64,000 nt of DNA from a virus. Below, piece by piece: positions 1 through 64,000 of this stretch. The position numbers and the translations under genes were made by a program. The stretch lies in the IMG/VR virus record IMGVR_UViG_3300037427_004270; one strand, written 5' to 3'. The notes under the pieces are model-generated. The model made no database searches and was not told where the DNA came from. It saw only the letters and a program-made list of their open reading frames with translations. Positions within the stretch are counted from its first letter, which is position 1. Every line of letters begins with the position of its first letter.

Positions 1-195
1 ATTACCGAAGCCAACGATAGTAGACTTGGCTGTCCTGAGACACTTTCTATCATCTTCGAAGGTGTGAATGAAGCCTGTCTTGACATAGTTGCTCCACTCA
101 CTGTGGTAAAAGCCATACTGGTCTGCTTGCGGCGTGTAGGCCGAGGCAAGGAATAGTATGGTTGCTGCAATGTATGCTTTCATCATCTTCCTCAT
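1..195 (-). CDS. Hypothetical secreted protein, runs off left edge
   Basis: Open frame from ATG at 195 to window edge (MRKMMKAYIAATILFLASAYTPQADQ...); signal-peptide-like N-terminus; ATGA overlap with upstream stop. Confidence 0.6.
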   Translation of the reverse strand, partial: MRKMMKAYIAATILFLASAYTPQADQYGFYHSEWSNYVKTGFIHTFEDDRKCLRTAKSTIVGFGN

Positions 196-410
196 CTTTC
201 CATGATGATAAAGGCTAGCATGGCCAAGTAGATAACTGTAAAGATGGCGTCTGTGCTCCTCTTAAACAAATAATATGTATAAAGCTTTAAGCCCGTCAAT
301 GTTAGCATGGCAAAGATGAATAGTTGCGTGTGCCCTGTGAACAAGGTTAGCAACATAGCAATGATGGCCATGAGTTGTAGGCGGTTTATTAGTGTTTCGT
401 TTATTTTCAT
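192..410 (-). CDS. Small membrane protein
   Basis: ORF with three hydrophobic stretches; AGGAG precedes ATG at 410. Confidence 0.6.
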   Translation of the reverse strand: MKINETLINRLQLMAIIAMLLTLFTGHTQLFIFAMLTLTGLKLYTYYLFKRSTDAIFTVIYLAMLAFIIMER

Positions 411-421
411 ATGTACTCCTG

Positions 422-694
422 TTACTTTACTGCCCGAAAAACATAGTCGGTTATCCACTTCGAGCAGGTTGGCCCTTCCTTGACAGCTATCTTCAAGAGG
501 CTACGGTAGTAGCTTTCAAGACTCTCATGATGCCATATGGACTTGCCTGTTCTATTCTTTTCACGCGAACATGAGCGGTGAAACTCTATCTTCTCTTGCA
601 AGAAGGATATATGTTCCTCGTAACCCTCACGCAATAGGGCTGTTCGCTCATCATATGATAAGGTATCTTCCATTTTATCTTCGCTATCTGACAT
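422..694 (-). CDS. Hypothetical protein
   Basis: 90-aa ORF with GAGG RBS, tiles with neighbours. Confidence 0.65.
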   Translation of the reverse strand: MSDSEDKMEDTLSYDERTALLREGYEEHISFLQEKIEFHRSCSREKNRTGKSIWHHESLESYYRSLLKIAVKEGPTCSKWITDYVFRAVK

Positions 695-710
695 ATTATG
701 CCTCTGTTTG

Positions 711-727
711 GAAAAAATTTGGGGCGA
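711..727 (-). repeat. Copy 1 of motif TCGCCCCAAATTTTTT(C)
   Basis: 16-nt identity to 26002-26018; both copies lie just upstream of a minus-strand start codon. Confidence 0.5.
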
Positions 728-833
728 AAAGCTTTTTAGTCTGAGGACAAAAGCTCCCTTGCCTCCAACATAATCTTTTCTGCCGCGATGAGAGCCACGA
801 CATACCCGGCGAGTGCTGTCTCGATGAGTGCCG

Positions 834-1136
834 TTAACATGCCATCATCCTCATTTTATTTTGACGTCTGGCTGCAGCCTCAATAACATTAAGACCGGCA
901 GAGATAGCTACGTTATCTCCCATCGGGTCGCGCAATTGAGCCTCAAGGCGAGCGTCAATGTAATCGGAGAGAGTGAAGCCAAGGTTTGTGAACATGTATT
1001 TCTCATCCTTCAGGCCTGAATAGTATTTATCGTGGTAGGTAAAATACTCCAAAAGGCTATCCCCTTGTTGTAATAGTTTTAACTTTTTTCTTTCCTGCTG
1101 ACTTTTTACGGGCAGCTTCTTTTTCTTAAAAGGCAT
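834..1136 (-). CDS. Hypothetical protein
   Basis: 100-aa ORF, GAGGAG RBS. Confidence 0.65.
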   Translation of the reverse strand: MPFKKKKLPVKSQQERKKLKLLQQGDSLLEYFTYHDKYYSGLKDEKYMFTNLGFTLSDYIDARLEAQLRDPMGDNVAISAGLNVIEAAARRQNKMRMMAC

Positions 1137-1153
1137 TTATACTCCTCTCAGTG

Positions 1154-1300
1154 TTAATAAAGAACAACAACACCAGTGGCGTGTAATACTGTAATGATGC
1201 CGAAGGCCGTTGCAGCTCCTCGCAAATACCATCGACTCAAGTCTGACAACGTGGCAAATAGCGCCATTGCCACTTTCTTTGTATCAATTTCTACGTTCAT
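1154..1300 (-). CDS. Small membrane protein (48 aa)
   Basis: MNVEIDTKKVAMALFATLSDLSRWYLRGAATAFGIITVLHATGVVVLY; ATGA overlap with upstream gene; below ORF-track cutoff. Confidence 0.5.
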   Translation of the reverse strand: MNVEIDTKKVAMALFATLSDLSRWYLRGAATAFGIITVLHATGVVVLY

Positions 1301-1524
1301 AACTTTGTACCATTCCTTTCGCAAACAAGATCAGTGTCGTGCTTTTTCTCGACAACACTTGTTGACATATAGTTAATTATGCCCTGCAAGGCATTAATTG
1401 AGGTTTTCATCTTCTTTTTGTGGTTATCATCAGCAGTGGTAAAGTGCTCAGAGCCTATTTCTTCGTGCATCTGTTTCAGAATTTCCTTAATCTGATCTTG
1501 ATATTTTATTAATGTCCTAAACAT
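1297..1524 (-). CDS. Hypothetical coiled-coil protein
   Basis: ORF with GGAG RBS before MFRTLIKY. Confidence 0.6.
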   Translation of the reverse strand: MFRTLIKYQDQIKEILKQMHEEIGSEHFTTADDNHKKKMKTSINALQGIINYMSTSVVEKKHDTDLVCERNGTKL

Positions 1525-1742
1525 TGCTGGCTCTCCTGAGTGGGTCTTGATATTAGTTCTAAGTCTTGGTATGGAACACACTTAACTGTCCCTATCTCGT
1601 CCTCGATGAAGGTGTCTAGCACATACACTAGGACAACTGCCTTGCCTCTCTTCTCCTCAACATCCTTTACTATACCCAATGGAATAGATTTTGGATACTT
1701 CGCATAACCAACAAGATCATTCTTTTCAAATTTATTAAACAT
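1509..1742 (-). CDS. Small KOW/SH3-like beta-barrel protein
   Basis: KNDLV...LGIV...VLVY pattern; directly downstream of a sigma70-like promoter. Confidence 0.55.
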   Translation of the reverse strand: MFNKFEKNDLVGYAKYPKSIPLGIVKDVEEKRGKAVVLVYVLDTFIEDEIGTVKCVPYQDLELISRPTQESQQCLGH

Positions 1743-1751
1743 ATTCTGTCC

Positions 1752-1780
1752 ATTCTATCACACTTTGGTAACATTGTAAA
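1752..1780 (-). promoter_or_regulatory. Sigma70-like promoter
   Basis: TTTACA-17-TAGAAT with TGn extension. Confidence 0.65.
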
Positions 1781-1783
1781 GCA

Positions 1784-1918
1784 TTATTCTTCTCTTACTT
1801 TTTCTCTGCAAATGTTACGGTTCTTTTCTTTCTTCTTGTCCTTGAATATTTGGTTCTTATGATCGTTCAACTTGGGGACAAGAGGGTTTCTTGGTAGTCT
1901 TTCTTTGCTTTTTGTCAT
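1784..1918 (-). CDS. Small basic protein (44 aa)
   Basis: MTKSKERLPRNPLVPKLNDHKNQIFKDKKKEKNRNICREKVREE; starts 2 nt after the IscA stop. Confidence 0.55.
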   Translation of the reverse strand: MTKSKERLPRNPLVPKLNDHKNQIFKDKKKEKNRNICREKVREE

Positions 1919-1920
1919 GA

Positions 1921-2256
1921 TCATACCCCGAAAGAACTTCCACAACCACACTTCTTCTTGGCGTTTGGATTTATAAACTGAAAGCCGCTGGCCATAAAGC
2001 TCGTTCCGTAGTCAAGCGTAGTCCCTTCTAGCACCACCGCACTGTAACCATCAACAACAACCTTTAAACCAGATACCTCTGTGATGTGATCGTGATCGAA
2101 ACTCTCGGTGTCTATCTCCAGCTTGTATTGAAGCCCGGAACAGCCGCCGCCCTGAATGGCTGCTCTAAGGAATGAACCTTCTTTGCCCTCTACTTCGATA
2201 GCTTCCTTGGCCTTCTCTATTGCGGCCTCAGTTAATGTCAGTGGGAAATTACTCAC
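1921..2256 (-). CDS. iscA: A-type Fe-S cluster carrier (IscA/HesB/ErpA family)
   Basis: LTLTEAAIEK, GGGCSGLQY and C-terminal CGCGSSF motifs. Confidence 0.92.
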   Translation of the reverse strand: MSNFPLTLTEAAIEKAKEAIEVEGKEGSFLRAAIQGGGCSGLQYKLEIDTESFDHDHITEVSGLKVVVDGYSAVVLEGTTLDYGTSFMASGFQFINPNAKKKCGCGSSFGV

Positions 2257-2440
2257 GCTCTTTCTTCCTCATTGCTGTTAAAAACAATTCTGCATGTGTT
2301 CGATATTTAAAGTCTGCTATGCTAGAATTATATATGTCTCCTGCAGAATCTGTCAACACTCGGTATACCGTATATCCACCGGGGCCAAATGTTGTGTTGT
2401 ACCCAAAAGTACCTGGCTTGTTTCCAACGTCATATTTCAT
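2249..2440 (-). CDS. Hypothetical protein
   Basis: 63-aa ORF overlapping the IscA start; GAGG RBS. Confidence 0.6.
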   Translation of the reverse strand: MKYDVGNKPGTFGYNTTFGPGGYTVYRVLTDSAGDIYNSSIADFKYRTHAELFLTAMRKKERE

Positions 2441-2548
2441 AACAAATACCTCATGGCGAATGCGTCAATATATAAACAAGAAGATTACAACCTGCTATCA
2501 AAAGAGTTATGTATAAAAAGATCGCGGCGTGTCCGTCCATACATATAA

Positions 2549-2866
2549 TTAGTACACTTCTTGGAATTCAAGAGTATCGTCCAAGTCAAGCTCTGGCGGC
2601 TCGTCACCCGGATCGATGGTTGCGTCAGCCGACAGAACCGCTGCACCATACTTCTTTGCTGCAGCAACCTTTGCTGCTCTGACAACTTCATTAACAGCAT
2701 AGTTCCTGTCCACTTCCACAACGATGTTGCAAAACTCGGGAAACCATTCGTCTCCCACGTTGTTCACAACTCCCGTCCTGCTTGCCCAAGTAATGTTTCT
2801 CAGAGTCACAACGTACTCTTTCTCCAGGGGCATATCAAATACATCAATTTTACTTGTCACGATCAT
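2549..2866 (-). CDS. Hypothetical protein
   Basis: ORF with GGAG RBS before MIVTSK; acidic C-terminus. Confidence 0.6.
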   Translation of the reverse strand: MIVTSKIDVFDMPLEKEYVVTLRNITWASRTGVVNNVGDEWFPEFCNIVVEVDRNYAVNEVVRAAKVAAAKKYGAAVLSADATIDPGDEPPELDLDDTLEFQEVY

Positions 2867-2980
2867 ACTCCATAGTTTTGCAAATACAAATATAAAACAA
2901 CATTCCAACTATTATCCATTCCATACTAAACCTCTATTCCGTATAACATCAATATAAAATAATAAATGAACACCAAGAAC

Positions 2981-3319
2981 TCATACATCCTTCGATTCTC
3001 CACCTTCTTCTGCGACAGGCTCAACCTCGGTGATGTAAGACGTCAAGTACTCAGTCATTATCGTCTTTCCTGGTTGCACTTGCCAACACACTCTAACACC
3101 TTCTGGCATCTCTTCGTAACTGTCTCCTCCCCAGCCGCCCATTGAAATACCAGTCTTAATAACAATCCCAATCCACTTGTCCGTGTGAGGCCCATACCAA
3201 TATTCCATGTCACTCATGTTCGCCGGGCCAGGGGCACTCTGCCTCTCAGACAGGCTCATCTCGTAAAAGCGGCGCTTGAAGCGAACCAAGTCTCCCACTT
3301 TAGGCTTGTACTCCATCAT
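2981..3319 (-). CDS. KOW/SH3-like beta-barrel protein
   Basis: KVGDLVRF...IGIVI...VRVCW pattern; ATGA overlap with upstream gene. Confidence 0.6.
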   Translation of the reverse strand: MMEYKPKVGDLVRFKRRFYEMSLSERQSAPGPANMSDMEYWYGPHTDKWIGIVIKTGISMGGWGGDSYEEMPEGVRVCWQVQPGKTIMTEYLTSYITEVEPVAEEGGESKDV

Positions 3320-3687
3320 GAGCCCCATCGGTTCTCATCACTAATAAGCTTCCACCAGTCTGACCTCTTGGTCACACCACGAATGTGCTTATGACGGATA
3401 AAGAACCGTCGGTACATGCCTTTTCGACCCTCGGTAGGGAGGAAGGTGCAGTGGTTCTCAGGAACCAACACTAAGCAGCCCCTTGGGGTTGCTGCAAAGC
3501 TATTGTCGTTAACGACCTCCGCCAAAATATGAGGATCAACCTCCCTCTCACCCGCTTTACGGATGAACTTAGGCTTAGTGCCATGTACGTCTACGAGCTT
3601 AATGCACTCGATAGACGAGCCGTCAGGACGCATATCGCCCATGATCTTTTCTACCATATCTCTAGCTAAGAAGTCTGCTGCTCTCAT
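3316..3687 (-). CDS. Hypothetical protein
   Basis: 123-aa ORF, GGAGG RBS. Confidence 0.65.
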   Translation of the reverse strand: MRAADFLARDMVEKIMGDMRPDGSSIECIKLVDVHGTKPKFIRKAGEREVDPHILAEVVNDNSFAATPRGCLVLVPENHCTFLPTEGRKGMYRRFFIRHKHIRGVTKRSDWWKLISDENRWGS

Positions 3688-3696
3688 AATATCCTC

Positions 3697-3909
3697 CTAT
3701 GACTCAATGGTGGTTTCGTAATAAGCATCATCATCATCTGTGATGCGAATGGTACATTGGGAATGCTCCGATGCTACCTCCCTGGCAAGTGATAGTGCCT
3801 CTTCTTCTGAGGCGATATCCTCTTTCAAAACTTCCCAAGATGGGTCATCAGATAGTCGCCCATTGGTGGATGCCCAAGGGCAATACTTGATACCTACTTT
3901 ATATGCCAT
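3697..3909 (-). CDS. Hypothetical protein
   Basis: 70-aa ORF, AGGAG RBS. Confidence 0.65.
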   Translation of the reverse strand: MAYKVGIKYCPWASTNGRLSDDPSWEVLKEDIASEEEALSLAREVASEHSQCTIRITDDDDAYYETTIES

Positions 3910-4060
3910 GACATCTCCTTAAAGAGTCTGTTGTCGCTTGTCGCCTTCGACTCGCTTTTTGATAACCTTTTTGTACGCATATTCCATTATTTTAAAAAAC
4001 TGTTCTTCAGTTACATTTAAAGACTTGCATACTAATTCTAATTCTTCTTGGTCTGTCATT

Positions 4061-4258
4061 TTATTCTCCTGCAGCTACTTCAATGTAGCCCTGATTGATG
4101 AGCATTTCTGCGTGTCTCTGATAGCTTCCCTGTAGTGAGTTCAGGATGTTGAGGTCAACGAGTTCCTGGAAAAGGTCTACGACCTCTCCTTCGTCTAGTC
4201 GCCCTTCTTCATACGCCATGATCTTGTCCACAATGCTATGATATTTTCTCAAGTTCAT
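4061..4258 (-). CDS. Conserved small phage protein
   Basis: IMAYEEGRL...LFQELVD...LQGSYQRHAEMLI pattern recalled from phage hypothetical proteins. Confidence 0.6.
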   Translation of the reverse strand: MNLRKYHSIVDKIMAYEEGRLDEGEVVDLFQELVDLNILNSLQGSYQRHAEMLINQGYIEVAAGE

Positions 4259-4352
4259 TATATCACTTCCCCTTCTTTATGTCAAATTTATTATCTATCC
4301 GGCATTTTCCGTAGTACATGATCCCTATCCAAATAGAGAACAAGATACCATC

Positions 4353-4381
4353 AGTATACGTCAATTCGTGCCATACGTCAA
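4353..4381 (-). promoter_or_regulatory. Sigma70-like promoter
   Basis: TTGACG-17-TATACT; contains a 9-nt direct repeat (atacgtcaa on + strand). Confidence 0.7.
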
Positions 4382-4390
4382 GGAAATTCA

Positions 4391-4690
4391 TTAGTTGATC
4401 TTCTTTTTGTCAATGGCGAACTCGCCAAAAGCAGTGTATTCATTGCTCCTTTGAGGCAACATTGGGCTTGAAGCCTTTGCCAAGTCTTGGTATACATCGA
4501 ATTCAAACCTCTCATCTCGCATGGGACTGAAGGCTCTCAAGAGGTATTTAATGAAGTCATACTTGAGATCGATATACTCTGACTTCAACTTGTATGCGTC
4601 TTCTGGGCTCATTCTATCTTGTGCTGCGAGCAACTTGTGCTCAAAGCGGTTAAGAGTTTCGTTTAATTCTACTTCCATTTTGTTTTTCAT
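4391..4690 (-). CDS. Hypothetical protein
   Basis: 99-aa ORF, AGGAG RBS. Confidence 0.65.
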   Translation of the reverse strand: MKNKMEVELNETLNRFEHKLLAAQDRMSPEDAYKLKSEYIDLKYDFIKYLLRAFSPMRDERFEFDVYQDLAKASSPMLPQRSNEYTAFGEFAIDKKKIN

Positions 4691-4698
4691 ATTATCTC

Positions 4699-4917
4699 CT
4701 ATTGAATTTTGTTTAATTTTCTAACGTCAAACCATGTTTTCATGCTCACCCGATGGGCTCCGCTATCATTAAGCCAAAAGACTTGTGCAACGCGCTCCAC
4801 TTGGTCTGAACTTAGCTCTTTCATCTCGCGCACGATACCCATTAAAGGCGGGTATCCGTACTTCTCCTGCTTTGCTGATAAGCCATCGTGAGTCACTGTA
4901 TCGCCTACTTTGATCAT
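4699..4917 (-). CDS. KOW/SH3-like beta-barrel protein
   Basis: MIKVGDTV...MGIV...AQVFW pattern. Confidence 0.55.
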   Translation of the reverse strand: MIKVGDTVTHDGLSAKQEKYGYPPLMGIVREMKELSSDQVERVAQVFWLNDSGAHRVSMKTWFDVRKLNKIQ

Positions 4918-4918
4918 T

Positions 4919-5179
4919 TTAATACTCCCCCACATCTGCGTCAAAGCACCATTTTTCAATCTTAGCCTCTTCAAAGAGATCATCTTGGCAGGACTGGCAA
5001 AGGCCAGAAATTTCAAACTCCTTAGCATCCGCATTAGTGCGGAATTTGGTCACAGGCATGCCGCAACCAATGGGTGCGGATACGCAAACCTCATCAAGAA
5101 TGGCTTGCTCGCGGTTAACGCCGAACGTGGCCTTGAGATGGTTGTCAATACGGGGGCTTTTAATAGTTGGAATAAGCAT
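4919..5179 (-). CDS. Small Cys-rich (Zn-binding) protein
   Basis: CVSAPIGCG...EFEISGLCQSCQD; GGAG RBS. Confidence 0.65.
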   Translation of the reverse strand: MLIPTIKSPRIDNHLKATFGVNREQAILDEVCVSAPIGCGMPVTKFRTNADAKEFEISGLCQSCQDDLFEEAKIEKWCFDADVGEY

Positions 5180-5190
5180 AGTGTCTCCTT

Positions 5191-5424
5191 TTAGTCTCGA
5201 TAACAGCCATAGTCCCAAGCATCTGGGCTAGACTTTTCAATCTTGTGGTCATAAGTAACGCGAGCGAGCTGCAGAATGCGGTCGCGGCTTTCATCATCGA
5301 GTTCCCCCAAGTCAGAAAGAAAGCTCAAAAAGTCAATATCTGCAAAAGAGTTCACAGACTTTTTGAGGTGTTGTTCGGTTGCGCTCATGCGCTCTTCAAG
5401 ATATAATTCGTGTGCTGTTTTCAT
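5191..5424 (-). CDS. Hypothetical protein
   Basis: 77-aa ORF, AGGAG RBS. Confidence 0.65.
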   Translation of the reverse strand: MKTAHELYLEERMSATEQHLKKSVNSFADIDFLSFLSDLGELDDESRDRILQLARVTYDHKIEKSSPDAWDYGCYRD

Positions 5425-5433
5425 TCGAGTCTC

Positions 5434-5679
5434 CTATAAAGAAAATACTGCTGATACTTCGTTGTTAATTGCTTCTACATAATGCATGCCAGGTAGCTCG
5501 TTAGACACTTGTCCCCACTCAGTAAGACGGCTAACAGAAGGCATACCATTGGTATGGTATATAATAACCTCAGCGGAGGGTGCCCACTCGCCGGGGTCTT
5601 CGCTTGCAGGGCAAATGCACTGTGGATTGACCGTCATGCAGAATACTTTTTCAATTGCTTTTGTTACTTGATGTTCCAT
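5434..5679 (-). CDS. Hypothetical protein
   Basis: 81-aa ORF, GGAG RBS. Confidence 0.6.
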   Translation of the reverse strand: MEHQVTKAIEKVFCMTVNPQCICPASEDPGEWAPSAEVIIYHTNGMPSVSRLTEWGQVSNELPGMHYVEAINNEVSAVFSL

Positions 5680-5682
5680 ATC

Positions 5683-5943
5683 TTACTCTCCTTCTGTTAA
5701 TAGTGTTTCTTCAACTTCATCAACCGGAATCCAGCCGAACCATCGAGGGTATTTTGCCTGCTTGGGATCTCTCTCTAGGCTGCAAAATGCCTGACACTTG
5801 CGGCCCTTGAACCCAAAGACGTTTTCTGAAAACTCGTCTCCACGGTTGCCAATTGGCCCTTCTTCCTCTGAGAAGGGGATGATAGTATGCTCCCTGAAGC
5901 GGTTCTTTGTTCGCTTGGTTGCGTTTTTGCTAGGCTTAAACAT
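5683..5943 (-). CDS. Hypothetical protein
   Basis: Start MFKPSK via TAATG coupling, GGAG RBS. Confidence 0.6.
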   Translation of the reverse strand: MFKPSKNATKRTKNRFREHTIIPFSEEEGPIGNRGDEFSENVFGFKGRKCQAFCSLERDPKQAKYPRWFGWIPVDEVEETLLTEGE

Positions 5944-5960
5944 TATTGTTGCTCCTGTTC
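5941..5960 (-). repeat. Gene-junction direct repeat, copy 1
   Basis: cattattgttgctcctgttc versus cattattgttgttcctgttc at 6385-6404 (19/20 identical). Confidence 0.7.
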
Positions 5961-6164
5961 CAAAAGGTCGTCGTAACAACCACCATGTTGATCAAAAATT
6001 TGGTCTTTCAATTGCTCAAGTGTATACTCGGTGTAAAATTGCTGATGAAGTGTTTCTATTGCCATCGTAACAAGGGTATCCATATCCATATCATCAACTA
6101 AGCGGGTCGCATAGTTTTCTGCTAAAGTGTTGTGTGTCATTTTGTCGCTTGAGTTATTAACCAT
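5943..6164 (-). CDS. Hypothetical acidic protein
   Basis: 73-aa ORF ending EQEQQ. Confidence 0.6.
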   Translation of the reverse strand: MVNNSSDKMTHNTLAENYATRLVDDMDMDTLVTMAIETLHQQFYTEYTLEQLKDQIFDQHGGCYDDLLEQEQQ

Positions 6165-6387
6165 TGATAATATCCTTCGAGTTAAAGAGTTTAGATGGGC
6201 ATTCGCTCATAACAATTGTTTGAATGCGAGGCTTTGTGATACCAAAGTTCTTAACAAGCTCATCGCGGGTGGCGTGTGCCTGTGTTGATGAGTTAATTCG
6301 AGTACACAAAAGCGACTCTTCAATACCATCGGGGATAATACCCCAAATTGCATATTCTACTTCACTGGTTATATCTTTATCGTTCAT
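6157..6387 (-). CDS. Hypothetical protein
   Basis: 76-aa ORF, TAATG coupling. Confidence 0.6.
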   Translation of the reverse strand: MNDKDITSEVEYAIWGIIPDGIEESLLCTRINSSTQAHATRDELVKNFGITKPRIQTIVMSECPSKLFNSKDIING

Positions 6388-6404
6388 TATTGTTGTTCCT
6401 GTTC
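6385..6404 (-). repeat. Gene-junction direct repeat, copy 2
   Basis: 19/20 identical to 5941-5960; spans RBS, stop and start. Confidence 0.7.
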
Positions 6405-6725
6405 TACTGCCATTCGTGCTGCTGTTTTCAAAATACTTACCAAACCCGCTTGTGTTGGGAAGTCTTCAACCATGTCCCATTCAAATTTATTGGGCAAGAA
6501 GCCATTAACGCTTGCGGTTGCGGCTGCATTGTCCCACTTCTGCAGCGAGATATGATTGAAGTGTCCGTCATTGCGAGTATCGGACAACCACTTAGTGGTA
6601 AATACATCTTTTACAAATTCAACCAAAGCAGGTTTAACCAATTGACGATAGTATGTCTGATGATCTATCGAGCTTCTAAGATAGTCGCTTCTGGTATAAA
6701 TGAATGGTTTTAAGATATTCGGCAT
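6387..6725 (-). CDS. Hypothetical protein
   Basis: 112-aa ORF ending EQEQQ; AGGAG RBS. Confidence 0.65.
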   Translation of the reverse strand: MPNILKPFIYTRSDYLRSSIDHQTYYRQLVKPALVEFVKDVFTTKWLSDTRNDGHFNHISLQKWDNAAATASVNGFLPNKFEWDMVEDFPTQAGLVSILKTAARMAVEQEQQ

Positions 6726-6734
6726 AATAAACTC

Positions 6735-6932
6735 CTATTGGCTTTCGGTGAATTGGTCATAAGATGCAGACTTTTCTGATGCTTTGTAACCATTGTTATA
6801 TCCATGCTCAAATGCGGCGCGGTTTGTATCAAATATTCTTTTATAATAAGAACCATTAATATCCTTATATACGCCCAAGACCTTCGAACGATCTCCAACG
6901 GTTGTTACATACGTTTTGAACTCTTTCATCAT
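6735..6932 (-). CDS. Hypothetical protein
   Basis: 65-aa ORF, first gene after a promoter. Confidence 0.6.
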   Translation of the reverse strand: MMKEFKTYVTTVGDRSKVLGVYKDINGSYYKRIFDTNRAAFEHGYNNGYKASEKSASYDQFTESQ

Positions 6933-6964
6933 TTTTGTTTCCTTTGCCTCTTTAAGATGTACCC

Positions 6965-6992
6965 ATTATACCAAGCCTGACAGAAATAGCAA
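6965..6992 (-). promoter_or_regulatory. Sigma70-like promoter
   Basis: TTGCTA-16-TATAAT with TGn extension, heading the small-ORF run. Confidence 0.65.
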
Positions 6993-7026
6993 GGCTTTTT
7001 TCATCTTTTTTTCTCTTTAATTCCGG

Positions 7027-7184
7027 CAACTTACGCAAAAAGCGACAATCAGGTACTTACGCGCATTTGCTTGACTTGTGGCCACTTTCAGGTACTTACG
7101 TGGATCTGCTTTTGGGGGTAGATCCATCGGCATGTCGCACATACAAAAAAACCCCCTAAAAACAGGGGGTTACGTAAGTACTTG
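7027..7184. repeat. Intergenic cluster of CARGTACTTACG motifs with hairpins
   Basis: caggtacttacg at 7050-7061 and 7089-7100, inverted caagtacttacg at 7173-7184, partial caacttacg at 7027-7035; hairpins tggatct...agatcca and accccct-aaaaac-agggggt. Confidence 0.75.
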
Positions 7185-7187
7185 TAT

Positions 7188-7493
7188 TCATTGAAGTTTT
7201 CTCTTCCAGTGTTCTATGGTCTTGACCTTCTTGCCCACCGGACAGATCTCGTATGTTCCACCGTTAAAGGCCGTCATAACAAAACGTATGCCCTTAACAT
7301 TCACAAGGATCTTCCTCTCCCACATATCAACATCTTCCACCACCGCTATGCGACAATGGAAAGCGTGAACAAATGCATCAATATACTTTTCCACCTGTGG
7401 CAGTGTCGGAACCTTTGCTACTATCGGCAAAGATACAATAGCAAAGGAAAAGACACACCCCAGAAAAAAGCTTAGCACATTGCCTCGGCTCAC
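7188..7493 (-). CDS. Hypothetical membrane-anchored protein
   Basis: N-terminal hydrophobic helix; GTGA overlap. Confidence 0.6.
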   Translation of the reverse strand: MSRGNVLSFFLGCVFSFAIVSLPIVAKVPTLPQVEKYIDAFVHAFHCRIAVVEDVDMWERKILVNVKGIRFVMTAFNGGTYEICPVGKKVKTIEHWKRKLQ

Positions 7494-7780
7494 ACATCCC
7501 CAGCCTTTGCTGATGCGGCGTACTCATTGAACCTTTCGATGATCTGCTCAAAAGTTGCCTTGTCTTTTAAAGAAAAGCTGGTTGTCACAAAACGAATGTC
7601 CACATTCTCTGTGTCAATCGCTGTGTTTCCTTCTTCATCTTCTTTCAGAACTTGCTTGGGTAGGTAGAATTCGTTTACTCCCTCTGGTTTTAAAACAATA
7701 ACATAGTCTTCACTATCGTTGATGTTATATTTGTCTTCCATTTCGATATTGCCCTTCATTGCTTCTTCTTTTTTTGTCAT
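7490..7780 (-). CDS. Hypothetical acidic protein
   Basis: AAGGA RBS before MTKKEE. Confidence 0.6.
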   Translation of the reverse strand: MTKKEEAMKGNIEMEDKYNINDSEDYVIVLKPEGVNEFYLPKQVLKEDEEGNTAIDTENVDIRFVTTSFSLKDKATFEQIIERFNEYAASAKAGDV

Positions 7781-7802
7781 TCGACTTCCTTTCGTTTTTA
7801 TC

Positions 7803-8030
7803 TTAATTGTAATAGGCAAAAGAGTCAGAACTCTTTCGCTTTCTTAGGCGAGTTTCTTTCTCCACAACGACGAGTGCTTTGCGAACTTCGGTCAGAGAAG
7901 CTGATGGCATCTCTTGTCTCTCAAGGATGTCGTTTACCTCTTCTCTTATCTGTCTTGCTGTTTTGAAGTGTATGTACGACAGAACGTCGATCACACACAA
8001 TTCTATTTCTTTTCTCTCTGCTTTGGTCAT
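7803..8030 (-). CDS. Small helical, possibly winged-HTH protein
   Basis: KTARQIREEV...SLTEVRKALVVV pattern; GGAGG RBS. Confidence 0.5.
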   Translation of the reverse strand: MTKAERKEIELCVIDVLSYIHFKTARQIREEVNDILERQEMPSASLTEVRKALVVVEKETRLRKRKSSDSFAYYN

Positions 8031-8044
8031 AGGGCCTCCTCCCA

Positions 8045-8239
8045 TTATCCAAGAACTTTGACTAAAAATGTAACGTCGATATAATTGCTTATTAATACTT
8101 TATCACATAAAGAAGAAACTTTAATATATTTTCTTTGCATGGTGCCATAATCTATGGTTTTTATCTTTTCTTCTAGTATTATGACGACGGAGCCATCAAC
8201 TAAAGAGACGAGCTCACCTCTCTTGTATCGAGCTTCCAC
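8045..8239 (-). CDS. KOW/SH3-like small protein
   Basis: YKRGELVSL...VVIILE pattern. Confidence 0.55.
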   Translation of the reverse strand: MEARYKRGELVSLVDGSVVIILEEKIKTIDYGTMQRKYIKVSSLCDKVLISNYIDVTFLVKVLG

Positions 8240-8241
8240 AA

Positions 8242-8442
8242 TTAACCTGAAATTTCCTGCAGCTCTTGTGGCTGGAAGTATAAAACCTTCTGAGTATTTC
8301 CCCTGGAGATTGGGACAGAAACGGCAACTACGTCACCCTCGCAGAATGTCTCTATTGACACAACGCTCCCCTGTAAACCAATCAGCTCATCGCTAATGCC
8401 AAGTAGATCTTCTTTAATTAAAACAATAGAACCTATTTTCAA
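8242..8442 (-). CDS. KOW/SH3-like small protein
   Basis: MKIGSIVLIK...GLQGSVVSI...FQPQELQEI pattern. Confidence 0.6.
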   Translation of the reverse strand: MKIGSIVLIKEDLLGISDELIGLQGSVVSIETFCEGDVVAVSVPISRGNTQKVLYFQPQELQEISG

Positions 8443-8729
8443 AACTGCTCTCCTCTTTCGTTAATCATTTCATAGTACTTAACTATCCACTTCAATGTCC
8501 TCATGAATGCTGCCCTCTTCTTTTTCAAATCCTTTGCCTCGTCTTTGTCAACACAATGATACGTCCTCACTGTTGACTCTATGCATGCGAACAGGCTATA
8601 GAGATAGCAGTTCACAAGGAGGGATGACTTATCTGGCTCATTCTGCCAGCCTTCGTCATCGTCAGCGGAGAGAATTTTCCAAAGGTTCCCCTCGTTCCCT
8701 ACCTCTAACGGTTTTAAGTGTGTCGCCAT
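8439..8729 (-). CDS. Hypothetical protein
   Basis: GGAGG RBS before MATHLK. Confidence 0.6.
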   Translation of the reverse strand: MATHLKPLEVGNEGNLWKILSADDDEGWQNEPDKSSLLVNCYLYSLFACIESTVRTYHCVDKDEAKDLKKKRAAFMRTLKWIVKYYEMINERGEQF

Positions 8730-8910
8730 GTTTGTACCCTCCGGAAGATATTTCCATAAAACATTCTCGATGCTCAACACATTTACGAATGTCGCGGCCA
8801 CAAAGCCAAGCTACTCGATAAGTGTTCTTTTCTCTTCCTGGCCCGACAACGACTCCCACTCCGTAGGAAACATTCCAAGGCTTTACTCCGAGAACAAGAG
8901 CTCCGTCCAT
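8662..8910 (-). CDS. Hypothetical (SH3-like) protein
   Basis: GALV...GVGVVV...YRVAW; overlaps the next gene by 68 nt. Confidence 0.4.
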   Translation of the reverse strand: MDGALVLGVKPWNVSYGVGVVVGPGREKNTYRVAWLCGRDIRKCVEHRECFMEISSGGYKHGDTLKTVRGRERGEPLENSLR

Positions 8911-8913
8911 ATA

Positions 8914-10080
8914 CTAAATACCCAGAACCTTCTCATTCCCGCATTTAAAATTTGTATAAGACATAACTCTTTTCGGAGCGATCCAAAGACGCTTGCACAT
9001 ACTTCGGCCTGGAGTCGGGGCTCCAAGGTCTGTAACGACGATATGAGCATCATAATTGTGCTCATTCACATACTTTGTCGGTGCATCAAAACATGTACCT
9101 CCAGTCAATACTCTCTCTCGTTTTACGCTATGTCCCTTCTTTACTCTGACAATCTTATCCTCGTGGACCCTTGTATCGAAAGGTATAAGATCAAAGTCAA
9201 CAATGCTGCTCAGTACACTAATCTCAGAAAAGAATTCGGCCAACATCTTATCGTCAACCGAGCCGGACTGATCTAGGCTCAGGGCTATCTTTGCAACTCT
9301 TCTAACTTTCTTGGCTGGAAAGACGTATGGAAACCTCTTGTTTATTTTTCTAACTGTGCTGTTCTTTTCCATTCTTTGGGAAGTCTTACAGAAATACCTG
9401 AGTACTTTTTGCCAACTAACTCTTGCTCCAACATATTTGTCGATAAGTTTGTTTTTCATCTCCGCTGTAACGGTTCCCCACCTGTTTGTCTTTGAACAGT
9501 CGCTAACTGCTTTCGAGATAGCATCCTCTAGCTTGCTGTTTGCTATCTCAGAGCCTACAGAGGCTTTTGCATCGCCCGGTGTATCACCAGTCGCCGGTGC
9601 CCACTCCTCGTGGCTGTCGAGCTCTGAGACACCATCAACATCCTCGTCGGACATCTGGGAAAGTATGGCCTGATAATACCACTCTGAGGTTTTTCCAGCA
9701 GGCATGTTCTCAAAAGGACCTTTTCCTGGGAAGCATGCAATATCTGGTAGCTCGCCCTCCAGGTGACTGTTGATGGCAAGATCTGCAGCGATGTTCCAAA
9801 CCTTATGGTTTGTTCTCTTTTCTGCAGTGACGTGGTTAAAGATAAGATGATAGAACTCGTGCTTTAGAACGCCCAAGATCTCTCTAGCTGGTAATGAATT
9901 TATAAACTCTTCATTGTAGAGAAGTTGAAAGCGGCTCGTCGATTCGTTGAAGCGAACTCCGCAAGTGGGCACACTGCTGTCACTTATCTTATCTATCTGT
10001 AGAGAAATGTATGAGAAAAACGGCTCGTCCCTCAATAGGGCAGACAAGTGCTTTCTCATATCAAACTTTCTTTTACTCAT
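8914..10080 (-). CDS. Putative metallopeptidase + VWA-like domain protein (DUF2201-type)
   Basis: GVLKHEFYHL (HExxH), WNIAADLAIN, acidic linker, C-terminal LSLDQSGSV (MIDAS-like) and GGTCF; coupled to the AAA gene. Confidence 0.85.
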   Translation of the reverse strand: MSKRKFDMRKHLSALLRDEPFFSYISLQIDKISDSSVPTCGVRFNESTSRFQLLYNEEFINSLPAREILGVLKHEFYHLIFNHVTAEKRTNHKVWNIAADLAINSHLEGELPDIACFPGKGPFENMPAGKTSEWYYQAILSQMSDEDVDGVSELDSHEEWAPATGDTPGDAKASVGSEIANSKLEDAISKAVSDCSKTNRWGTVTAEMKNKLIDKYVGARVSWQKVLRYFCKTSQRMEKNSTVRKINKRFPYVFPAKKVRRVAKIALSLDQSGSVDDKMLAEFFSEISVLSSIVDFDLIPFDTRVHEDKIVRVKKGHSVKRERVLTGGTCFDAPTKYVNEHNYDAHIVVTDLGAPTPGRSMCKRLWIAPKRVMSYTNFKCGNEKVLGI

Positions 10081-11194
10081 CTTTCTGGTCCTCGACAAAG
10101 CTCAAAATGTCAACGATATATTCACGAATAACAGTACCATCCGCTGTTTTAGATTTGTGAAATGCCACAATGTTTTTAAGTTCCCCCGAACCGATGATCG
10201 ACCAAAGCTTGGCAGCGGCCTCGGAAGGAACCTTGACAAAGTATTCACACACGTTTGCAAGCACCTCTTCTTCGATCTCTTCAGGGCCGATGAAAAGAGC
10301 TGAATTCTCCTCATCTAATTTCTCGATAAGATCGCAATGCTCTGATAGGGTGAAGTCCTCCACCAAGTCCAGCTTACCATCATAAAACACATCCTCGATA
10401 GAGACTTTTCTTTCGCAGTTTTTCAGATAGTCAGCAAAGGACACAGATGCCTGCATGCCAACAAAAGAGCATGAGATGTTGTAAATGGACTCTAGAACGA
10501 ATTCATCCTTATTGTGCATGTATTGTTGAATGAGCTCACCTACCGTGGTGCTTAGTCGATCCCAAGATCTTCGACTAGGATATACGGTGCCGGGAGAGTG
10601 CTCCTCTGCAAACTCTAAGAACTTTGGCTCTCTGTCCAGGAAGTCAATAATTTCCGAGACAACTTTTCCTTTGGCCCAAGCCTTCCAATCTTCATGCGAA
10701 GGGTCAACATCAAAGACCGACCACCTGTCTAACTCTGCAGGGTCCATCTCTCCCACTTGGTATGAAGAGCTTTCCTGAGCTCCTCCGTTAATGGCTGCGA
10801 AGATGATGGTGTCCGGGTGTAGCGTCCAGCCTGCCAGCTTTCTGCTGTCCGTTAACTCAAAAATACCCTGTCGGACTTCGAGGACCGCACGATCAATTTC
10901 GTCGAAGAAAAGCACAACAGGCTCAGTGCATGCTTGCACTAGCCATGAAAACGGTCTAAACCTTGATGCCTTCTGGCCATTGACATCGTAAGACTCCTGG
11001 CTCGGGATACCAAGTAAGTCACCCTCTGTCATCTGAGAAGCTCGGCGCTCTACAACTGGAAGCTCGACGGTATTCGCGAACTGGTATATAACCTGGCTTT
11101 TTCCAATCCCATGCTTCCCTCTAAGAAGCACAGGCAACCTAGCACTGGTTACTAACGGAAGGCATCTATTCAACGAAGAAAAAGAAATGCTCAT
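10073..11194 (-). CDS. MoxR-like AAA+ ATPase
   Basis: Walker A LLRGKHGIGKS, Walker B VLFFDEIDRA, sensor-1 IFAAIN, DPAELDRW, PSRRSW. Confidence 0.88.
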   Translation of the reverse strand: MSISFSSLNRCLPLVTSARLPVLLRGKHGIGKSQVIYQFANTVELPVVERRASQMTEGDLLGIPSQESYDVNGQKASRFRPFSWLVQACTEPVVLFFDEIDRAVLEVRQGIFELTDSRKLAGWTLHPDTIIFAAINGGAQESSSYQVGEMDPAELDRWSVFDVDPSHEDWKAWAKGKVVSEIIDFLDREPKFLEFAEEHSPGTVYPSRRSWDRLSTTVGELIQQYMHNKDEFVLESIYNISCSFVGMQASVSFADYLKNCERKVSIEDVFYDGKLDLVEDFTLSEHCDLIEKLDEENSALFIGPEEIEEEVLANVCEYFVKVPSEAAAKLWSIIGSGELKNIVAFHKSKTADGTVIREYIVDILSFVEDQKDE

Positions 11195-11216
11195 TTTTTA
11201 TCCTTTTGTGTTTTAG

Positions 11217-12218
11217 TTAATAGTTGTTGTACTTGCGGCTTGATGAGATCATCTCATCAGTCCTCTTTATGAAGGCTCTTGCTATATCATACCACTGTTG
11301 TTCGGTAATGTCAATAGCTAGATCAATGTTTTTTTGATTTTCTTGTATTGGCTCTCCGGATGGAGAAATAACCTCAACATTACTAGACAGTTCTATAAAC
11401 TTATATCCGCTGGCCAGCTCTGCATGCAAGCTTTCGAGCAACGTTCCGAGAACCTGCATCGCGCTTCTCTCTCCCTTTGACAGCTCTTCAATAGCGTTGA
11501 TGTCGTGAGCCTCAAGTTGTCGATACAAAGCTGCAACCTGCCTCTGAGAGTAAAGGGTGCATGCATGAAGAAATGGTGTGTTTATCTTTATGATTTCCCT
11601 CTCTCGAAAGTCACACTTATGATATGCAGTAGAGTAGGCATTGTGAGTCTTTGTCTTTTTTTTGGGAGGAGCAAAAGGTAGAGAGCTAAGTTCTATAAAC
11701 TTGTCTCTTGCATACACTCCCTTTAGCATCTTCCTAAAAGATTTGTCACTCATTCCCCTGGGCTTTTGTCTCTTCATATCCGCACTCAATTCGTGCTTAT
11801 AGTTGTGCACTGCCCACAAATTGTAATACATCTTTTCTGCCATCCTTCGAAGAATAGGAAAGGCGTTGGTGAACGAAGGACCAAACAAGCCAGAGTTTGC
11901 GAGAGGGAGAGCAGTGACAGCGAAAGTATTCGTGCTGCCAGTCTTGGATGAGTCATACAAGCTGCTACCTAAAGTTCCTGGAGTAAAGCTTCTACTTGGT
12001 TCGTAGACATATTCATTGCTTGTCTTCGAATAAAAATAGTGGGGTTTATTTTTTATCTTCAAGATAGACATGTGGCCAACACCATTCTTATTGAGTTCCT
12101 CGAATAGACCTCTAAAGAAAAGCTTAGCACACTCCCGAACAAGGGGAATGTGCTTTGCTTTGTGTGGACACTTTCGAATATCGTGAGTCGGCTCTTTGCA
12201 GTACGAGCATTTTCTCAT
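11217..12218 (-). CDS. Hypothetical protein with N-terminal CCHC zinc knuckle
   Basis: CSYCKEPTHDIRKC = CX2CX4HX4C. Confidence 0.7.
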   Translation of the reverse strand: MRKCSYCKEPTHDIRKCPHKAKHIPLVRECAKLFFRGLFEELNKNGVGHMSILKIKNKPHYFYSKTSNEYVYEPSRSFTPGTLGSSLYDSSKTGSTNTFAVTALPLANSGLFGPSFTNAFPILRRMAEKMYYNLWAVHNYKHELSADMKRQKPRGMSDKSFRKMLKGVYARDKFIELSSLPFAPPKKKTKTHNAYSTAYHKCDFREREIIKINTPFLHACTLYSQRQVAALYRQLEAHDINAIEELSKGERSAMQVLGTLLESLHAELASGYKFIELSSNVEVISPSGEPIQENQKNIDLAIDITEQQWYDIARAFIKRTDEMISSSRKYNNY

Positions 12219-12226
12219 ATTCTAAC

Positions 12227-12571
12227 CTACTTCTTTTTCTTGGTAGATGTCTTTGTCTTCTTGGCGGGTGTTTTTGGTTTTGGCTTTGCTTTAGGTTGGG
12301 CCTTCTTTGTCGGCGGGGCCACAGCCTTAGTCGCTCTATCCTTCAAGGATTTCACTTCTTGTTTTGCTTCGTCCAATTTTGACTTTAAGTACAGCACTTC
12401 GTTTTCAAGGGAAACCTTGTCATACAAAGCTGCTCGAAGTCTTGCTTGTGCTTCTTCGTACTTCTTTTCCATGTCTATCAATGCTGCATTAACTTTCTTT
12501 TGCAGATCGGGGGACAAGAGTCTTGAAGTGTTTTGTGCCACACTTTTCATGGCTTCTCTTAAACTAGGCAT
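12227..12571 (-). CDS. Coiled-coil protein with Lys/Pro/Ala-rich tail
   Basis: Heptad-rich core; tail PPTKKAQPKAKPKPKTPAKKTKTSTKKKK; AGGAG RBS. Confidence 0.7.
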   Translation of the reverse strand: MPSLREAMKSVAQNTSRLLSPDLQKKVNAALIDMEKKYEEAQARLRAALYDKVSLENEVLYLKSKLDEAKQEVKSLKDRATKAVAPPTKKAQPKAKPKPKTPAKKTKTSTKKKK

Positions 12572-12607
12572 AATATTCCTCTCCTTATGTGAGATCGTGT
12601 TTTCAAT

Positions 12608-12636
12608 ATTATATCAAATTTATTGTGGAATGTAAA
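12608..12636 (-). promoter_or_regulatory. Sigma70-like promoter
   Basis: TTTACA-17-TATAAT with TGn extension. Confidence 0.7.
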
Positions 12637-12646
12637 GTTATTTTTA

Positions 12647-14587
12647 CTAGAAGCAGACGTCTTGGAAAATATCCTTTAAAATTTCAGTATATCGAGAGCC
12701 GCTTGGTGGGTGAATATCAATTGTTCTATCCGGATCTCCGTATGCTGCAGCCATCCAGGATGACAAATAATTGATCGCATCAATAAAAAAGATCTCTACT
12801 GCATCGCCCGGCTCGCATCCGGCTATACCACATGGGGAGGCCAGCGCAGATATATCTTGAGGCTGATTTCCCCAAGTTGTTTGTGGCCCCTCATCGCTAA
12901 TGCTGATCACATACGGAAAAGCATCACTTCTCCAAGGAATAGCCAGGGGGTTTACGGGGTCTACGGCTGCAGCAACGACATCAGATGTTCTCTCCCATCC
13001 GCCTCCATGACAACCCAAGCTTGCAATGATGCTGGTAAGTGATGCGGCATCAACCATCCCGGCCTGAGTCATTACGACTGCATTGCCATAGGAATTTGAA
13101 TGATGCTGGCTTGGGTGCATTATTAACCCGAAACGATGGTCTGTTTCTTCAAAGTCAGCAACATATGATGCAATGCCTTCTGCTAGAGCTTCGATGTAGG
13201 GACACATGGAGCCTGAAGTGTCAATGACAAATACCATGTCCACTTTGTCATGTGCATTCAAGTCTTCGTCTATCTCTCCGTCACAGTCATTGTCTATCTG
13301 ATCGCACACCTCTTCTTCTGGCAGTATCTCCCCTACGCAGTTACCCCAAGCACCTACTTCGCAGGTGGTGGTGCCCAGACGACACTGGCCAATGCCATGC
13401 AAGTTTGGATTGTTGCCGCACATGGAAACTATCCCGTCGATGTTGCCGTCACAGTCGTTATCCCAGTTGTCGCAAATCTCCGGCTCGATGCCTTGGTAAA
13501 CACATGTTCCCCAAACTCCAAACTCATCACAGACCTGCATACCAAAGCCACAGTTGAGGAGGTTGCCCTCAGTGTCGTAAATGTCTTCTCTGCACACCTG
13601 TATTTCGTCCTTTATACAAAGGCACCCCTCGTCAATTTCTCCGTCGCAGTCGTTATCAATCTCATCACAAAGCTCTGTTGTGGGTTGTGGGGCGTCACAG
13701 AAAGCCCATCGACCGAGGAGGCACTTTTCCATACCTGGGCCACAAATAGACTCGCATGGTTGAAATAAGTTCTCGTCCGTCGCTCCGTCACAGTCATCGT
13801 CGAGGTTGTTGCACGTTTCATTCATTGGCATGACAGCATCAAAACATTTAAGATCTCCTTCAACACAATATTCCAAGCCATAGGCGCAAATACCGACATC
13901 GCTGAAACCGCATACCCTCTGGTTCAGTGAACTAAGTTCAACAGGGTCGTCGTCAACAATACCGTTACAGTCATTATCAACTCCGTCGCACCTTTCCTGC
14001 TCATCTAACACTTGCCCCTCACAGTTCGTCATTTGCCCGTCAGTGCATCTCATGATGCCAGTGGCACACGGAGTGGTATCGGAGAAGATAACGTCTTCAG
14101 AGCCCGTCCAGCACTCCACAGGGGGTATCTCATCTATCTCACCGTTGCAGTTATCATCATAACCATTGCAAACCTCAGTTCTCATTGGTCTAATGTCTGG
14201 ATTTGTGTCATCGCAGTCTTGTGCATTCAAGCACGACTCTAATGAGTTGAAGCCATCGCCGTCCTTGTCTTCTGACAGGCCATCGTCGATAAGGCCATTG
14301 CAGTCATCGTCCTTTTCGTTACACTCTTCGTCTTGTGGTCCGAGGTATTCTTCGCAAGTAACTGAGTAGTCTCTATTATCGCACACCGTTGTGCCAAAAG
14401 AACACTCGCCCAACTCAGTCAGGCCTTGAAGGTCAATGCCTATCAAGACTTCTCCGTCTGTGCCGGTGGCACAAGGTTCTGGTGGTGGGCAAAAGCGTGT
14501 CAGTTGTTCATCGCACTGTGGGCATGCAGCTAACACCAAAAGCATTATGGCGCTAACCGAAAAAAACCTAGACATTTTTTTTCTCAT
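12647..14587 (-). CDS. Lipoprotein with Cys-rich metal-binding (MopE-like) repeats and C-terminal VWA domain
   Basis: Signal peptide ending LAAC (lipobox); seven ExCxxxDxDCxGxxDE/D repeats; DMVFVIDTSGSM MIDAS and ISDE motifs. Confidence 0.85.
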   Translation of the reverse strand: MRKKMSRFFSVSAIMLLVLAACPQCDEQLTRFCPPPEPCATGTDGEVLIGIDLQGLTELGECSFGTTVCDNRDYSVTCEEYLGPQDEECNEKDDDCNGLIDDGLSEDKDGDGFNSLESCLNAQDCDDTNPDIRPMRTEVCNGYDDNCNGEIDEIPPVECWTGSEDVIFSDTTPCATGIMRCTDGQMTNCEGQVLDEQERCDGVDNDCNGIVDDDPVELSSLNQRVCGFSDVGICAYGLEYCVEGDLKCFDAVMPMNETCNNLDDDCDGATDENLFQPCESICGPGMEKCLLGRWAFCDAPQPTTELCDEIDNDCDGEIDEGCLCIKDEIQVCREDIYDTEGNLLNCGFGMQVCDEFGVWGTCVYQGIEPEICDNWDNDCDGNIDGIVSMCGNNPNLHGIGQCRLGTTTCEVGAWGNCVGEILPEEEVCDQIDNDCDGEIDEDLNAHDKVDMVFVIDTSGSMCPYIEALAEGIASYVADFEETDHRFGLIMHPSQHHSNSYGNAVVMTQAGMVDAASLTSIIASLGCHGGGWERTSDVVAAAVDPVNPLAIPWRSDAFPYVISISDEGPQTTWGNQPQDISALASPCGIAGCEPGDAVEIFFIDAINYLSSWMAAAYGDPDRTIDIHPPSGSRYTEILKDIFQDVCF

Positions 14588-14609
14588 AATATAAATATGA
14601 TCAAAAACT

Positions 14610-14638
14610 ATTATAAATCACTTTTCCAAGGCTTACAA
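14610..14638 (-). promoter_or_regulatory. Sigma70-like promoter
   Basis: TTGTAA-17-TATAAT upstream of the VWA lipoprotein. Confidence 0.55.
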
Positions 14639-14651
14639 GCGGTTTTTTTTG

Positions 14652-14846
14652 CTATTCCTGGCCTAGTTTGTCCAAGATCTCCACTTTAAGTGTGCATTCA
14701 TCCATATCATTTAAGTACCTTACCACAGTTTTGAAAGAAGCTTCAACAAAAATATTACCATCAATATCACAATAGTGACAGCTCAGGCCTCGCTTCCCTC
14801 GACAAGTCATACAGGCACACTTCACATAAAGCTTTTTATCTGCCAA
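14652..14846 (-). CDS. Small zinc-finger protein
   Basis: CMTCRG...CHYCDIDG (DnaJ-like CxxCxG pairs); TTG start with GAGG RBS. Confidence 0.6.
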   Translation of the reverse strand: MADKKLYVKCACMTCRGKRGLSCHYCDIDGNIFVEASFKTVVRYLNDMDECTLKVEILDKLGQE

Positions 14847-14910
14847 GTGCTGTCCCTCTGAATTCTCGGTATGTCATATAGTAAATATGAGTACAAAAGA
14901 CAAAGGGCTC

Positions 14911-15078
14911 TTAAAAAAATTGTAAAGTTTTTTTATCGTCGTCGGTGAAGGTTCTGTCATCATCAACAAGGGTAATGTCGAAGTCTTCAGGGATGGTCTG
15001 ATCAGGGTCGAGCTTCATGTGGTCCAGCCTTTTCATAAAAACTTCATTGATAAATTGTTCAGGTAATTTGTTCGACAT
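14911..15078 (-). CDS. Small acidic protein (55 aa)
   Basis: MSNKLPEQFINEVFMKRLDHMKLDPDQ...; below ORF-track cutoff. Confidence 0.5.
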   Translation of the reverse strand: MSNKLPEQFINEVFMKRLDHMKLDPDQTIPEDFDITLVDDDRTFTDDDKKTLQFF

Positions 15079-15134
15079 ATTATAACTATATCAGAAAAGT
15101 AGAAAAGTTATGTGTCAGGTGTGTGAAATGTGTA

Positions 15135-15758
15135 TCAAAGCTCTCTTTTTATGTGTCTTTCCTCACATACCACCAGAGCTTGCCTCTTTCCGACCAAAAC
15201 TATGCTGTACTTCTTCGAGCCTTTTGCGAAGGATGAGATATATTGGTAGTTGTTTTTTATGACAATGGCCAAGTGACCCCTCATGTCCTGCCTAACAGTG
15301 GCTGCAGAGCGCAACATGATAAGAGAGCCGATGGAATACTTTGGTTCTCTGGTAATTTCATGATATGCCTTGTTTGCATACTTGTTGTCGCACATCTTTT
15401 CATATGCTGTACGAGAAGGTACGAACTTGTCATCAGTTAGAATGCGAGTAGACATGGAGGCATAGTATCCTCCTGGGCCGAAGAAATATTGGTTGGCAAT
15501 CACGAGAGCCTTTTCTCTGTGTTCCTTTCTGTACTCTTCTTTCCACTTGTTATGTTCTTCTATCACTTCAGGCTTTGTAAAACTTTCTATCTTTTCGAAA
15601 GCTCGGTGCTGGCGGTAGGTGAGTCTCCCGTATGTATGGTAACTATTAGCGAGGGACTGCAAAAAGTCTATAATACTTTGGTCTTCTGGGTCATTCTCTT
15701 GTTTAAAACGAATGGCTTCTTCAATTCTTTCGTCTAAAGTGATCTCTTGTATTTCCAT
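15135..15758 (-). CDS. Hypothetical protein, C-terminal SH3-like region
   Basis: GGAGG RBS before MEIQEI; downstream of a strong promoter. Confidence 0.7.
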   Translation of the reverse strand: MEIQEITLDERIEEAIRFKQENDPEDQSIIDFLQSLANSYHTYGRLTYRQHRAFEKIESFTKPEVIEEHNKWKEEYRKEHREKALVIANQYFFGPGGYYASMSTRILTDDKFVPSRTAYEKMCDNKYANKAYHEITREPKYSIGSLIMLRSAATVRQDMRGHLAIVIKNNYQYISSFAKGSKKYSIVLVGKRQALVVCEERHIKREL

Positions 15759-15777
15759 GATGCCTCCCGGTTGGGAC

Positions 15778-15807
15778 ATTATAACACGAAGTTGAACGGA
15801 ATGTCAA
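15778..15807 (-). promoter_or_regulatory. Sigma70-like promoter
   Basis: TTGACA-18-TATAAT with TGn extension. Confidence 0.75.
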
Positions 15808-16271
15808 GCACTCTTGGTGAAAGCATACTTATACAAGCGAGTAAGAAAAACTTCTCGCCCTCCCTCGTTCTTTAGCTGATTTACTTCACACGATGGAACT
15901 GGGGACCGTAGATGCATGGTCCCCTTCATCACTGAGCCTCGACTCTTAACACCAACAGACATGCCGCACGAGGGCGAGTTTGCAATACCAATGAAACCAA
16001 CTGCATCCGGATGCCTGGAGAATATCTCTTCCGACTTTGACATCATAGATGGATAGACATTCTCTCCTCCCATCTTTCCGTGAACCTCGTCGCCAATTTG
16101 CATCAGTCTTATATTCTGGCGAGGGGTACCAAAAAGTTCGTGTTCTGGGCAAACAGGTACAAGTGTTATACCATTCTCTTTCGCCCACTCTTGAACGTCT
16201 GGTCTGTGTTTGTCGGCACCATTCCACCTGACCTTGTTGCCCAGAACACATGAACTTATTAGTACTTTCAT
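15804..16271 (-). CDS. DUF523 family protein (TudS/thiouracil desulfidase-like, Fe-S)
   Basis: LISSCVLGNKVRWNG, VCPEHEL.FGTPR and SPSCG motifs. Confidence 0.85.
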   Translation of the reverse strand: MKVLISSCVLGNKVRWNGADKHRPDVQEWAKENGITLVPVCPEHELFGTPRQNIRLMQIGDEVHGKMGGENVYPSMMSKSEEIFSRHPDAVGFIGIANSPSCGMSVGVKSRGSVMKGTMHLRSPVPSCEVNQLKNEGGREVFLTRLYKYAFTKSA

Positions 16272-16287
16272 CGGCTATCCGTTATGC

Positions 16288-16364
16288 TGGCACACTCGGC
16301 AGGACTCGAACCTGCAACCCTCGGCTTAGAAGGCCGATGCTCTATCCAGTTGAGCTACGAGTGC
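16288..16364 (-). tRNA. tRNA-Arg (UCU)
   Basis: Full cloverleaf, anticodon loop CTTCTAA, TTCGAGT T-loop, encoded CCA. Confidence 0.95.
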
Positions 16365-16373
16365 TTAAAAAAA

Positions 16374-16451
16374 AGGGGGTTCCGGAGTCGAACCGGAATG
16401 AGCAGCATCGGCATGCCATTAGCCACCGTCGTGACCATTGCCTTGCCCCCC
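16374..16451 (-). ncRNA. tRNA-like RNA resembling the tRNA-like domain of tmRNA
   Basis: 5' GGGGGGC pairs with 3' ACCCCCT (one C-A mismatch); perfect T-arm TCCGG-TTCGACT-CCGGA; unpaired D-region ending CGAC; helix GGTGGC/GCTGCT; no canonical anticodon arm; no encoded CCA. Confidence 0.5.
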
Positions 16452-16531
16452 ACAAGTTTCACTACGGAACCACATAACTGCTCAACGAGAGAAGAAACAG
16501 TCCCGTAACAAAAAGGGTTGAGAACACTATT

Positions 16532-16540
16532 ATTATAACA
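16532..16540 (-). promoter_or_regulatory. Extended -10 promoter upstream of the RNA cluster
   Basis: TGT-TATAAT about 80 nt upstream of the tRNA-like RNA. Confidence 0.45.
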
Positions 16541-16550
16541 TCTAGAGCTT

Positions 16551-16820
16551 TCACGAGTTGCAGTCCTTATACTGAAGCTCCCACTCACAATCCTGTGAAC
16601 CATAAGCACAGTAGTCGTATCTGCAGGTACCTCCGTCAGACTCGTCAAATGTCCAAGAACAACAAACGCCATAAGAATTGGACGTGCACTCGTCGGGAGC
16701 TTCCTCAAAGGGATACTCGTGAGAACACTGAGGTGGTTCTGGGTCTGGTGCTGCGACCCATTCTGGCATTGGCTCCACGCAAGCGATTGCGCCAAATGCT
16801 ATAAGTAAAATACTTTTCAT
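16551..16820 (-). CDS. Small Cys/Pro-rich lipoprotein
   Basis: Lipobox AIAC after a short signal peptide, Pro-rich linker, 8 further Cys; GGAGG RBS. Confidence 0.7.
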   Translation of the reverse strand: MKSILLIAFGAIACVEPMPEWVAAPDPEPPQCSHEYPFEEAPDECTSNSYGVCCSWTFDESDGGTCRYDYCAYGSQDCEWELQYKDCNS

Positions 16821-16847
16821 ATTTCCTCCGAATAAACTGTTTTTTAT

Positions 16848-16876
16848 ATTATAACGTATCTTAAAAGCTGTGTCAA
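16848..16876 (-). promoter_or_regulatory. Consensus sigma70 promoter
   Basis: TTGACA-17-TATAAT. Confidence 0.85.
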
Positions 16877-16880
16877 TACT

Positions 16881-17339
16881 TTATTTGCTTTTTATTGTGT
16901 AGTATACGTTCATCACTCTCTTGACGTAGGAATATCTCATCTTTTTAAAGCAGATATATCCTGCATTATATGCACATAGGGCTAGTTCTCGATCTCCCTT
17001 TGCGCGATCCAGCCACCAGCGGAGGGCCTTTGTGCCGACCTTGATGTTCGTCTTAGGATCTTTTAACTCTTCACAAGTATAAAGAGAGCCATCCTTCTTT
17101 GGATTCCACTTTGGTATCACCTGCATCAAGCCACAAGCGCCTGCTTCTGACACTGCTTTCGGATACCAACTGCTCTCAACCTGGATGATTGCAGCAACGA
17201 GCTCTGGCTCCAGGTTGCTCTGCTTTGCATGTTCGATAATTGTTGGGGTATATTCTTGTATTTTCTTTTCTGATATTGTAGTGTGCGACACAAGAAACGC
17301 TATAATAGCCGCACTAGACAAATTTGATACTAAACTCAC
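16881..17339 (-). CDS. Lytic transglycosylase (SLT domain)
   Basis: AAIIQVESS, AGACGLMQV, NIKVG, ALCAYNAG motifs; N-terminal hydrophobic segment. Confidence 0.92.
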   Translation of the reverse strand: MSLVSNLSSAAIIAFLVSHTTISEKKIQEYTPTIIEHAKQSNLEPELVAAIIQVESSWYPKAVSEAGACGLMQVIPKWNPKKDGSLYTCEELKDPKTNIKVGTKALRWWLDRAKGDRELALCAYNAGYICFKKMRYSYVKRVMNVYYTIKSK

Positions 17340-17617
17340 GCTTCACCATCTTTCTCCGTTATATAAAGACCACTTGCTCTGGCAACCATGTCCATTCCTG
17401 CCCTCTCTGCTGTCTTTTTGAGGCTATCGAGCTGGTCATGGCTTAGGCCTATATCCAACATTTTTCTGTGAATGAGTTGGTGGATCATTTCAACAGCAGC
17501 ATATATGTAAATATACCCCTCAATGTTTGTGGTGTGACCCTTTTTCATCATTTGGCTTAAAAATTCGGTATAAATCTCTTCAACCTTATCAATGTCGAAA
17601 TGAACTTTGTTAGACAT
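17336..17617 (-). CDS. Hypothetical protein
   Basis: 93-aa ORF coupled to neighbours. Confidence 0.65.
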   Translation of the reverse strand: MSNKVHFDIDKVEEIYTEFLSQMMKKGHTTNIEGYIYIYAAVEMIHQLIHRKMLDIGLSHDQLDSLKKTAERAGMDMVARASGLYITEKDGEA

Positions 17618-18110
17618 CTTTCTTTTTTCTCGTGCTTTTCTTTTTTGCTTTTGGTTGAGAAGCCTGAGCCTTCAAAGAGTTTTCCGCATCTATCACTCTC
17701 TTCTCAAGTTCTTTTATAGTATCTTCTCTGGCCTTTATAAGAGAGTTAAACTCTTTAGTTCTTTCATCAATGAGTGTCTGGGCCTGCTCTTTTATTGCTA
17801 TTGTTTGCTCTTCGATCATTTCGCTTGCTTTCATCTTCAACTCTTCGTCCTTTAATTTCTGAGCCACGTCTGCGTAACTCTTTAGATAGTCCAGAAGAGA
17901 TTCTATCTTGTCGTATACTTGGTTTAAATCTTCTACGCAACCTTCTACTACGATGCGGCCCACGTTGATTTGCTTTATATCATCGACTATCTCAACGTCT
18001 TCAATTTTCTTGCTTATCTTCGCAAGGAGCTCCGCAATTTCTTGCTTATTCTTTTTAAGCTCATAAGGGATCTTCTTAACGTCGATATCATAACTCATTC
18101 TTACTTTCAT
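17610..18110 (-). CDS. Coiled-coil protein with basic tail
   Basis: Heptad-rich; ends KAKKKSTRKKKDV. Confidence 0.65.
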   Translation of the reverse strand: MKVRMSYDIDVKKIPYELKKNKQEIAELLAKISKKIEDVEIVDDIKQINVGRIVVEGCVEDLNQVYDKIESLLDYLKSYADVAQKLKDEELKMKASEMIEEQTIAIKEQAQTLIDERTKEFNSLIKAREDTIKELEKRVIDAENSLKAQASQPKAKKKSTRKKKDV

Positions 18111-18120
18111 CTCTTTTCTC

Positions 18121-18408
18121 CTATTGAATAGTATCAAAAAACTCTTTAATAAAGAAAGTCACGAGGCTTACCATGCCGGTAACGAGCATCCAGGTCATTT
18201 TGGTGGAAGTTGATTTCCACTGCTCTAAGTCTCTTATTCGAGCATATATTCCCTGATCTGGACCGTATATAGATTCTTTTACTTTTTGAAGGGCCATGTT
18301 GCTCTCTTCTTGTTTTTCTTTTAATTCGTCTATCTTGATATTCAGGACATCCAGCTTGCCAAAAATCTTGGCTAAGACTGTTCCTATATTGAGCTCGTCG
18401 CCATGCAT
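18121..18408 (-). CDS. Coiled-coil + C-terminal TM protein (XhlA/holin-like)
   Basis: Coiled coil, YARIRDLEQWK, then hydrophobic helix MTWMLVTGMVSLVTFFI. Confidence 0.6.
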   Translation of the reverse strand: MHGDELNIGTVLAKIFGKLDVLNIKIDELKEKQEESNMALQKVKESIYGPDQGIYARIRDLEQWKSTSTKMTWMLVTGMVSLVTFFIKEFFDTIQ

Positions 18409-18429
18409 GGTACATTCCTCCGACTACTA

Positions 18430-18437
18430 TAAGTAGT
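18430..18437 (-). promoter_or_regulatory. Putative late-promoter motif ACTACTTA
   Basis: Same motif recurs upstream of other late-type genes (24263, 55489, 60168). Confidence 0.55.
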
Positions 18438-18445
18438 TTGCGGAG

Positions 18446-20023
18446 CTAGGACTTATCATCTACAATAGCATATTTCGTGTTCAACAAAGTTGATGCAGCG
18501 GAGGATGCATTGAGTAGGGCATTTTTTGTCACCTTTACTGGATCTAGCACCCCGCGCTCAACGAGATCTTCATACTTCTGTGTAGAGAAATTATAGCCAT
18601 AGCTGTGTTCTTCCTTGTTATTAACATTCTCTATAATAACATCCGCACTAACGCCGGAGTTCTTTGCCATCTGTTTAATGGGATGTGAGCAAGCCCTGGC
18701 GACGATATCAAGGCCACAACGCTGCTCTGGACTATCAAAAGCAACACTCTTCAGGAGGGCACTTCCTCTCAACAGAGCTACTCCGCCGCCTGGAATAACG
18801 CCTTCTTCTTGAGCTGACTTCACTGCTTCCAGCGAGTCCTCTATTCTGTGCTTCTTTTCTATCATTTCAATCTCAGTTGGTGCACCGACATTAATAATGG
18901 CCACGCCTGCAGCCAAGCGGCTGAGTCGTTCTTGCAATGTATGACACAAGTTAATGTCTTCTGTACTTTCAATCTCTGAAGATATTTCTGCAATCTTCTT
19001 TTCTATAACTTCTGGATCTCCAGCGCCGCCAATAAAAGTGGTTTCAAACTTGCTGGACTCTACATGTTTTGCTGTGCCGAAGTGCTCAAGCTTCACCTCT
19101 CTCAAGGAAACCCCAGTCTCTCTGGAGATGAGGGTGGCTCCTGTTGAGGCACACAAGTCTTTTATAATGTTTCTTCTCTCTTCTCCGTATCTCGGAGCTT
19201 TGACTGCGGCAACCTTCATGGTGCCTCTGATAGAATTCATAATAAGGGCTGCTAATGCCTGTCCTTCGATGTTATCAGCAACAACAACGAAAGGTCTTTT
19301 GTCCCTAGCAGCGATCTCCAAGGCTGGGAGTACATCATCTACTGCATCAATCACTTCGTCTGTCACTAACACCAATGCATTATCATATTTGAGAAGACCT
19401 CGACGCTCGTCAGTAGCGAAAGAAGCGGCAACGATGCCACTATCAAAACGAAAACCCTCAACAACCTCAAGATGTGTATCATTTGTTCTTCCTTCCCGAA
19501 TAGAAATGGAGCCATCAACTCCAATAAGCTCAATGGCCTTGCCAATAAGTTCACCAATGGTCTTGTCGCCATTGGCTGAAATGGTGGCAATGTTGACAAT
19601 ATCGTCCAGACTCTCAACAGGCTTTGCCTCTTGGGTCAGTCCTTCGCAAACAATCTCCACAGCTTTATCAATACCACGCTTAATTTCAGCGGGTGAATAG
19701 CCAGAGGCAATATACTTCTGGGCTTCTACCATGATAGCTCTCGTAAGGATGGTTGCAGTGGTAGTTCCGTCTCCGGCGACTGCATTTGTTTGGCGAGATG
19801 ACTGCTTTACAATTTGTGCACCAAGGTTTTCAAACGGGTCTTCAAAGTCTACAAATTCTGCGACAGTAACCCCGTCTTTGGTAATGATAGGTTGGCCGTC
19901 GCTGCCCTGTAGGATGACGTTCTGGCCTCTTGGTCCCAATGTGCTGGCTACGTTGTCTGCCAACTTGTTAATACCTTCTAGAATTTTATCTCTCAAGCTC
20001 TGGCTGTCGTCATATACTTTCAT
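18446..20023 (-). CDS. groL: Chaperonin GroEL
   Basis: TLGPRGQNV, ITKDGVTVA, AGDGTTTATIL, GGGVAL, DPVKVTK; lacks the GGM tail. Confidence 0.97.
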   Translation of the reverse strand: MKVYDDSQSLRDKILEGINKLADNVASTLGPRGQNVILQGSDGQPIITKDGVTVAEFVDFEDPFENLGAQIVKQSSRQTNAVAGDGTTTATILTRAIMVEAQKYIASGYSPAEIKRGIDKAVEIVCEGLTQEAKPVESLDDIVNIATISANGDKTIGELIGKAIELIGVDGSISIREGRTNDTHLEVVEGFRFDSGIVAASFATDERRGLLKYDNALVLVTDEVIDAVDDVLPALEIAARDKRPFVVVADNIEGQALAALIMNSIRGTMKVAAVKAPRYGEERRNIIKDLCASTGATLISRETGVSLREVKLEHFGTAKHVESSKFETTFIGGAGDPEVIEKKIAEISSEIESTEDINLCHTLQERLSRLAAGVAIINVGAPTEIEMIEKKHRIEDSLEAVKSAQEEGVIPGGGVALLRGSALLKSVAFDSPEQRCGLDIVARACSHPIKQMAKNSGVSADVIIENVNNKEEHSYGYNFSTQKYEDLVERGVLDPVKVTKNALLNASSAASTLLNTKYAIVDDKS

Positions 20024-20046
20024 TCGTTATTACCTTTCATTAGCAA

Positions 20047-20122
<76 letters not shown>

Positions 20123-20148
20123 AAAAAAAGCAGGACAAAGTGTCCTGC
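20123..20148 (-). terminator. Intrinsic terminator
   Basis: GCAGGAC-ACTTT-GTCCTGC followed by T7. Confidence 0.8.
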
Positions 20149-20152
20149 TTCT

Positions 20153-20180
20153 ATTATAAACATATTTTTGAGAAAGTAAA
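20153..20180 (-). promoter_or_regulatory. Sigma70-like promoter for tRNA-Gly/groL
   Basis: TTTACT-16-TATAAT. Confidence 0.6.
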
Positions 20181-20189
20181 GTCTTTTTC

Positions 20190-22052
20190 CTAAATTTCTT
20201 CGCCTGGGATCTCTTTCCCTGTGCCGCGAGTTCCGCCTGCTTCGTAAGATTTAACTTCTGTTTCGATCTTCTTTGCAACGTTGGCAGCGTTCTCTCTGGC
20301 TTTTTGCCCCTTGGCAATTGCCTTGTTTCTAGATGCATCCCCTTCAGGAGCAAAGAAGTATCCATTAACATTCTCCGACAGAGACTGGACCTCTTCGAAA
20401 ATTCCAGCTAAACTTTTCTCCAAAACATCAATATACCTCTCGGCCATTTTAAAAAGAGCATCGCCTGAATAGGGGAGCGTACCAATTGTCTCGTGGTCAA
20501 TGCCCCTTATACCTGGAAGCTGTGCTGTTGAGATGTTCCATTGTGTTCCGCCAGCGCCTTCGGTGAGGAGCTTTGTTTGTTCCTGGTGGTATTTCCAACT
20601 GGTTCTGTTCTCCTCCACGGTGTAATAGGTTTTGTCTTCCTGAACTATTTCTTCCTTTTTGTCCATCAAGGCGTTAAAGAGATCGGAGAACTTATTTATT
20701 TGCCCATTGTCGTAGTCTGCCTTAACTGGCCTCAAGTAACTTTTTTCGAATTTCCTCGTCATTTTGCCAAGGTTCTTCTGTAGTGGCTTTTCCCAATCTT
20801 TTAGCCCATCATAGGCAGTATTATAGAAGAGGGTTATATCCCGAACCAGCTTTAGTGTGCGAGAGTCCAGCATCTCCTCTTTGTCTCCAATGCCTCTCCA
20901 CAGATTCAAAAGTGGTTTTTCTACTCCCAGCTTTCGGCTAAAGTATATATCAAATTTTTCCGATCTTTCTGGTGCACCCCATCGGGTTGGATCATTAAAT
21001 GCAATATCAACGTTGCCAAAGTCGCGACCAGTTCCATCATCTTCAACATCGGCTTTGGTCTGCTCCTTGTCGCTTCTGGTGTATCCCTTTGTCATTTTCA
21101 AGAGAGCGTATGCACCTTCTTCATCCTTCGCTTCAATTGCTTTTTTGATCCTATTTATCATACCCTCGGCACTTCTTGCGAGTCTACCAGTCTTAGGGGC
21201 AAAGAGCTTGGCACCCGATGCAGAGAGTTTGCCCTCCTCAACATAGGCAATTGCGTTAATGAAGTTGTCCTTTCGAAGATCAAAAGACTCCAAAGACATT
21301 TCTTTTCCGTCCTTACGGGCGATCACATACAGCATTCCATTTGGCCAGTCTGTCCACAGGGCATCTACTAGGTTTGTATAACTCCCCTCGATGTCCGTTC
21401 CTTGACCAAGGAGTTTAAGGCTAACTGCTTTTTCACCCCCCGCTGCATTGATAGTGGTGAATGCAACCAAATCCTCAATAGGTAGGTTTCCCTTTTCCGA
21501 TCTTTCAGATCTTTGCTCGCCTTGAAAAAGTGCTGCCAAGAAGCCCTCGAAAACGAAACCTGCTGAAGCCTCGTTAAAACTTCTAATAACTGAAGTGAGT
21601 GACTCAAGAGCAATAAGGCCGGCCAAGATCTCTCTAACGCCGCCACGAGAACCAATAGTGCCTGTGGGGTTGTAAATAACCCTGTTAAAGTTTTTCAGCC
21701 GATCTGCCACTGTTGCTCCGCCACGAGACAAAGCTTTGAAGATACTATTAATCTGCTTTCTTTCCATAGACTTTGGGTCGCCCCAAGCTTCGGTGGGAGT
21801 ATACTTTGGGAGCGATAAAATAAACTGCTTTACCGCCTTTTTGCTCACCTTCTCCTTGGCTTCATTTTTGAGTTCTTCCGGCTCTTTTCTCCTGAACTTT
21901 GACTCCTTGGTGGAGTTCCACGTTTCATCAATAAGGGAGGGCATTTCGTCTATGATGCCTTCGATAAGCTCTTGAAGACCTGGGGTCGTTTCAGCGGTCT
22001 TTGTTTTCTTTTTGTTATCGTAATAATTTTTAATGTTCTTATCCCAACTCAT
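20190..22052 (-). CDS. Large hypothetical protein with PD-(D/E)XK-like nuclease motif
   Basis: AGFVFEGFLAAL...PIEDL...VSLKLL (E..D..SxK) in the N-terminal third; 620 aa. Confidence 0.6.
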   Translation of the reverse strand: MSWDKNIKNYYDNKKKTKTAETTPGLQELIEGIIDEMPSLIDETWNSTKESKFRRKEPEELKNEAKEKVSKKAVKQFILSLPKYTPTEAWGDPKSMERKQINSIFKALSRGGATVADRLKNFNRVIYNPTGTIGSRGGVREILAGLIALESLTSVIRSFNEASAGFVFEGFLAALFQGEQRSERSEKGNLPIEDLVAFTTINAAGGEKAVSLKLLGQGTDIEGSYTNLVDALWTDWPNGMLYVIARKDGKEMSLESFDLRKDNFINAIAYVEEGKLSASGAKLFAPKTGRLARSAEGMINRIKKAIEAKDEEGAYALLKMTKGYTRSDKEQTKADVEDDGTGRDFGNVDIAFNDPTRWGAPERSEKFDIYFSRKLGVEKPLLNLWRGIGDKEEMLDSRTLKLVRDITLFYNTAYDGLKDWEKPLQKNLGKMTRKFEKSYLRPVKADYDNGQINKFSDLFNALMDKKEEIVQEDKTYYTVEENRTSWKYHQEQTKLLTEGAGGTQWNISTAQLPGIRGIDHETIGTLPYSGDALFKMAERYIDVLEKSLAGIFEEVQSLSENVNGYFFAPEGDASRNKAIAKGQKARENAANVAKKIETEVKSYEAGGTRGTGKEIPGEEI

Positions 22053-22065
22053 AGTTGTTCCTCAC

Positions 22066-22815
22066 TTACTTCTTGAATAGTTTTGAAAAGTCGAACCCCA
22101 AAGGGTCTGTTTTGTTTGATGAAATATGATAATGCCCAAGCACTCCCTTAAACTTCTGAGGGTCTTTGATTGTGCCCTTCCATGACGGAGTGATGATGGG
22201 AAGGCTGTAGTATCCACACAATGTCTGGACCAACGCCCTCAATGCCTCTTCTTGAATCGGATAAAAACCTAGACGGTCTGGGGCTTGTCTGCGATGTACT
22301 TTGTCTGCTTTCCATATTGGTCTTGGGTTTTCTTTGTTTTGGTATTTTAGGAATACAGGGTTTGCGACTTCAACACCGACACTCTGGGTGTTTACGCCAC
22401 GGGCATGCCAAGCAATATCATTGGCATCCATTAGCTGTATTATTGTGCCGTCCGTATCAATGCAAAAATGCACTGAAAGGCCACGGTTTGTAATTACTCG
22501 GTGGCACATCTCTGAATCTAGGCAGCCATCCCAATGTACAACAACACTTCTAACTCCTCTGTGGGAGTTTCTTTTTTTCATGTTGTCTTCTGGTAGTCCC
22601 CACTCTGGGTTTGTCTTGTAAGTTACGACCTTATCCCACTCTATGGATATTTCTTTGTCGTCAATGATAATAGAAGATTTCATTTCTTGTTCTCCGAGCA
22701 CTTCACTTGGTGTAGTATATAGTGCTTCAGAGCTTCTAATCGTTATTTTTGGTCTTTTTCTTGCGGGACTTATAATGCTTAGGAGGGTCCGTAGGAATGT
22801 AAACAATGTTTCCAT
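22066..22815 (-). CDS. N-acetylmuramoyl-L-alanine amidase (Amidase_2)
   Basis: VVVHWD, SVHFCIDTDGTI, AWHA, SVGVE, GHYHI...KTDP; N-terminal hydrophobic segment. Confidence 0.9.
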   Translation of the reverse strand: METLFTFLRTLLSIISPARKRPKITIRSSEALYTTPSEVLGEQEMKSSIIIDDKEISIEWDKVVTYKTNPEWGLPEDNMKKRNSHRGVRSVVVHWDGCLDSEMCHRVITNRGLSVHFCIDTDGTIIQLMDANDIAWHARGVNTQSVGVEVANPVFLKYQNKENPRPIWKADKVHRRQAPDRLGFYPIQEEALRALVQTLCGYYSLPIITPSWKGTIKDPQKFKGVLGHYHISSNKTDPLGFDFSKLFKK

Positions 22816-23065
22816 CTTGCCACCTTATTTCTACTTTATCATCAAGAAACCTGTTGAGGTTCTTGAAGTGTCGGAGAATTTCACTCTCGGACATTTTCTT
22901 TCCTAGTCTGTTAGCGAGACAATGGCGGAGTACTGAATTTATTAGAAATGCTTTCTCGGCATGGTAGACTCCCATCTTAACATAGCAAAACCTTCTGTCT
23001 TCCATGAGCTTGTCAAGGAAGCTTTCTACCAGTTCAGTTTCATAGTTATCAGACTTCATCTCCAT
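22736..23065 (-). CDS. Hypothetical protein
   Basis: ORF with GGGA RBS; 80-nt overlap with the amidase. Confidence 0.55.
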   Translation of the reverse strand: MEMKSDNYETELVESFLDKLMEDRRFCYVKMGVYHAEKAFLINSVLRHCLANRLGKKMSESEILRHFKNLNRFLDDKVEIRWQDGNIVYIPTDPPKHYKSRKKKTKNND

Positions 23066-23483
23066 CGTGTTCCCTGCTATCATCTTTCTCCTGAAGCCTC
23101 TTGGCTTCTATAAGTAAATAGTAGGCATTAACGTTATTCATGGCTTCTTCCCATGTTCTGTGAGTAAATTCTCTACGAACGTGCTCCGGGAAGTTCTCAG
23201 AGATGATCTCGATTACCTTCTTCCTCCACTCGTTCAAGTCTCCACTGTCCTCGTTTTCATATAGCTTTAGAATCTCTTTGCTGTCGCCACGTTGAATACA
23301 ACGGTCGCGCAGACTTGTTAGCCTGGCTGTCACTCTCGTGTCAACCTCTCTTGCAAGATTGAGGGATTCCATCTCAAGTATGACGCCTATCTTGGCGAAA
23401 TACAACCCTATTCGTGATAGACTCTGCAACCAACTTAAAGTATATCCGATGAACAAACACAAGGCACATAATACAAATGTCAT
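23049..23483 (-). CDS. Hypothetical membrane-anchored protein
   Basis: N-terminal TM helix; GGAG RBS before MTFVLC. Confidence 0.6.
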   Translation of the reverse strand: MTFVLCALCLFIGYTLSWLQSLSRIGLYFAKIGVILEMESLNLAREVDTRVTARLTSLRDRCIQRGDSKEILKLYENEDSGDLNEWRKKVIEIISENFPEHVRREFTHRTWEEAMNNVNAYYLLIEAKRLQEKDDSREHDGDEV

Positions 23484-23557
23484 TTTAACTCCATAAAAAA
23501 AGCTCGCAATACTAACCATTGTAGCACTACGAGCTCAAAAAATTAAGGGAGCTTTTT

Positions 23558-24208
23558 TTATTTCTTAGAAGCCTTCGCCTCTTCTTTGAGAGCGGCGATA
23601 ACTTTAGCAACAATGTTTTCCATCATTGGGTCTGCTTCTTCTTTTACTTCTTCGGTGTCTTCTTCGACCTTCTCTTCCTCTAGGGGAAGTTCTTCGTCTC
23701 CAGGCTCACCTTCAGGAGCGTCCATGTCGTCAGGCATTTCCTCTTCTGGTTGTGCGTCTCCGAGAAGTTTTTGTAAAACAGCGGAAGCTTGTGATAGTGC
23801 TGCGATGTCTGCATCTGAAAGCTCGACAGTTTCGGACTCTTCGTCACCCATGTCGTCAACTACTTCTTCGTCATCCACAACTGGGTCTTCCATGGCAGGC
23901 TCTTCTTCGCCCATCTCGTATCCTTCGTCAGTGGTGTCTTCTTCGTTTACTTTCTCTTCGCTTTCTTCGACAGTCTCTTCAGATTCAGAAACTTCTTCTT
24001 CTTTAAGCTCGACTTCTTCGTCAATAGCTTCGTCTTTGGCTTCAGAAGTTGTCTCTTCTTCTTCCGTAATTTCTTCTTCTTTAATTTCTTCTTCTTCCTT
24101 AACGAACTTGTCGGCAACGAAGTTTTCAGAAAGGCTGTCAATGTTAGCAAGCGTCATAAAGCGACGAATAGTGCCTTCATTTAAAAGTTTTTCTTTTTTG
24201 TTAGTCAT
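23558..24208 (-). CDS. Highly acidic scaffold/prohead-core-like protein
   Basis: KLLNEGTIRRFMTLANI N-terminal motif followed by very Glu/Asp-rich low-complexity sequence; preceded by the late motif. Confidence 0.6.
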   Translation of the reverse strand: MTNKKEKLLNEGTIRRFMTLANIDSLSENFVADKFVKEEEEIKEEEITEEEETTSEAKDEAIDEEVELKEEEVSESEETVEESEEKVNEEDTTDEGYEMGEEEPAMEDPVVDDEEVVDDMGDEESETVELSDADIAALSQASAVLQKLLGDAQPEEEMPDDMDAPEGEPGDEELPLEEEKVEEDTEEVKEEADPMMENIVAKVIAALKEEAKASKK

Positions 24209-24262
24209 TTCAAAGATCTCCCTTTTTGAGTTTTGTGGCCCACAGGGGGCAAAATACACCTA

Positions 24263-24270
24263 TAAATAGT
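24263..24270 (-). promoter_or_regulatory. Putative late-promoter motif ACTATTTA
   Basis: Recurrent intergenic motif. Confidence 0.55.
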
Positions 24271-24304
24271 GTTCAAAGTTAGTAAAAGTACTAAAAGTAA
24301 TAAT

Positions 24305-24610
24305 TTATTCTTCTGAAAATGCCTTATACATCTTTTGTATGGCGGTATTTTGTATTTGCAGTATTCTCACGTTGCTCAAGCCCCCTAGTCGAGATGCTGT
24401 TTCACTGAGCGTTAGTTTTTCGTTATTTTGAACCGATGCGTAAGCACAATTATAGTCCTTTTTGTATTTAATCCACCCTCGGCATGTCTTATTCGGACAC
24501 GCAGTATCGTATCTGTAGCACATGCGGGTACATTCTGGCACCTCAAAGTTGTCTATTAGCTTACTGTCGTTCGCCACCAACTCTTCGACAATGTTAAATT
24601 TATATTTCAT
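24305..24610 (-). CDS. Cys-rich protein with sigma70 region-4-like HTH
   Basis: CTRMC...CPNKTC...NC then LTLSETASRLGGLSNVRILQIQNTAIQKM. Confidence 0.7.
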   Translation of the reverse strand: MKYKFNIVEELVANDSKLIDNFEVPECTRMCYRYDTACPNKTCRGWIKYKKDYNCAYASVQNNEKLTLSETASRLGGLSNVRILQIQNTAIQKMYKAFSEE

Positions 24611-24965
24611 CTAAGTCCTCCTCCTCGTTGTCAATAAAATCATATATCTTTTCTAGCTCCTCTTCTGTCAAGCCATGCATAAACTTTCTGTGAATTTCTT
24701 TTCCCACTTCTCTCTCTTCGAGGGAGATCTTGCGATATTTAGGATAGTTCTGAATGTTCTTTATTTCCTTCATCTCTGCAACTATCTCCACTAGCCTTGG
24801 GTCGTCATCAATATAACTCTGAACCAACGTTCTCATGAACGTGCCAAAACCAACACCATCGAAGACCAGTTTGTTCTTGAGCTTTACATACATCTCGTCG
24901 AAAGACTGGAAGTATAACTTCTTTGGCATTTTAATGCGGCCATACTCTGGCTTCTTGTCAGTCAT
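24600..24965 (-). CDS. Hypothetical protein (possible DNA-binding)
   Basis: TGATG coupling to the upstream IMPDH-family gene. Confidence 0.65.
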   Translation of the reverse strand: MTDKKPEYGRIKMPKKLYFQSFDEMYVKLKNKLVFDGVGFGTFMRTLVQSYIDDDPRLVEIVAEMKEIKNIQNYPKYRKISLEEREVGKEIHRKFMHGLTEEELEKIYDFIDNEEEDLDEI

Positions 24966-25987
24966 CACTTCCATCCGTTATCCAAGATATGTGGCCGGCT
25001 CTCTGTTGTTCCAGCCCCTGTCTGTTGAACAAACTCAGCTGTCGTTTGTAGCTCTTTAATGTTCTTTGCCCCAGAATAAGACAGGCCACTTGCCACACCA
25101 GAAGCAAAATCTTTTATAATTTTTTCCACAGGCCCCTTGCATGGTACTCGATGCGACACACCCTCAACGACAGAAGTTTGGCCTCGCCAGTCTTTTTGTG
25201 CCTTTTCCGATGCCATGCCGCGCAACTCCTTATATGACTTGCCCTTCCTATCCTTTTTACGCTTCCCAGGAGCCTCGTCAGTCCCCGCTAGCAGCGAGCC
25301 TACCATCACAACGTCGGCACCTGCCGCAAGAGCTTTAACGGCGTCTCCGGAGCTCCTAATGCCACCGTCAGCAACGATGGTAAGTCCAGTGTCTGCTGCA
25401 GCACATTCTTGCACCGCTGTAAAGTTTGGCATGCCATGCCCAGTAACAATTCTAGTAGAACAACAACTGCCGCCGCCAATGCCAACCCGAACAGAGTCTG
25501 CCCCCCATTCCTGCAGGTCTTCGCATGCAAGAGCGGTAGCAACATTGCCTGCCATGACGTGTACGTTGTTGTGGAAAATAGCCTTCAAGTCTGTGATGGC
25601 CTTCTTTACATGGAGGTGATGTCCGTGAGCAGTGTCGATACAAAAGAACTCACATCCAATAGTAAACAAAGCCTCGGCTCGCTCCATGAAGTCTCCGGTA
25701 GCACCGATAGCTACGCCGCATTCTGCGTTCGCCTCGCGCACGTCGCCAAACATCGCCACCTGTTCTTCAATGCTGTTATAGCGATGTAAGATACCGATGG
25801 CTCCATTTAGATATAGTGCCTTTGCCATGTCAACTCCGCACACGGTATCCATGGGTGCGGCTATCAATGGCACGTCCAACTTGGTGTACTTATCCATCGT
25901 GGCAGACACGTCAACCTTTGTGCGAGTCTTTATTTTACTATACTTTGGTACGATTAACACGTCATCGTATGACAAACCCAACTTCAT
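24965..25987 (-). CDS. IMP dehydrogenase / GMP reductase family protein (no CBS domain)
   Basis: LSYDDVLIVP, AAPMDTV, GILHRY, IDTAHGH, AGNVAT, VGIGGGSCCSTR, ADGGIR, KALAAGAD, RGMAS. Confidence 0.92.
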   Translation of the reverse strand: MKLGLSYDDVLIVPKYSKIKTRTKVDVSATMDKYTKLDVPLIAAPMDTVCGVDMAKALYLNGAIGILHRYNSIEEQVAMFGDVREANAECGVAIGATGDFMERAEALFTIGCEFFCIDTAHGHHLHVKKAITDLKAIFHNNVHVMAGNVATALACEDLQEWGADSVRVGIGGGSCCSTRIVTGHGMPNFTAVQECAAADTGLTIVADGGIRSSGDAVKALAAGADVVMVGSLLAGTDEAPGKRKKDRKGKSYKELRGMASEKAQKDWRGQTSVVEGVSHRVPCKGPVEKIIKDFASGVASGLSYSGAKNIKELQTTAEFVQQTGAGTTESRPHILDNGWK

Positions 25988-26000
25988 ATGCTGTCCTTTA

Positions 26001-26018
26001 GAAAAAAATTTGGGGCGA
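26001..26018 (-). repeat. Copy 2 of motif TCGCCCCAAATTTTTT(TC)
   Basis: 16-nt identity to 712-727; preceded by a GGCG-CTTG-CGCC hairpin. Confidence 0.5.
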
Positions 26019-26036
26019 TTTCGGCGGCGCAAGCGC

Positions 26037-26345
26037 CTAAGCCTCTAATAATACCCACCGCTCGGAAAACCCGCCTCGGTCGCGGCGCTTCTTGAGGCGC
26101 TCGTCGTCGAGGTCGGCCTGAGTATATCCAAGTTCAAACGCGAGGGTGAGGATGACCTCGTGGATATCCGCCAACTCCTCAATGCTCGGATCTGTCAAGA
26201 ACTCTGCCACTTCTTCGACAAGCTTATTTCTCAAACAATAAAAATACTCTCTATCGCTTTTCGCTTTTTTAAGAAAAAAATCACCTCCCTCTTTTTGCAA
26301 TATGTCGGGAATGCCATCCCGAACAAGTTTATTGTACTTTTTCAT
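26037..26345 (-). CDS. MazG-like NTP pyrophosphohydrolase (phosphoribosyl-ATP pyrophosphohydrolase-like)
   Basis: YNKLVRDGIP, KLVEEVAEF, EELADIHEV, KRRDRGGF. Confidence 0.85.
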   Translation of the reverse strand: MKKYNKLVRDGIPDILQKEGGDFFLKKAKSDREYFYCLRNKLVEEVAEFLTDPSIEELADIHEVILTLAFELGYTQADLDDERLKKRRDRGGFSERWVLLEA

Positions 26346-26830
26346 TGGGCACCACCGTCAGTGCTACCAAGAGCTCCTTCACCACGCTCTGAGATGGTGA
26401 TAGGGTACCAATCATATGGCTCTGCATTTGTCTCCAGGGCTCGGAAGTGGACCACGGGAATCATCACTGCTTGTGCAATCTTGGTTCCTGGCTCTACAAC
26501 TTGCGTCTTTTTGCCAATGTTGTGGATATTAACAAAGACCTCTCCGTCGTAGCCACTGTCAACAACGCATGCACCGACAACAAGGCTTCTCTTAGAAGCA
26601 ACGCTACTACGGTTCTTGATCTCCAGCATATAGCCATGAGGGACACCAAAGCGATAGCCAGTCTGCAGTAACACACTGTCTCCAGGCTCGATAGTAACTG
26701 CATCGCGCTCAGGGTGAGGAAGCAAGCCCTCATACCCAGGGTTGAAATACAAGTCTAAGCCTGCGTCGCTTGGGTTTGAACGAGTTGGTGGTTTAATGTT
26801 CTCTCGAACTCTTTTCATTTCAATAATCAT
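26342..26830 (-). CDS. dut: dUTPase (trimeric)
   Basis: AGLDL, RSSVA, VVDSGYDGEV, IAQAV, RGEGALGST. Confidence 0.95.
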   Translation of the reverse strand: MIIEMKRVRENIKPPTRSNPSDAGLDLYFNPGYEGLLPHPERDAVTIEPGDSVLLQTGYRFGVPHGYMLEIKNRSSVASKRSLVVGACVVDSGYDGEVFVNIHNIGKKTQVVEPGTKIAQAVMIPVVHFRALETNAEPYDWYPITISERGEGALGSTDGGAQ

Positions 26831-27897
26831 TTTAACTCCTTTTCGATAACAATGACGAACTCAACGTTCTTCTTTTTCTTGGCCTTCTCAGCCTTGTCTC
26901 CGCCTGCACCAATTCTGGACATGACGTGACGATCATGAATCTTTGAATGGACTTTGTAACTCTTGTACTGCTCGCAAAGACCAATCATTTCCTCGTAAGA
27001 GATAAGACCTTCGTCGCTATAAGAGAATACACAATACTGAACTGGCAGTCTGTCTACCAGCTTCTTGGTTGCATCCAATGCTCCCTTTGCGGAATACCAA
27101 GGACTGGCCATATTCATATCTCTCTTCTCTCCGGACTTAACCCTGTCAATGCGTCTATTTGTTTTTAGCCCGACCTCTGGCTTGTCCCACTTAGTAATGC
27201 TATCCCATATGTGATAGTAAGTGGAGTAATCAGCCGCAGTGTATGGCGGGTCAATGTACGCAATTGATGCTTCTGGATATTCCAACAGCAAGGCATCGCC
27301 AGTGAGGTGTTCTCCGGTTGGCCCTGGGACAGTTTGCAACATCTTGAACCTCATATCTTCGCTGGAGCGGGTACTCTTCCACTCTTTCAAGTATGCTTGC
27401 TGCAGGCCAACAGTGTTGTCAACCTTATCAAGAGCAAATATAATGCAAGCAATAAGATAGTGCTTATCAACGTCTGAGATGTCTAGTGACTCAACATAGT
27501 CTCTGGCTGCATCTGCTCTCATACCGTTCTTCTTTTTCCATACCCGGACAACATTATCGTTGCCGTCCTTCGACAAGACGTCACAGTAGTTATCTGTTAG
27601 CCAGCCTGCAGTGGGCTCGATCTTGTTCATGATGTCGATGTGCTCTTCGAGATGGCTCATGTTACCATTGTTGCAAATGAAAGCCTTGCTGTATGCTTCG
27701 GTAGCCCAAGCCATGTCGCTGGTCGTTACCTTGTAGCCAAGCTTCTTGAAAGTCTGAGCTACTCTGGTCGTGCCTGCGAACACATCTATTAATGTTTTAT
27801 CTTTTACCTCTAGTCCCTCAATAACTTCTGCAATGAGGGGCATGATCTTGTTCTTTGAGCCGAGGTATCGAACTCCGTATGTTGTGTAATCAGTCAT
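26827..27897 (-). CDS. DNA adenine methyltransferase (D12/FokI-like class)
   Basis: RYLGSKNK, IDVFAGTTRVA (motif I), YIDPPY (motif IV), FSYSDEG. Confidence 0.9.
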   Translation of the reverse strand: MTDYTTYGVRYLGSKNKIMPLIAEVIEGLEVKDKTLIDVFAGTTRVAQTFKKLGYKVTTSDMAWATEAYSKAFICNNGNMSHLEEHIDIMNKIEPTAGWLTDNYCDVLSKDGNDNVVRVWKKKNGMRADAARDYVESLDISDVDKHYLIACIIFALDKVDNTVGLQQAYLKEWKSTRSSEDMRFKMLQTVPGPTGEHLTGDALLLEYPEASIAYIDPPYTAADYSTYYHIWDSITKWDKPEVGLKTNRRIDRVKSGEKRDMNMASPWYSAKGALDATKKLVDRLPVQYCVFSYSDEGLISYEEMIGLCEQYKSYKVHSKIHDRHVMSRIGAGGDKAEKAKKKKNVEFVIVIEKELK

Positions 27898-28853
27898 TGT
27901 TTCTCCTGTTGCAGACGTAACTCTGCATCTGTATATCCGTCACCAACCGCCTGTGTACCACCGCCGCGCTTGGTCTGTGGTTTAAAGTTGATATTATCGC
28001 ATATCTTCTTCTTGTTGTCAAGGCTAATATCATTTATCACGCAAACAGAAATGCCTTGCTCGTGTGGTTTAAAGAACATTAGGGTATCAAAGCCATCAAT
28101 GAGTTTGTATTTTCTCATTATCTCAAAGCCGACGGCTTGCTTCCTCTCGTGAATTTTCTCTTTCATGGGAAGTTTTACAGTCTCTGCATAACACCCAATG
28201 ATACGCTGTTCCGCTGCATCGTCAAGCTCGTAAACACACTCCAGCATCTTTTCTACCAACGAGATGTCATCAGTCTCGAATTGAGCTGCAGAGCCCCTCA
28301 CCTTTCTTCGGCCTGGGTAGTATTCATCGAGATAGGCGTCGAGGGCTCGGAGAGATGCATCTGATGTTCCCTTCAATGTTGCGTTGCCTGCCTTCACTTC
28401 GATGTGACGGTTTTTGTCTTCGGTGGAAACGCTAACATCTTCATCCCCAATGGAGGGGACTGCACCTTTCAGGATCATTAAGGAGAGAAGCTCTGCCTTT
28501 CCCTTCCCTTTGTTTGATATCTCTAGCATTGTATATCGAAACTTTTTGAAAGTTTCGTTCTCCCGCAAGATATGGCCCTTGGGAAAAATGTCGAGTATTT
28601 CGAATCTCTCAACTGCTCCGGTTGGCAGGTCTGCCAGATTTTCCTCGTCAAGCAGTGCCCTTAGCATTTCAAACCCGTCGTAAGTCTTGCAATGGATGGC
28701 AAAGGCGGTGTTGTAGATCGCATCCTCAATCTTGGCCTGCAGGCTTTCTGAGCCTGACAGGGCTACCATCTTGTCCACCAGTGGCTTAGCTGCTGCGTAC
28801 CAGGCGTTTGAGTGCTCTTCTAAGAAGTTCTTTTGTTCTGTGTTTAATAACAT
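27894..28853 (-). CDS. Putative PD-(D/E)XK endonuclease
   Basis: GKGKAEL...GDEDV...HIEVKAG motif; ATGA-coupled to the methyltransferase. Confidence 0.55.
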   Translation of the reverse strand: MLLNTEQKNFLEEHSNAWYAAAKPLVDKMVALSGSESLQAKIEDAIYNTAFAIHCKTYDGFEMLRALLDEENLADLPTGAVERFEILDIFPKGHILRENETFKKFRYTMLEISNKGKGKAELLSLMILKGAVPSIGDEDVSVSTEDKNRHIEVKAGNATLKGTSDASLRALDAYLDEYYPGRRKVRGSAAQFETDDISLVEKMLECVYELDDAAEQRIIGCYAETVKLPMKEKIHERKQAVGFEIMRKYKLIDGFDTLMFFKPHEQGISVCVINDISLDNKKKICDNINFKPQTKRGGGTQAVGDGYTDAELRLQQEKQ

Positions 28854-28862
28854 ACTCTACTC

Positions 28863-28988
28863 CTACTCTTTGTCTTTCTTCTCGTTAATCTTGTCAATAG
28901 TATAAAGGACTCCGAATGTTATCCCCGTTACGATCACAAAGTTTATTGCTGTGACTACCATAAGGTCGCCTAAGAATGCAAAACTCAT
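28863..28988 (-). CDS. Small single-pass membrane protein (41 aa)
   Basis: MSFAFLGDLMVVTAINFVIVTGITFGVLYTIDKINEKKDKE; GGAG RBS. Confidence 0.55.
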   Translation of the reverse strand: MSFAFLGDLMVVTAINFVIVTGITFGVLYTIDKINEKKDKE

Positions 28989-28996
28989 ACTCTCTC

Positions 28997-31900
28997 CTAT
29001 CCCAACATCTTAAACTGATGTCGGATGCTTCTGCAAGAAAAACCCCATTGTTCGTCATACTGCAGTCTAGCCATGTAAGGGTGATTAATAGTAATCGAAT
29101 CCTTACCCTCTTTTATACCCCAACACTTGATACTTGTCAAGACATTATTTTCATCAATTACTTCTACGATCCAATAAGTCTTGTCATTCTTGGTCTTTCT
29201 CGACGTCACTTTGCGTGGAATGAACCACACAGCACCTAACTCTGGATCGTATTCTGAGATGGGTGGAACGTATCTTTCTCTCAACCTGCGGATAACCGAG
29301 TCGTTGACAACCAAATGCATGGGAAAGATCCCTGTCAAGTTTACCAAGTTCTCGATCCTCTCCTCATTAGAGAAGTCCAAGCCTTCGCCTTCGGACAAGA
29401 GAAAGTCTTCGGCCTTCAGCAAGTTTTCCTCAAGGTTCTTCTCCTTGCGAGGTCTATCGAAAGCGACACAGAACCAGAAATGGCGATCTCCCTTGAAGCG
29501 GTCATCCATTAGAGGCTTCAATGCACCAGAGCGACACAGCACGTCGAGGGCCTTCTTGTTTAATTTACTGTAGGTAATCTTCTCATTGAAAAGAAAGTCT
29601 TCAACATCCTTAAACGGACGGGCTCCCTCTATCTGCTCAATGGCCGTGAGTCCCAAGCCCTTAATTGATGTAAGGGGCTGAATGAGCGTAGAGCCATCCT
29701 CGGAGATTTCCCACACCCTACCGGAGTTGTTGATATCCAAACTTCGAATAGCAAAGCCCTGGCTCTTGGCAGTGTTGATAGCTGCCTCTTTTCTGTTCTC
29801 GGGCTCTTTATCCAAGAATGCTGCAGTCCACTCTGCTGGATAGTAGTTCAACAACCAAGCACACTGATAGGATAGAGTCGCATATGAAACTGCGTGACTG
29901 GCGTTGAAGCCATAGCCAGAGAAGAATTCCATCTTCTTCCAGATGATCTCTGCGTCTTCAAGGCGCATGCCTTTATCGGTGCAACCCTCAAGAAACTTCT
30001 TCTCGATCTTGTCCAACTCCTTCTTGCCTTTGCCGGTGCCTTTCTTTGTCAGCAACTTTCTAAGTAAGTTACCTTCATCAAGAGAGACATTCTTTCCCAT
30101 CTTGTGAGCGATCAATGCCAACTGTTCTTGAAAAATAATGAAACCATAAGTCTCTTCGAGAATCTCCTTCAACAGTGGGTGGCCATACTCTACCTCATCA
30201 GGGTTCAGTTTCGCTGCAACGTAAAGCTTATCTACATTTGCAGACAATGGACCCGGACGGAAGATAGAGGTAATGGCGGAAAGGTCCATTAGCGACTCTG
30301 GCTTTGCTTGTTTACAAAACTTCTGAGCTCCATCATTAGTGAATTGGAATACTCCTGTCCACTTTCCTTCATGAAAGATGTTCTTCCAGACCTCTTGGTT
30401 ATCAAAGTCGATAGCTCCAGGGTGAAGCTTCTCGTTGTAAAAGTTCTGGACGTCTTCAAAGGTTGGGTTCTCAACCTTCATATGTCTCTTTAAGATATGT
30501 CGGATAGCTCCCTCGACCATACGGAGACTGGCTAGTCCAAGAATATCAAATTTAATAAAGCCCATGGGCTCCAAGTGTCTGACGTTCTGTCCTTCGGACC
30601 ACGGAGTCTGCCTTACCCCACCAGAGGCGATGATGGGCATGTACTTCGTAAGCTGCTCACCAACGAGACAACCACCAGCGTGACGCGAGGCAGAGCGCAC
30701 TTGGCCATACAGATTTAAAACATGAGTCTTCACGTCGGGATACTTCTCAAGAAAGTTCCTCAGACTATCGCTATACTGCATGACCTCCTCAAAGGTCGGA
30801 ACATATACACCCGCAGTCTGCCCCTTGGCAGCCTTAGCTTTTGGAGTAGCCTCACGCATCATCTTGCTGGTCACTGTGTTGACCTCAATAAAGGGAATGC
30901 CGTATAACTTCGAAATGTCTTTGATAAGCGAGCGCAACTGCAATGTGTTCCAGTTGGTAATTGGGACAACGGTGTCCTCGCCCCACTCTTCAATAAGCAT
31001 CTCCTTTGCTTCCATTGGTTCGGAGCAGTCATAATCGATATCGGGATAGTCAGTAGCATCTTTGCGTAGAAACCTCTCAAACTGGAGCTTGTACTTGATG
31101 GGGTCAATTTGTGTAATGTCCAAAACATAAGACACCAGTGACCCTGCAGCAGAACCACGTCCTGCGCCGACAAGCTGTTTAGATGATACTCTATCAGAAA
31201 TAGCTTTCATTGTCAAGAAGTATTTACTAAAGCCGCGATCTGAGATGACCTCTAGCTCTCCCTTTAGTCTATTGACATATTCCATATTCTTTGCCATGCC
31301 CTTCTTCTTTAGGGCCTCGATACATTGAGAGATGAGAGCGCGGTCTGCGGTCTGGCCTTTTGGTACCACAAAGTCAGGCAAACGAACAGTGTTATCCGGG
31401 AAGAAGGCTTTTATCTTCTCGTGAGCAATCTGGTGTGTTCTTTCGATGCTCCCCAACACCAACTTATCGTCATACTCGACACCACACTTCTCAGAGTATC
31501 TCTTGTAGGACTCCCACATCTCATCACCGTTCTTGGGGTATAACTCATAAGACATGTCACTCAGGCTCTCTGGGAGTTCCGAGTCCATGCCCTTTCCTTT
31601 GGAAATCCACCCAAGCTTCTTATAAAGCTCTCGATCTTTCCATAGGTCTGGCGATGGGTAGTGACTATCCGCAGTAGAGATGAGAGGAACATTCATCTCG
31701 CCGCACACCTGAATAACATACTTGTTAATTTCATGCTGTTCGGGAATGGCGTTCCACTGCAGCTCACCGTACCAGTTGTCACCAAATATTTCGACCATGC
31801 GTCGAGTTGTCTCGCGCATAGCATCGAGGACAGCCTCTTCGCTCTCTTCGCGGTTCTCCCAGAAATCTCCAGCGTAAATACCACCCATGCAAGCAGAGGC

Positions 31901-32437
31901 GGCAATGATGCCCTCGGAGTTCTCAGCAAGGAGTTCATAGTCAACGCGAGGGTATCGAAAGAAGTTCTCTGGGGAATATGACTTTGATATCATCTTGAAT
32001 AAGTTCGTGAGGCCCGTCTGGTTCTGTGCCAACAGCACAAGGTGCCGGCGCTTGTTGATATGACTCTTGATAAGGGATTTGGAAGCATCTTCGTCCTCGA
32101 CTGTCGTGCCACTCGCGTCTTCTTTGCTCTTCGTCTTCTTTCCGGCGTCATACTCATCCTTTACCTTGCGCCACTCCTCGACACTCGGAACAAAATAAGC
32201 CTCAACGCCGTAAATGGGCTTGAACTCACGACCCTCTGCCTGCATCTTCTTGCCATGAAGAACTTGGTATGCTAGGCCGTTCATGTTGCCATGGTCAGTG
32301 AGAGCAAGGGCATCGCTACCATTTCCATACGCGAAGTTCATGTGATCCTGTGGGTATCCAAGGCCATCGAAAGGACTACCAGCAACCGAATGTGCATGAA
32401 GGCCAACGAACTTAATTTTACTTTTCTTTCTTTCCAT
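28997..32437 (-). CDS. dnaE: DNA polymerase III alpha subunit (family C, DnaE-type)
   Basis: PHP domain (GLHAHS, LTDHG), GRGSAAGSLV, PDIDYD, KFDILGL, FQEQL, GYGFNASHA, C-terminal OB-like region; no intein-sized insertion. Confidence 0.97.
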   Translation of the reverse strand: MERKKSKIKFVGLHAHSVAGSPFDGLGYPQDHMNFAYGNGSDALALTDHGNMNGLAYQVLHGKKMQAEGREFKPIYGVEAYFVPSVEEWRKVKDEYDAGKKTKSKEDASGTTVEDEDASKSLIKSHINKRRHLVLLAQNQTGLTNLFKMISKSYSPENFFRYPRVDYELLAENSEGIIAASACMGGIYAGDFWENREESEEAVLDAMRETTRRMVEIFGDNWYGELQWNAIPEQHEINKYVIQVCGEMNVPLISTADSHYPSPDLWKDRELYKKLGWISKGKGMDSELPESLSDMSYELYPKNGDEMWESYKRYSEKCGVEYDDKLVLGSIERTHQIAHEKIKAFFPDNTVRLPDFVVPKGQTADRALISQCIEALKKKGMAKNMEYVNRLKGELEVISDRGFSKYFLTMKAISDRVSSKQLVGAGRGSAAGSLVSYVLDITQIDPIKYKLQFERFLRKDATDYPDIDYDCSEPMEAKEMLIEEWGEDTVVPITNWNTLQLRSLIKDISKLYGIPFIEVNTVTSKMMREATPKAKAAKGQTAGVYVPTFEEVMQYSDSLRNFLEKYPDVKTHVLNLYGQVRSASRHAGGCLVGEQLTKYMPIIASGGVRQTPWSEGQNVRHLEPMGFIKFDILGLASLRMVEGAIRHILKRHMKVENPTFEDVQNFYNEKLHPGAIDFDNQEVWKNIFHEGKWTGVFQFTNDGAQKFCKQAKPESLMDLSAITSIFRPGPLSANVDKLYVAAKLNPDEVEYGHPLLKEILEETYGFIIFQEQLALIAHKMGKNVSLDEGNLLRKLLTKKGTGKGKKELDKIEKKFLEGCTDKGMRLEDAEIIWKKMEFFSGYGFNASHAVSYATLSYQCAWLLNYYPAEWTAAFLDKEPENRKEAAINTAKSQGFAIRSLDINNSGRVWEISEDGSTLIQPLTSIKGLGLTAIEQIEGARPFKDVEDFLFNEKITYSKLNKKALDVLCRSGALKPLMDDRFKGDRHFWFCVAFDRPRKEKNLEENLLKAEDFLLSEGEGLDFSNEERIENLVNLTGIFPMHLVVNDSVIRRLRERYVPPISEYDPELGAVWFIPRKVTSRKTKNDKTYWIVEVIDENNVLTSIKCWGIKEGKDSITINHPYMARLQYDEQWGFSCRSIRHQFKMLG

Positions 32438-32699
32438 ATAAAAACTCCTCTGCTAAACACATATCATGTATGCTGATATAGTGTGTTCCTGACTTTGTAT
32501 AAACCTTACAAAAAGTGTATGATGCATGCTCATTCTCGCTCATGACAATACCGGAAGTTATCTTGCCGATGAATGTCTTCTCTCTCGAACCTGTCAAATG
32601 GAAGGATGTTGAATTATACTCACCTTCTTGGTTGACAAAGAACACCACGAGATCTCCTCTTTTCAATTGATCCCTCCTCAGCTCTCTATTATACTCCAT
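32418..32699 (-). CDS. KOW/SH3-like small protein
   Basis: LKRGDLVVF...GIVM...CKVY; start uncertain. Confidence 0.5.
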   Translation of the reverse strand: MEYNRELRRDQLKRGDLVVFFVNQEGEYNSTSFHLTGSREKTFIGKITSGIVMSENEHASYTFCKVYTKSGTHYISIHDMCLAEEFLYGKKEK

Positions 32700-33463
32700 T
32701 TTTTTCCAGGAATCAAGTCTTTTGAGCGCATATCTATATCTTTTTTTGAAGAAATAAAATTTTCGTAACTTTCCCAAGACGTTATGTCTTGGTGCCACTC
32801 TACCTCGACCTTGTTGTGGTCTATTTCCTGGAAGATGTCAAATACATCTTGGAGCCTTTCTTTTCCGTCTATCCTAATTCTTCTTCTCGCCTTGTTAAAG
32901 ACAAGTTTGTTTATAGTAAAAGACAAGTTGTTAGATGTAAGCAACGACTCCTGACCGCACGATACTATAGTTGGCTTGTCTCTATCCAGAAAGACCTTTT
33001 TGTTTTCAATGATGCCTGAAATATCACAAGCCTTATAAGGAGAGCACACATAGTAGTTGTCTGGGGTTATCCACTTGCTTAGTCCCTTTGCTATCCGGAA
33101 TGCCATGAAAGAACCATGAATAGCTCCCCACGGGTAGGTGAGTCGGCCAATGTTCTGGTCCCTTGGCTTGATGGGGACATAATATATCGGTACCTTCGGA
33201 ACATTGCTGGTTGAAACCTTATATTCATAAGTGTTATAGTCATAAGCCCACTCACCAATGTGGTCTTTGACGAACGCGATATCTCTGTACTGAGAAACTA
33301 TCCACACCGTGTCACAACCTGCAGCCAAACATTCGTTGATAGCGTTTTGTAGAAGTGTGTATCCGTTCTTCAACATTAGCATGCAATCATGCAATGGCGT
33401 GTCGAAGTACGTTCCTCTTTTGCAGATAGGGATTATTCCCGCTAAATGGCTTGAGTGGCTCAT
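32678..33463 (-). CDS. Degenerate nucleotidyltransferase (NTP_transferase-like) protein
   Basis: LAGIIP...TPLHDCML...LLQNAINECLAAGCDTVWIV resembles the N-terminus of sugar-phosphate nucleotidyltransferases but lacks GGxGxR. Confidence 0.55.
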   Translation of the reverse strand: MSHSSHLAGIIPICKRGTYFDTPLHDCMLMLKNGYTLLQNAINECLAAGCDTVWIVSQYRDIAFVKDHIGEWAYDYNTYEYKVSTSNVPKVPIYYVPIKPRDQNIGRLTYPWGAIHGSFMAFRIAKGLSKWITPDNYYVCSPYKACDISGIIENKKVFLDRDKPTIVSCGQESLLTSNNLSFTINKLVFNKARRRIRIDGKERLQDVFDIFQEIDHNKVEVEWHQDITSWESYENFISSKKDIDMRSKDLIPGKKWSIIES

Positions 33464-34226
33464 CTAATAGATTATACTCTATTTCGGACAATTTATTAAA
33501 CGTTTCGCGGAAGTGAATATTCTCAATGTCCGAATACTTGTTCATTCCCGCTCTCTTGATAACTCTCTGTCTATGGTCTATCTTTATTGATATTCTTTTT
33601 GCGTTACCCGTCTTTTTGCACAAGCCATTCTTCGAGCCAAGAACCCCGTTACTAGAAAGAACGTCGAACAAACTTAGGCGCACAATTGGTTCCGAATACT
33701 CCGTGTCCGTTAGTTGTTCTTTTGTCATTCTAGACACAGAGCAATAGAATGTCTCCCTGTGAATAGAGAAGGTGAATAACTCTCTCATAAAGTCTTGGTC
33801 TTGAGTTAGGTTCACTAAAGTAGAGGGCTGGACGTTCTTGATGTGGAATATGTCGTAAACTTCCCTCTCTTCGTTTGGCTCATCTAAGTAGAGCTCTAGG
33901 CCGCTTACATTTTCGTCACTATAGAGCCACAAGTTTGCATACTCAAAGTATCTCCTCACCCCTCGTGCACGAGCCTCTATTTTGTTTTCCTCTGGCAACA
34001 CTGTTACGGTGGACATTATATCGCCGAAGGGAACAAGGCCCTTGAGAGACAGGCAGGCGTACAGCTTATCCCATTCTTCTCGCTCTTCGGAAAAGGTAAA
34101 CGGGGGCTCGCCATTCATGAAGAGTGGTACGCCGTGGTGGAAAGAGTGCCTCAAGGCTCCTATACAATTTCCTATAACAATGTCTATCAAGTTTCTATCT
34201 GCTTCCTGCGATACATCCCACAACAC
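33387..34226 (-). CDS. Hypothetical protein, degenerate Rossmann-like start
   Basis: DIVIGNCIGAL resembles a decayed DxxxIGxGxxGL dinucleotide-binding start. Confidence 0.55.
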   Translation of the reverse strand: MLWDVSQEADRNLIDIVIGNCIGALRHSFHHGVPLFMNGEPPFTFSEEREEWDKLYACLSLKGLVPFGDIMSTVTVLPEENKIEARARGVRRYFEYANLWLYSDENVSGLELYLDEPNEEREVYDIFHIKNVQPSTLVNLTQDQDFMRELFTFSIHRETFYCSVSRMTKEQLTDTEYSEPIVRLSLFDVLSSNGVLGSKNGLCKKTGNAKRISIKIDHRQRVIKRAGMNKYSDIENIHFRETFNKLSEIEYNLLDEPLKPFSGNNPYLQKRNVLRHAIA

Positions 34227-34422
34227 AAGAGATTACCTCTCCTACCTTATAGGATAATATGCTGCAATAATACGTCGCATACACCAAGAACTCATATATA
34301 AGCTCAGAGTTTTGCGTTGCCAGTACGAACATCGAAGATGGCACAACAACAACAAGGATGGGACTTAAAACCATACGGCGAAAACGCCTGGATTGTTTTT
34401 TCAGTTTCTCGTTTATTATCAT
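34195..34422 (-). CDS. Small membrane protein
   Basis: Hydrophobic ORF filling the gap after GroES. Confidence 0.4.
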   Translation of the reverse strand: MIINEKLKKQSRRFRRMVLSPILVVVVPSSMFVLATQNSELIYEFLVYATYYCSILSYKVGEVISCVVGCIAGSR

Positions 34423-34487
34423 ATATTGTATTGGATAGCAAACGTTCCACGGGGTACCTCCTTGAAAATAGCCTTTTATGAGTCGGG

Positions 34488-34754
34488 CTATTTAACCTCG
34501 CACAGAACATAGTTCGCTTGTAGTAAATAGTGTTCTTCACCTTTTACTTCTACTTTGCGAACCATATTCGCCTCTGCAACAACCAGAGAACCCTCTTGGA
34601 TCTCTTCTGCAACAGAGGGGTGAACTGCTAAGACTTTTGCAACAACAAAGTCTTTAATAATCTGATAATCATCCGGAAGGAGGATACCTGTCTCCTCAGT
34701 TTCATCTTCCAGAATCTCTATCAAAAGGTTTCTGTTTTTTGGGTATACCTTCAT
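34488..34754 (-). CDS. groS: Co-chaperonin GroES-like
   Basis: KVYPKNRNLLIE, TGILLP mobile-loop-like segment, AKVLAV, EGSLVV, YLL..VL. Confidence 0.75.
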   Translation of the reverse strand: MKVYPKNRNLLIEILEDETEETGILLPDDYQIIKDFVVAKVLAVHPSVAEEIQEGSLVVAEANMVRKVEVKGEEHYLLQANYVLCEVK

Positions 34755-35041
34755 CGGATACTCCTTCCGACTGTCTCATAGAAGTCCCGAAGCTGCTCCA
34801 AGTCAACCTCGTCTTTAAACATTCTATATGCTTTCATAGCGAGCTTGATGTCTTCCTTCTCAAGCCACCCATTCTCAACATAGTTCTGCTTGAGAGCCTT
34901 CTTCTGCTCCTTGAAAGGCTCAATACATTCTTCGATACTGGCGATTGACTTAATGTAGTTGGCCACATGCTCTTCCGTAGAGAGCTTTTCTTCTTTTTCA
35001 ATTTCACGCAAACTTTTGTTAGCAACACGATATTCTGTCAT
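34751..35041 (-). CDS. dsDNA-binding protein (T4 DsbA / GapR-like)
   Basis: YIKSIASIEECIEPFKEQKKALKQNY...EDIKLAMKAYR helical pattern; AAGGAG RBS. Confidence 0.55.
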   Translation of the reverse strand: MTEYRVANKSLREIEKEEKLSTEEHVANYIKSIASIEECIEPFKEQKKALKQNYVENGWLEKEDIKLAMKAYRMFKDEVDLEQLRDFYETVGRSIR

Positions 35042-35061
35042 TTTATCTCCTTCAAAATAAT

Positions 35062-35081
35062 AAAAGAGCCTTTCGGCTCTC
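35062..35081 (-). terminator. Intrinsic terminator after the RNR gene
   Basis: AGAGCC-GAAA-GGCTCT followed by T-rich tail. Confidence 0.75.
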
Positions 35082-35084
35082 TTA

Positions 35085-35111
35085 GTATAACACACATAAA
35101 TGAAAAGTCAA
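35085..35111 (-). promoter_or_regulatory. Extended -10 promoter
   Basis: TGT-TATACT with TTGACT 15 nt upstream. Confidence 0.5.
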
Positions 35112-35119
35112 GTGTCTTT

Positions 35120-37021
35120 TTACTTTATTTCACAAGCTCCACCTGCACAAGCTAGCTCGCCCGACAGGTTAGTGTTGTCATCGTCTTCCACGACGAAACG
35201 CAAGTCAACAGATGACAAAGTTTCCATCATTGCTGCGTATGTATTTGCATCACAGTCCTCGAAAGGAGCTTGGACGTATGTTCCGCCGTCATATGGCAGA
35301 ATTGAAAGACCATTAAAGTGTCCTCTGTTTTCCCACATCCACTCGCCAACGATATCCCACTCATGTTCCCTAACTGATACGGTAGCTGAAATATTGTGAG
35401 TATTCTGGCCCTTGATGTGGCCTGGTCTGATCCATTTTTTGTTAAACCACTTCACTCTCTCAAGCAAGTCAATTGCAAGCTCATGACGAAGAATTGCGTC
35501 TTCTGGCGCTTTTTGAGGAATACTGATCACTGCAGTGTCGTGTGGTCGGAAATATTCGTCTTCTACCAACTCTGGGTGCCACTGGCTTAAATACCCATAA
35601 ATAGATTCGTTCTTGCCCACTCGAATACGTCGAACATAGTAGTCATTGTGCCAAGCGTGAATACCCGAACTACAACCTAGAGCCAGTGACGAGGTGCCTG
35701 CTGGCTTAATGGTAGTTACGCGAGCTGCTGGCTTAATGCCGATTAGTTTCGCTATTCTTCTATTTTCTTCTTTTGCGGCTGCTGCGGCTGCCTTCATGTC
35801 GTACTTCTGTGCAACGCCTGAGCCGATGCCAGTAAGACCGACGCCCAACAAGGCATCTTTCTCGGTCGTCTTTCTCCACACCGAGCGAAGATAGTGAAAG
35901 TCCGTATATCCAGCCTGCAATGTGCCAATCAGGGCTGCAGCGCGGGTTCTTTCTTCCAGGTCTTCCTGGCTCTCAATGTTGGAGACATTCACTTCACACA
36001 AGTTGCAGAACTGATATGGCCTTAGTGCAATTTCACAACATGGGTTTGTTCCCCAGTCTTTATCGTTTGATAGATAAATGCCCGGTTCTCCACTGTTGGA
36101 TAATTGAATTTTCTTCCATAAATCCATAAAAAATTCTTTATCTATCTGGTGGCGAAGCAACACTGCACTATTGTTTGCTCTGCCTCTCTGTGGATTCTTT
36201 TCCCACCAATTACCAAATTTACAGGAGATCATTTCTTCATCGTCGGCAGAAAATAGCGATATAAGAGCAGCACGACGAATGCCACCAGCAAGAACCGCAT
36301 CAGCGATATGGCAAACGACGTCATGTACTTGAATAGAGGAAAGCTGCTCACCGTCTGGTACCTCGTTAAGAATTGACTTTATCTGCCTAATACATATCTT
36401 CAATGGCTCTGGTCCGGGTGCTTTTCCGCCAGATGTCACAAGTCTGGCACCTTTTGGTCTAATATCAGAGAAATCAAAGTTTATCTCTGCACCACCTGTG
36501 AAATAAGACTTCATCAGGGCCTTTACTGCATCTGCCCAGCCCTCAATGGAATCCCCAATTAAAAAACGCTTCTTTTTGTCGTGTCTAGGCTTGCGAATTT
36601 CAGGAAGTTTTTCGACATGGTGTCTCTGGACCGAATATCCGACGCCTGTGCCTCCGAGCAGGAGAAATAGCGCCTCTGAGAAGGAACGCCAATCGTCCAT
36701 CGGCATGAAAGCACAATTGTAAATTCTGTTTGGACTAATTTCGATAGGCTTGCCACCGAATTGCAAAGAACGCATAGAAGGGAGTACTTTCTTAGCATGA
36801 ACCAGTTTATATGCCCTTTCGATCTCAAAAGAAAGTTCTGGGTATTTCTTCATGTGCATTTCTTTGTTCCTGTTCACTATTTCTTCCCACGTTTCTCGAC
36901 GCTTCTTGTCGTGGTCATAGCGAGCATATTTCATAAATACGGTGATATCGCTCAATATCCTTGTAGCTACTTCGGACTCTTTATTTTTTGTCTCTGTTGA
37001 TACTTCTGGTTCAGTGGGCAT
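35120..37021 (-). CDS. nrdJ: Class II (AdoCbl-dependent) monomeric ribonucleotide reductase
   Basis: PSMRSLQF, IYNCAF, GGIRRAA, GTNPCCEI, FCNLCE, TTIKPAGTSS, C-terminal CAGGAC. Confidence 0.9.
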   Translation of the reverse strand: MPTEPEVSTETKNKESEVATRILSDITVFMKYARYDHDKKRRETWEEIVNRNKEMHMKKYPELSFEIERAYKLVHAKKVLPSMRSLQFGGKPIEISPNRIYNCAFMPMDDWRSFSEALFLLLGGTGVGYSVQRHHVEKLPEIRKPRHDKKKRFLIGDSIEGWADAVKALMKSYFTGGAEINFDFSDIRPKGARLVTSGGKAPGPEPLKICIRQIKSILNEVPDGEQLSSIQVHDVVCHIADAVLAGGIRRAALISLFSADDEEMISCKFGNWWEKNPQRGRANNSAVLLRHQIDKEFFMDLWKKIQLSNSGEPGIYLSNDKDWGTNPCCEIALRPYQFCNLCEVNVSNIESQEDLEERTRAAALIGTLQAGYTDFHYLRSVWRKTTEKDALLGVGLTGIGSGVAQKYDMKAAAAAAKEENRRIAKLIGIKPAARVTTIKPAGTSSLALGCSSGIHAWHNDYYVRRIRVGKNESIYGYLSQWHPELVEDEYFRPHDTAVISIPQKAPEDAILRHELAIDLLERVKWFNKKWIRPGHIKGQNTHNISATVSVREHEWDIVGEWMWENRGHFNGLSILPYDGGTYVQAPFEDCDANTYAAMMETLSSVDLRFVVEDDDNTNLSGELACAGGACEIK

Positions 37022-38423
37022 TTTTGGACTCCTTCTTGTTCGCGTCGTTAAACTGTTTATATTTCTCTTTCATTGCCTTGGTATAATCTTGCTTCTTTTC
37101 TCTCTCGACAGATTCGATGGTCATCCCGTCATTAGGGAACACCTTCATATCTACCGAGCTAGTGTCAATGAACATGGGATAGGCTATACCATCAGGGCCG
37201 TTGCGGTTTTTAGCAACATACATAGTTCCCTTGTTCGCTTGCTTGTCTTCTGCTGTTCTCGATATAGTGCAGATAAAGTCAGCAATAAAGCACTTATTAA
37301 AGGCTTCACTAATCTGTTCAGGTTGCACTATTTGTGCATTATATCCCGCTCTATTTGTCTGTGAGGCCGTCCATACAGGACATTCATACTGTTGAGACAT
37401 CGCACGAAGATCTTCGTAAATTCCACCTAGTTCGTTCCTAAGTTCTCTTTGGGCTGAAACTGGTTTCAATAGATCTGCGTAGTCAACAATTATCATGTCT
37501 ATCTTGATGTCTCGCTTTCTTAATTTTTCCAGATGATTCCGCAAAGTTTGAGTAGATGCGGTCTTCGTCGGGTATTCTTTAACTATGAGATTGCCAAGGG
37601 AAAGGGAACTAATTTTTTCATAAATTTCATCTTTTAATCCATAGTGTGCGTTCAAAGTGAAGCCGGTAATACAACAATCATATCTCTTCGCAACGACAGT
37701 ATCTGCTAGCTCCAAAGTATAGTGAATCACGTTTAATCCGCTCTTGGCGGCCTGTGCGCCAAGGTGCACCAGTGCCATGGACTTTCCAGCACCAGTCGGA
37801 GCGATAACAACGCCCAGTTCGCCCTTGCCCAGGCCAGCGCCCGTGATCTGATCTACTTCTTTCCACCCTGTCGTGACCGGAGATCTCTCTCTTAGTACGA
37901 ACCTCTTTTCAAAATCCTTCATAAAGTCGTGGCCGAAGTTGTTGTCCGTCCCCAGTTTGCATGCGTCTTCAATAGATTTGAGGACTTTATCAAAGTCTTC
38001 CGTGTCCAAAAGGTCAACAGAATGAAGAAGTGCTTTTTTGATGCTCTGAGTTCTGCAAAAGTTTAAGGATCTATCCTTAATATACTTATGATCTTTGTGT
38101 TCCTCTTCTCTGCCGGCAATGAGCCTAGCAAACAACATTCTCACTTGTTTCTTTAATATCTCGCTATGGTCATCTAGCTCACCCCTGAGAATTGTCTCAA
38201 AAGCCGAGTCAGTGGGGTGAGACTCGTACTTTTGCTTATACGAGTAAACCTTTTCGACAAAAACCTGCAAATGTTTGTACTCAAAAAAGCTGTTCTGCAG
38301 AACCTCCCCTATCTGGTCAGAGAATGGCCTATCCTCATAAATAAGGATGGCCAACTTTTCTTGAAAAGACTTTGAGAAACCATAAGCTGAAAAGCTAGGT
38401 TTATTATTTTTTTCTTCAGTCAT
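37011..38423 (-). CDS. dnaB: Replicative DNA helicase (DnaB/T4 gp41-like)
   Basis: GELGVVIAPTGAGKS, IIVDYADLL, WTASQTNR, KNRNG. Confidence 0.92.
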   Translation of the reverse strand: MTEEKNNKPSFSAYGFSKSFQEKLAILIYEDRPFSDQIGEVLQNSFFEYKHLQVFVEKVYSYKQKYESHPTDSAFETILRGELDDHSEILKKQVRMLFARLIAGREEEHKDHKYIKDRSLNFCRTQSIKKALLHSVDLLDTEDFDKVLKSIEDACKLGTDNNFGHDFMKDFEKRFVLRERSPVTTGWKEVDQITGAGLGKGELGVVIAPTGAGKSMALVHLGAQAAKSGLNVIHYTLELADTVVAKRYDCCITGFTLNAHYGLKDEIYEKISSLSLGNLIVKEYPTKTASTQTLRNHLEKLRKRDIKIDMIIVDYADLLKPVSAQRELRNELGGIYEDLRAMSQQYECPVWTASQTNRAGYNAQIVQPEQISEAFNKCFIADFICTISRTAEDKQANKGTMYVAKNRNGPDGIAYPMFIDTSSVDMKVFPNDGMTIESVEREKKQDYTKAMKEKYKQFNDANKKESKNAH

Positions 38424-39471
38424 TTTTGCCTACCATGGAAATTTTGTTGAGGGCGATGAACAAGTCTGTCCAATCTGTAGAGGATATCCCGTCTTTGTGC
38501 ATGCACTTGACGATTTCAGTCCTATTAACACCCTTGTGGTAATTCTCCAAGGTAGATTTAACTTGCTTGAGCCCAACATAGGAGATGTTTGAGTTATCAA
38601 GCTGCATCATCCTGTAGTTTGTCAAGAAAGTCTGCTTTTGTTCTACGACCTTACCAAAAAATGCTGTCTTACCTTCTGCAACTTTGTCCATACAATAATC
38701 TAACACATGTTCGGTAGAGTGTGAAACATCTTCGGATAAAAAAGGCAATCTTTTTGCAACTGTCTTCAATCCAACACCCGGTATGCCTGGTAGATTATCA
38801 GACTTATCCCCTGCCATAGCCCGAGCAAGGGCGATATTAAGAGGATGTATTTTATATTCATCGCAAACAGTTACTGTGTTTATTATCTGATAGTCCTGTT
38901 TTGGCAAAGGCCGATAAAGAACTGTCTCGCTATCACAACATTGCAAAAAGTCTCTATCTGATGATATGATTACTTTTTGTTGTCCCGCAAAGACATCCGA
39001 CTTGGCAACGTAAGAAATTATGTCATCTGCCTCTACGTTGTTTAGCATCAATTGACACACAGGCATCTCGTTGAGGTACTGTACAAGCCTAGTTTGCTGC
39101 CATATTTTATTTTTTACCTCTTGTTGCTCGTCAAGAAGCCGGATGTTCCTATTAAGTCGAACAGGCTTTCTGCCCTGCTTGTATCCCCTGTTTATCCGCT
39201 TCCTCTTGATAGAGCCGCCTGGACCGTCCCAAACAACCACAATATCTGTGGGGCTCAAGATCCTGCAGTACTTCTGCAAGGACATAAGGAAACCCTTGAG
39301 GCCGCCGATGGGCTCACCGTTTGGACTAATAGTCGGATTAATGACGTATGATCTCAAGTAAGTATTGAGGCCGTCAATTATGATGACTCGCTTCTTCAAG
39401 TTATCTGGCCCGTGTCCAATCCGTGGTAATGCTTTTGTGTTCTTTTCCAATTTTGACGACGACGTGTACAT
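38416..39471 (-). CDS. 5'-3' exonuclease / flap endonuclease (T4 RNase H-like)
   Basis: IIIDGLN, VVWDG, YKQGR, VEADDII, SSDRDFLQ, GDKSDNLPGIPGVGLKT. Confidence 0.92.
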   Translation of the reverse strand: MYTSSSKLEKNTKALPRIGHGPDNLKKRVIIIDGLNTYLRSYVINPTISPNGEPIGGLKGFLMSLQKYCRILSPTDIVVVWDGPGGSIKRKRINRGYKQGRKPVRLNRNIRLLDEQQEVKNKIWQQTRLVQYLNEMPVCQLMLNNVEADDIISYVAKSDVFAGQQKVIISSDRDFLQCCDSETVLYRPLPKQDYQIINTVTVCDEYKIHPLNIALARAMAGDKSDNLPGIPGVGLKTVAKRLPFLSEDVSHSTEHVLDYCMDKVAEGKTAFFGKVVEQKQTFLTNYRMMQLDNSNISYVGLKQVKSTLENYHKGVNRTEIVKCMHKDGISSTDWTDLFIALNKISMVGKND

Positions 39472-39703
39472 CTCCGAGCTCCTCTCGTACTACTTCTGCT
39501 ACTCTAGTAACTGTTGCTATATTGTGTTTAGACATGTCAAGTTCATACTTGTACTCTCCGACTTCGGCGGATAAATGAGTATTTTCAAGCAATTCATCAA
39601 CCAAACTCTTCCACTTCGTCGAAACATCCTTATCGCTACTCTTATCTTTCGTAAGAGCGTCCTTTGTTATGTTTCTCAATTTACTTCTATTTCTTGGGCG
39701 CAT
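39401..39703 (-). CDS. Hypothetical protein
   Basis: GGAGG RBS before MRPRNR, just downstream of tRNA-Ile. Confidence 0.6.
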   Translation of the reverse strand: MRPRNRSKLRNITKDALTKDKSSDKDVSTKWKSLVDELLENTHLSAEVGEYKYELDMSKHNIATVTRVAEVVREELGDVHVVVKIGKEHKSITTDWTRAR

Positions 39704-39723
39704 TGGCCACCTCCTTTTTTTTC

Positions 39724-39799
39724 TGGTAGGCAAGGCAGGAGTTGAACCTGCGACTTCCCGCTTATAAGACGGACGTTCTCACCACTGAACTACTTGCCC
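39724..39799 (-). tRNA. tRNA-Ile (UAU anticodon)
   Basis: Full cloverleaf, anticodon loop CTTATAA, discriminator A, encoded CCA. Confidence 0.92.
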
Positions 39800-40041
39800 T
39801 AATAAAAGATTACTTCTTCTGGCTTAATAGATGTTCTTCTATTACCGTACTCTTCCTTGTCAAAGACAAAAACACACAGGTTTTGGCCTCGCTGTCCCTC
39901 GACGATGCCAAGGTGGGTGCCCCGGTCATCTGTCCACTTCACTATTTTAGAGAAGTGCTTGCCTTTTCGATATTTCCCAACAACAAGACTGTAATCTGGC
40001 TCTTCGTGGTATCTACTCTTGTTGTATCTCGACACTTTCAC
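39799..40041 (-). CDS. Hypothetical SH3-like protein
   Basis: 80-aa ORF, GGAG RBS. Confidence 0.55.
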   Translation of the reverse strand: MKVSRYNKSRYHEEPDYSLVVGKYRKGKHFSKIVKWTDDRGTHLGIVEGQRGQNLCVFVFDKEEYGNRRTSIKPEEVIFY

Positions 40042-40204
40042 TCCTCTGCTCGTATTTCGATATTAAACTCTGGTAACATGTGCGACAGTCGCCGCACTTA
40101 TATGACTTCTTTACTTTATCCGCGAACTCTTCCTTCGAAGAGGACTCGCTACGCATCCGATCAATGTCTTCCTCTGTTCTATAACTGCAAAGACATAGTA
40201 TCAT
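40013..40204 (-). CDS. bfd: Bfd-like [2Fe-2S] protein
   Basis: MILCLC...TEEDI...KCGDC = CXC-X31-CXXC as in bacterioferritin-associated ferredoxin; GGGAGG RBS. Confidence 0.7.
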   Translation of the reverse strand: MILCLCSYRTEEDIDRMRSESSSKEEFADKVKKSYKCGDCRTCYQSLISKYEQRSESVEIQQE

Positions 40205-40219
40205 AAGCAACCTCCCATG

Positions 40220-42556
40220 TCAAGACACAAAAGCATGTTCCAAAACTTCGCCAATCTCTTTGACAAAGACGAATTCTACCTCTTCTTTAACAATGTCCGG
40301 GACATCAATTAAATCCTTCTCGTTCTTCGCTGGCATGAGGATCTTTTTAATACCTCCGCGATGTGCAGCCAGAACCTTCTCTTTGATACCCCCCACAGGC
40401 AGCACAAGCCCCCGTAAGGTTATTTCTCCAGTCATTGCGACCTCGTGGTTAACTTTCTTGCCAGTAAGCAGAGAAACGAGCGCAGTGGTTATCGTGATGC
40501 CTGCAGATGGGCCGTCTTTTGGGGTTGCACCTGCTGGGAAGTGGACATGAAAATCTTCCTCTTCCATGAACCTGCCCTCGTCGTCTCCAAGGCCCCACTC
40601 TTTAGCGCGTGAACGAACAAGACTTAGTGCTGTGTTGGCAGACTCTGACATCACTTCTCCGAGCTTACCAGTTAAGGATAATTTTCCTTTCCCTGGCATT
40701 TTTGTAGTTTCGATAAAAAGCAGGTCGCCTCCGACTGCAGTCCATGCAAGTCCGGTTGCAACGCCAGTCTTAGAAGTTCTTTCTGCCACTTCGTTCTCAA
40801 ACTTCTGAGGACCAAGGACTTCTTCAAGCTTATCAGAGGTGATAGCCACCTTCTCTTCTAATTCTTTTGCAATTTGAACTGCTATATAACGAGAGACTGC
40901 TGCCATTTGTCTTTTTAGGCCTCGGACTCCTGCCTCTCTGGTGTGTTTTTCAATAATCTCTTGAATAACCTCATCGGACATTTCAACCGAGTCTTCCTCG
41001 ACGCCATGCTTCTCTACTTCCTGCTTGATCAGGTGCCTCTTTGCAATCTGCAACTTCTCTTCGTGGGTATATCCACTTAGCTCGATAATTTCCATCCTAT
41101 CGCGCAAAGGCAGAGGGACGCCGGAAATACTATTTGCAGTTGCAATGAACAAAACAGAAGATAGATCAAAGTCCATCTCCAGATAGTGATCACTAAAGGT
41201 ATCATTTTGCTCTGGGTCTAAAACCTCCAACATAGCAGATGATGGATCTCCCCTGTAGTCTGAGGACATTTTGTCAATCTCATCTAAGAGGAATACTGGG
41301 TTATTTACCCCCACCTTCTTTAGGCCTTGTAAAATTCTACCTGGTAATGCGCCAACGTAGGTTCTTCTATGTCCCCTAATCTCCGACTCATCTTTGACAC
41401 CACCGAGAGAGATTCTATGGAACTTTCTCCCCAAGGCTGTCGCGATAGACTTGCCTAGAGATGTTTTACCAACTCCCGGAGGCCCTAACAAGCAAAGGAT
41501 TGGACCCTTCATATCATCTTTGAGCTTTCTCACTGCGAGATATTCAATGATGCGCTTCTTGACTTTATCTAGCCCGTAATGATCATCATCCAAAATGTCT
41601 TGGGCTTCTTCCAGATCATTTGAGTCAATGGTGCTAGCTGACCATGGCATATCTAAAATAGTTTCCACATAAGTTCTGGCTACATTATATTCAGCCTGGC
41701 TCGGCTGAATGTTCTTTAGTTTTTCAATCTCTTTATCAAAAGTCTTTTGAGCTTCGTCTGGTAGGTTTGCCTTTCTTGCTCTTTCTATAAAACCTGAAAC
41801 AAGATCGTCACCTTCTTCGTACTCGTTAAGTTCTTCTTTGATGACTTTCATTTGTTGACGCAAGTAGTACTCTCTCTGGGTCTTACTCATCTCTCCTCTT
41901 ACTTGGGAGTTTATCTTTTCCGAGATCTTTAACACTTCTGCTTGTTTTTCGAGCAGCGAAATGACCAAAGAGAGTCTCGCAGTTAGATTGACGGCCTCAA
42001 GAACTTCCTGCTTTTCGTCAATAGTAGCCTCTATATTGGCAGTAATTAAGTCGGCTAAATGGCCAGGGGTATCTATGGATTCCAACAACTGCTTGGCCAT
42101 CATCGGGATGTCAGGCAATAGGTCCATGACCTCAGAGGCCAAGCTTTGTAGGTGATCCATGAGGTCCATGACAACCTCGTCAACCTCTTGGTCTTCCACC
42201 ATCTCCACTTTTGCAACAAAGTATGGCTCTGTTTCTTCAAACTTCTTTACGGAAAAACGAGACACACCCTCAACAACAATGTTGTACCCAAAAGTGTCTG
42301 TTTTTGCAACTTTTATAATCTTCGCAAGAGTTCCAACACGATAAACGTCTTTTGCAGTGGGATCACTTACCTCTGGCTTGTGTTGGCTTACGATACCGAT
42401 ATACTTGTTCTCTCGTACTGCGTCCTCGATGAGCTTGACTGTCTTCTCTCTTCCAACAGTCAGTGGCATAATAGCACCGGGGAAGAAAACACTGTTCCTC
42501 AAAGGAACAATGGGCAGTGAAATTGTATTCTCGTTTTCTTTTGTTGTCATTTTCAT
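40220..42556 (-). CDS. lon: ATP-dependent Lon protease
   Basis: N-domain LPIVPLRNSVFFPG, GPPGVGKTS, LLDEIDK, PKDGPSAG catalytic Ser, GGIKEK. Confidence 0.97.
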   Translation of the reverse strand: MKMTTKENENTISLPIVPLRNSVFFPGAIMPLTVGREKTVKLIEDAVRENKYIGIVSQHKPEVSDPTAKDVYRVGTLAKIIKVAKTDTFGYNIVVEGVSRFSVKKFEETEPYFVAKVEMVEDQEVDEVVMDLMDHLQSLASEVMDLLPDIPMMAKQLLESIDTPGHLADLITANIEATIDEKQEVLEAVNLTARLSLVISLLEKQAEVLKISEKINSQVRGEMSKTQREYYLRQQMKVIKEELNEYEEGDDLVSGFIERARKANLPDEAQKTFDKEIEKLKNIQPSQAEYNVARTYVETILDMPWSASTIDSNDLEEAQDILDDDHYGLDKVKKRIIEYLAVRKLKDDMKGPILCLLGPPGVGKTSLGKSIATALGRKFHRISLGGVKDESEIRGHRRTYVGALPGRILQGLKKVGVNNPVFLLDEIDKMSSDYRGDPSSAMLEVLDPEQNDTFSDHYLEMDFDLSSVLFIATANSISGVPLPLRDRMEIIELSGYTHEEKLQIAKRHLIKQEVEKHGVEEDSVEMSDEVIQEIIEKHTREAGVRGLKRQMAAVSRYIAVQIAKELEEKVAITSDKLEEVLGPQKFENEVAERTSKTGVATGLAWTAVGGDLLFIETTKMPGKGKLSLTGKLGEVMSESANTALSLVRSRAKEWGLGDDEGRFMEEEDFHVHFPAGATPKDGPSAGITITTALVSLLTGKKVNHEVAMTGEITLRGLVLPVGGIKEKVLAAHRGGIKKILMPAKNEKDLIDVPDIVKEEVEFVFVKEIGEVLEHAFVS

Positions 42557-42565
42557 TTCCTCTTA

Positions 42566-42796
42566 TTAATTGGCTCTAGAATCTTCTATGCTAATAATAC
42601 TTAGATACCTTATTATATCAAAAGGCCCCTCTAGTGTCAATACAATATTGTATTCACTTAAACTATACTCATTTTCGAGCTCTTTGCTGTATTCAAATGC
42701 ATCACTTGTGTTTTCAAAGATCTTTGAATGTACGACAGAAAAGGGTTCCTTCTGCACAACGACGACTGATGATGTTTTTTCATCAGACCACCTCAT
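42566..42796 (-). CDS. Hypothetical protein
   Basis: 76-aa ORF overlapping the RecA stop. Confidence 0.45.
   Translation of the reverse strand: MRWSDEKTSSVVVVQKEPFSVVHSKIFENTSDAFEYSKELENEYSLSEYNIVLTLEGPFDIIRYLSIISIEDSRAN
42612..42640 (-). promoter_or_regulatory. Consensus sigma70 promoter upstream of lon
   Basis: TTGACA-17-TATAAT with TGn extension. Confidence 0.8.
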
Positions 42797-43937
42797 CTAA
42801 GTTTTCGCTGCCGGAAGATTCTGATTCAATATCGTAAAACTTGCTGGCATCTCCTTCTCTTTTATCAAACTTTTGTATAATCTCCTCATCAAAGATTTCC
42901 ATAACCGCCTGCCTAAAGGCTGCATTTTCCATTTTCTTTTCGAAGGTCTTCTTTTGAAACTTTTCCGCTTTTCCGTCGGGCATCTTCAAGGAATACCAAG
43001 CTCCCGAGCGATCTACTGCAGAGGTTGTCTCTATTGCTGTGAAGATACTCTCCTCGTCTAATATTTTAACATCTGCGCCGCCCCATAAGATCTTGAAGCG
43101 ACACTCGCGACCCTCAGTTCCGAATCTAGACTTTTTAAGCTTTACTTTGACTTCAGACCCTGCCTTGAAGCCCTTTTCATCAAGAAAATAGGAAGCTTTT
43201 GACTTCGGTGCTGTCAAATAAACGCGCAAAGAAGATGCGTAATGCATGGACTTGCCGCCAGGAGTTACATACGGGTTAATCATCGCGGAAACGTGATCGC
43301 CTGGACGTGGAATGTTTGTCTTTAGTTGGTTTGTTACCAAGAATGTGTTTCCTGTTTCCGATAGGGGAACGACCAGCTTCATCATGGCCTTTGAGAGAAT
43401 TCTTGCCTTCAGTGCCATTGTCTCTTGTGGATTAAAGCCCCCTTCTACATCAGTAGAGGTTGGCGTGTTAGCCAAGGAGTCCCAAATAAATAAAGTTCTT
43501 CTTGCACCATTGGCGATAATTGAGTCAATTGCCTCAAGCATCTGTTCGACGCTATATGTCGTAATGTAAAGAAACTTGTCCTCTTGACATCCGATCTTTA
43601 AGAGAAAGTCTTCGTCGATGGCAGCCTCTGAGTCGAAGTATACAACGTCAATGCCCATCTTATTTGCATTTGCTGCGATCATGGCAGCGAGATAGGACTT
43701 TCCTGAACCTTCCAGGCCTGCAATCTCTGTTATCTTTCCGACGGGGATACCGCCCTTTTTGCCGCGACAGATGATTCCATCCAGCCATGTACTTCCAGTC
43801 GGAATCCACTCTTTGACATTCGTTGGGTTCTCGCCGCTGTTTAGCTGCCTTGCGACAGTCATTCCTGCCTGCTTATTAAGGATATCTTTAATGTTGTTGA
43901 GGGATATCTTTCCAATTGACTTATTCTTTTTCGCCAT
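42783..43937 (-). CDS. recA: RecA/UvsX-like recombinase
   Basis: GIPVGKITEIAGLEGSGKS, YFDSEAA, IWDSLA, NQLK, TPGGKSMHYASS. Confidence 0.95.
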   Translation of the reverse strand: MAKKNKSIGKISLNNIKDILNKQAGMTVARQLNSGENPTNVKEWIPTGSTWLDGIICRGKKGGIPVGKITEIAGLEGSGKSYLAAMIAANANKMGIDVVYFDSEAAIDEDFLLKIGCQEDKFLYITTYSVEQMLEAIDSIIANGARRTLFIWDSLANTPTSTDVEGGFNPQETMALKARILSKAMMKLVVPLSETGNTFLVTNQLKTNIPRPGDHVSAMINPYVTPGGKSMHYASSLRVYLTAPKSKASYFLDEKGFKAGSEVKVKLKKSRFGTEGRECRFKILWGGADVKILDEESIFTAIETTSAVDRSGAWYSLKMPDGKAEKFQKKTFEKKMENAAFRQAVMEIFDEEIIQKFDKREGDASKFYDIESESSGSENLDEVV

Positions 43938-43951
43938 TAAAGGCTCCTTTT

Positions 43952-43980
43952 AAAAAATGCGGGGGGACGAGCCCCCCGCT
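43952..43980 (-). terminator. Intrinsic terminator after the SSB gene
   Basis: GC-rich GCGGGG...CCCCGC stem followed by ATTTTTT. Confidence 0.8.
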
Positions 43981-43986
43981 TGGTTA

Positions 43987-44769
43987 CTATTCAAACAGCT
44001 CGCTGAAAGCTTCGTCAACAGACTTGCTCCCAGTTGATGTGGCTGCTGCCGCTGCTGCTCCCGCAACAACAACCTCATCCTTTCCCGGTGCATCCTCAGA
44101 TGAGGAGTCAGAGGGGTTGAGGTGATCATCTAGTAAAACTTGAACCTCTGCAGTGGTCTTCTGCTCGAACATCCCAGTGAGTTCTGGAATCTTTGCCAAC
44201 AAAGTTTCGCACTCGTCCTCAGAAGCGTCTACACACACAGGCGTTGTTTTGCGCTTTGGTGTGATATTCGTTTGTGGAAAGGATGCCCCTGCAGGCTTAC
44301 CGTATGCAAGATCCAGGTCAGTACCAGAGTCTGCATCAGTAATATCTCCGTAGTCCGGGTTCAACACAAGATTCAAGAGTGTTTCGTACACTTTCTTGCC
44401 ATATCCCCACACTTTTGGGCCTTCCATCTCTTCGCCACGAACAAGGACTGCTGAGAAAAAACGCTGACGAGCCGTCAGGTCTTTAGCCATCTTGACGCTA
44501 CCCTCATCGCCTTCGCGATACAACGACTTAGCAAAGTCGCACACAGGGCACTGTTCTCCCAAGTTCTTGCTCGGACACAGAAAGCCAGAGTTCTTGCCTA
44601 CATTATAGTGGAAGAAGTAAGACGGAAAAGGATCTCCGTCGGCGGCTGGCAGGATGCGAATTGTTTGCTTCCCGTCTTGTGGACGCCAAAAGTTGCTACC
44701 GCCTGAGCCGTTGCCACGACTTTGCAGGGTGCCTAGTTTTTCTCTCATTTTATTTAAATCAATACCCAT
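43987..44769 (-). CDS. Single-stranded DNA-binding protein (T4 gp32-like)
   Basis: NFWRP.DG..TIRILP, HY...C...CPVC Zn ligands, WGYGKKVY, GDITD..SG.D, acidic tail VDEAFSELFE. Confidence 0.85.
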   Translation of the reverse strand: MGIDLNKMREKLGTLQSRGNGSGGSNFWRPQDGKQTIRILPAADGDPFPSYFFHYNVGKNSGFLCPSKNLGEQCPVCDFAKSLYREGDEGSVKMAKDLTARQRFFSAVLVRGEEMEGPKVWGYGKKVYETLLNLVLNPDYGDITDADSGTDLDLAYGKPAGASFPQTNITPKRKTTPVCVDASEDECETLLAKIPELTGMFEQKTTAEVQVLLDDHLNPSDSSSEDAPGKDEVVVAGAAAAAATSTGSKSVDEAFSELFE

Positions 44770-44809
44770 TATATTTTCTCCTTGTTAAAGACATAAGGCA
44801 AATGTCCCA

Positions 44810-45070
44810 TTATGCCTGGTTGGTTAAAAGTTTTTCCTCTACGTCGAGTTGTTTCAAGTTTCCGATGGCCTTTTCAAAGTTAAAAACTCTAAAGCCGCTA
44901 GTATCGAGATCCCAAACTAATTCTGATCCCTCTCGGATGCTCGACTTTCCGCTACCCTTTATTTTATCATCTAAAAAGGCTTTTGGTAAGTCCTCGAACT
45001 TAATAAATGTCATTTCTCTCAAAGTTCCATCTTTCTTTACAAATTTACCCTTATACGCTTTCATGCTCAT
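44810..45070 (-). CDS. Small Sm/SH3-like protein (WYL_2/DUF2693-like)
   Basis: GKFVKKDGTLREM...VWDLDTSGFRVF pattern; AGGAG RBS. Confidence 0.6.
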   Translation of the reverse strand: MSMKAYKGKFVKKDGTLREMTFIKFEDLPKAFLDDKIKGSGKSSIREGSELVWDLDTSGFRVFNFEKAIGNLKQLDVEEKLLTNQA

Positions 45071-45903
45071 TTTCTCTCCTGTATAACTGAGGTTGTTAAG
45101 ACGCACACAACATGTGGCTCCTCGTAGTCTGTGGGGAACACATCATAACTACTTGACGCTTCTCCAGATAGTTTATTCACTTGTTCTCGTATCTTCTTCA
45201 ACAGTTCATTGTCTGTTCTTAGTTCCTCCTCCTTCATACCATAATAATACTTCTTATTTACTATTATGTTAAGATCAAAAAAAGCTTTTTCTAAAGAATC
45301 TTTGTAAGAGACAAGGCCAATGGTCTTGATCTTCTCGTGGTCTTTTGGGGTGTTATCTGTGCCGACAATAGACTCGGTTTTAGAAAAATAATTTATTAAA
45401 TTTACCGAAGATGCCACTGCAGATGCGATTGTATGATCATAATCAATTGGAGATATGTTTCCCAATGCCTCTTCCATCTTGACCTTGCTTATAAGAAAGA
45501 TATCCGCAAAAACACCGGAACGTGCATATTCCTGCAAGACATGAAAAACAACCCTCTCGTTGCGCTCTGCATCCCCGCCCATATGCTCATAATCGGGCTG
45601 AAGATAGAACACTGTGGTCTTTTTGTTGTCCATATCAGAGAGCACTTTCAAAGATGCTGCAGATATAAGTTCTGAGCCGTCTACAAAGAAGAAACTCTCT
45701 CCTCTGACTTGTTTAAAAAAGTAAGCAAGCGAGGGGCACTTCTCTTCGTACTTCTCTGCTGTCTTTTGCTTCGGAATTGACCGAGTGTTCTTAGACTTTG
45801 CTAGTTTCTCTCCTATTTTATAGGGCTTATAATTGCTATCTAGCTCACTAAGACTGTCAACAATAAGACAGCCTGTTTTTCCCAGTCCAACTACATTTAT
45901 CAT
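45067..45903 (-). CDS. Divergent tubulin/FtsZ-family protein
   Basis: INVVGLGKTGCLIVD N-terminal loop, FFFVDGS..ISAAS at the signature position, FYLQPD, IFLISK; ATGA coupling to polA. Confidence 0.6.
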   Translation of the reverse strand: MINVVGLGKTGCLIVDSLSELDSNYKPYKIGEKLAKSKNTRSIPKQKTAEKYEEKCPSLAYFFKQVRGESFFFVDGSELISAASLKVLSDMDNKKTTVFYLQPDYEHMGGDAERNERVVFHVLQEYARSGVFADIFLISKVKMEEALGNISPIDYDHTIASAVASSVNLINYFSKTESIVGTDNTPKDHEKIKTIGLVSYKDSLEKAFFDLNIIVNKKYYYGMKEEELRTDNELLKKIREQVNKLSGEASSSYDVFPTDYEEPHVVCVLTTSVIQERK

Positions 45904-47159
45904 ATTTGTATTTCCTTCATATCTCCGAAATTCTTTCCGGCCTTTACTTTGCAAGGGTACTCGCCAAGTTCCGTGTTGGAAAATGTATTTACAATATCAA
46001 TAAACAGGTCCATATCTTCCCTTGATAGATCTATAATGACAGAATCGTGCAAACACATCTTAACATAACTTTTTCTATTTGTCAACAACTTTTCTACTTT
46101 TAAAAGTTGCCTCATGACCATTTCTGCCGCAGTTCCCTGAATTATATGGTTTACTGCTCGAAAATCATCCGTCTGTATTCTTTTTCCGAAGTGAGTTTTT
46201 GCTATTTCGCTTTTTGGGTCGAAGAACTTTTCTTTCACGACGTTCACGTTGTACAGCTTTTCTAATTCGCCAATTTCGGAGTTCCTGTCGCCATACATGT
46301 AAGCAATAACAGATCTCTTTGCTCGTTGCCTGTCCACGTTTAAGAAAGTCGAGTTCCATTCGTGCAAATCTCCCTGGGGTTGTTCTTTTCCTGAAAGAGA
46401 TAAAAACACCCTAAGCTCGGCGGCGTTAAAATCAAGTTCGGCGATAAGATCGTTATCTGGTGTAATTAGGCTGCGAAAGTCTGCATCGAGCGTTAAAGCA
46501 GGAAAAGATCTCTTTTTATTGTTATATTGCGTCGCCAACTCAAAGAACTCATCAAACAAAGCCCCTTCGAGATCAGAAACACTATCTGTTGTTAGCCGAC
46601 CAGTTTTTGTTCTCAGAAAATTGTACTTTATCTTATTGGAGTACGTCTTGTGAAAAGTTTGCAAAAACTTTCGAACCTTTGGTGTGCTTGCCGATGAAAG
46701 AAGGTTTTTTGTATTGGTCTTTATTTCTTTAGAAGACAGATCATTAAAGAATTCCAGCATCCTGCATTGATGGTGAAAGTTCTCAAGCTTGTCGTATGTC
46801 TTGAATACATGCTCCACTATCTTGTTCTGAACGAGAAAATACTTCTTTATATCGGATAATGGAACCATGTCATAGAAACAGTGTTCTGAGAGGTTTATTT
46901 TTGCTGCATTAAAGCTTCTTCGGAATGCTAGGAGTCTCTCTCTTCTTTTAAGGAACTCTCCGCGCAAATGTTTGGGGCATGCCTCTTCCAGTGTTTTTCC
47001 GCCACATAAAACCTTAGCGTACTCATATGAGTCGCCCTTCACAGAGGAAGTGGGGGACCATGTTCTGAAGTATTCTTCTTTGAGCTCTTCTTGGTGAATT
47101 TCTCCGTCGTAGAAAAAGCCAAAACACTCTTCTCTGCTATCCAAAATTGAAAAATACAA
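45900..47159 (-). CDS. polA: Minimal family-A DNA polymerase (polymerase domain only)
   Basis: TKTGRLT, motif A ELDFNAAELR, motif B RQRAKRSVIAYMYG, NHIIQGTAAE, motif C HDSVIID; 419 aa, no exonuclease motifs seen. Confidence 0.85.
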   Translation of the reverse strand: MYFSILDSREECFGFFYDGEIHQEELKEEYFRTWSPTSSVKGDSYEYAKVLCGGKTLEEACPKHLRGEFLKRRERLLAFRRSFNAAKINLSEHCFYDMVPLSDIKKYFLVQNKIVEHVFKTYDKLENFHHQCRMLEFFNDLSSKEIKTNTKNLLSSASTPKVRKFLQTFHKTYSNKIKYNFLRTKTGRLTTDSVSDLEGALFDEFFELATQYNNKKRSFPALTLDADFRSLITPDNDLIAELDFNAAELRVFLSLSGKEQPQGDLHEWNSTFLNVDRQRAKRSVIAYMYGDRNSEIGELEKLYNVNVVKEKFFDPKSEIAKTHFGKRIQTDDFRAVNHIIQGTAAEMVMRQLLKVEKLLTNRKSYVKMCLHDSVIIDLSREDMDLFIDIVNTFSNTELGEYPCKVKAGKNFGDMKEIQI

Positions 47160-47160
47160 T

Positions 47161-48372
47161 CTACACCCTTAAAGATTTCATCAAAGAAGCAGGGATCACT
47201 TCTGCTTCATCAAGTACCTCATTAGTATAAACCAAAGCCTTCTGAATGTCAAGGTTTGCTTCCAAAGAAACTACACTTTTTATTAATGTGTCCATCTGCT
47301 CTTGGGTGAATGAGAGATTATTCTCGTTTATCTTTGTGAAAACATACAACTTTATCCAAAATGGGTATCCTCTCTCGTCTTCCGCAAAAAACAGGTCTGT
47401 CTTGCCTAGAGTGGCTACTTTCTGTCTTTCTCGAACTAAAGAAACTACTTTTTTATCACATATCTTCTTTTGAGTGTAGGTCGGATAGTCATTTACCAAT
47501 TTTGTATAAATATATGAATAGGCCTCGATAAGAGCGAGGAAATCAGACGTCTCTGTCCTGTTAAAATATGTGTTAAAAAAGCTGTCAATGTTTGGGACGT
47601 TTTCTTCTTTCATTTTGCTCATCATATGCTCCGACTTTAAATTGGCATACATTCTCCACGGAACATTCTTGTCAAGCATGAAGCCATACGCACTGCAGTG
47701 GCGAACAAATGAGGAGTAGTTTATGTCACTCAAGTACTTCCTTATCTTGATGTCGTCGTTCCCACAATCGTCTGAGGCCAGATCGATAACCAAGCCGCTA
47801 ACGTGGGGTGGGCAATTATTAGAGCGCACAAAAGAGGACAACAAGAAGGGAATTTGTCGAGAAATAGCCCCTTGAAAGGTGGCGAATTCTTTTATGAAAG
47901 TGGCCACATCTATTATTTTGTTTTTTATCTCGTGATGGGTAAAGTAATCAGACACAAATTTATCATATATCGTGTCCAAATATTTTCTATAGTGGGTCGC
48001 ATAGTCCTCCCACCCTCTTGTCGGTGTTATGTTGCGATATACACTAACTTGAGAGCCAGGTTTGCGTAAAAACTTAACTTCCATAGATTCAACCATCTCT
48101 TCAAACGCTTTTGCTACAATGTCAACCACCTCAACACCATTTTCAGAGTCTATCGTGGCTAAGACATTCAAAGTGTTTGCTGGAGACAAAATGCCCCCTG
48201 CTCTGTTGAAAAGTATGGTCTTTCCTGCTTGAGAAACCTTTCCATAGCTCGGCTTTTCAACGGAGTCAAAAAGCAAATCGGTCGAAGAGGTGTACTTTCC
48301 GGACATAAACTTATATTTATTCCTCTCGCTGAAGAGGTCTTTTGCATTCATTGTGTTTTTGCCCTTAGTCAT
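47161..48372 (-). CDS. Conserved hypothetical phage protein
   Basis: 403-aa ORF (SGLVIDLA...GFMLDKNVPWR) coupled to the baseplate-hub gene. Confidence 0.7.
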   Translation of the reverse strand: MTKGKNTMNAKDLFSERNKYKFMSGKYTSSTDLLFDSVEKPSYGKVSQAGKTILFNRAGGILSPANTLNVLATIDSENGVEVVDIVAKAFEEMVESMEVKFLRKPGSQVSVYRNITPTRGWEDYATHYRKYLDTIYDKFVSDYFTHHEIKNKIIDVATFIKEFATFQGAISRQIPFLLSSFVRSNNCPPHVSGLVIDLASDDCGNDDIKIRKYLSDINYSSFVRHCSAYGFMLDKNVPWRMYANLKSEHMMSKMKEENVPNIDSFFNTYFNRTETSDFLALIEAYSYIYTKLVNDYPTYTQKKICDKKVVSLVRERQKVATLGKTDLFFAEDERGYPFWIKLYVFTKINENNLSFTQEQMDTLIKSVVSLEANLDIQKALVYTNEVLDEAEVIPASLMKSLRV

Positions 48373-51300
48373 TCTTTTTCAGCCTGCCCTTTCCATATCG
48401 CTTTTCCACTATACCACCAATGCCTGTGCGGTCGCCAACACCCCTAGTGCTCGGATCGTCCTTGATGCTTGTTTCTAGTAGGCCTCTTAACCCTATTTCG
48501 AGCACATCGCTCGGTATGGCCTGCACCTTTGCTGCGTCTTCCGCCTTGTCTATGGTCATGCTACCGGGGCCTAGACCATATGATTGAAATTTGCAGCCCA
48601 ATTGGGTTTCATATTTTCCAGAAGCATCAATACTATTCAGAATCTCAACAACACGGTAGTATCCGCCGAGGCCAATTCGAGCGGCGGCTGAATTGCTTTT
48701 ACCGAGAGATCCGACGCCGGCCATGCTGGGGTTGATAAAAAGCATCTGACCTCTGCTAAAGAATGGGTTCCCCACCATGTTAATAGTCGCATTATATGGC
48801 TTCCTGAGATAGACTGCTGCTGGTGAGGTGCTCTCTTCTGCTGCGGCCATGGCGTTTAGTACATTTGATTCTAGTTGCCCTGGAACATCTGCTTGTTCAA
48901 ACTCTATACTTTTTATTATTCCGGAATCTTGACCAACGAAAAAGTGAGGTATGCCTTTGGCCATATCGCTAGTGTAATTATAGAGCCTATTTTCTGGAAA
49001 ACGACACCTGGATGTTATCAGGTGATAGTTGGTCATCTTTCTTCCTACAATTTGAGTGTCGTAAGCTACGTTTTTTGGCATCTTGTCCTTTATAAGTTCT
49101 GATGTGTCGTCATCGACCAATATTCTCGAACTCCAAGTTGGGTGCTTTTCGGGGCCGTAAAGCTCGTGTCTGCCATTCATCAAGCCAAAGATGTCGGCGT
49201 CAGGATATCTTGAGGAGCGTTGCTTGTCATCAAGTAACATGAAAGTGTCCATCTCTGTTCCGAAATTTGCCCTGGGGAGTATCTGCCTGTATTCCCCAAC
49301 CTGAGAGTACGCATCATCAAGCATGCTCGAAAGCAAGCTGGAAACGAACTTGTCGAATGTCATAAATGGGTTTTTATTTTCTGTTATGTTTTTTTGTACC
49401 CACAAAAGTAAGTTATCAAAAGAAATTGGAAGGTCTGCCAGATTGTATATTCTGTCTTCCCTGTTTTTTCTCTTCTCTTGTTCAAAGATAGAGTTCTCTC
49501 CATCGGTCTTTTTCAAGACCACGTTCAAATCTGCATCTCGACTCGAATACTGTATGGTAAAGTCTGCTGTATCACCGATGACCCCCTTTGCCTCGTTTAC
49601 CACAACTGGACCCATGATAAACTTGTGCTCTCGCAAGGCCGCATCGTTCCCGTATGCTGTCATTAAAAAGGCGTCGAAGATGTCCCCAACAGTGACATAT
49701 CTGATATTGAGGTACTGTCCATCCTCTCTTCTTTCTGATCTAGTTTTTGAAATGTGAGCGAACAAGTCTGCAACAAAACCATCGATATCTTCAAGGCCGC
49801 TCGTCTTTGTAACTCCTCCGGCGACATTGACGCCTTGAATCTTCTCTAGCTTAGTATCTGAAAACTTACCGTCGATCTCGTCGAGATCTCTCATCTTTTC
49901 TATAAAGTTAGTAGTTGAGCGATATACAGCATCGCTGTGCTGTTGTATAAGCTCTATATCACCGTATGTATCTGCTCCCTCGATGGCATCCATGACCGGA
50001 TCATTATCGCCGATATAAACGGAAATCCAGTCGGCCATGTCTATCCTCCCGGTAGAGTCATCAGGAAAAGTGTTCTGGTATAAAGTTCCTGCCTCGTCAA
50101 CATCCACACGGTAATGTGGCAGTTCAGCGCCTTTGGGTTGTATTTTCCATACCTGTATAAAAGCTGTGTCAATTGTGTCGTCTTCGCCTGGCGTAAAGGT
50201 CACTATCGGCACGTTGGTTGACAACATAAGCATGTCTTTCAGGCGGCCAGTGGCGTCAACTTCGGGACTGGTCGTTTGGGCGATGCCTCTGCCAACGGTA
50301 CCGATAGCCTCCGAATACCTGTCATCAATACCGGGCTTGTGTCCAGCGACAACATATTGTTCGTAGTTATAGTCAGAAGCACTGAAGGCCCCGTGATCCA
50401 TGTATACAGCTCTGGCGCTTTTTTTTGGCACCCTTCTGGTCTTCACGATCTTTTGTTGGGAGAGAACATCTTGTTTTTGCACTTGGAATAATTTTATTCT
50501 GTTTAGAGACAGTAAGTTGTTAACAATCCACTTGCAGTTCATTGCTGACTCTGCTTCTCTCGCTCTGGCGTCGATATCAGTGCGATGCTCTTGTTCGTAC
50601 TTGGAGTAGATCTTTTTCATCTTCTCGTATGCTAACTTTGCTTCTTCGTTGTTAGCTAAAAGGTCAGAAGTAATGTTTCCAACGGCTGCCTCCAACATTC
50701 CTCCGGTGGCGCTGTTTTTTTCTCTAAGTTTTCTATGCTCTTCGTCAAAAGTTCTCTTATATCTCAAGAAAGCTTCTGCTTGTTTTTTGACTGCCTTATC
50801 TTCGCTCTTGCTAGCTTCGAATATTGCCTTCTCTACAACATTGGCTCTAATTTGGTCCCTAAACATGCCACTTTTTAAATTAGAGAACAGAGGATTTTGA
50901 GCAGCTGCGGCAAGGCTCGCTATGTAGCTCAATGTGAGAGAGATAGAGCCATCCTGGTTGAAGTTGATGTCGTGGTTTATGAGTGAAAGCTCAAAACGAA
51001 CACAAGTCCTCTTTATTTCTTCCAGCACCTCAGTGCCGATGGATTGATATATCTCATTGTTGGCCATGGCTCCCTCTGCAACATTCCAACCTACCTCTAC
51101 TAAAATTTTGTATTGGTTTTCGTCAACTTCTTCGCCTCTTCCTCTTTCCGGAGCAAAGAGTTCTTGAGCAGAGTACTTTCTTCCAACCTCATCGGTTCTT
51201 GTCACGAACAATTCATTTATGTTTTCCATTCGAAGTGTCAGGTCTGCAGCATAGGTTTGCAGTCTTTTGTCCGGGGTGTCTGTGATATCTCCGCTCAGTT

Positions 51301-51745
51301 TCCACTCGAACCTCTGGATGCCTATACCCGAGCCATTGAATGCCTCGCCATTCATTATTTTTCTCGGATCGTACCTGTTTGCTCCCGCCGTTGCTGGGTC
51401 GTCTTGACCTGAGCCCACAAAGCTGTCAAATGAAATTTCAGTGTACTCTCCGGACTTTAAGGTCTTCTTATAAAATCGCAGCTTAGGGGTAAACATAGCT
51501 AACTGATATGGTCGCAGATTAAGTATGGTGGAAAAGTTGTTTGAAAACATTTGATTGTGTAAAAAAACGGGGTCTTCGGTGGTCACGCAGGAAAAATGTT
51601 TATAACCTCTGCGGGTTGGGCGATGCAAAAGAGCCTCTTTAATAACTTCTTGCAAGTTAAGGAGCAAGACAGCCTGTTCTTTGGCGACCTCGGGCCTAAC
51701 TTTGTCCAATTCCTCTTGAGAAATTTGTTTTGGTGCATTTGTCAT
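48365..51745 (-). CDS. Baseplate hub / tail protein (gp27-like)
   Basis: 1126 aa; C-terminal GIPHFFVGQDSGIIKSIEF...ATINMVGNPFFSRGQMLFI...GLGGYYRV pattern; follows the LysM baseplate gene. Confidence 0.6.
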   Translation of the reverse strand: MTNAPKQISQEELDKVRPEVAKEQAVLLLNLQEVIKEALLHRPTRRGYKHFSCVTTEDPVFLHNQMFSNNFSTILNLRPYQLAMFTPKLRFYKKTLKSGEYTEISFDSFVGSGQDDPATAGANRYDPRKIMNGEAFNGSGIGIQRFEWKLSGDITDTPDKRLQTYAADLTLRMENINELFVTRTDEVGRKYSAQELFAPERGRGEEVDENQYKILVEVGWNVAEGAMANNEIYQSIGTEVLEEIKRTCVRFELSLINHDINFNQDGSISLTLSYIASLAAAAQNPLFSNLKSGMFRDQIRANVVEKAIFEASKSEDKAVKKQAEAFLRYKRTFDEEHRKLREKNSATGGMLEAAVGNITSDLLANNEEAKLAYEKMKKIYSKYEQEHRTDIDARAREAESAMNCKWIVNNLLSLNRIKLFQVQKQDVLSQQKIVKTRRVPKKSARAVYMDHGAFSASDYNYEQYVVAGHKPGIDDRYSEAIGTVGRGIAQTTSPEVDATGRLKDMLMLSTNVPIVTFTPGEDDTIDTAFIQVWKIQPKGAELPHYRVDVDEAGTLYQNTFPDDSTGRIDMADWISVYIGDNDPVMDAIEGADTYGDIELIQQHSDAVYRSTTNFIEKMRDLDEIDGKFSDTKLEKIQGVNVAGGVTKTSGLEDIDGFVADLFAHISKTRSERREDGQYLNIRYVTVGDIFDAFLMTAYGNDAALREHKFIMGPVVVNEAKGVIGDTADFTIQYSSRDADLNVVLKKTDGENSIFEQEKRKNREDRIYNLADLPISFDNLLLWVQKNITENKNPFMTFDKFVSSLLSSMLDDAYSQVGEYRQILPRANFGTEMDTFMLLDDKQRSSRYPDADIFGLMNGRHELYGPEKHPTWSSRILVDDDTSELIKDKMPKNVAYDTQIVGRKMTNYHLITSRCRFPENRLYNYTSDMAKGIPHFFVGQDSGIIKSIEFEQADVPGQLESNVLNAMAAAEESTSPAAVYLRKPYNATINMVGNPFFSRGQMLFINPSMAGVGSLGKSNSAAARIGLGGYYRVVEILNSIDASGKYETQLGCKFQSYGLGPGSMTIDKAEDAAKVQAIPSDVLEIGLRGLLETSIKDDPSTRGVGDRTGIGGIVEKRYGKGRLKKND

Positions 51746-51746
51746 C

Positions 51747-52088
51747 TTAGATATCCAATACCGCTAACAATCTAGACACAGGGCCTGGGATGTATATCTC
51801 ATCTCCTGCACTTGGGTGATGATCTGTCGGCTTTTGGTTAAACCACGCTATCACCCACCATAACCTAGAGTCACCATAATACTTGTGAGCCAATTTGTAA
51901 AACTTATCGCCGGTGCTCCAGTAATGTAGAGTAAAGTCTAAGTTCTCCATCATCTCGTCAGTCACTGGCTCTATCTTTGGTGAAGAGAAATGAGTAATCG
52001 CTCTATCTAAGTTCCTGGCCTCTCTTGGCTTTTTATAAAGACTTAGAGTATTGTTTAAAATTGCTTTGTTAAAGTTTCTCCGCGACAT
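51747..52088 (-). CDS. LysM/tail-X-like baseplate wedge protein
   Basis: HYWSTGDKFYKLAHKYYGDSRLWWVIAWFN...GDEIYIP. Confidence 0.8.
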   Translation of the reverse strand: MSRRNFNKAILNNTLSLYKKPREARNLDRAITHFSSPKIEPVTDEMMENLDFTLHYWSTGDKFYKLAHKYYGDSRLWWVIAWFNQKPTDHHPSAGDEIYIPGPVSRLLAVLDI

Positions 52089-52097
52089 AACTTACTC

Positions 52098-52829
52098 CTA
52101 ATCAAATATTGGCTTCTTGTAGGGAAAAGCTTTTACTTGTGGTTTCTTTTCCGTTGTCCACCCCAGCTCGTGAGTGTGCAAGACAGTGAACTCACACTGA
52201 AGCTTTATTGTTTGCGGGAACAAATGATTTGTTCCTGACTTCTCAATGACGCCCTCTTCGAGTTCTGGTGTGTATGTGAAGCCGCTTATAACCCCCAAAA
52301 GGCCACTATCCTTAGCTGTTCCGATCTCTTTCCCTTCCTTGCTCGAATCTGTTATCAAGTTCATCATCTTCAACTTAAATATCGGTGGTGCAACAAGAGT
52401 GTTGGCAGATATGCTAGAGTTTCCTGGATCTACCTCTTCATAAACCGGATATAGCATCGACATTAAACGTGAACACTTCTGCAAGTTTCTTTCTGCATCT
52501 GCTTCGCCAAAAGATGGAACTGTCCACCCAAGGCTCATGATCCTTTGTGTACCTTGGAAGTTGACCAAGGGGTCCATCCTGCCAAAAACAGGTGTCCTTT
52601 CCCATTCTGACATATACTGATCTTCAAACATTGTTAAAAATGCCTTGAAATAAACAGACTTACCACTTGGCACATGAAAAATTTCAATGTACTGCTTTTT
52701 ATTTTGCGCTATTATGTCGGTTGGGTCCTGTCTGGTGCCCAAATGCTTAAAGGCCTCTTTGTGGGCCTCCTTTGGTGCCTTCTTGTCGTCTGACGTCTTG
52801 CTTGTTTTTCTATTTAAGTTCTTTACCAT
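52098..52829 (-). CDS. Tail tube initiator / baseplate tube-like protein
   Basis: FEDQYMSEW...VFGRMDPL..FQGTQR.MSLGW...PIFKL...GVISGFTYT; follows tape measure. Confidence 0.65.
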   Translation of the reverse strand: MVKNLNRKTSKTSDDKKAPKEAHKEAFKHLGTRQDPTDIIAQNKKQYIEIFHVPSGKSVYFKAFLTMFEDQYMSEWERTPVFGRMDPLVNFQGTQRIMSLGWTVPSFGEADAERNLQKCSRLMSMLYPVYEEVDPGNSSISANTLVAPPIFKLKMMNLITDSSKEGKEIGTAKDSGLLGVISGFTYTPELEEGVIEKSGTNHLFPQTIKLQCEFTVLHTHELGWTTEKKPQVKAFPYKKPIFD

Positions 52830-52837
52830 ATTTCCCC

Positions 52838-55132
52838 CTAAGTAAAGCTAATCTTTGGGCCGTTTGCGCCAGCAGAGCCGGGCTTTAATGCGCTATTCAC
52901 AACGCTTCTAATACCTGCCGTCAACTTACCTGTATCATTCATCTCCAAGTTGCCGCCGACATCAAGCTTCAAGTTTATATTTTGTTGGGACATGGCCTGA
53001 TTAGCTGCTACAGTATCCGCAACCAAGCCAGCAAAGTTTGTCGCTGCTGGAGTTGTTTGTATTGGAACCATAGCCTCGCCTGATTGGGCTGTAATGTTAA
53101 CATCTTTACCTGTTCCATGCTTATGGCCAATGCCGCCGCCTTCGTGGAAAACAGCATCGGCGGCCATGCCGCCAAGTATAGAGCCAAGAAGAGCTCCACC
53201 AGGGACGGGGATCAAGGCACCGAGGGCACCGCCAAGAGCTGTGCCCAAAAAGACTCCCCAGTCTTTCGCTTCCGGTGTTTCGCCAGCTGCAAAGCTTGAC
53301 AACAAACCCAGGCCGCCCATCAACAAGCCGCCGAGTCCACCTCGGCCCATCTTGCCTAATTTGCCCATGCCTTTGCCGCCCTTTACGCCTCCGATGTCGC
53401 CACCAGACTTATCAGCAGCATTTAGCTGCGTGGCAGATTTAGCAGCTTGCAAAGTACTGGATGCCAGCGCCTTCATGCTGCCTGCTAATTTTGCAACTCC
53501 CATCGAGATAAGTCCGAGTGGCAGAACCATGCCCATCATTACCTTTCCGAATGTACCAGTTCCGTTTATTACCCAAGACACACCTTGTATAAGTTTGTTG
53601 AACATATCCATCACTGGGCCGAAAGCCACACCGAAGGACTTACCAAGCTCAGTTAAGCTGGACATTAGTGTTTGTGATTTATCTAACAACTCTTGGAACT
53701 GCTCTTGAGTTACTCCGTTTGGATCTCCGCCGTCAGGGAAAATACCTCCCTTGAAGGCTTTTTGAATCGTATCCACGTCTGTGCCGAGTATGTTTGCGAG
53801 ACTGTTCAGTTCGGTGAAGTTCATGTTGGTAACATCTTTTCCAGTGGCCTGCAACTGTCCCCTCAGCATATTCAGGGCACCGTTCATATCTCCTGTGGCT
53901 GCTCTCTTAAAGAGCTCCATTCCGTCAACACTGGTTCCGAACATTGCGTTAAGTTGTCCCGCTGCAGTAACCGAATCATTAAAGCTTCCCGCAAAACGCA
54001 GGCCAATGTTAGCTAACTCGTCAATGGAAGCACCTGTCGCTTTTGCTTGGCGCTCAAGGTTTGCGAAAATCTTTACGCTATCCCTACCAAAAGCCTGAAG
54101 CTTTGGCATCAACCTTCCTAAGTCTTGGCCGATCTCATCAATAGATGCGCCTGTCTCCATAGAGAGGCCGGCAATATCCATCGTAAGTTGAGCTGCTTCT
54201 TGTGATGTCATCTCAAATGCTGAAATGAAAGTGTTCATTGTGGCCGAGGCTACATCTACAGAGAGGCCCAGTTCGTTAAGTAGGCCAATGTTCTGAGCTA
54301 GGTTTGAAGATAGCAGTTCTCCTGCATCTTGTCCTGCTAACGCGCCAATGTTTGTCTTTAGCTCTTTCGCAGCGGAACCAAGGCTTTCCATGCCAACAAA
54401 AGTACCAATAGAGGAGTTATAGATATTATTTAATTGACTATTGAACTCTCCACCTGCAGAAGCAGCAAGATTAAACTGGGCTTTCATTGAGTCCAAGGCC
54501 AGCGACAAAGCTATAGATACTTCTGCGAACTTTTGAAACAATGACAAACCGACGGACAGTGGGTTCATCATCTCTTTGAAGCCGCCGGCCATGCCTGACA
54601 AGAAACTCTCTGTTCCTTCTTGGGTTGAAAAGACTTTTGCCATTCTTCCGACTACTGTGTTGTTGATATCTCTTTCTATACCGAGAATGCCAGACATAGT
54701 GTCAAGAGTGCTTTCTGCTGCCGCTTTTCCGTCCTCTCTCTGATCTCTCGTGTTTTTCTGTGAGGATAAAACAGCTGCTGATGCTTTGGCTTTTCCTGCT
54801 ATCAGATCTCTTTGTTTTCTAAGGTCTGCTATCTCTTCCTTACTTAGCTTTGACATAACCTCTCGGCTAGCCAACTGAGCGTCAAAAGCCTGAAGCTTTA
54901 ACTGTTCTTCTTGCAGTATCTTTTCGTTGTCCTGAAGTTGTTGGTCTGATATCTCTGCCTTTAGTTGTTGTACTTTTAGTTCGGCTTGAGAACGTTCGTA
55001 TGCCGTTGCCGCAGTATCGGCTATATCCTTTTGAATCTGTAGCTGTGCCTGCAATTGTGCTGTGTTTTGCTTATTGAGCTCAAATGCTTCTGCTATTTGT
55101 TCTTTTGTGGGTGGTGTGTTCTCTTCTGCCAA
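52838..55132 (-). CDS. Tail tape measure protein
   Basis: 764 aa, N-terminal coiled coil, Ala/Gly/Ser-rich helical repeats, Gly-rich hydrophobic C-terminal region; canonical position. Confidence 0.8.
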   Translation of the reverse strand: MAEENTPPTKEQIAEAFELNKQNTAQLQAQLQIQKDIADTAATAYERSQAELKVQQLKAEISDQQLQDNEKILQEEQLKLQAFDAQLASREVMSKLSKEEIADLRKQRDLIAGKAKASAAVLSSQKNTRDQREDGKAAAESTLDTMSGILGIERDINNTVVGRMAKVFSTQEGTESFLSGMAGGFKEMMNPLSVGLSLFQKFAEVSIALSLALDSMKAQFNLAASAGGEFNSQLNNIYNSSIGTFVGMESLGSAAKELKTNIGALAGQDAGELLSSNLAQNIGLLNELGLSVDVASATMNTFISAFEMTSQEAAQLTMDIAGLSMETGASIDEIGQDLGRLMPKLQAFGRDSVKIFANLERQAKATGASIDELANIGLRFAGSFNDSVTAAGQLNAMFGTSVDGMELFKRAATGDMNGALNMLRGQLQATGKDVTNMNFTELNSLANILGTDVDTIQKAFKGGIFPDGGDPNGVTQEQFQELLDKSQTLMSSLTELGKSFGVAFGPVMDMFNKLIQGVSWVINGTGTFGKVMMGMVLPLGLISMGVAKLAGSMKALASSTLQAAKSATQLNAADKSGGDIGGVKGGKGMGKLGKMGRGGLGGLLMGGLGLLSSFAAGETPEAKDWGVFLGTALGGALGALIPVPGGALLGSILGGMAADAVFHEGGGIGHKHGTGKDVNITAQSGEAMVPIQTTPAATNFAGLVADTVAANQAMSQQNINLKLDVGGNLEMNDTGKLTAGIRSVVNSALKPGSAGANGPKISFT

Positions 55133-55144
55133 TTCTTATAGCTC

Positions 55145-55468
55145 CTATTTGAAAGGCCAAGTAATGCCAGTAGAGCGTTCGAATTTATCTATGGCAGATT
55201 TAAGCTTGAACTTACTTCGATATGTTTGAGGGTTATCGAGGCCATATTTCTTATAATTTTGAAGATATCTCTTCTCTCTTCCCAAAACTCTTGAGAAGTC
55301 CTTTATTTGACTTTTCGTTCCCTTGATGGTCATTGGAACCCTTGGTCCACCGAACATATAGTTCATGATACTCTTGATACCGAAGCCAAATGATTTCAAC
55401 CAACTCTCGTTCATATCATCAGTTTTAGTTAAGTCAATTTCAATAGTTGTTAATTCTTCATTTTCCAT
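55145..55468 (-). CDS. Conserved hypothetical (late) protein
   Basis: 107-aa ORF with GAGG RBS and upstream late motif. Confidence 0.7.
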   Translation of the reverse strand: MENEELTTIEIDLTKTDDMNESWLKSFGFGIKSIMNYMFGGPRVPMTIKGTKSQIKDFSRVLGREKRYLQNYKKYGLDNPQTYRSKFKLKSAIDKFERSTGITWPFK

Positions 55469-55488
55469 AGCAAAACCCTCGTTCTAAG

Positions 55489-55496
55489 TAAATAGT
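55489..55496 (-). promoter_or_regulatory. Putative late-promoter motif ACTATTTA
   Basis: Recurrent intergenic motif. Confidence 0.55.
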
Positions 55497-55504
55497 CGCA
55501 TATT

Positions 55505-55542
55505 AAAAAATAAAAGCCATGCTTTATCATCGCATGGCTTTT
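55505..55542 (-). terminator. Intrinsic terminator overlapping the stop of the chaperone extension
   Basis: AAAAGCCATGC-GATGATAAA-GCATGGCTTTT then ATTTTTT. Confidence 0.7.
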
Positions 55543-55713
55543 TTCTTTTCTTCGTTCTCCATCTTTATTTGTTTCACCAGTCTGTCCAAAAACCATCTTC
55601 GCAATTGTACCGGCAAATTATATGCCTCGGAGAAGCTCCAATTTCCATAATATTTCAAGTGAAATATTTCTTCGTATACAGTTTCAGCATACTCAGAGTT
55701 CAGGCCAAAAAAA
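55527..55713 (-). CDS. Tail-assembly chaperone frameshift extension (gpT / gp51-like)
   Basis: FFGLNSEYAETVYEEIFHLKYYGNWSFSEAYNLPVQLRRWFLDRL...; no ATG near its conserved-looking start; in +1 frame at a T7 run. Confidence 0.65.
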
Positions 55714-56553
55714 GTTGGCGGTAACAGGCACCTCCAGGGCCTGCTCATGACCGCACGAAGAGCATTGAAACTCTTGTGACATGTCAATATTTGGTGCTAG
55801 TAGTGGATAGATTTTCCTTAACAGACGAGAATCTCTGGCTGGCATCATCTCAACAAAAGATTCTACATCTTGTCTGGATGTCGAACCATTAACAGAGACA
55901 ATGATCGTCTTCAAGAGATCTGTCAAGTTTGTATCTGGAAGTTTGTGTTTCTTTTTGTTTGCTTTGTTCTGCTCTATAAGCTTTTCATCTTTACCGGTGA
56001 GCAGTCTGACTTTCACTGTTGCTTCTGAACGTGCCAGCTTTATAGAGTACGTTCCATCATTATTATATGATACCCCCTCTAAGCCGCTCAGAGCCTCTCC
56101 CTTCAACAAAGGCTTTGGGCCGCATGTTGACAGGTCGAAAGTGTGCTCCTGCATTTTAAGGCAAGCTGGGCACGTCACAGAGGTATCATAGTCCTCACCG
56201 TAACCAGTTATTCTTGCTGCAACGAATAGAGCGTTCTTATCGCCAACCAAAAGGTCGTTTACATTTACTGTTTTATCTAAGATAATATTCTGAAGCATTC
56301 TATCAAGGGCGATGCCTTTTCTAAGAAGACTTTCTGATGTTAATATATCTTCTTCCTTTGCTGTCATGTATTTTATTTCTACTGTTTCTTTTCCGCGCAA
56401 AGGATGTCCCTCTGGGTAGAACTCACCTCTTGATGGCAGGTCTACTATTTCAGTGGGAACGGAAAAGCTTAATTTGTCTTGTGTCTCAACAAGCGAAGGG
56501 GCATCCGCAGCATCGCTGGGAGCCCCCACTCTGTCTTCATTATTTCTCGCCAT
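55693..56553 (-). CDS. Tail assembly chaperone / baseplate hub assembly protein (T4 gp26-like)
   Basis: VDLPSRGEFYP, YMTAKEEDILT, LLVGDKNAL..ARITGYG, CPAC and CSSC Zn pairs, ends FFWPEL. Confidence 0.8.
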   Translation of the reverse strand: MARNNEDRVGAPSDAADAPSLVETQDKLSFSVPTEIVDLPSRGEFYPEGHPLRGKETVEIKYMTAKEEDILTSESLLRKGIALDRMLQNIILDKTVNVNDLLVGDKNALFVAARITGYGEDYDTSVTCPACLKMQEHTFDLSTCGPKPLLKGEALSGLEGVSYNNDGTYSIKLARSEATVKVRLLTGKDEKLIEQNKANKKKHKLPDTNLTDLLKTIIVSVNGSTSRQDVESFVEMMPARDSRLLRKIYPLLAPNIDMSQEFQCSSCGHEQALEVPVTANFFWPEL

Positions 56554-56572
56554 TTAAACCTCTTAATAAATA

Positions 56573-57178
56573 TTAAGGCTTGAAGAATGCGTTTACACCG
56601 TCATAGTTGGTAACGCTATTTGCGTCGCCTCTGTTTGATGGCGTGTTTTCGCTTACAGCCGCATCACCTGCTGCTGCAGTCTTCAAGGTTGCATAATCAT
56701 ATCTTAACGTAAGTTCGAGATTTGTTAAGTCATCAGACTCATAATCTAGCGTTCCCCAGTTAATATCTTTAATGAATGCATTTCTCAAAGTCCATTCTTC
56801 TGTTGGCTGACCGTCAGCATCGATTTGAGTAATCTTTATTTCGCCCATAGCAGCAACTGACTTTTCCTTCGAAACACTTGTGGTGTCTCCTTGAGTTGGA
56901 ACGTCGTAACCGTGGTTGCGAAGCATATTAGCCAAAAGGCCTGCTGCGTTTGGAGAAACTGGGTCAACTAACGTAACTGAGAGCGGTTCCCATGTAACTC
57001 TTCCTGGGTAATAGAACGTATGGTTGAGGTATTGGTGTTGTGCCTCTCCCACTGTTGCTCTTGGCTTATCTGTTTTCTTGATAAGCCATTCGGTGTTTTT
57101 TCCGTCCATGCCACCGATAGACATGAGAAACCTATAATTTCTCTTAGGTGCGTTATCTTTACTTGCCCAAAATGTCAT
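56573..57178 (-). CDS. Tail tube protein (T4 gp19-like)
   Basis: PKRNYRF, YYPGRVTWEPLSVTLVDP, EEWTLRNAFIKDINWGTLDY, LELTLRYDYA. Confidence 0.9.
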   Translation of the reverse strand: MTFWASKDNAPKRNYRFLMSIGGMDGKNTEWLIKKTDKPRATVGEAQHQYLNHTFYYPGRVTWEPLSVTLVDPVSPNAAGLLANMLRNHGYDVPTQGDTTSVSKEKSVAAMGEIKITQIDADGQPTEEWTLRNAFIKDINWGTLDYESDDLTNLELTLRYDYATLKTAAAGDAAVSENTPSNRGDANSVTNYDGVNAFFKP

Positions 57179-57210
57179 TTTGTAGTTCTCCTATAAAGTG
57201 TATTTATCTC

Positions 57211-57218
57211 TAACTAGG
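57211..57218 (-). promoter_or_regulatory. Variant late-promoter motif CCTAGTTA
   Basis: TAnTTA core upstream of the tail tube gene. Confidence 0.4.
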
Positions 57219-57230
57219 TCACTTCCTCGA

Positions 57231-60104
57231 TTAATCATCGAAGGAAGCGCCACTTCTTTGAATAACAAAGTCAATAGCAATGAACTCGACGGCTCTAGTA
57301 GGCTTCAACATAACCTTTGCATAAAGGATGTTTCTGTCTACCAAGTCTGGAGTTGTTGTTGTTTCATCCAAGACGACTCGGAAGTCTTCTAGGCCAAAAC
57401 GCTGTTTGATATCGTCCAAGAAAGGTACTGCTTGGTTCGTAAAACGTTCCCAAGTAACTTTCGTGTTTGGATCAAACAGAAGTCTCGCTGCAATGTTGGA
57501 GATGCCCTTCTTAACGTGAATCATCAACCTACGAACATTAATTCTGTCGAGAGCGGATGGGGTCACTTGTAAGGTCTTCTGACCAAACATGACAATCCCT
57601 TCTGCTGGAAACTTTGCAATGGGGTTAACATTTCTTTCGTACAACTTATCTCTGTTGCGCTTTGTCAATGTTTCCCTAACGCCAGTAATGCTAATGCCTG
57701 CAGCGCCTTGATCTAAGCCACCTCTGGTAAAACCAGCAGGAGCAAACCAAGGAGCGTCGTTAGCGTCAACCGAGGAGAAGGTTCCAATAGCTGCGACTGA
57801 TGGGGGTACCCAAATGCCGCCGCCTTCGTTTGTTTGAACCCAAGGATAGAAAGTACAAGCATAGCTTGAGTTAATTCCTCGTGTCTTCAAGGCGCTCAAA
57901 GTAGTTGAAACACTTCCTAAGCGGTTTGCTTCTGTTGCGGAGCTTTCGTGTGCGGCGATATAACCGTTTTCTAAGTCAACAACAGCTAGAGCATCAGCTC
58001 TCTCTTCGCAGACCTGAATGATTCTATCGGTAACAGTAGTATTTGTGATACCAGGAGCTGAAAGAGCATTCATCTCAACAACTTCTGGATCTTGCACTGT
58101 GTCGATAGCGCGGGTCATCGTGTGTTTTGCATAATTTGTTTTTTCTGTTCCCGAACCCAACGTGGTGTTGGAGAATGGGTCTTTTTTCTTAACGTTGACG
58201 CCATCAAAGCCACCTGCCAATGGCAAGGTGAATGAGTCAAAGCCTGCATCAAGAACGTGGTTATAAGCTGCAGAGCCAGTCACGCCAGGGCCTGCCGCCG
58301 TAAGGGACGATCCCGCTTTACGGCTACCTGCTTGATAGAGAGCGTCTGCTTCTACACCCGAAGAACTAGATACATACTTTACATCATCCAAGGAAAACTT
58401 AACAGAGTATTGAGTCTTGTTGGCCACTGGGTTGTGCGTATCATAAGAGGTTGGCAACATCTTCAAGATGTCAAGGTTACTCTTGTCAAAATCATTAGTG
58501 CTCTTCATCGTAGAGTCAAAGCCAAAATATGCTGCCTTTGCATTTCCCGCTGAAAGTCCGTCCGAGGAGCTAACTCTGAGTGCCATAGAAGGAGCAGCAA
58601 GTTGAAGGGATGCCCAGGATACTTTCGCGCCTGCGTTTGTAGCATAGTTGGTTGACAACGTAATGTTAACGCCTGCGGAACCTGTGTTTCCTGTACCAAA
58701 GTGAGAGCCTGTTATGTAGTCTGTTGGCACAACGCCATCAAAAAGTGAGCCTGTGATGCCCAAGTTTGTGATGCGAGAGCCAGATATGTGGGAGTGTCCC
58801 AAAAAGCCGAAAGGAAGAAGCTTCTCATCAGCCGCCGCTTTTTCGACTGCATCTGAAACTTTAACGCGAATATATTGTGAAACGTTTGTGTGATTGCCGT
58901 ATTCCTTGAAGCGGCGTTCGGTAGCATCCCACTCCTTGTATACGTCTCCGATCTTCCTGGAGATAAAATTGTCAGAATTGGGGTCCAAGTTACAGTTAGT
59001 GTAACTTTCTAAGATTGTTGGGTTGCCGTCGTAGTCTTCCATGCTTCTAACCAAGACGCTAAAAGTGCCGTACTTGTTGAACCTGTTCGTTGAAGGTTTA
59101 ATATCCGAAATAGAAATTTTAACTTTTCTTTGGATCTCTTCACCGCCATCTAGGGCATGAAATTTAAATAAGGTGTTCATATTAGCAGGATCGAAGCTGC
59201 CAGTGCTTACTGACATATCCTGTGAGATGATCCATCCTGTCTGAGCAGTTTTATATCCTGTTCTGTGCCCATGCCCATTTTCAATCGTCGTGATGAAGGC
59301 ATAAGAAGACGCAGGGTTTCCGGCTGCTGCGAATGCATCCTCTACTGCTCTATCGAATGTTTGTCCCAACCAATATTTCTTTCTGTCGGCAACTGCAAGA
59401 GCGTCCGAGTCAAGAGAAGTTGGGTTTGTGTTGAAGACGTTTCTAATATATTTTTCGTCTCCAGCTCCCTGAAAATTGAATGAGGCAGTGATAACGCTGT
59501 TGGTGCCGTCTTCGACAACAACCTTGAATTCGTCTCTGTTGGTTGACTTCGCCAAGTGAAGAATGCCTTTGTCTGCTGGGATGGCTGTCCCCAAGGCGTC
59601 AGTGCCTTGAAGTCGAACACTACCTTGGTTGGTATACCAAACTGCAGCCAAAGTTCCCGTCATGTTAAGCGAAGCACTAGGGATAATAAAAAGTCCCATT
59701 GCGCCACCGTGATTAGCCTTAGTAGCGTTTGGTGTGTTGGTGGTATCCCAACCTGCGGCACCCGCTGTGGTTGCCTGTGGGTGCTGAACACCCAAAAGTC
59801 TTACGATGCTCAAGCCAGCAGAGTTTGCCAACCAAGCCTTCGCAGCTAAAGTACTATACATTGGAGAGGTCTTGTTGCCGTTTCTCCATACATCGTCACT
59901 GTTACCGCCAGTGATAACGTCACCGAATAACATTGAATATTCTAATTGAGAGTTGACCTTTACTGGTCGCATGCCAGGGCCTCGGTCTGTTCTTCCGATA
60001 AGAACAGGGCCAACTGGGGCTGCCTCTCTAGGGAGACGAGAGTTATCTATCTCATCTAAAAATACGCCTGGTGATACAAATCTAAACTTTCGAACGTTTG
60101 CCAT
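57231..60104 (-). CDS. Tail sheath protein (T4 gp18-like)
   Basis: FVSPGVFLDEID, PWFAPAGFTRG, LYERNVNPIA, SALDRINVRRL, PTRAVEFIAIDF. Confidence 0.95.
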   Translation of the reverse strand: MANVRKFRFVSPGVFLDEIDNSRLPREAAPVGPVLIGRTDRGPGMRPVKVNSQLEYSMLFGDVITGGNSDDVWRNGNKTSPMYSTLAAKAWLANSAGLSIVRLLGVQHPQATTAGAAGWDTTNTPNATKANHGGAMGLFIIPSASLNMTGTLAAVWYTNQGSVRLQGTDALGTAIPADKGILHLAKSTNRDEFKVVVEDGTNSVITASFNFQGAGDEKYIRNVFNTNPTSLDSDALAVADRKKYWLGQTFDRAVEDAFAAAGNPASSYAFITTIENGHGHRTGYKTAQTGWIISQDMSVSTGSFDPANMNTLFKFHALDGGEEIQRKVKISISDIKPSTNRFNKYGTFSVLVRSMEDYDGNPTILESYTNCNLDPNSDNFISRKIGDVYKEWDATERRFKEYGNHTNVSQYIRVKVSDAVEKAAADEKLLPFGFLGHSHISGSRITNLGITGSLFDGVVPTDYITGSHFGTGNTGSAGVNITLSTNYATNAGAKVSWASLQLAAPSMALRVSSSDGLSAGNAKAAYFGFDSTMKSTNDFDKSNLDILKMLPTSYDTHNPVANKTQYSVKFSLDDVKYVSSSSGVEADALYQAGSRKAGSSLTAAGPGVTGSAAYNHVLDAGFDSFTLPLAGGFDGVNVKKKDPFSNTTLGSGTEKTNYAKHTMTRAIDTVQDPEVVEMNALSAPGITNTTVTDRIIQVCEERADALAVVDLENGYIAAHESSATEANRLGSVSTTLSALKTRGINSSYACTFYPWVQTNEGGGIWVPPSVAAIGTFSSVDANDAPWFAPAGFTRGGLDQGAAGISITGVRETLTKRNRDKLYERNVNPIAKFPAEGIVMFGQKTLQVTPSALDRINVRRLMIHVKKGISNIAARLLFDPNTKVTWERFTNQAVPFLDDIKQRFGLEDFRVVLDETTTTPDLVDRNILYAKVMLKPTRAVEFIAIDFVIQRSGASFDD

Positions 60105-60167
60105 TATAAAGTCTCCTCAAGGAATCTCCTTTATTGTCACAAAAAAATAAAGGGCTTTTACATGTAA

Positions 60168-60175
60168 TAAGTAGT
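60168..60175 (-). promoter_or_regulatory. Putative late-promoter motif ACTACTTA
   Basis: Recurrent intergenic motif, upstream of the sheath gene. Confidence 0.55.
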
Positions 60176-60211
60176 CTAAGATATTCCCAAATGCTCGCTG
60201 CAGCGCAAAAA

Positions 60212-61033
60212 TCAAAGTTTTTTGTCAATATCTTCTTCTAAAATTGCTCTTTCTCTACCAATTTTAATTTCCACAGCGTTTTGATACTTTGCTATTTTTG
60301 GGCGATTATCAGAATCAACTTCTGTGAACGTGTAGCCAATAACTTGGAAATCTATGTTAGTGACATAGACCCTTTCGCCCTCGCCAATGTTTGAAATATT
60401 ATTCTCATATGAAAAGTTCTGATCATAAAACGCTTCATATGCATGGCCGTCATGCTCAACATAAAAGCTGTTTAAATTTCCGGGTCGAACCAAGAAAGGT
60501 TGAGACATTTTATTCATGTGTTGTTGGTATTCTGTCCTAAGAGTTACCTTGTAGTTCACAAGCATATAGACGGGAGCAGGTATTGCGAGAGTCTCGTAGA
60601 CAACCCTGTCATTCTTTCCCCTCATATTAACTTGGTTTGTTTTTGATAGTGCCTTAGCAGAAGCAAACTCACTCGTCTTGTCTTGTTTGATTCTTTTGTG
60701 AATATTGTACGCGCCACCCTGAACCTTGTCGTAAGGCATAATAAGAGACTGAAGTCTGCCTCTTCTTTGAAGATCTTTTTGGATAGATGTCCTCTCAACT
60801 GTTATGAGTGGATAAATGAGTGCTCCCTCGCTATCTCTCAGATCTTTATTGTTCTTTACTTGATATGCCCTCTCTGCAGTTACCCACAGAACTGGAACTT
60901 TCTTAAAGCCCTTGTTTGTGTCTACATGTATATCCATAGATTTATCAACCCACTGATAGAAGGCATAGTCTATTGTTTCTAGAGTCGATGGCTCTATTAA
61001 TGGAATATCTTCAATGTCTTTTTCTTTTGCCAT
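60212..61033 (-). CDS. Tail completion / sheath terminator (T4 gp15-like)
   Basis: TIDYAF, VPVLWVTAERA, YPLITVER, PAPVY..VNYKV; immediately upstream of the sheath gene. Confidence 0.65.
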   Translation of the reverse strand: MAKEKDIEDIPLIEPSTLETIDYAFYQWVDKSMDIHVDTNKGFKKVPVLWVTAERAYQVKNNKDLRDSEGALIYPLITVERTSIQKDLQRRGRLQSLIMPYDKVQGGAYNIHKRIKQDKTSEFASAKALSKTNQVNMRGKNDRVVYETLAIPAPVYMLVNYKVTLRTEYQQHMNKMSQPFLVRPGNLNSFYVEHDGHAYEAFYDQNFSYENNISNIGEGERVYVTNIDFQVIGYTFTEVDSDNRPKIAKYQNAVEIKIGRERAILEEDIDKKL

Positions 61034-61036
61034 ATT

Positions 61037-62470
61037 TTATAACCCGCCAAATACCGATGGGAACCAAACCCCGTTTTCGTTGAAGTAGTGTTTGTTTGCT
61101 CTAACAAACGGGCCAATACTTCCTGAACTGCCCGTATTACTAATATAAATAGCTCTGCCAGAGTAAGAAGCCGAGTTTGCGTTGAAGTTAGTCAATATAG
61201 CGCGGTCTTCTTGGTTGTTTCCGTTTAGGTGCAGAATGTCATGAAGATCCGGCTTGGATACACTGGCAGTATTCGCAACCGATGTATTAAGGCTGCTAAA
61301 GGAGGAAGGAAACCAGACTCCATTTTCGTTGAAATAAAATTTTCTCGGTATCGTAAACGGACCCACTGGACTCGATGCTGTATTAGCAAGGTAAATTATC
61401 TTACTAGAATAAGAGCTCGCGCTGACATTATAAAGAGTCAACAATGCGCGGTGGTTGCCGCCTGCTCCGTCGTCACTAAGAACAAGAATGCCGTTCCCCG
61501 TAGTGATAACTGTACTTGTTCCTCCGCCAGAACCCAGTGCTGACCAAGAGCCGTTCTGATAAAACTGAAAAACATTATCTGTAGTGTTGTATATCATTGT
61601 CCCGTTAGCGTTACTGATACTGTTTCGCTGCGTTGTTGTCATTCTGGGAATAACAACTCCTCCGGTTGTTGAGCTGATATTAAGCGTACTTCCGTCAAAA
61701 GTTAAATTGGCCTCGCCCTGCAGCGTCGATGAATTAACTCCTGTGAGAATTCTATTATCAGCACCATTGTTGAAAGTCAGGCTGCCGCCGCCTGAGCCTG
61801 TTGTTTCCGCCACCATCTTGCCGACATATAGGAAGCCCCTAGCGTGTGTTGGTATACGACTTGCTTGATAGTCCTGAAGGAATACGATACCACTGTAATA
61901 ATCTATTTGCCAGTCTGTTTCATCAAGAGAAGTAATTTCATTCGTGGCGTCAGTTGGATCTCCCTTGTACAGTTTAAGATAATAAGGGTTTGCACCTTCG
62001 TTTGAAAAGCTGGGTGGTATTAGTTGCACCTTTCCCAAAGTCTCATAAACTGTTTTATCATCATCGAAATATCCGTTTCCGGCCTTGGAGTTGCTCGAAA
62101 GAGATTCATAGTTCCCGGTCATCACAAGTTTGTATCCATGTGTACCTGCAGAAGTTGCCTCGTCGCCACCACCGAAGCCGACATTACCAAACGAGCCTGT
62201 GTTCGCATCGTATGATGTTCCGGAAATTGCCTCCACTTTGAAGTTGACATATTCAACAGTTGCGCTTGCCCCTGCTGATGCACTTTGCAAGGCATATAAG
62301 GTGAGAGAAGGGTTCTCCGGTATAGTTTCGCCAAAGATAGTTTGAGAAGAAACTTGAATATTGCTAGGTATAGATTCTTGTGCGTCTGACTTTAGGTTTG
62401 AGGTGTGAGCTCTTCCTAGTAATTTCTTTTGTGAGAACAGAGTTGCAGTTAAATTAGTTTTTCCGGCCAT
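61037..62470 (-). CDS. Tail fibre / virion structural protein
   Basis: DWQIDYYSGIV, DNRILT...GEANLTFDG and PRMTTTQRN..GTMIYNT fibre-type motifs; duplicated C-terminal module. Confidence 0.7.
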   Translation of the reverse strand: MAGKTNLTATLFSQKKLLGRAHTSNLKSDAQESIPSNIQVSSQTIFGETIPENPSLTLYALQSASAGASATVEYVNFKVEAISGTSYDANTGSFGNVGFGGGDEATSAGTHGYKLVMTGNYESLSSNSKAGNGYFDDDKTVYETLGKVQLIPPSFSNEGANPYYLKLYKGDPTDATNEITSLDETDWQIDYYSGIVFLQDYQASRIPTHARGFLYVGKMVAETTGSGGGSLTFNNGADNRILTGVNSSTLQGEANLTFDGSTLNISSTTGGVVIPRMTTTQRNSISNANGTMIYNTTDNVFQFYQNGSWSALGSGGGTSTVITTGNGILVLSDDGAGGNHRALLTLYNVSASSYSSKIIYLANTASSPVGPFTIPRKFYFNENGVWFPSSFSSLNTSVANTASVSKPDLHDILHLNGNNQEDRAILTNFNANSASYSGRAIYISNTGSSGSIGPFVRANKHYFNENGVWFPSVFGGL

Positions 62471-62477
62471 GTCTTAA

Positions 62478-64000
62478 TTATGATCCATATGTAAAAGATA
62501 TTCTAGATAAATAGCCTGTCCAGTCTTTGTGGGCAGTTATTCTTACTAATAAATAGTCTGCATTTCCTCCTGAAGTGCCTTCTAGAGTTGCTGTACGAAA
62601 GTTTATTCCGTATGAAGTGCCGCTACCGTCCACTGTCTGGTCCACATCGGCACCGCCGCCATTGTACCCACCGGAGCCATCTGTGGCAATATTTTCCGAC
62701 AAAGATGCTGGCCTTGCCATGTCTAGCCAGCCTGAATCTCCTGGTATTTTCACTTCCAGGTGAAAGTTCTTGCTTGCACCAAGAGAGCCTGTGTTGAATG
62801 CCCCACCTTTCGATATGAGGTTTGCATCTCCGCGCAAGGTTACAGTTGCCAAAGATACGTCGCCAACCTGGTTTGATCGAAAGTATCTGTAATATTCTCT
62901 TGTTGCAGCTGTTAGTGTTGAATAGTTCGGGTTTCCTGTGGGTGCCTGCAATGCTCCGCCATCATTAGCGCAGCGGAAGTCTCCAGACAAGCCACCAGTG
63001 AGAGGGGACATCAGTTTATCATTATATATTAACATCCCATTTGAATAAGTCGCATTGCCTCCGGCGTCATTAATGCTGACCGTTGAGCTCCATGCGTTAC
63101 CCGCATTAGTCACACTGTTTTGTGTCGCGTAACTACCAGACTGTAGCCTGTAGACCTCGCCATCAAAATGTTCAGTGGAGTTCAAGTCTGAACTTTGGCT
63201 TCCACTGAAAACTAAAAAGCTGTGCTTGCTTAATGTTGAAGTAGTGAGGTTTGACTTTAGGGGGTGCTTAACTCTGGACGAGACAGATGCAGTATGAGCT
63301 GTTGTTGCATGTGCACCGACCAATGAAGCCGACGGGTCGAACGTTATTGTTCCGGTGATCTGAAGTACTTGGTCTTGTGAGTTCGCAGTTGTTGCTAAAG
63401 CTGGCAAGGCTTTTGTTGCACCAGAGGTTGTGCCTGTGGAAGCAAGCCCTGAGCCGAAAGTTCCGATATGTGAAACAGTTGTGTTTGTTGTGGTGGGAAA
63501 CGAAATACCATCAGAAGATCTGTAATATACATTCTTATATACGTTCGAAGCTGCATAGGTAAACGAAGCAGAACAATCAACAAAGTACCTCACTCCAGAC
63601 AAGGAATAGAATACGCTACCCGAAAAGTTTGTTAAATTTGTAGCAGCAGCAGATAAGGCGTTGCTATCAGGGTCATTAACCCACTCTACATAATTTGTAA
63701 TAGTCTGACTAATACCAGATCCAGTATGAACAACCCTTGCATAATTCCAGCCATTTCTCTGGTCTGCTGCTCCAACTTGATATTTTCCTGTTCTGTAGAT
63801 TTTTGTATAATCTGGCAAACTATTGCCCGAATACAACCCTGGCTTATAAATACTCAGACTAACAAAACCTGAGCTGTTTGCATTTAATTCGCTGTCTGTT
63901 CCTGAGCCTGGGTTTCCTGACCCGACACTGGCACTGGCTAGGTCTATCGTATGAACAACCGCACCGTTCACTTCCAGTTTCAAACTTCCGGTTGCAGCAT
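62478..64000 (-). CDS. Virion structural protein (tail/baseplate associated), 5' truncated by the window edge
   Basis: Frame open to 64000 (..DAATGSLKLEVNG..); Ser/Thr/Gly-rich beta-type composition; GWNYARVVH, YYRYF motifs. Confidence 0.7.
   Translation of the reverse strand, partial: AATGSLKLEVNGAVVHTIDLASASVGSGNPGSGTDSELNANSSGFVSLSIYKPGLYSGNSLPDYTKIYRTGKYQVGAADQRNGWNYARVVHTGSGISQTITNYVEWVNDPDSNALSAAATNLTNFSGSVFYSLSGVRYFVDCSASFTYAASNVYKNVYYRSSDGISFPTTTNTTVSHIGTFGSGLASTGTTSGATKALPALATTANSQDQVLQITGTITFDPSASLVGAHATTAHTASVSSRVKHPLKSNLTTSTLSKHSFLVFSGSQSSDLNSTEHFDGEVYRLQSGSYATQNSVTNAGNAWSSTVSINDAGGNATYSNGMLIYNDKLMSPLTGGLSGDFRCANDGGALQAPTGNPNYSTLTAATREYYRYFRSNQVGDVSLATVTLRGDANLISKGGAFNTGSLGASKNFHLEVKIPGDSGWLDMARPASLSENIATDGSGGYNGGGADVDQTVDGSGTSYGINFRTATLEGTSGGNADYLLVRITAHKDWTGYLSRISFTYGS

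What the first reader, a model, noticed from the sequence alone, without database searches (positions are those of the whole stretch)
12647..14587. Phage-encoded surface lipoprotein with myxobacterial-style Cys-rich repeats and a VWA domain
A lipobox (LAAC), seven ExCxxxDxDCxGxxDE-type repeats and a C-terminal MIDAS VWA domain are seen in the sequence. Such repeats are typical of Myxococcota/deltaproteobacterial exported proteins. In Myxococcus, the VWA lipoprotein CglB is a gliding adhesin and the Cys-rich TraA mediates kin recognition (established). The phage may display a host-mimicking adhesin to alter contact, motility or kin recognition, or to exclude superinfection; it also hints at a Myxococcota-like host (inference).
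Basis: partly seen in the sequence, partly recalled or inferred. Interest (0 to 1): 0.75.

Follow-up and report, generated by a model that had tools for sequence, protein, structure and literature searches.

The report
Phage integrin-like surface lipoprotein family
An uncultured marine phage encodes a secreted, lipid-anchored protein: a cysteine-rich stalk carrying an integrin-type, metal-dependent binding head. The protein is a conserved core gene of a large phage group, and its target on the infected cell is still unknown.

Summary
ORF 12647-14587 (minus strand, 646 aa) has:
- a lipoprotein signal (L-A-A-C, Cys22);
- seven ExC(D/N)xxD(D/N)(D/N)C(D/N)GxxD repeats (Pfam PF11617, E 3.8e-26);
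- a C-terminal VWA domain (model pLDDT 90.7; Z 16.4 to integrin I-domains) with a complete, invariant MIDAS: D456, S458, S460, E532, D565.

This is not a recent host-derived add-on. More than 3,700 metagenomic homologues were found. The 120 best are 36-93% identical and mostly full length (about 580-660 aa). Relatives lie on at least 393 viral contigs and keep the lipobox, the repeats and the MIDAS. No cultured phage has it, and no full-length copy was found in the cellular genomes scanned.

The gene evolves under strong purifying selection (dN/dS about 0.06). It has its own conserved sigma70-type promoter and lies among replication and metabolism genes, not virion genes.

Most likely it is made early and placed on the envelope of the infected cell as an integrin-like binder. 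Its role may be receptor masking or adhesion; this step is inferred.

The Myxococcota link is partly supported. The nearest cellular look-alikes and the phage's Lon protease point to that phylum. There is no specific homology to CglB, CglD or TraA, and the host is unproven.

First readers of this scan noted the same protein in other phage genomes; those notes are unchecked.

The parts
12647..14587 (-). Whole gene: 646-aa lipoprotein precursor (stop codon at 12647-12649)
   Evidence: ORF list and translation. The 120 best of more than 3,700 homologues are mostly full length.
14522..14587 (-). Signal peptide with lipobox L19-A20-A21-C22; Cys22 is the predicted lipidated first residue of the mature protein
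   Evidence: Read directly from the sequence. The Cys column is present in 109 of 110 homologues, with G/A/S at -1 and acidic residues at +3 to +6. Lipidation itself was not tested.
14330..14521 (-). N-terminal Cys module (residues 23-86), the most variable part of the mature protein
   Evidence: Mean identity to the window protein is 33%, against 53% for the repeats. Conserved Cys at 33, 39, 62, 69 and 78.
13253..14329 (-). Stalk: seven MopE-type Asp/Cys repeats (starting at residues 87, 138, 198, 257, 305, 370, 426), most followed by a Cys-rich beta-hairpin spacer
   Evidence: Regular expression and unit alignment. PF11617 E 3.8e-26. 45 of the 50 Cys lie in residues 22-445. Short beta-hairpins in the full-length model, pLDDT 87.7.
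12650..13252 (-). C-terminal VWA (integrin I-like) domain, residues 446-646
   Evidence: Model pLDDT 90.7. Foldseek and VIA match only VWA domains. Profile hit to integrin I-domains at E 7.6e-6.
13208..13222 (-). MIDAS DxSxS motif (D456-T-S458-G-S460). The other MIDAS residues are E532 and D565.
   Evidence: Invariant in 110 sequences. E532 aligns with the MIDAS Thr and D565 with the MIDAS Asp of integrin alphaX. The motif is kept in 31 of 31 distant viral relatives.
14610..14638 (-). Promoter-like site of the sigma70 type (TTGTAA-17-TATAAT), ending 22 nt before the ATG
   Evidence: Consensus scan, 10 of 12 matches. A site of 9-12 of 12 matches lies shortly before the gene start in 9 of the 16 loci scanned: L001-L005, L007-L009 and L018. 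This is a consensus match only.
14652..14846 (-). Conserved upstream neighbour: a 64-aa four-Cys (CxxC...CxYC) zinc-ribbon-like protein with no signal peptide
   Evidence: tblastn finds it just upstream (within about 600 nt) in L001-L005, L007-L009, L011, L012 and L023, and elsewhere in L014 and L046. No Pfam match. A functional link to the lipoprotein is not shown.

Best explanation
The gene encodes an integrin-like lipoprotein that the phage puts on the envelope of the cell it infects.

Shown or directly read from the sequence:
- a Sec-type signal with a lipobox;
- an acidic mature protein (pI about 4) with 50 Cys;
- seven Asp/Cys repeats that form a modular stalk;
- a C-terminal VWA head with a complete MIDAS that has Glu where alpha-I domains have Thr, as in integrin beta-I domains;
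- strong purifying selection;
- its own sigma70-type promoter.

Inferred:
- The host RNA polymerase transcribes the gene early.
- The precursor is exported, lipidated at Cys22 and oxidatively folded in the periplasm. The repeats probably bind Ca2+.
- The protein is sorted to the outer membrane and may be surface-exposed.
- The MIDAS head then binds an acidic side chain of a conserved host envelope or surface component.

The most likely purpose is to mask or immobilise the phage's own receptor. That would exclude superinfection and protect progeny from sticking to infected cells and debris, as the small lipoproteins Llp (T5) and Cor do. Adhesion of the infected cell is a close second.
For: Anatomy.

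Conservation of every element across the family and the wider viral superfamily.

Constraint:
- dN/dS is about 0.06 against L001.
- In L002-L005 the protein is 65-71% identical. In the same loci GroEL is 57-58%, the AAA ATPase 49-52% and the amidase 43-49%.

Early or host-type expression:
- The gene has its own promoter-like site, conserved in relatives.
- Nine near-consensus sigma70 promoters lie on the coding strand, against 0.68 in shuffles.
- There are no TATAAATA late-type motifs on the coding strand.

Position and matches:
- The gene lies among GroEL, SLT, amidase, MoxR, RNR, ThyX and DnaE genes, not in the tail block.
- It matches no PHROG virion family.

Known precedents:
- Phage lipoproteins that block receptors: Llp (bioRxiv 10.1101/2022.06.28.497910) and Cor (PMC13673623).
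- Surface VWA lipoprotein adhesins CglB and CglD (PMC9946355; bioRxiv 10.1101/2023.10.19.562135).
Against: - No experiment supports any step. Lipidation, location, metal binding and the ligand are all inferred.
- Known exclusion lipoproteins are small (well under 100 aa) and vary quickly. This protein is 646 aa and among the most conserved in its region.
- The number of stalk repeats varies from 1 to 8 across the superfamily, so no fixed geometry is implied.
- The gene lacks a clear Shine-Dalgarno site although many neighbouring genes have one.
- Promoter calls are consensus matches only.
- The host and the phage receptor are unknown.
Confidence: 0.4

Rival explanations
1. Adhesin of the infected cell. 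The surface-exposed VWA head sticks the infected cell to particles, polysaccharide or neighbouring cells, which raises the chance that progeny meet new hosts.
For: - VWA/MIDAS heads on Cys-rich, Ca2+-binding stalks act as adhesins in CglB and CglD (PMC9946355; bioRxiv 10.1101/2023.10.19.562135).
- The fold matches adhesins such as LapA, Mfa5, SpaC and TRAP.
- High conservation fits a generic ligand better than an arms-race target.
- The acidic residues that follow the lipidated Cys in nearly all members resemble surface-export signals of some phyla (the comparison rests on my own knowledge).
Against: Surface exposure is not shown. No precedent is known to me of a lytic phage gaining from host-cell adhesion. 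The ligand is unknown.
Confidence: 0.2
2. One reading: a mimic of host social or motility proteins (CglB, CglD, TraA) that interferes with gliding, outer-membrane exchange or kin recognition in a Myxococcota host.
For: - The overall design is the same as CglD: lipoprotein, Ca2+-type repeats, a Cys-rich stalk and a beta-integrin-like VWA (bioRxiv 10.1101/2023.10.19.562135).
- The nearest bacterial look-alike clusters are from Myxococcota.
- A short homologue exists in a Myxococcota MAG.
- Lon is closest to Myxococcota Lon among the phyla sampled.
Against: - No specific homology was found. The best hit in Corallococcus is 29.8 bits, and the best of 401 Myxococcota genomes is 61.7 bits, covering only the generic half of the domain.
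- TSP3 and PA14 domains are absent.
- The family is old and viral, not recently captured.
- The low-GC, small-genome members of the phylum, which match the phage's 44% GC, have no MopE or VWA relatives at all.
Confidence: 0.1
3. A periplasmic envelope-remodelling or lysis accessory. The protein would be anchored in one membrane, with its stalk reaching across the periplasm to hold a partner, and would work with the nearby SLT transglycosylase, amidase and small lipoprotein.
For: An SLT gene with a hydrophobic N-terminus (16881-17339), a second Cys- and Pro-rich lipoprotein (16551-16820) and an amidase (22066-22815) lie within 8 kb. Spanins are the known lipoprotein tethers of phage lysis (my own knowledge).
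Against: - There is no C-terminal membrane segment and no match to a spanin PHROG.
- The protein is about ten times the size of an o-spanin.
- The repeat number varies from 1 to 8, so the length is not fixed.
- Linkage to the SLT gene is not conserved in most relatives.
Confidence: 0.1
4. A virion component (fibre or decoration).
For: Some phage VWA proteins are annotated as virion proteins, for example in Pseudomonas phage PaMx28. The phage has many fibre genes (earlier notes of this scan).
Against: A lipoprotein export signal kept in 109 of 110 members is incompatible with assembly in the cytoplasm. About 24 disulfides need the periplasm (inference). The promoter is of the host type, the gene lies outside the tail block, and there is no structural PHROG match.
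Confidence: 0.05
5. A store or scavenger of metal (Ca2+ or Cu) in the periplasm, as the Pfam name 'Cu-binding_MopE' suggests.
For: The protein has 78 Asp and 53 Glu, a pI of about 4, and repeats named a putative metal-binding motif.
Against: The invariant MIDAS head argues for protein or ligand binding. According to the paper's abstract, the copper site of MopE is made of two His and a kynurenine in another part of that protein (PMC3423442). The repeat has no solved relative by sequence.
Confidence: 0.05

Closest known systems
Myxococcus xanthus CglD (beta-integrin-like surface lipoprotein of the gliding machinery)
   Same: Both are lipoproteins with N-terminal Asp-rich, Ca2+-type repeats, a Cys-rich and disulfide-bonded stalk, and a VWA domain with a MIDAS (bioRxiv 10.1101/2023.10.19.562135). 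The best hit of the phage VWA profile in a Corallococcus genome is a 1142-aa TSP3+VWA ORF of this kind.
   Different: - The repeats are MopE-type (PF11617), not thrombospondin type 3.
- The protein is 646 aa, against 1130 aa.
- VWA similarity is only generic (29.8 bits; hhalign probability 87.6%).
- The gene is encoded by a phage, not by a gliding bacterium.
Myxococcus xanthus CglB (VWA outer-membrane lipoprotein adhesin)
   Same: [quoted passage not shown]
   Different: No specific sequence relation was found. ORFs of CglB-like size in Corallococcus score only E about 0.003. CglB has no MopE repeat stalk. I held no verified CglB sequence, so the comparison is indirect.
Integrin beta-I and alpha-I domains
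   Same: The same fold (Z 15-16.4). The MIDAS is DxSxS + Glu + Asp, as in beta-I domains (for the alignment; the identity of the beta-I residues is my own knowledge).
   Different: Sequence identity is 10-15%. There are no hybrid or PSI domains and no heterodimer partner. The stalk is built of different modules.
Phage superinfection-exclusion lipoproteins Llp (T5) and Cor (T1, phi80, N15 group)
   Same: These are phage-encoded lipoproteins, made in the infected or lysogenic cell, that act on an outer-membrane receptor (bioRxiv 10.1101/2022.06.28.497910; PMC13673623).
   Different: There is no homology (no PHROG match). They are small single-domain proteins without a VWA domain or repeats.
Pfam PF11617 'Cu-binding_MopE' repeat proteins of Myxococcota and relatives
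   Same: The same Asp/Cys motif, at a score well above the cut-off. The 80 best cellular hits are mostly from Myxococcota.
   Different: The cellular hits match only the repeat region (residues about 55-445) and lack this VWA domain. The one exception is a rare short form (L168).

Membership tests
PF11617 Cu-binding_MopE repeat proteins | Score above Pfam's gathering cut-off (27 bits) | tested here: met
   91.4 bits, E 3.8e-26, in 6 stretches. Seven motif copies by regular expression.
VWA / integrin I-like domain | Rossmann-like VWA fold | tested here: met
   Model pLDDT 90.7. 424 Foldseek hits at E<=1e-3, all VWA. VIA Z 16.4, rmsd 2.7, 169 residues aligned.
VWA / integrin I-like domain | Score above the Pfam cut-off with the single sequence | tested here: not met
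   13-15 bits against cut-offs of 23.8-27. The family is divergent. A profile of relatives reaches integrin I-domains at E 7.6e-6, and 21 of 28 members hit VWA_2 at E<=0.1.
VWA / integrin I-like domain | Complete MIDAS (DxSxS, Thr or Glu, Asp) | tested here: met
   D456, S458, S460, E532 and D565 are invariant in 110 sequences. They were placed by alignment to integrin alphaX. Metal binding was not tested.
Bacterial lipoproteins | Signal peptide ending in a lipobox [LVI][ASTVI][GAS]C | tested here: met
   L19-A20-A21-C22. The Cys is kept in 109 of 110 homologues and visible in nearly all 82 viral loci.
Bacterial lipoproteins | Acylation by Lgt, Lsp and Lnt, and sorting to a membrane | not testable with these tools
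   Needs labelling or globomycin experiments in a host.
CglD-like beta-integrin lipoproteins | Thrombospondin type 3 (TSP3) Ca2+-binding repeats | tested here: not met
   No TSP3 family appears among the Pfam hits at E<=1. The Corallococcus ORF has TSP3_bac at E 3.3e-12.
CglD-like beta-integrin lipoproteins | Specific sequence relation of the VWA domain | tested here: inconclusive
   29.8 bits. hhalign probability 87.6%, E 3.5e-6 over 121 columns. This is no better than the match to human integrins.
CglB adhesin | Sequence homology to CglB | tested here: inconclusive
   No verified CglB sequence was at hand. In a Corallococcus genome, ORFs of similar size (439-462 aa) score only E about 0.003.
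TraA kin-recognition receptor | PA14-like variable domain and MYXO-CTERM sorting tag | tested here: not met
   Pfam finds only PF11617 and weak VWA, and NCBIfam finds nothing. The protein ends ...FQDVCF with no C-terminal hydrophobic tag.
Phage exclusion lipoproteins (Llp, Cor) | Homology to known families | tested here: not met
   No PHROG family at E<=1e-3. No tblastn match in 50,697 phage records.
Spanins | Small outer-membrane lipoprotein paired with an inner-membrane partner, or a unimolecular form with a C-terminal membrane segment | tested here: not met
   646 aa, no C-terminal hydrophobic segment, and no lysis PHROG match.

The most novel reading that the evidence does not exclude
These phages carry their own integrin: a viral family of lipid-anchored, Ca2+-stabilised, MIDAS-dependent adhesion receptors. 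Expressed early on the infected cell, it would reprogramme what the cell sticks to or which phages can land on it. It is a core function of a whole, ocean-wide lineage of DnaE-type myoviruses, possibly infecting planktonic Myxococcota. It would be the first integrin-like surface receptor known to be encoded by a bacterial virus.
Probability: 0.3. Interest if true: 0.8.

Novelty: new variant of a known kind. Interest (0 to 1): 0.6.

Why it matters
Phage-encoded lipoproteins known so far are small, fast-evolving blockers or lysis parts. Here a large, strongly conserved, integrin-like lipoprotein is a core gene of a widespread group of uncultured marine phages: more than 3,700 metagenomic homologues, at least 393 viral contigs, and none in culture. 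If it remodels the surface of infected cells, it would be a new way for phages to control adsorption or cell adhesion in the ocean. It would also give a simple marker for this phage lineage. The repeat module has no solved structure by sequence search, so the family is also a good target for structural work. The Lon and repeat evidence offers a testable lead towards a host group (Myxococcota) for which marine phages are almost unknown.

Tried and rejected
The genomic context of metagenomic homologues came only from IMG/VR loci and genome scans.
- No whole genome is held for the window.
- tblastn of the protein against 50,697 cultured or GenBank phage records found no match.
- NCBIfam found nothing. 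PHROGs found nothing for this protein.
- The repeat region (phmmer) and the repeat-unit profile were searched against all PDB sequences. No hit came up at E<=1 and E<=10 respectively.
The fold searches of the full model were dominated by the VWA head, so the fold class of the stalk modules is untested.
- Partnership with the MoxR AAA+ / DUF2201 pair was considered and dropped. The pair is cytoplasmic, lies 1.5-11 kb away, and is missing near most distant relatives.
- Neighbourhood clustering over 82 viral loci showed only backbone genes (DnaE, ThyX, RNR, unknowns) and no recurrent functional partner.
- A Bacteroidota host was considered because many distant relatives have 'SC' lipoboxes followed by acidic residues. 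It is disfavoured for this phage by near-consensus TTGACA/TATAAT promoters and common Shine-Dalgarno sites and by Lon.
- GroEL gave no host signal: 0 of 101 Myxococcota genomes at E<=1e-165.
- The Lon tree left the phage on a long unplaced branch.
- The low-GC, small-genome members of the Myxococcota sample have no MopE/VWA relative.
- The T4 late-promoter motif is absent from the coding strand.
- Literature searches found no paper on a phage VWA lipoprotein.
Full report
**1. What is there**

The minus-strand ORF 12647-14587 is open for 646 aa. It begins MRKKMSRFFSVSAIMLLVLAAC: a basic n-region, a hydrophobic h-region and the lipobox L-A-A-C, with Cys22 as the predicted lipidated residue. The mature protein is very acidic (78 Asp, 53 Glu, pI about 4.05) and has 50 Cys, 45 of them before residue 446.

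Seven copies of ExC[DN]xxD[DN][DN]C[DN]GxxD start at residues 87, 138, 198, 257, 305, 370 and 426. Most are followed by a Cys-rich spacer of the form CxxGxxxCxxGxxxxC. Pfam PF11617 (Cu-binding_MopE, 'putative metal-binding motif') scores 91.4 bits against a cut-off of 27. The motif occurs nowhere else in the window.

**2. The C-terminal domain is a VWA domain**

- With the single sequence, the C-terminal 200 residues are only a sub-threshold VWA match.
- A profile of 28 viral C-terminal domains (A2) reaches integrin alphaX/alphaL I-domains and beta8/beta6/beta3 beta-I domains at E 7.6e-6 to 1e-4. Of the 28 members, 21 hit VWA_2.
- The AlphaFold model of this domain is confident (pLDDT 90.7, pTM 0.90). 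It matches only VWA domains: 424 Foldseek hits at E<=1e-3, and in the full-length model Z 16.4, rmsd 2.7 A over 169 residues to an integrin I-domain.
- D456-x-S458-x-S460, E532 and D565 are invariant in 110 homologues. In the HMMER alignment, E532 falls on the MIDAS Thr of integrin alphaX and D565 on its MIDAS Asp.
- A Glu at that position is the beta-integrin arrangement (my own knowledge).
- The full-length model has pLDDT 87.7 but pTM 0.45. That fits a chain of small beta-hairpin modules carrying a globular head.

**3. It is a phage gene**

The window encodes a tail sheath, a tape measure, a DnaE-type polymerase, DnaB, RNR, GroEL, Lon, an SLT transglycosylase, an amidase, a MoxR-type AAA+/DUF2201 pair and three tRNAs. 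No cultured phage is close. The polymerase is about 30% identical to those of Gram-positive phages, and GroEL is about 42% identical to those of Flavobacterium and Vibrio phages. The sheath's best partial hits are to Microcystis and Flavobacterium phages.

Earlier notes of this scan call the genome 'T4-like'. I saw only distant gp18-like sheath similarity, and the polymerase is not of the T4 type.

**4. The family**

- A search of 5.8 billion proteins gave 3,722 hits. The best 120 are mostly 580-660 aa long and full length, apart from a few fragments. They are 36-93% identical, all carry PF11617, and all come from metagenomes including Tara. Several lie on contigs of 188-210 kb.
- IMG/VR holds at least 393 contigs with a relative.
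- The ORFs at 82 loci nearly all begin with a signal peptide ending in a Cys and carry 3-8 repeats.
- All 31 distant ones examined keep TDxLFxxDxSGSM and (S/T)DE.
- An exhaustive HMM search with the VWA profile found 4,627 proteins (66 at E<=1e-30). They include forms of 320-800 aa with 1-8 repeats directly before the VWA domain.
- The nearest ESM Atlas clusters, both the 640-aa and the 423-426-aa forms, are 97-100% viral.
- No match exists in 50,697 phage records.
- One 267-kb viral contig carries two copies (L054 and L064).

**5. Constraint and context**

- Against the closest locus, L001, dN is 0.14 with saturated dS, giving dN/dS of about 0.06.
- In L002-L005 the protein is 65-71% identical. 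GroEL (57-58%), the AAA ATPase (49-52%), DUF2201 (41-50%) and the amidase (43-49%) are all less conserved.
- The most variable part of the mature protein is the N-terminal module. The repeats and the MIDAS region are the most conserved parts.
- Gene order (GroEL ... small zinc-ribbon ORF, lipoprotein ... AAA+/DUF2201) is kept loosely in the closer relatives.
- In distant relatives the neighbours are DnaE, ThyX, RNR and unknowns. These are backbone genes, and no recurrent partner appears.

**6. Expression class**

- A sigma70-type site (TTGTAA-17-TATAAT) ends 22 nt before the ATG.
- A comparable or better site, up to 12 of 12 matches, lies shortly before the gene start in 9 of the 16 loci scanned: L001-L005, L007-L009 and L018.
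- The coding strand of the window has nine sites with at least 11 of 12 matches, against 0.68 in shuffles. Five of them are perfect.
- The T4 late motif is absent from the coding strand.

This is consensus evidence only. It points to transcription by the host polymerase and so to early expression. Together with the export signal, it argues against a virion protein.

**7. Relation to cellular proteins and the host question**

- A scan of one genome for each of 185,579 species found 378 relatives. All match only the repeat region (residues about 55-445). Most of the 80 best are Myxococcota or 'Deltaproteobacteria' MAGs, with some DPANN, CPR, Saprospiraceae and others. None has the C-terminal domain by tblastn.
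- In 401 Myxococcota genomes the best VWA-profile hit is 61.7 bits, against 90-260 bits inside the family. That hit (L168) is a 409-aa ORF with a lipobox, three MopE repeats and a VWA domain, lying between ordinary cellular genes. A short cellular form therefore exists but is rare.
- In a Corallococcus genome the best hit is a 1142-aa TSP3_bac+VWA ORF, CglD-like, at a generic 29.8 bits.
- The phage Lon is 57-65% identical to Lon of Myxococcota: 56 of 121 genomes reach E<=1e-290. None of 201 Pseudomonadota reaches that level, the best of 151 Bacteroidota is 54%, and a Terriglobia genome gives 51%.
- In a small tree the phage Lon sits on a long unplaced branch. GroEL gives no signal.
- The Myxococcota sample contains a clade of small, low-GC genomes (26-50% GC, one of them a single 2.5-Mb contig) whose GC would suit the 44%-GC phage. 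These genomes have no MopE/VWA relatives.
- Consensus TTGACA/TATAAT promoters and frequent Shine-Dalgarno sites speak against a Bacteroidota host for this phage.

A Myxococcota-like host is a reasonable lead but is not shown. Many phyla were not sampled.

**8. Mechanism**

Shown: the parts list, their conservation, and the fold.

Inferred:
- early transcription;
- Sec export, lipidation at Cys22, and oxidative folding with about 24 disulfides;
- Ca2+ binding by the Asp-rich repeats. They recall LDL-receptor class A and thrombospondin type 3 motifs, a resemblance from my own knowledge. A teneurin study aligned the same Pfam motif to eukaryotic Cys-rich domains (PMC3278476);
- display on the outer membrane;
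- binding of an acidic ligand side chain through the MIDAS metal.

Among known systems, this works most like CglD and CglB of Myxococcus, which are VWA lipoprotein adhesins (PMC9946355; bioRxiv 10.1101/2023.10.19.562135). Among phage proteins its role is most like the receptor-blocking lipoproteins Llp and Cor (bioRxiv 10.1101/2022.06.28.497910; PMC13673623). It is a member of neither group.

I rank the possible roles as follows:
- receptor masking or superinfection exclusion, 0.4;
- adhesion of the infected cell, 0.2;
- host social mimicry, 0.1;
- periplasmic or lysis accessory, 0.1;
- virion part, 0.05;
- metal handling, 0.05.

**9. Verdict**

The feature is real, and its anatomy was read correctly. 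The 'host-mimicking moron' reading does not fit an old, strongly constrained, lineage-wide viral core gene. This is a new, phage-borne variant of the VWA surface-lipoprotein theme, with unknown ligand and host.

First readers of this scan noted the same protein in at least four other phage genomes. Those notes are unchecked and were not used as evidence.

Noticed in passing
window 16551-16820 (-): A second predicted lipoprotein: 89 aa, signal MKSILLIAFGAIAC, then a Pro-rich stretch, 9 Cys in all. It has a perfect TTGACA-17-TATAAT promoter at 16876-16848 and is conserved in L001-L005 (44-76% identity). It lies just downstream of an SLT transglycosylase that has a hydrophobic N-terminus (16881-17339). 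The two may form a lysis or spanin-like pair.
   Followed up: partly
window 14652-14846 (-): A 64-aa four-Cys (CxxC...CxYC) zinc-ribbon-like ORF without a signal peptide. It is conserved just upstream (within about 600 nt) of the lipoprotein gene in 11 related loci (35-69% identity across all hits). It has no Pfam match.
   Followed up: partly
window, minus strand: 47252, 42640, 28021, 16876, 15807, 12636, 11314, 4285, 2356: Nine near-consensus sigma70 promoters (five of them perfect 12 of 12) lie on the coding strand, against 0.68 expected in shuffles. They look like strong host-type early promoters heading gene cassettes.
   Followed up: partly
window 40220-42556 (-): A phage-encoded Lon protease (778 aa). 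It is 57-65% identical to Lon of many Myxococcota genomes, much closer than to the sampled Pseudomonadota (0 of 201 genomes at E<=1e-290) or Bacteroidota (best 54%).
   Followed up: yes
window 8914-11194 (-): A MoxR-type AAA_5 ATPase (373 aa) overlapping a DUF2201 metallopeptidase-like plus VWA-like protein (394 aa; its PHROG is labelled 'HNH endonuclease', probably a misnomer). The pair is kept in the closer relatives, 1.5-11 kb from the lipoprotein gene.
   Followed up: partly
window 39724-39799 (-), 16288-16364 (-), 20048-20122 (-): Three tRNA genes: Ile with the unusual anticodon TAT, Arg (TCT) and Gly (GCC).
   Followed up: no
window 15804-16271 (-): A 2-thiouracil desulfurase-like protein (PF04463, E 1.5e-18), an uncommon auxiliary gene for a phage.
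   Followed up: no
L176, L180, L182, L183, L185, L186, L187 (genomes G023, G059, G047, G122, G114, G053, G099): The Myxococcota genome sample contains small genomes (0.6-2.8 Mb) with low GC (26-50%); six of the seven (all but G114) form one Lon clade. One (G047) is a single 2.5-Mb contig at about 40% GC. None of the five searched (G023, G047, G059, G122, G053) has MopE/VWA relatives.
   Followed up: partly
L054 and L064 (IMGVR_UViG_3300030329_006583, 267 kb): One large viral contig carries two diverged copies of the lipoprotein gene (713 and 814 aa), about 50 kb apart.
   Followed up: no
L168:835-2064 (+): A 409-aa ORF in a GC-rich Myxococcota MAG with a lipobox, three MopE repeats and a VWA domain, lying between ordinary cellular genes. 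It is a rare cellular short form of the viral family.
   Followed up: partly
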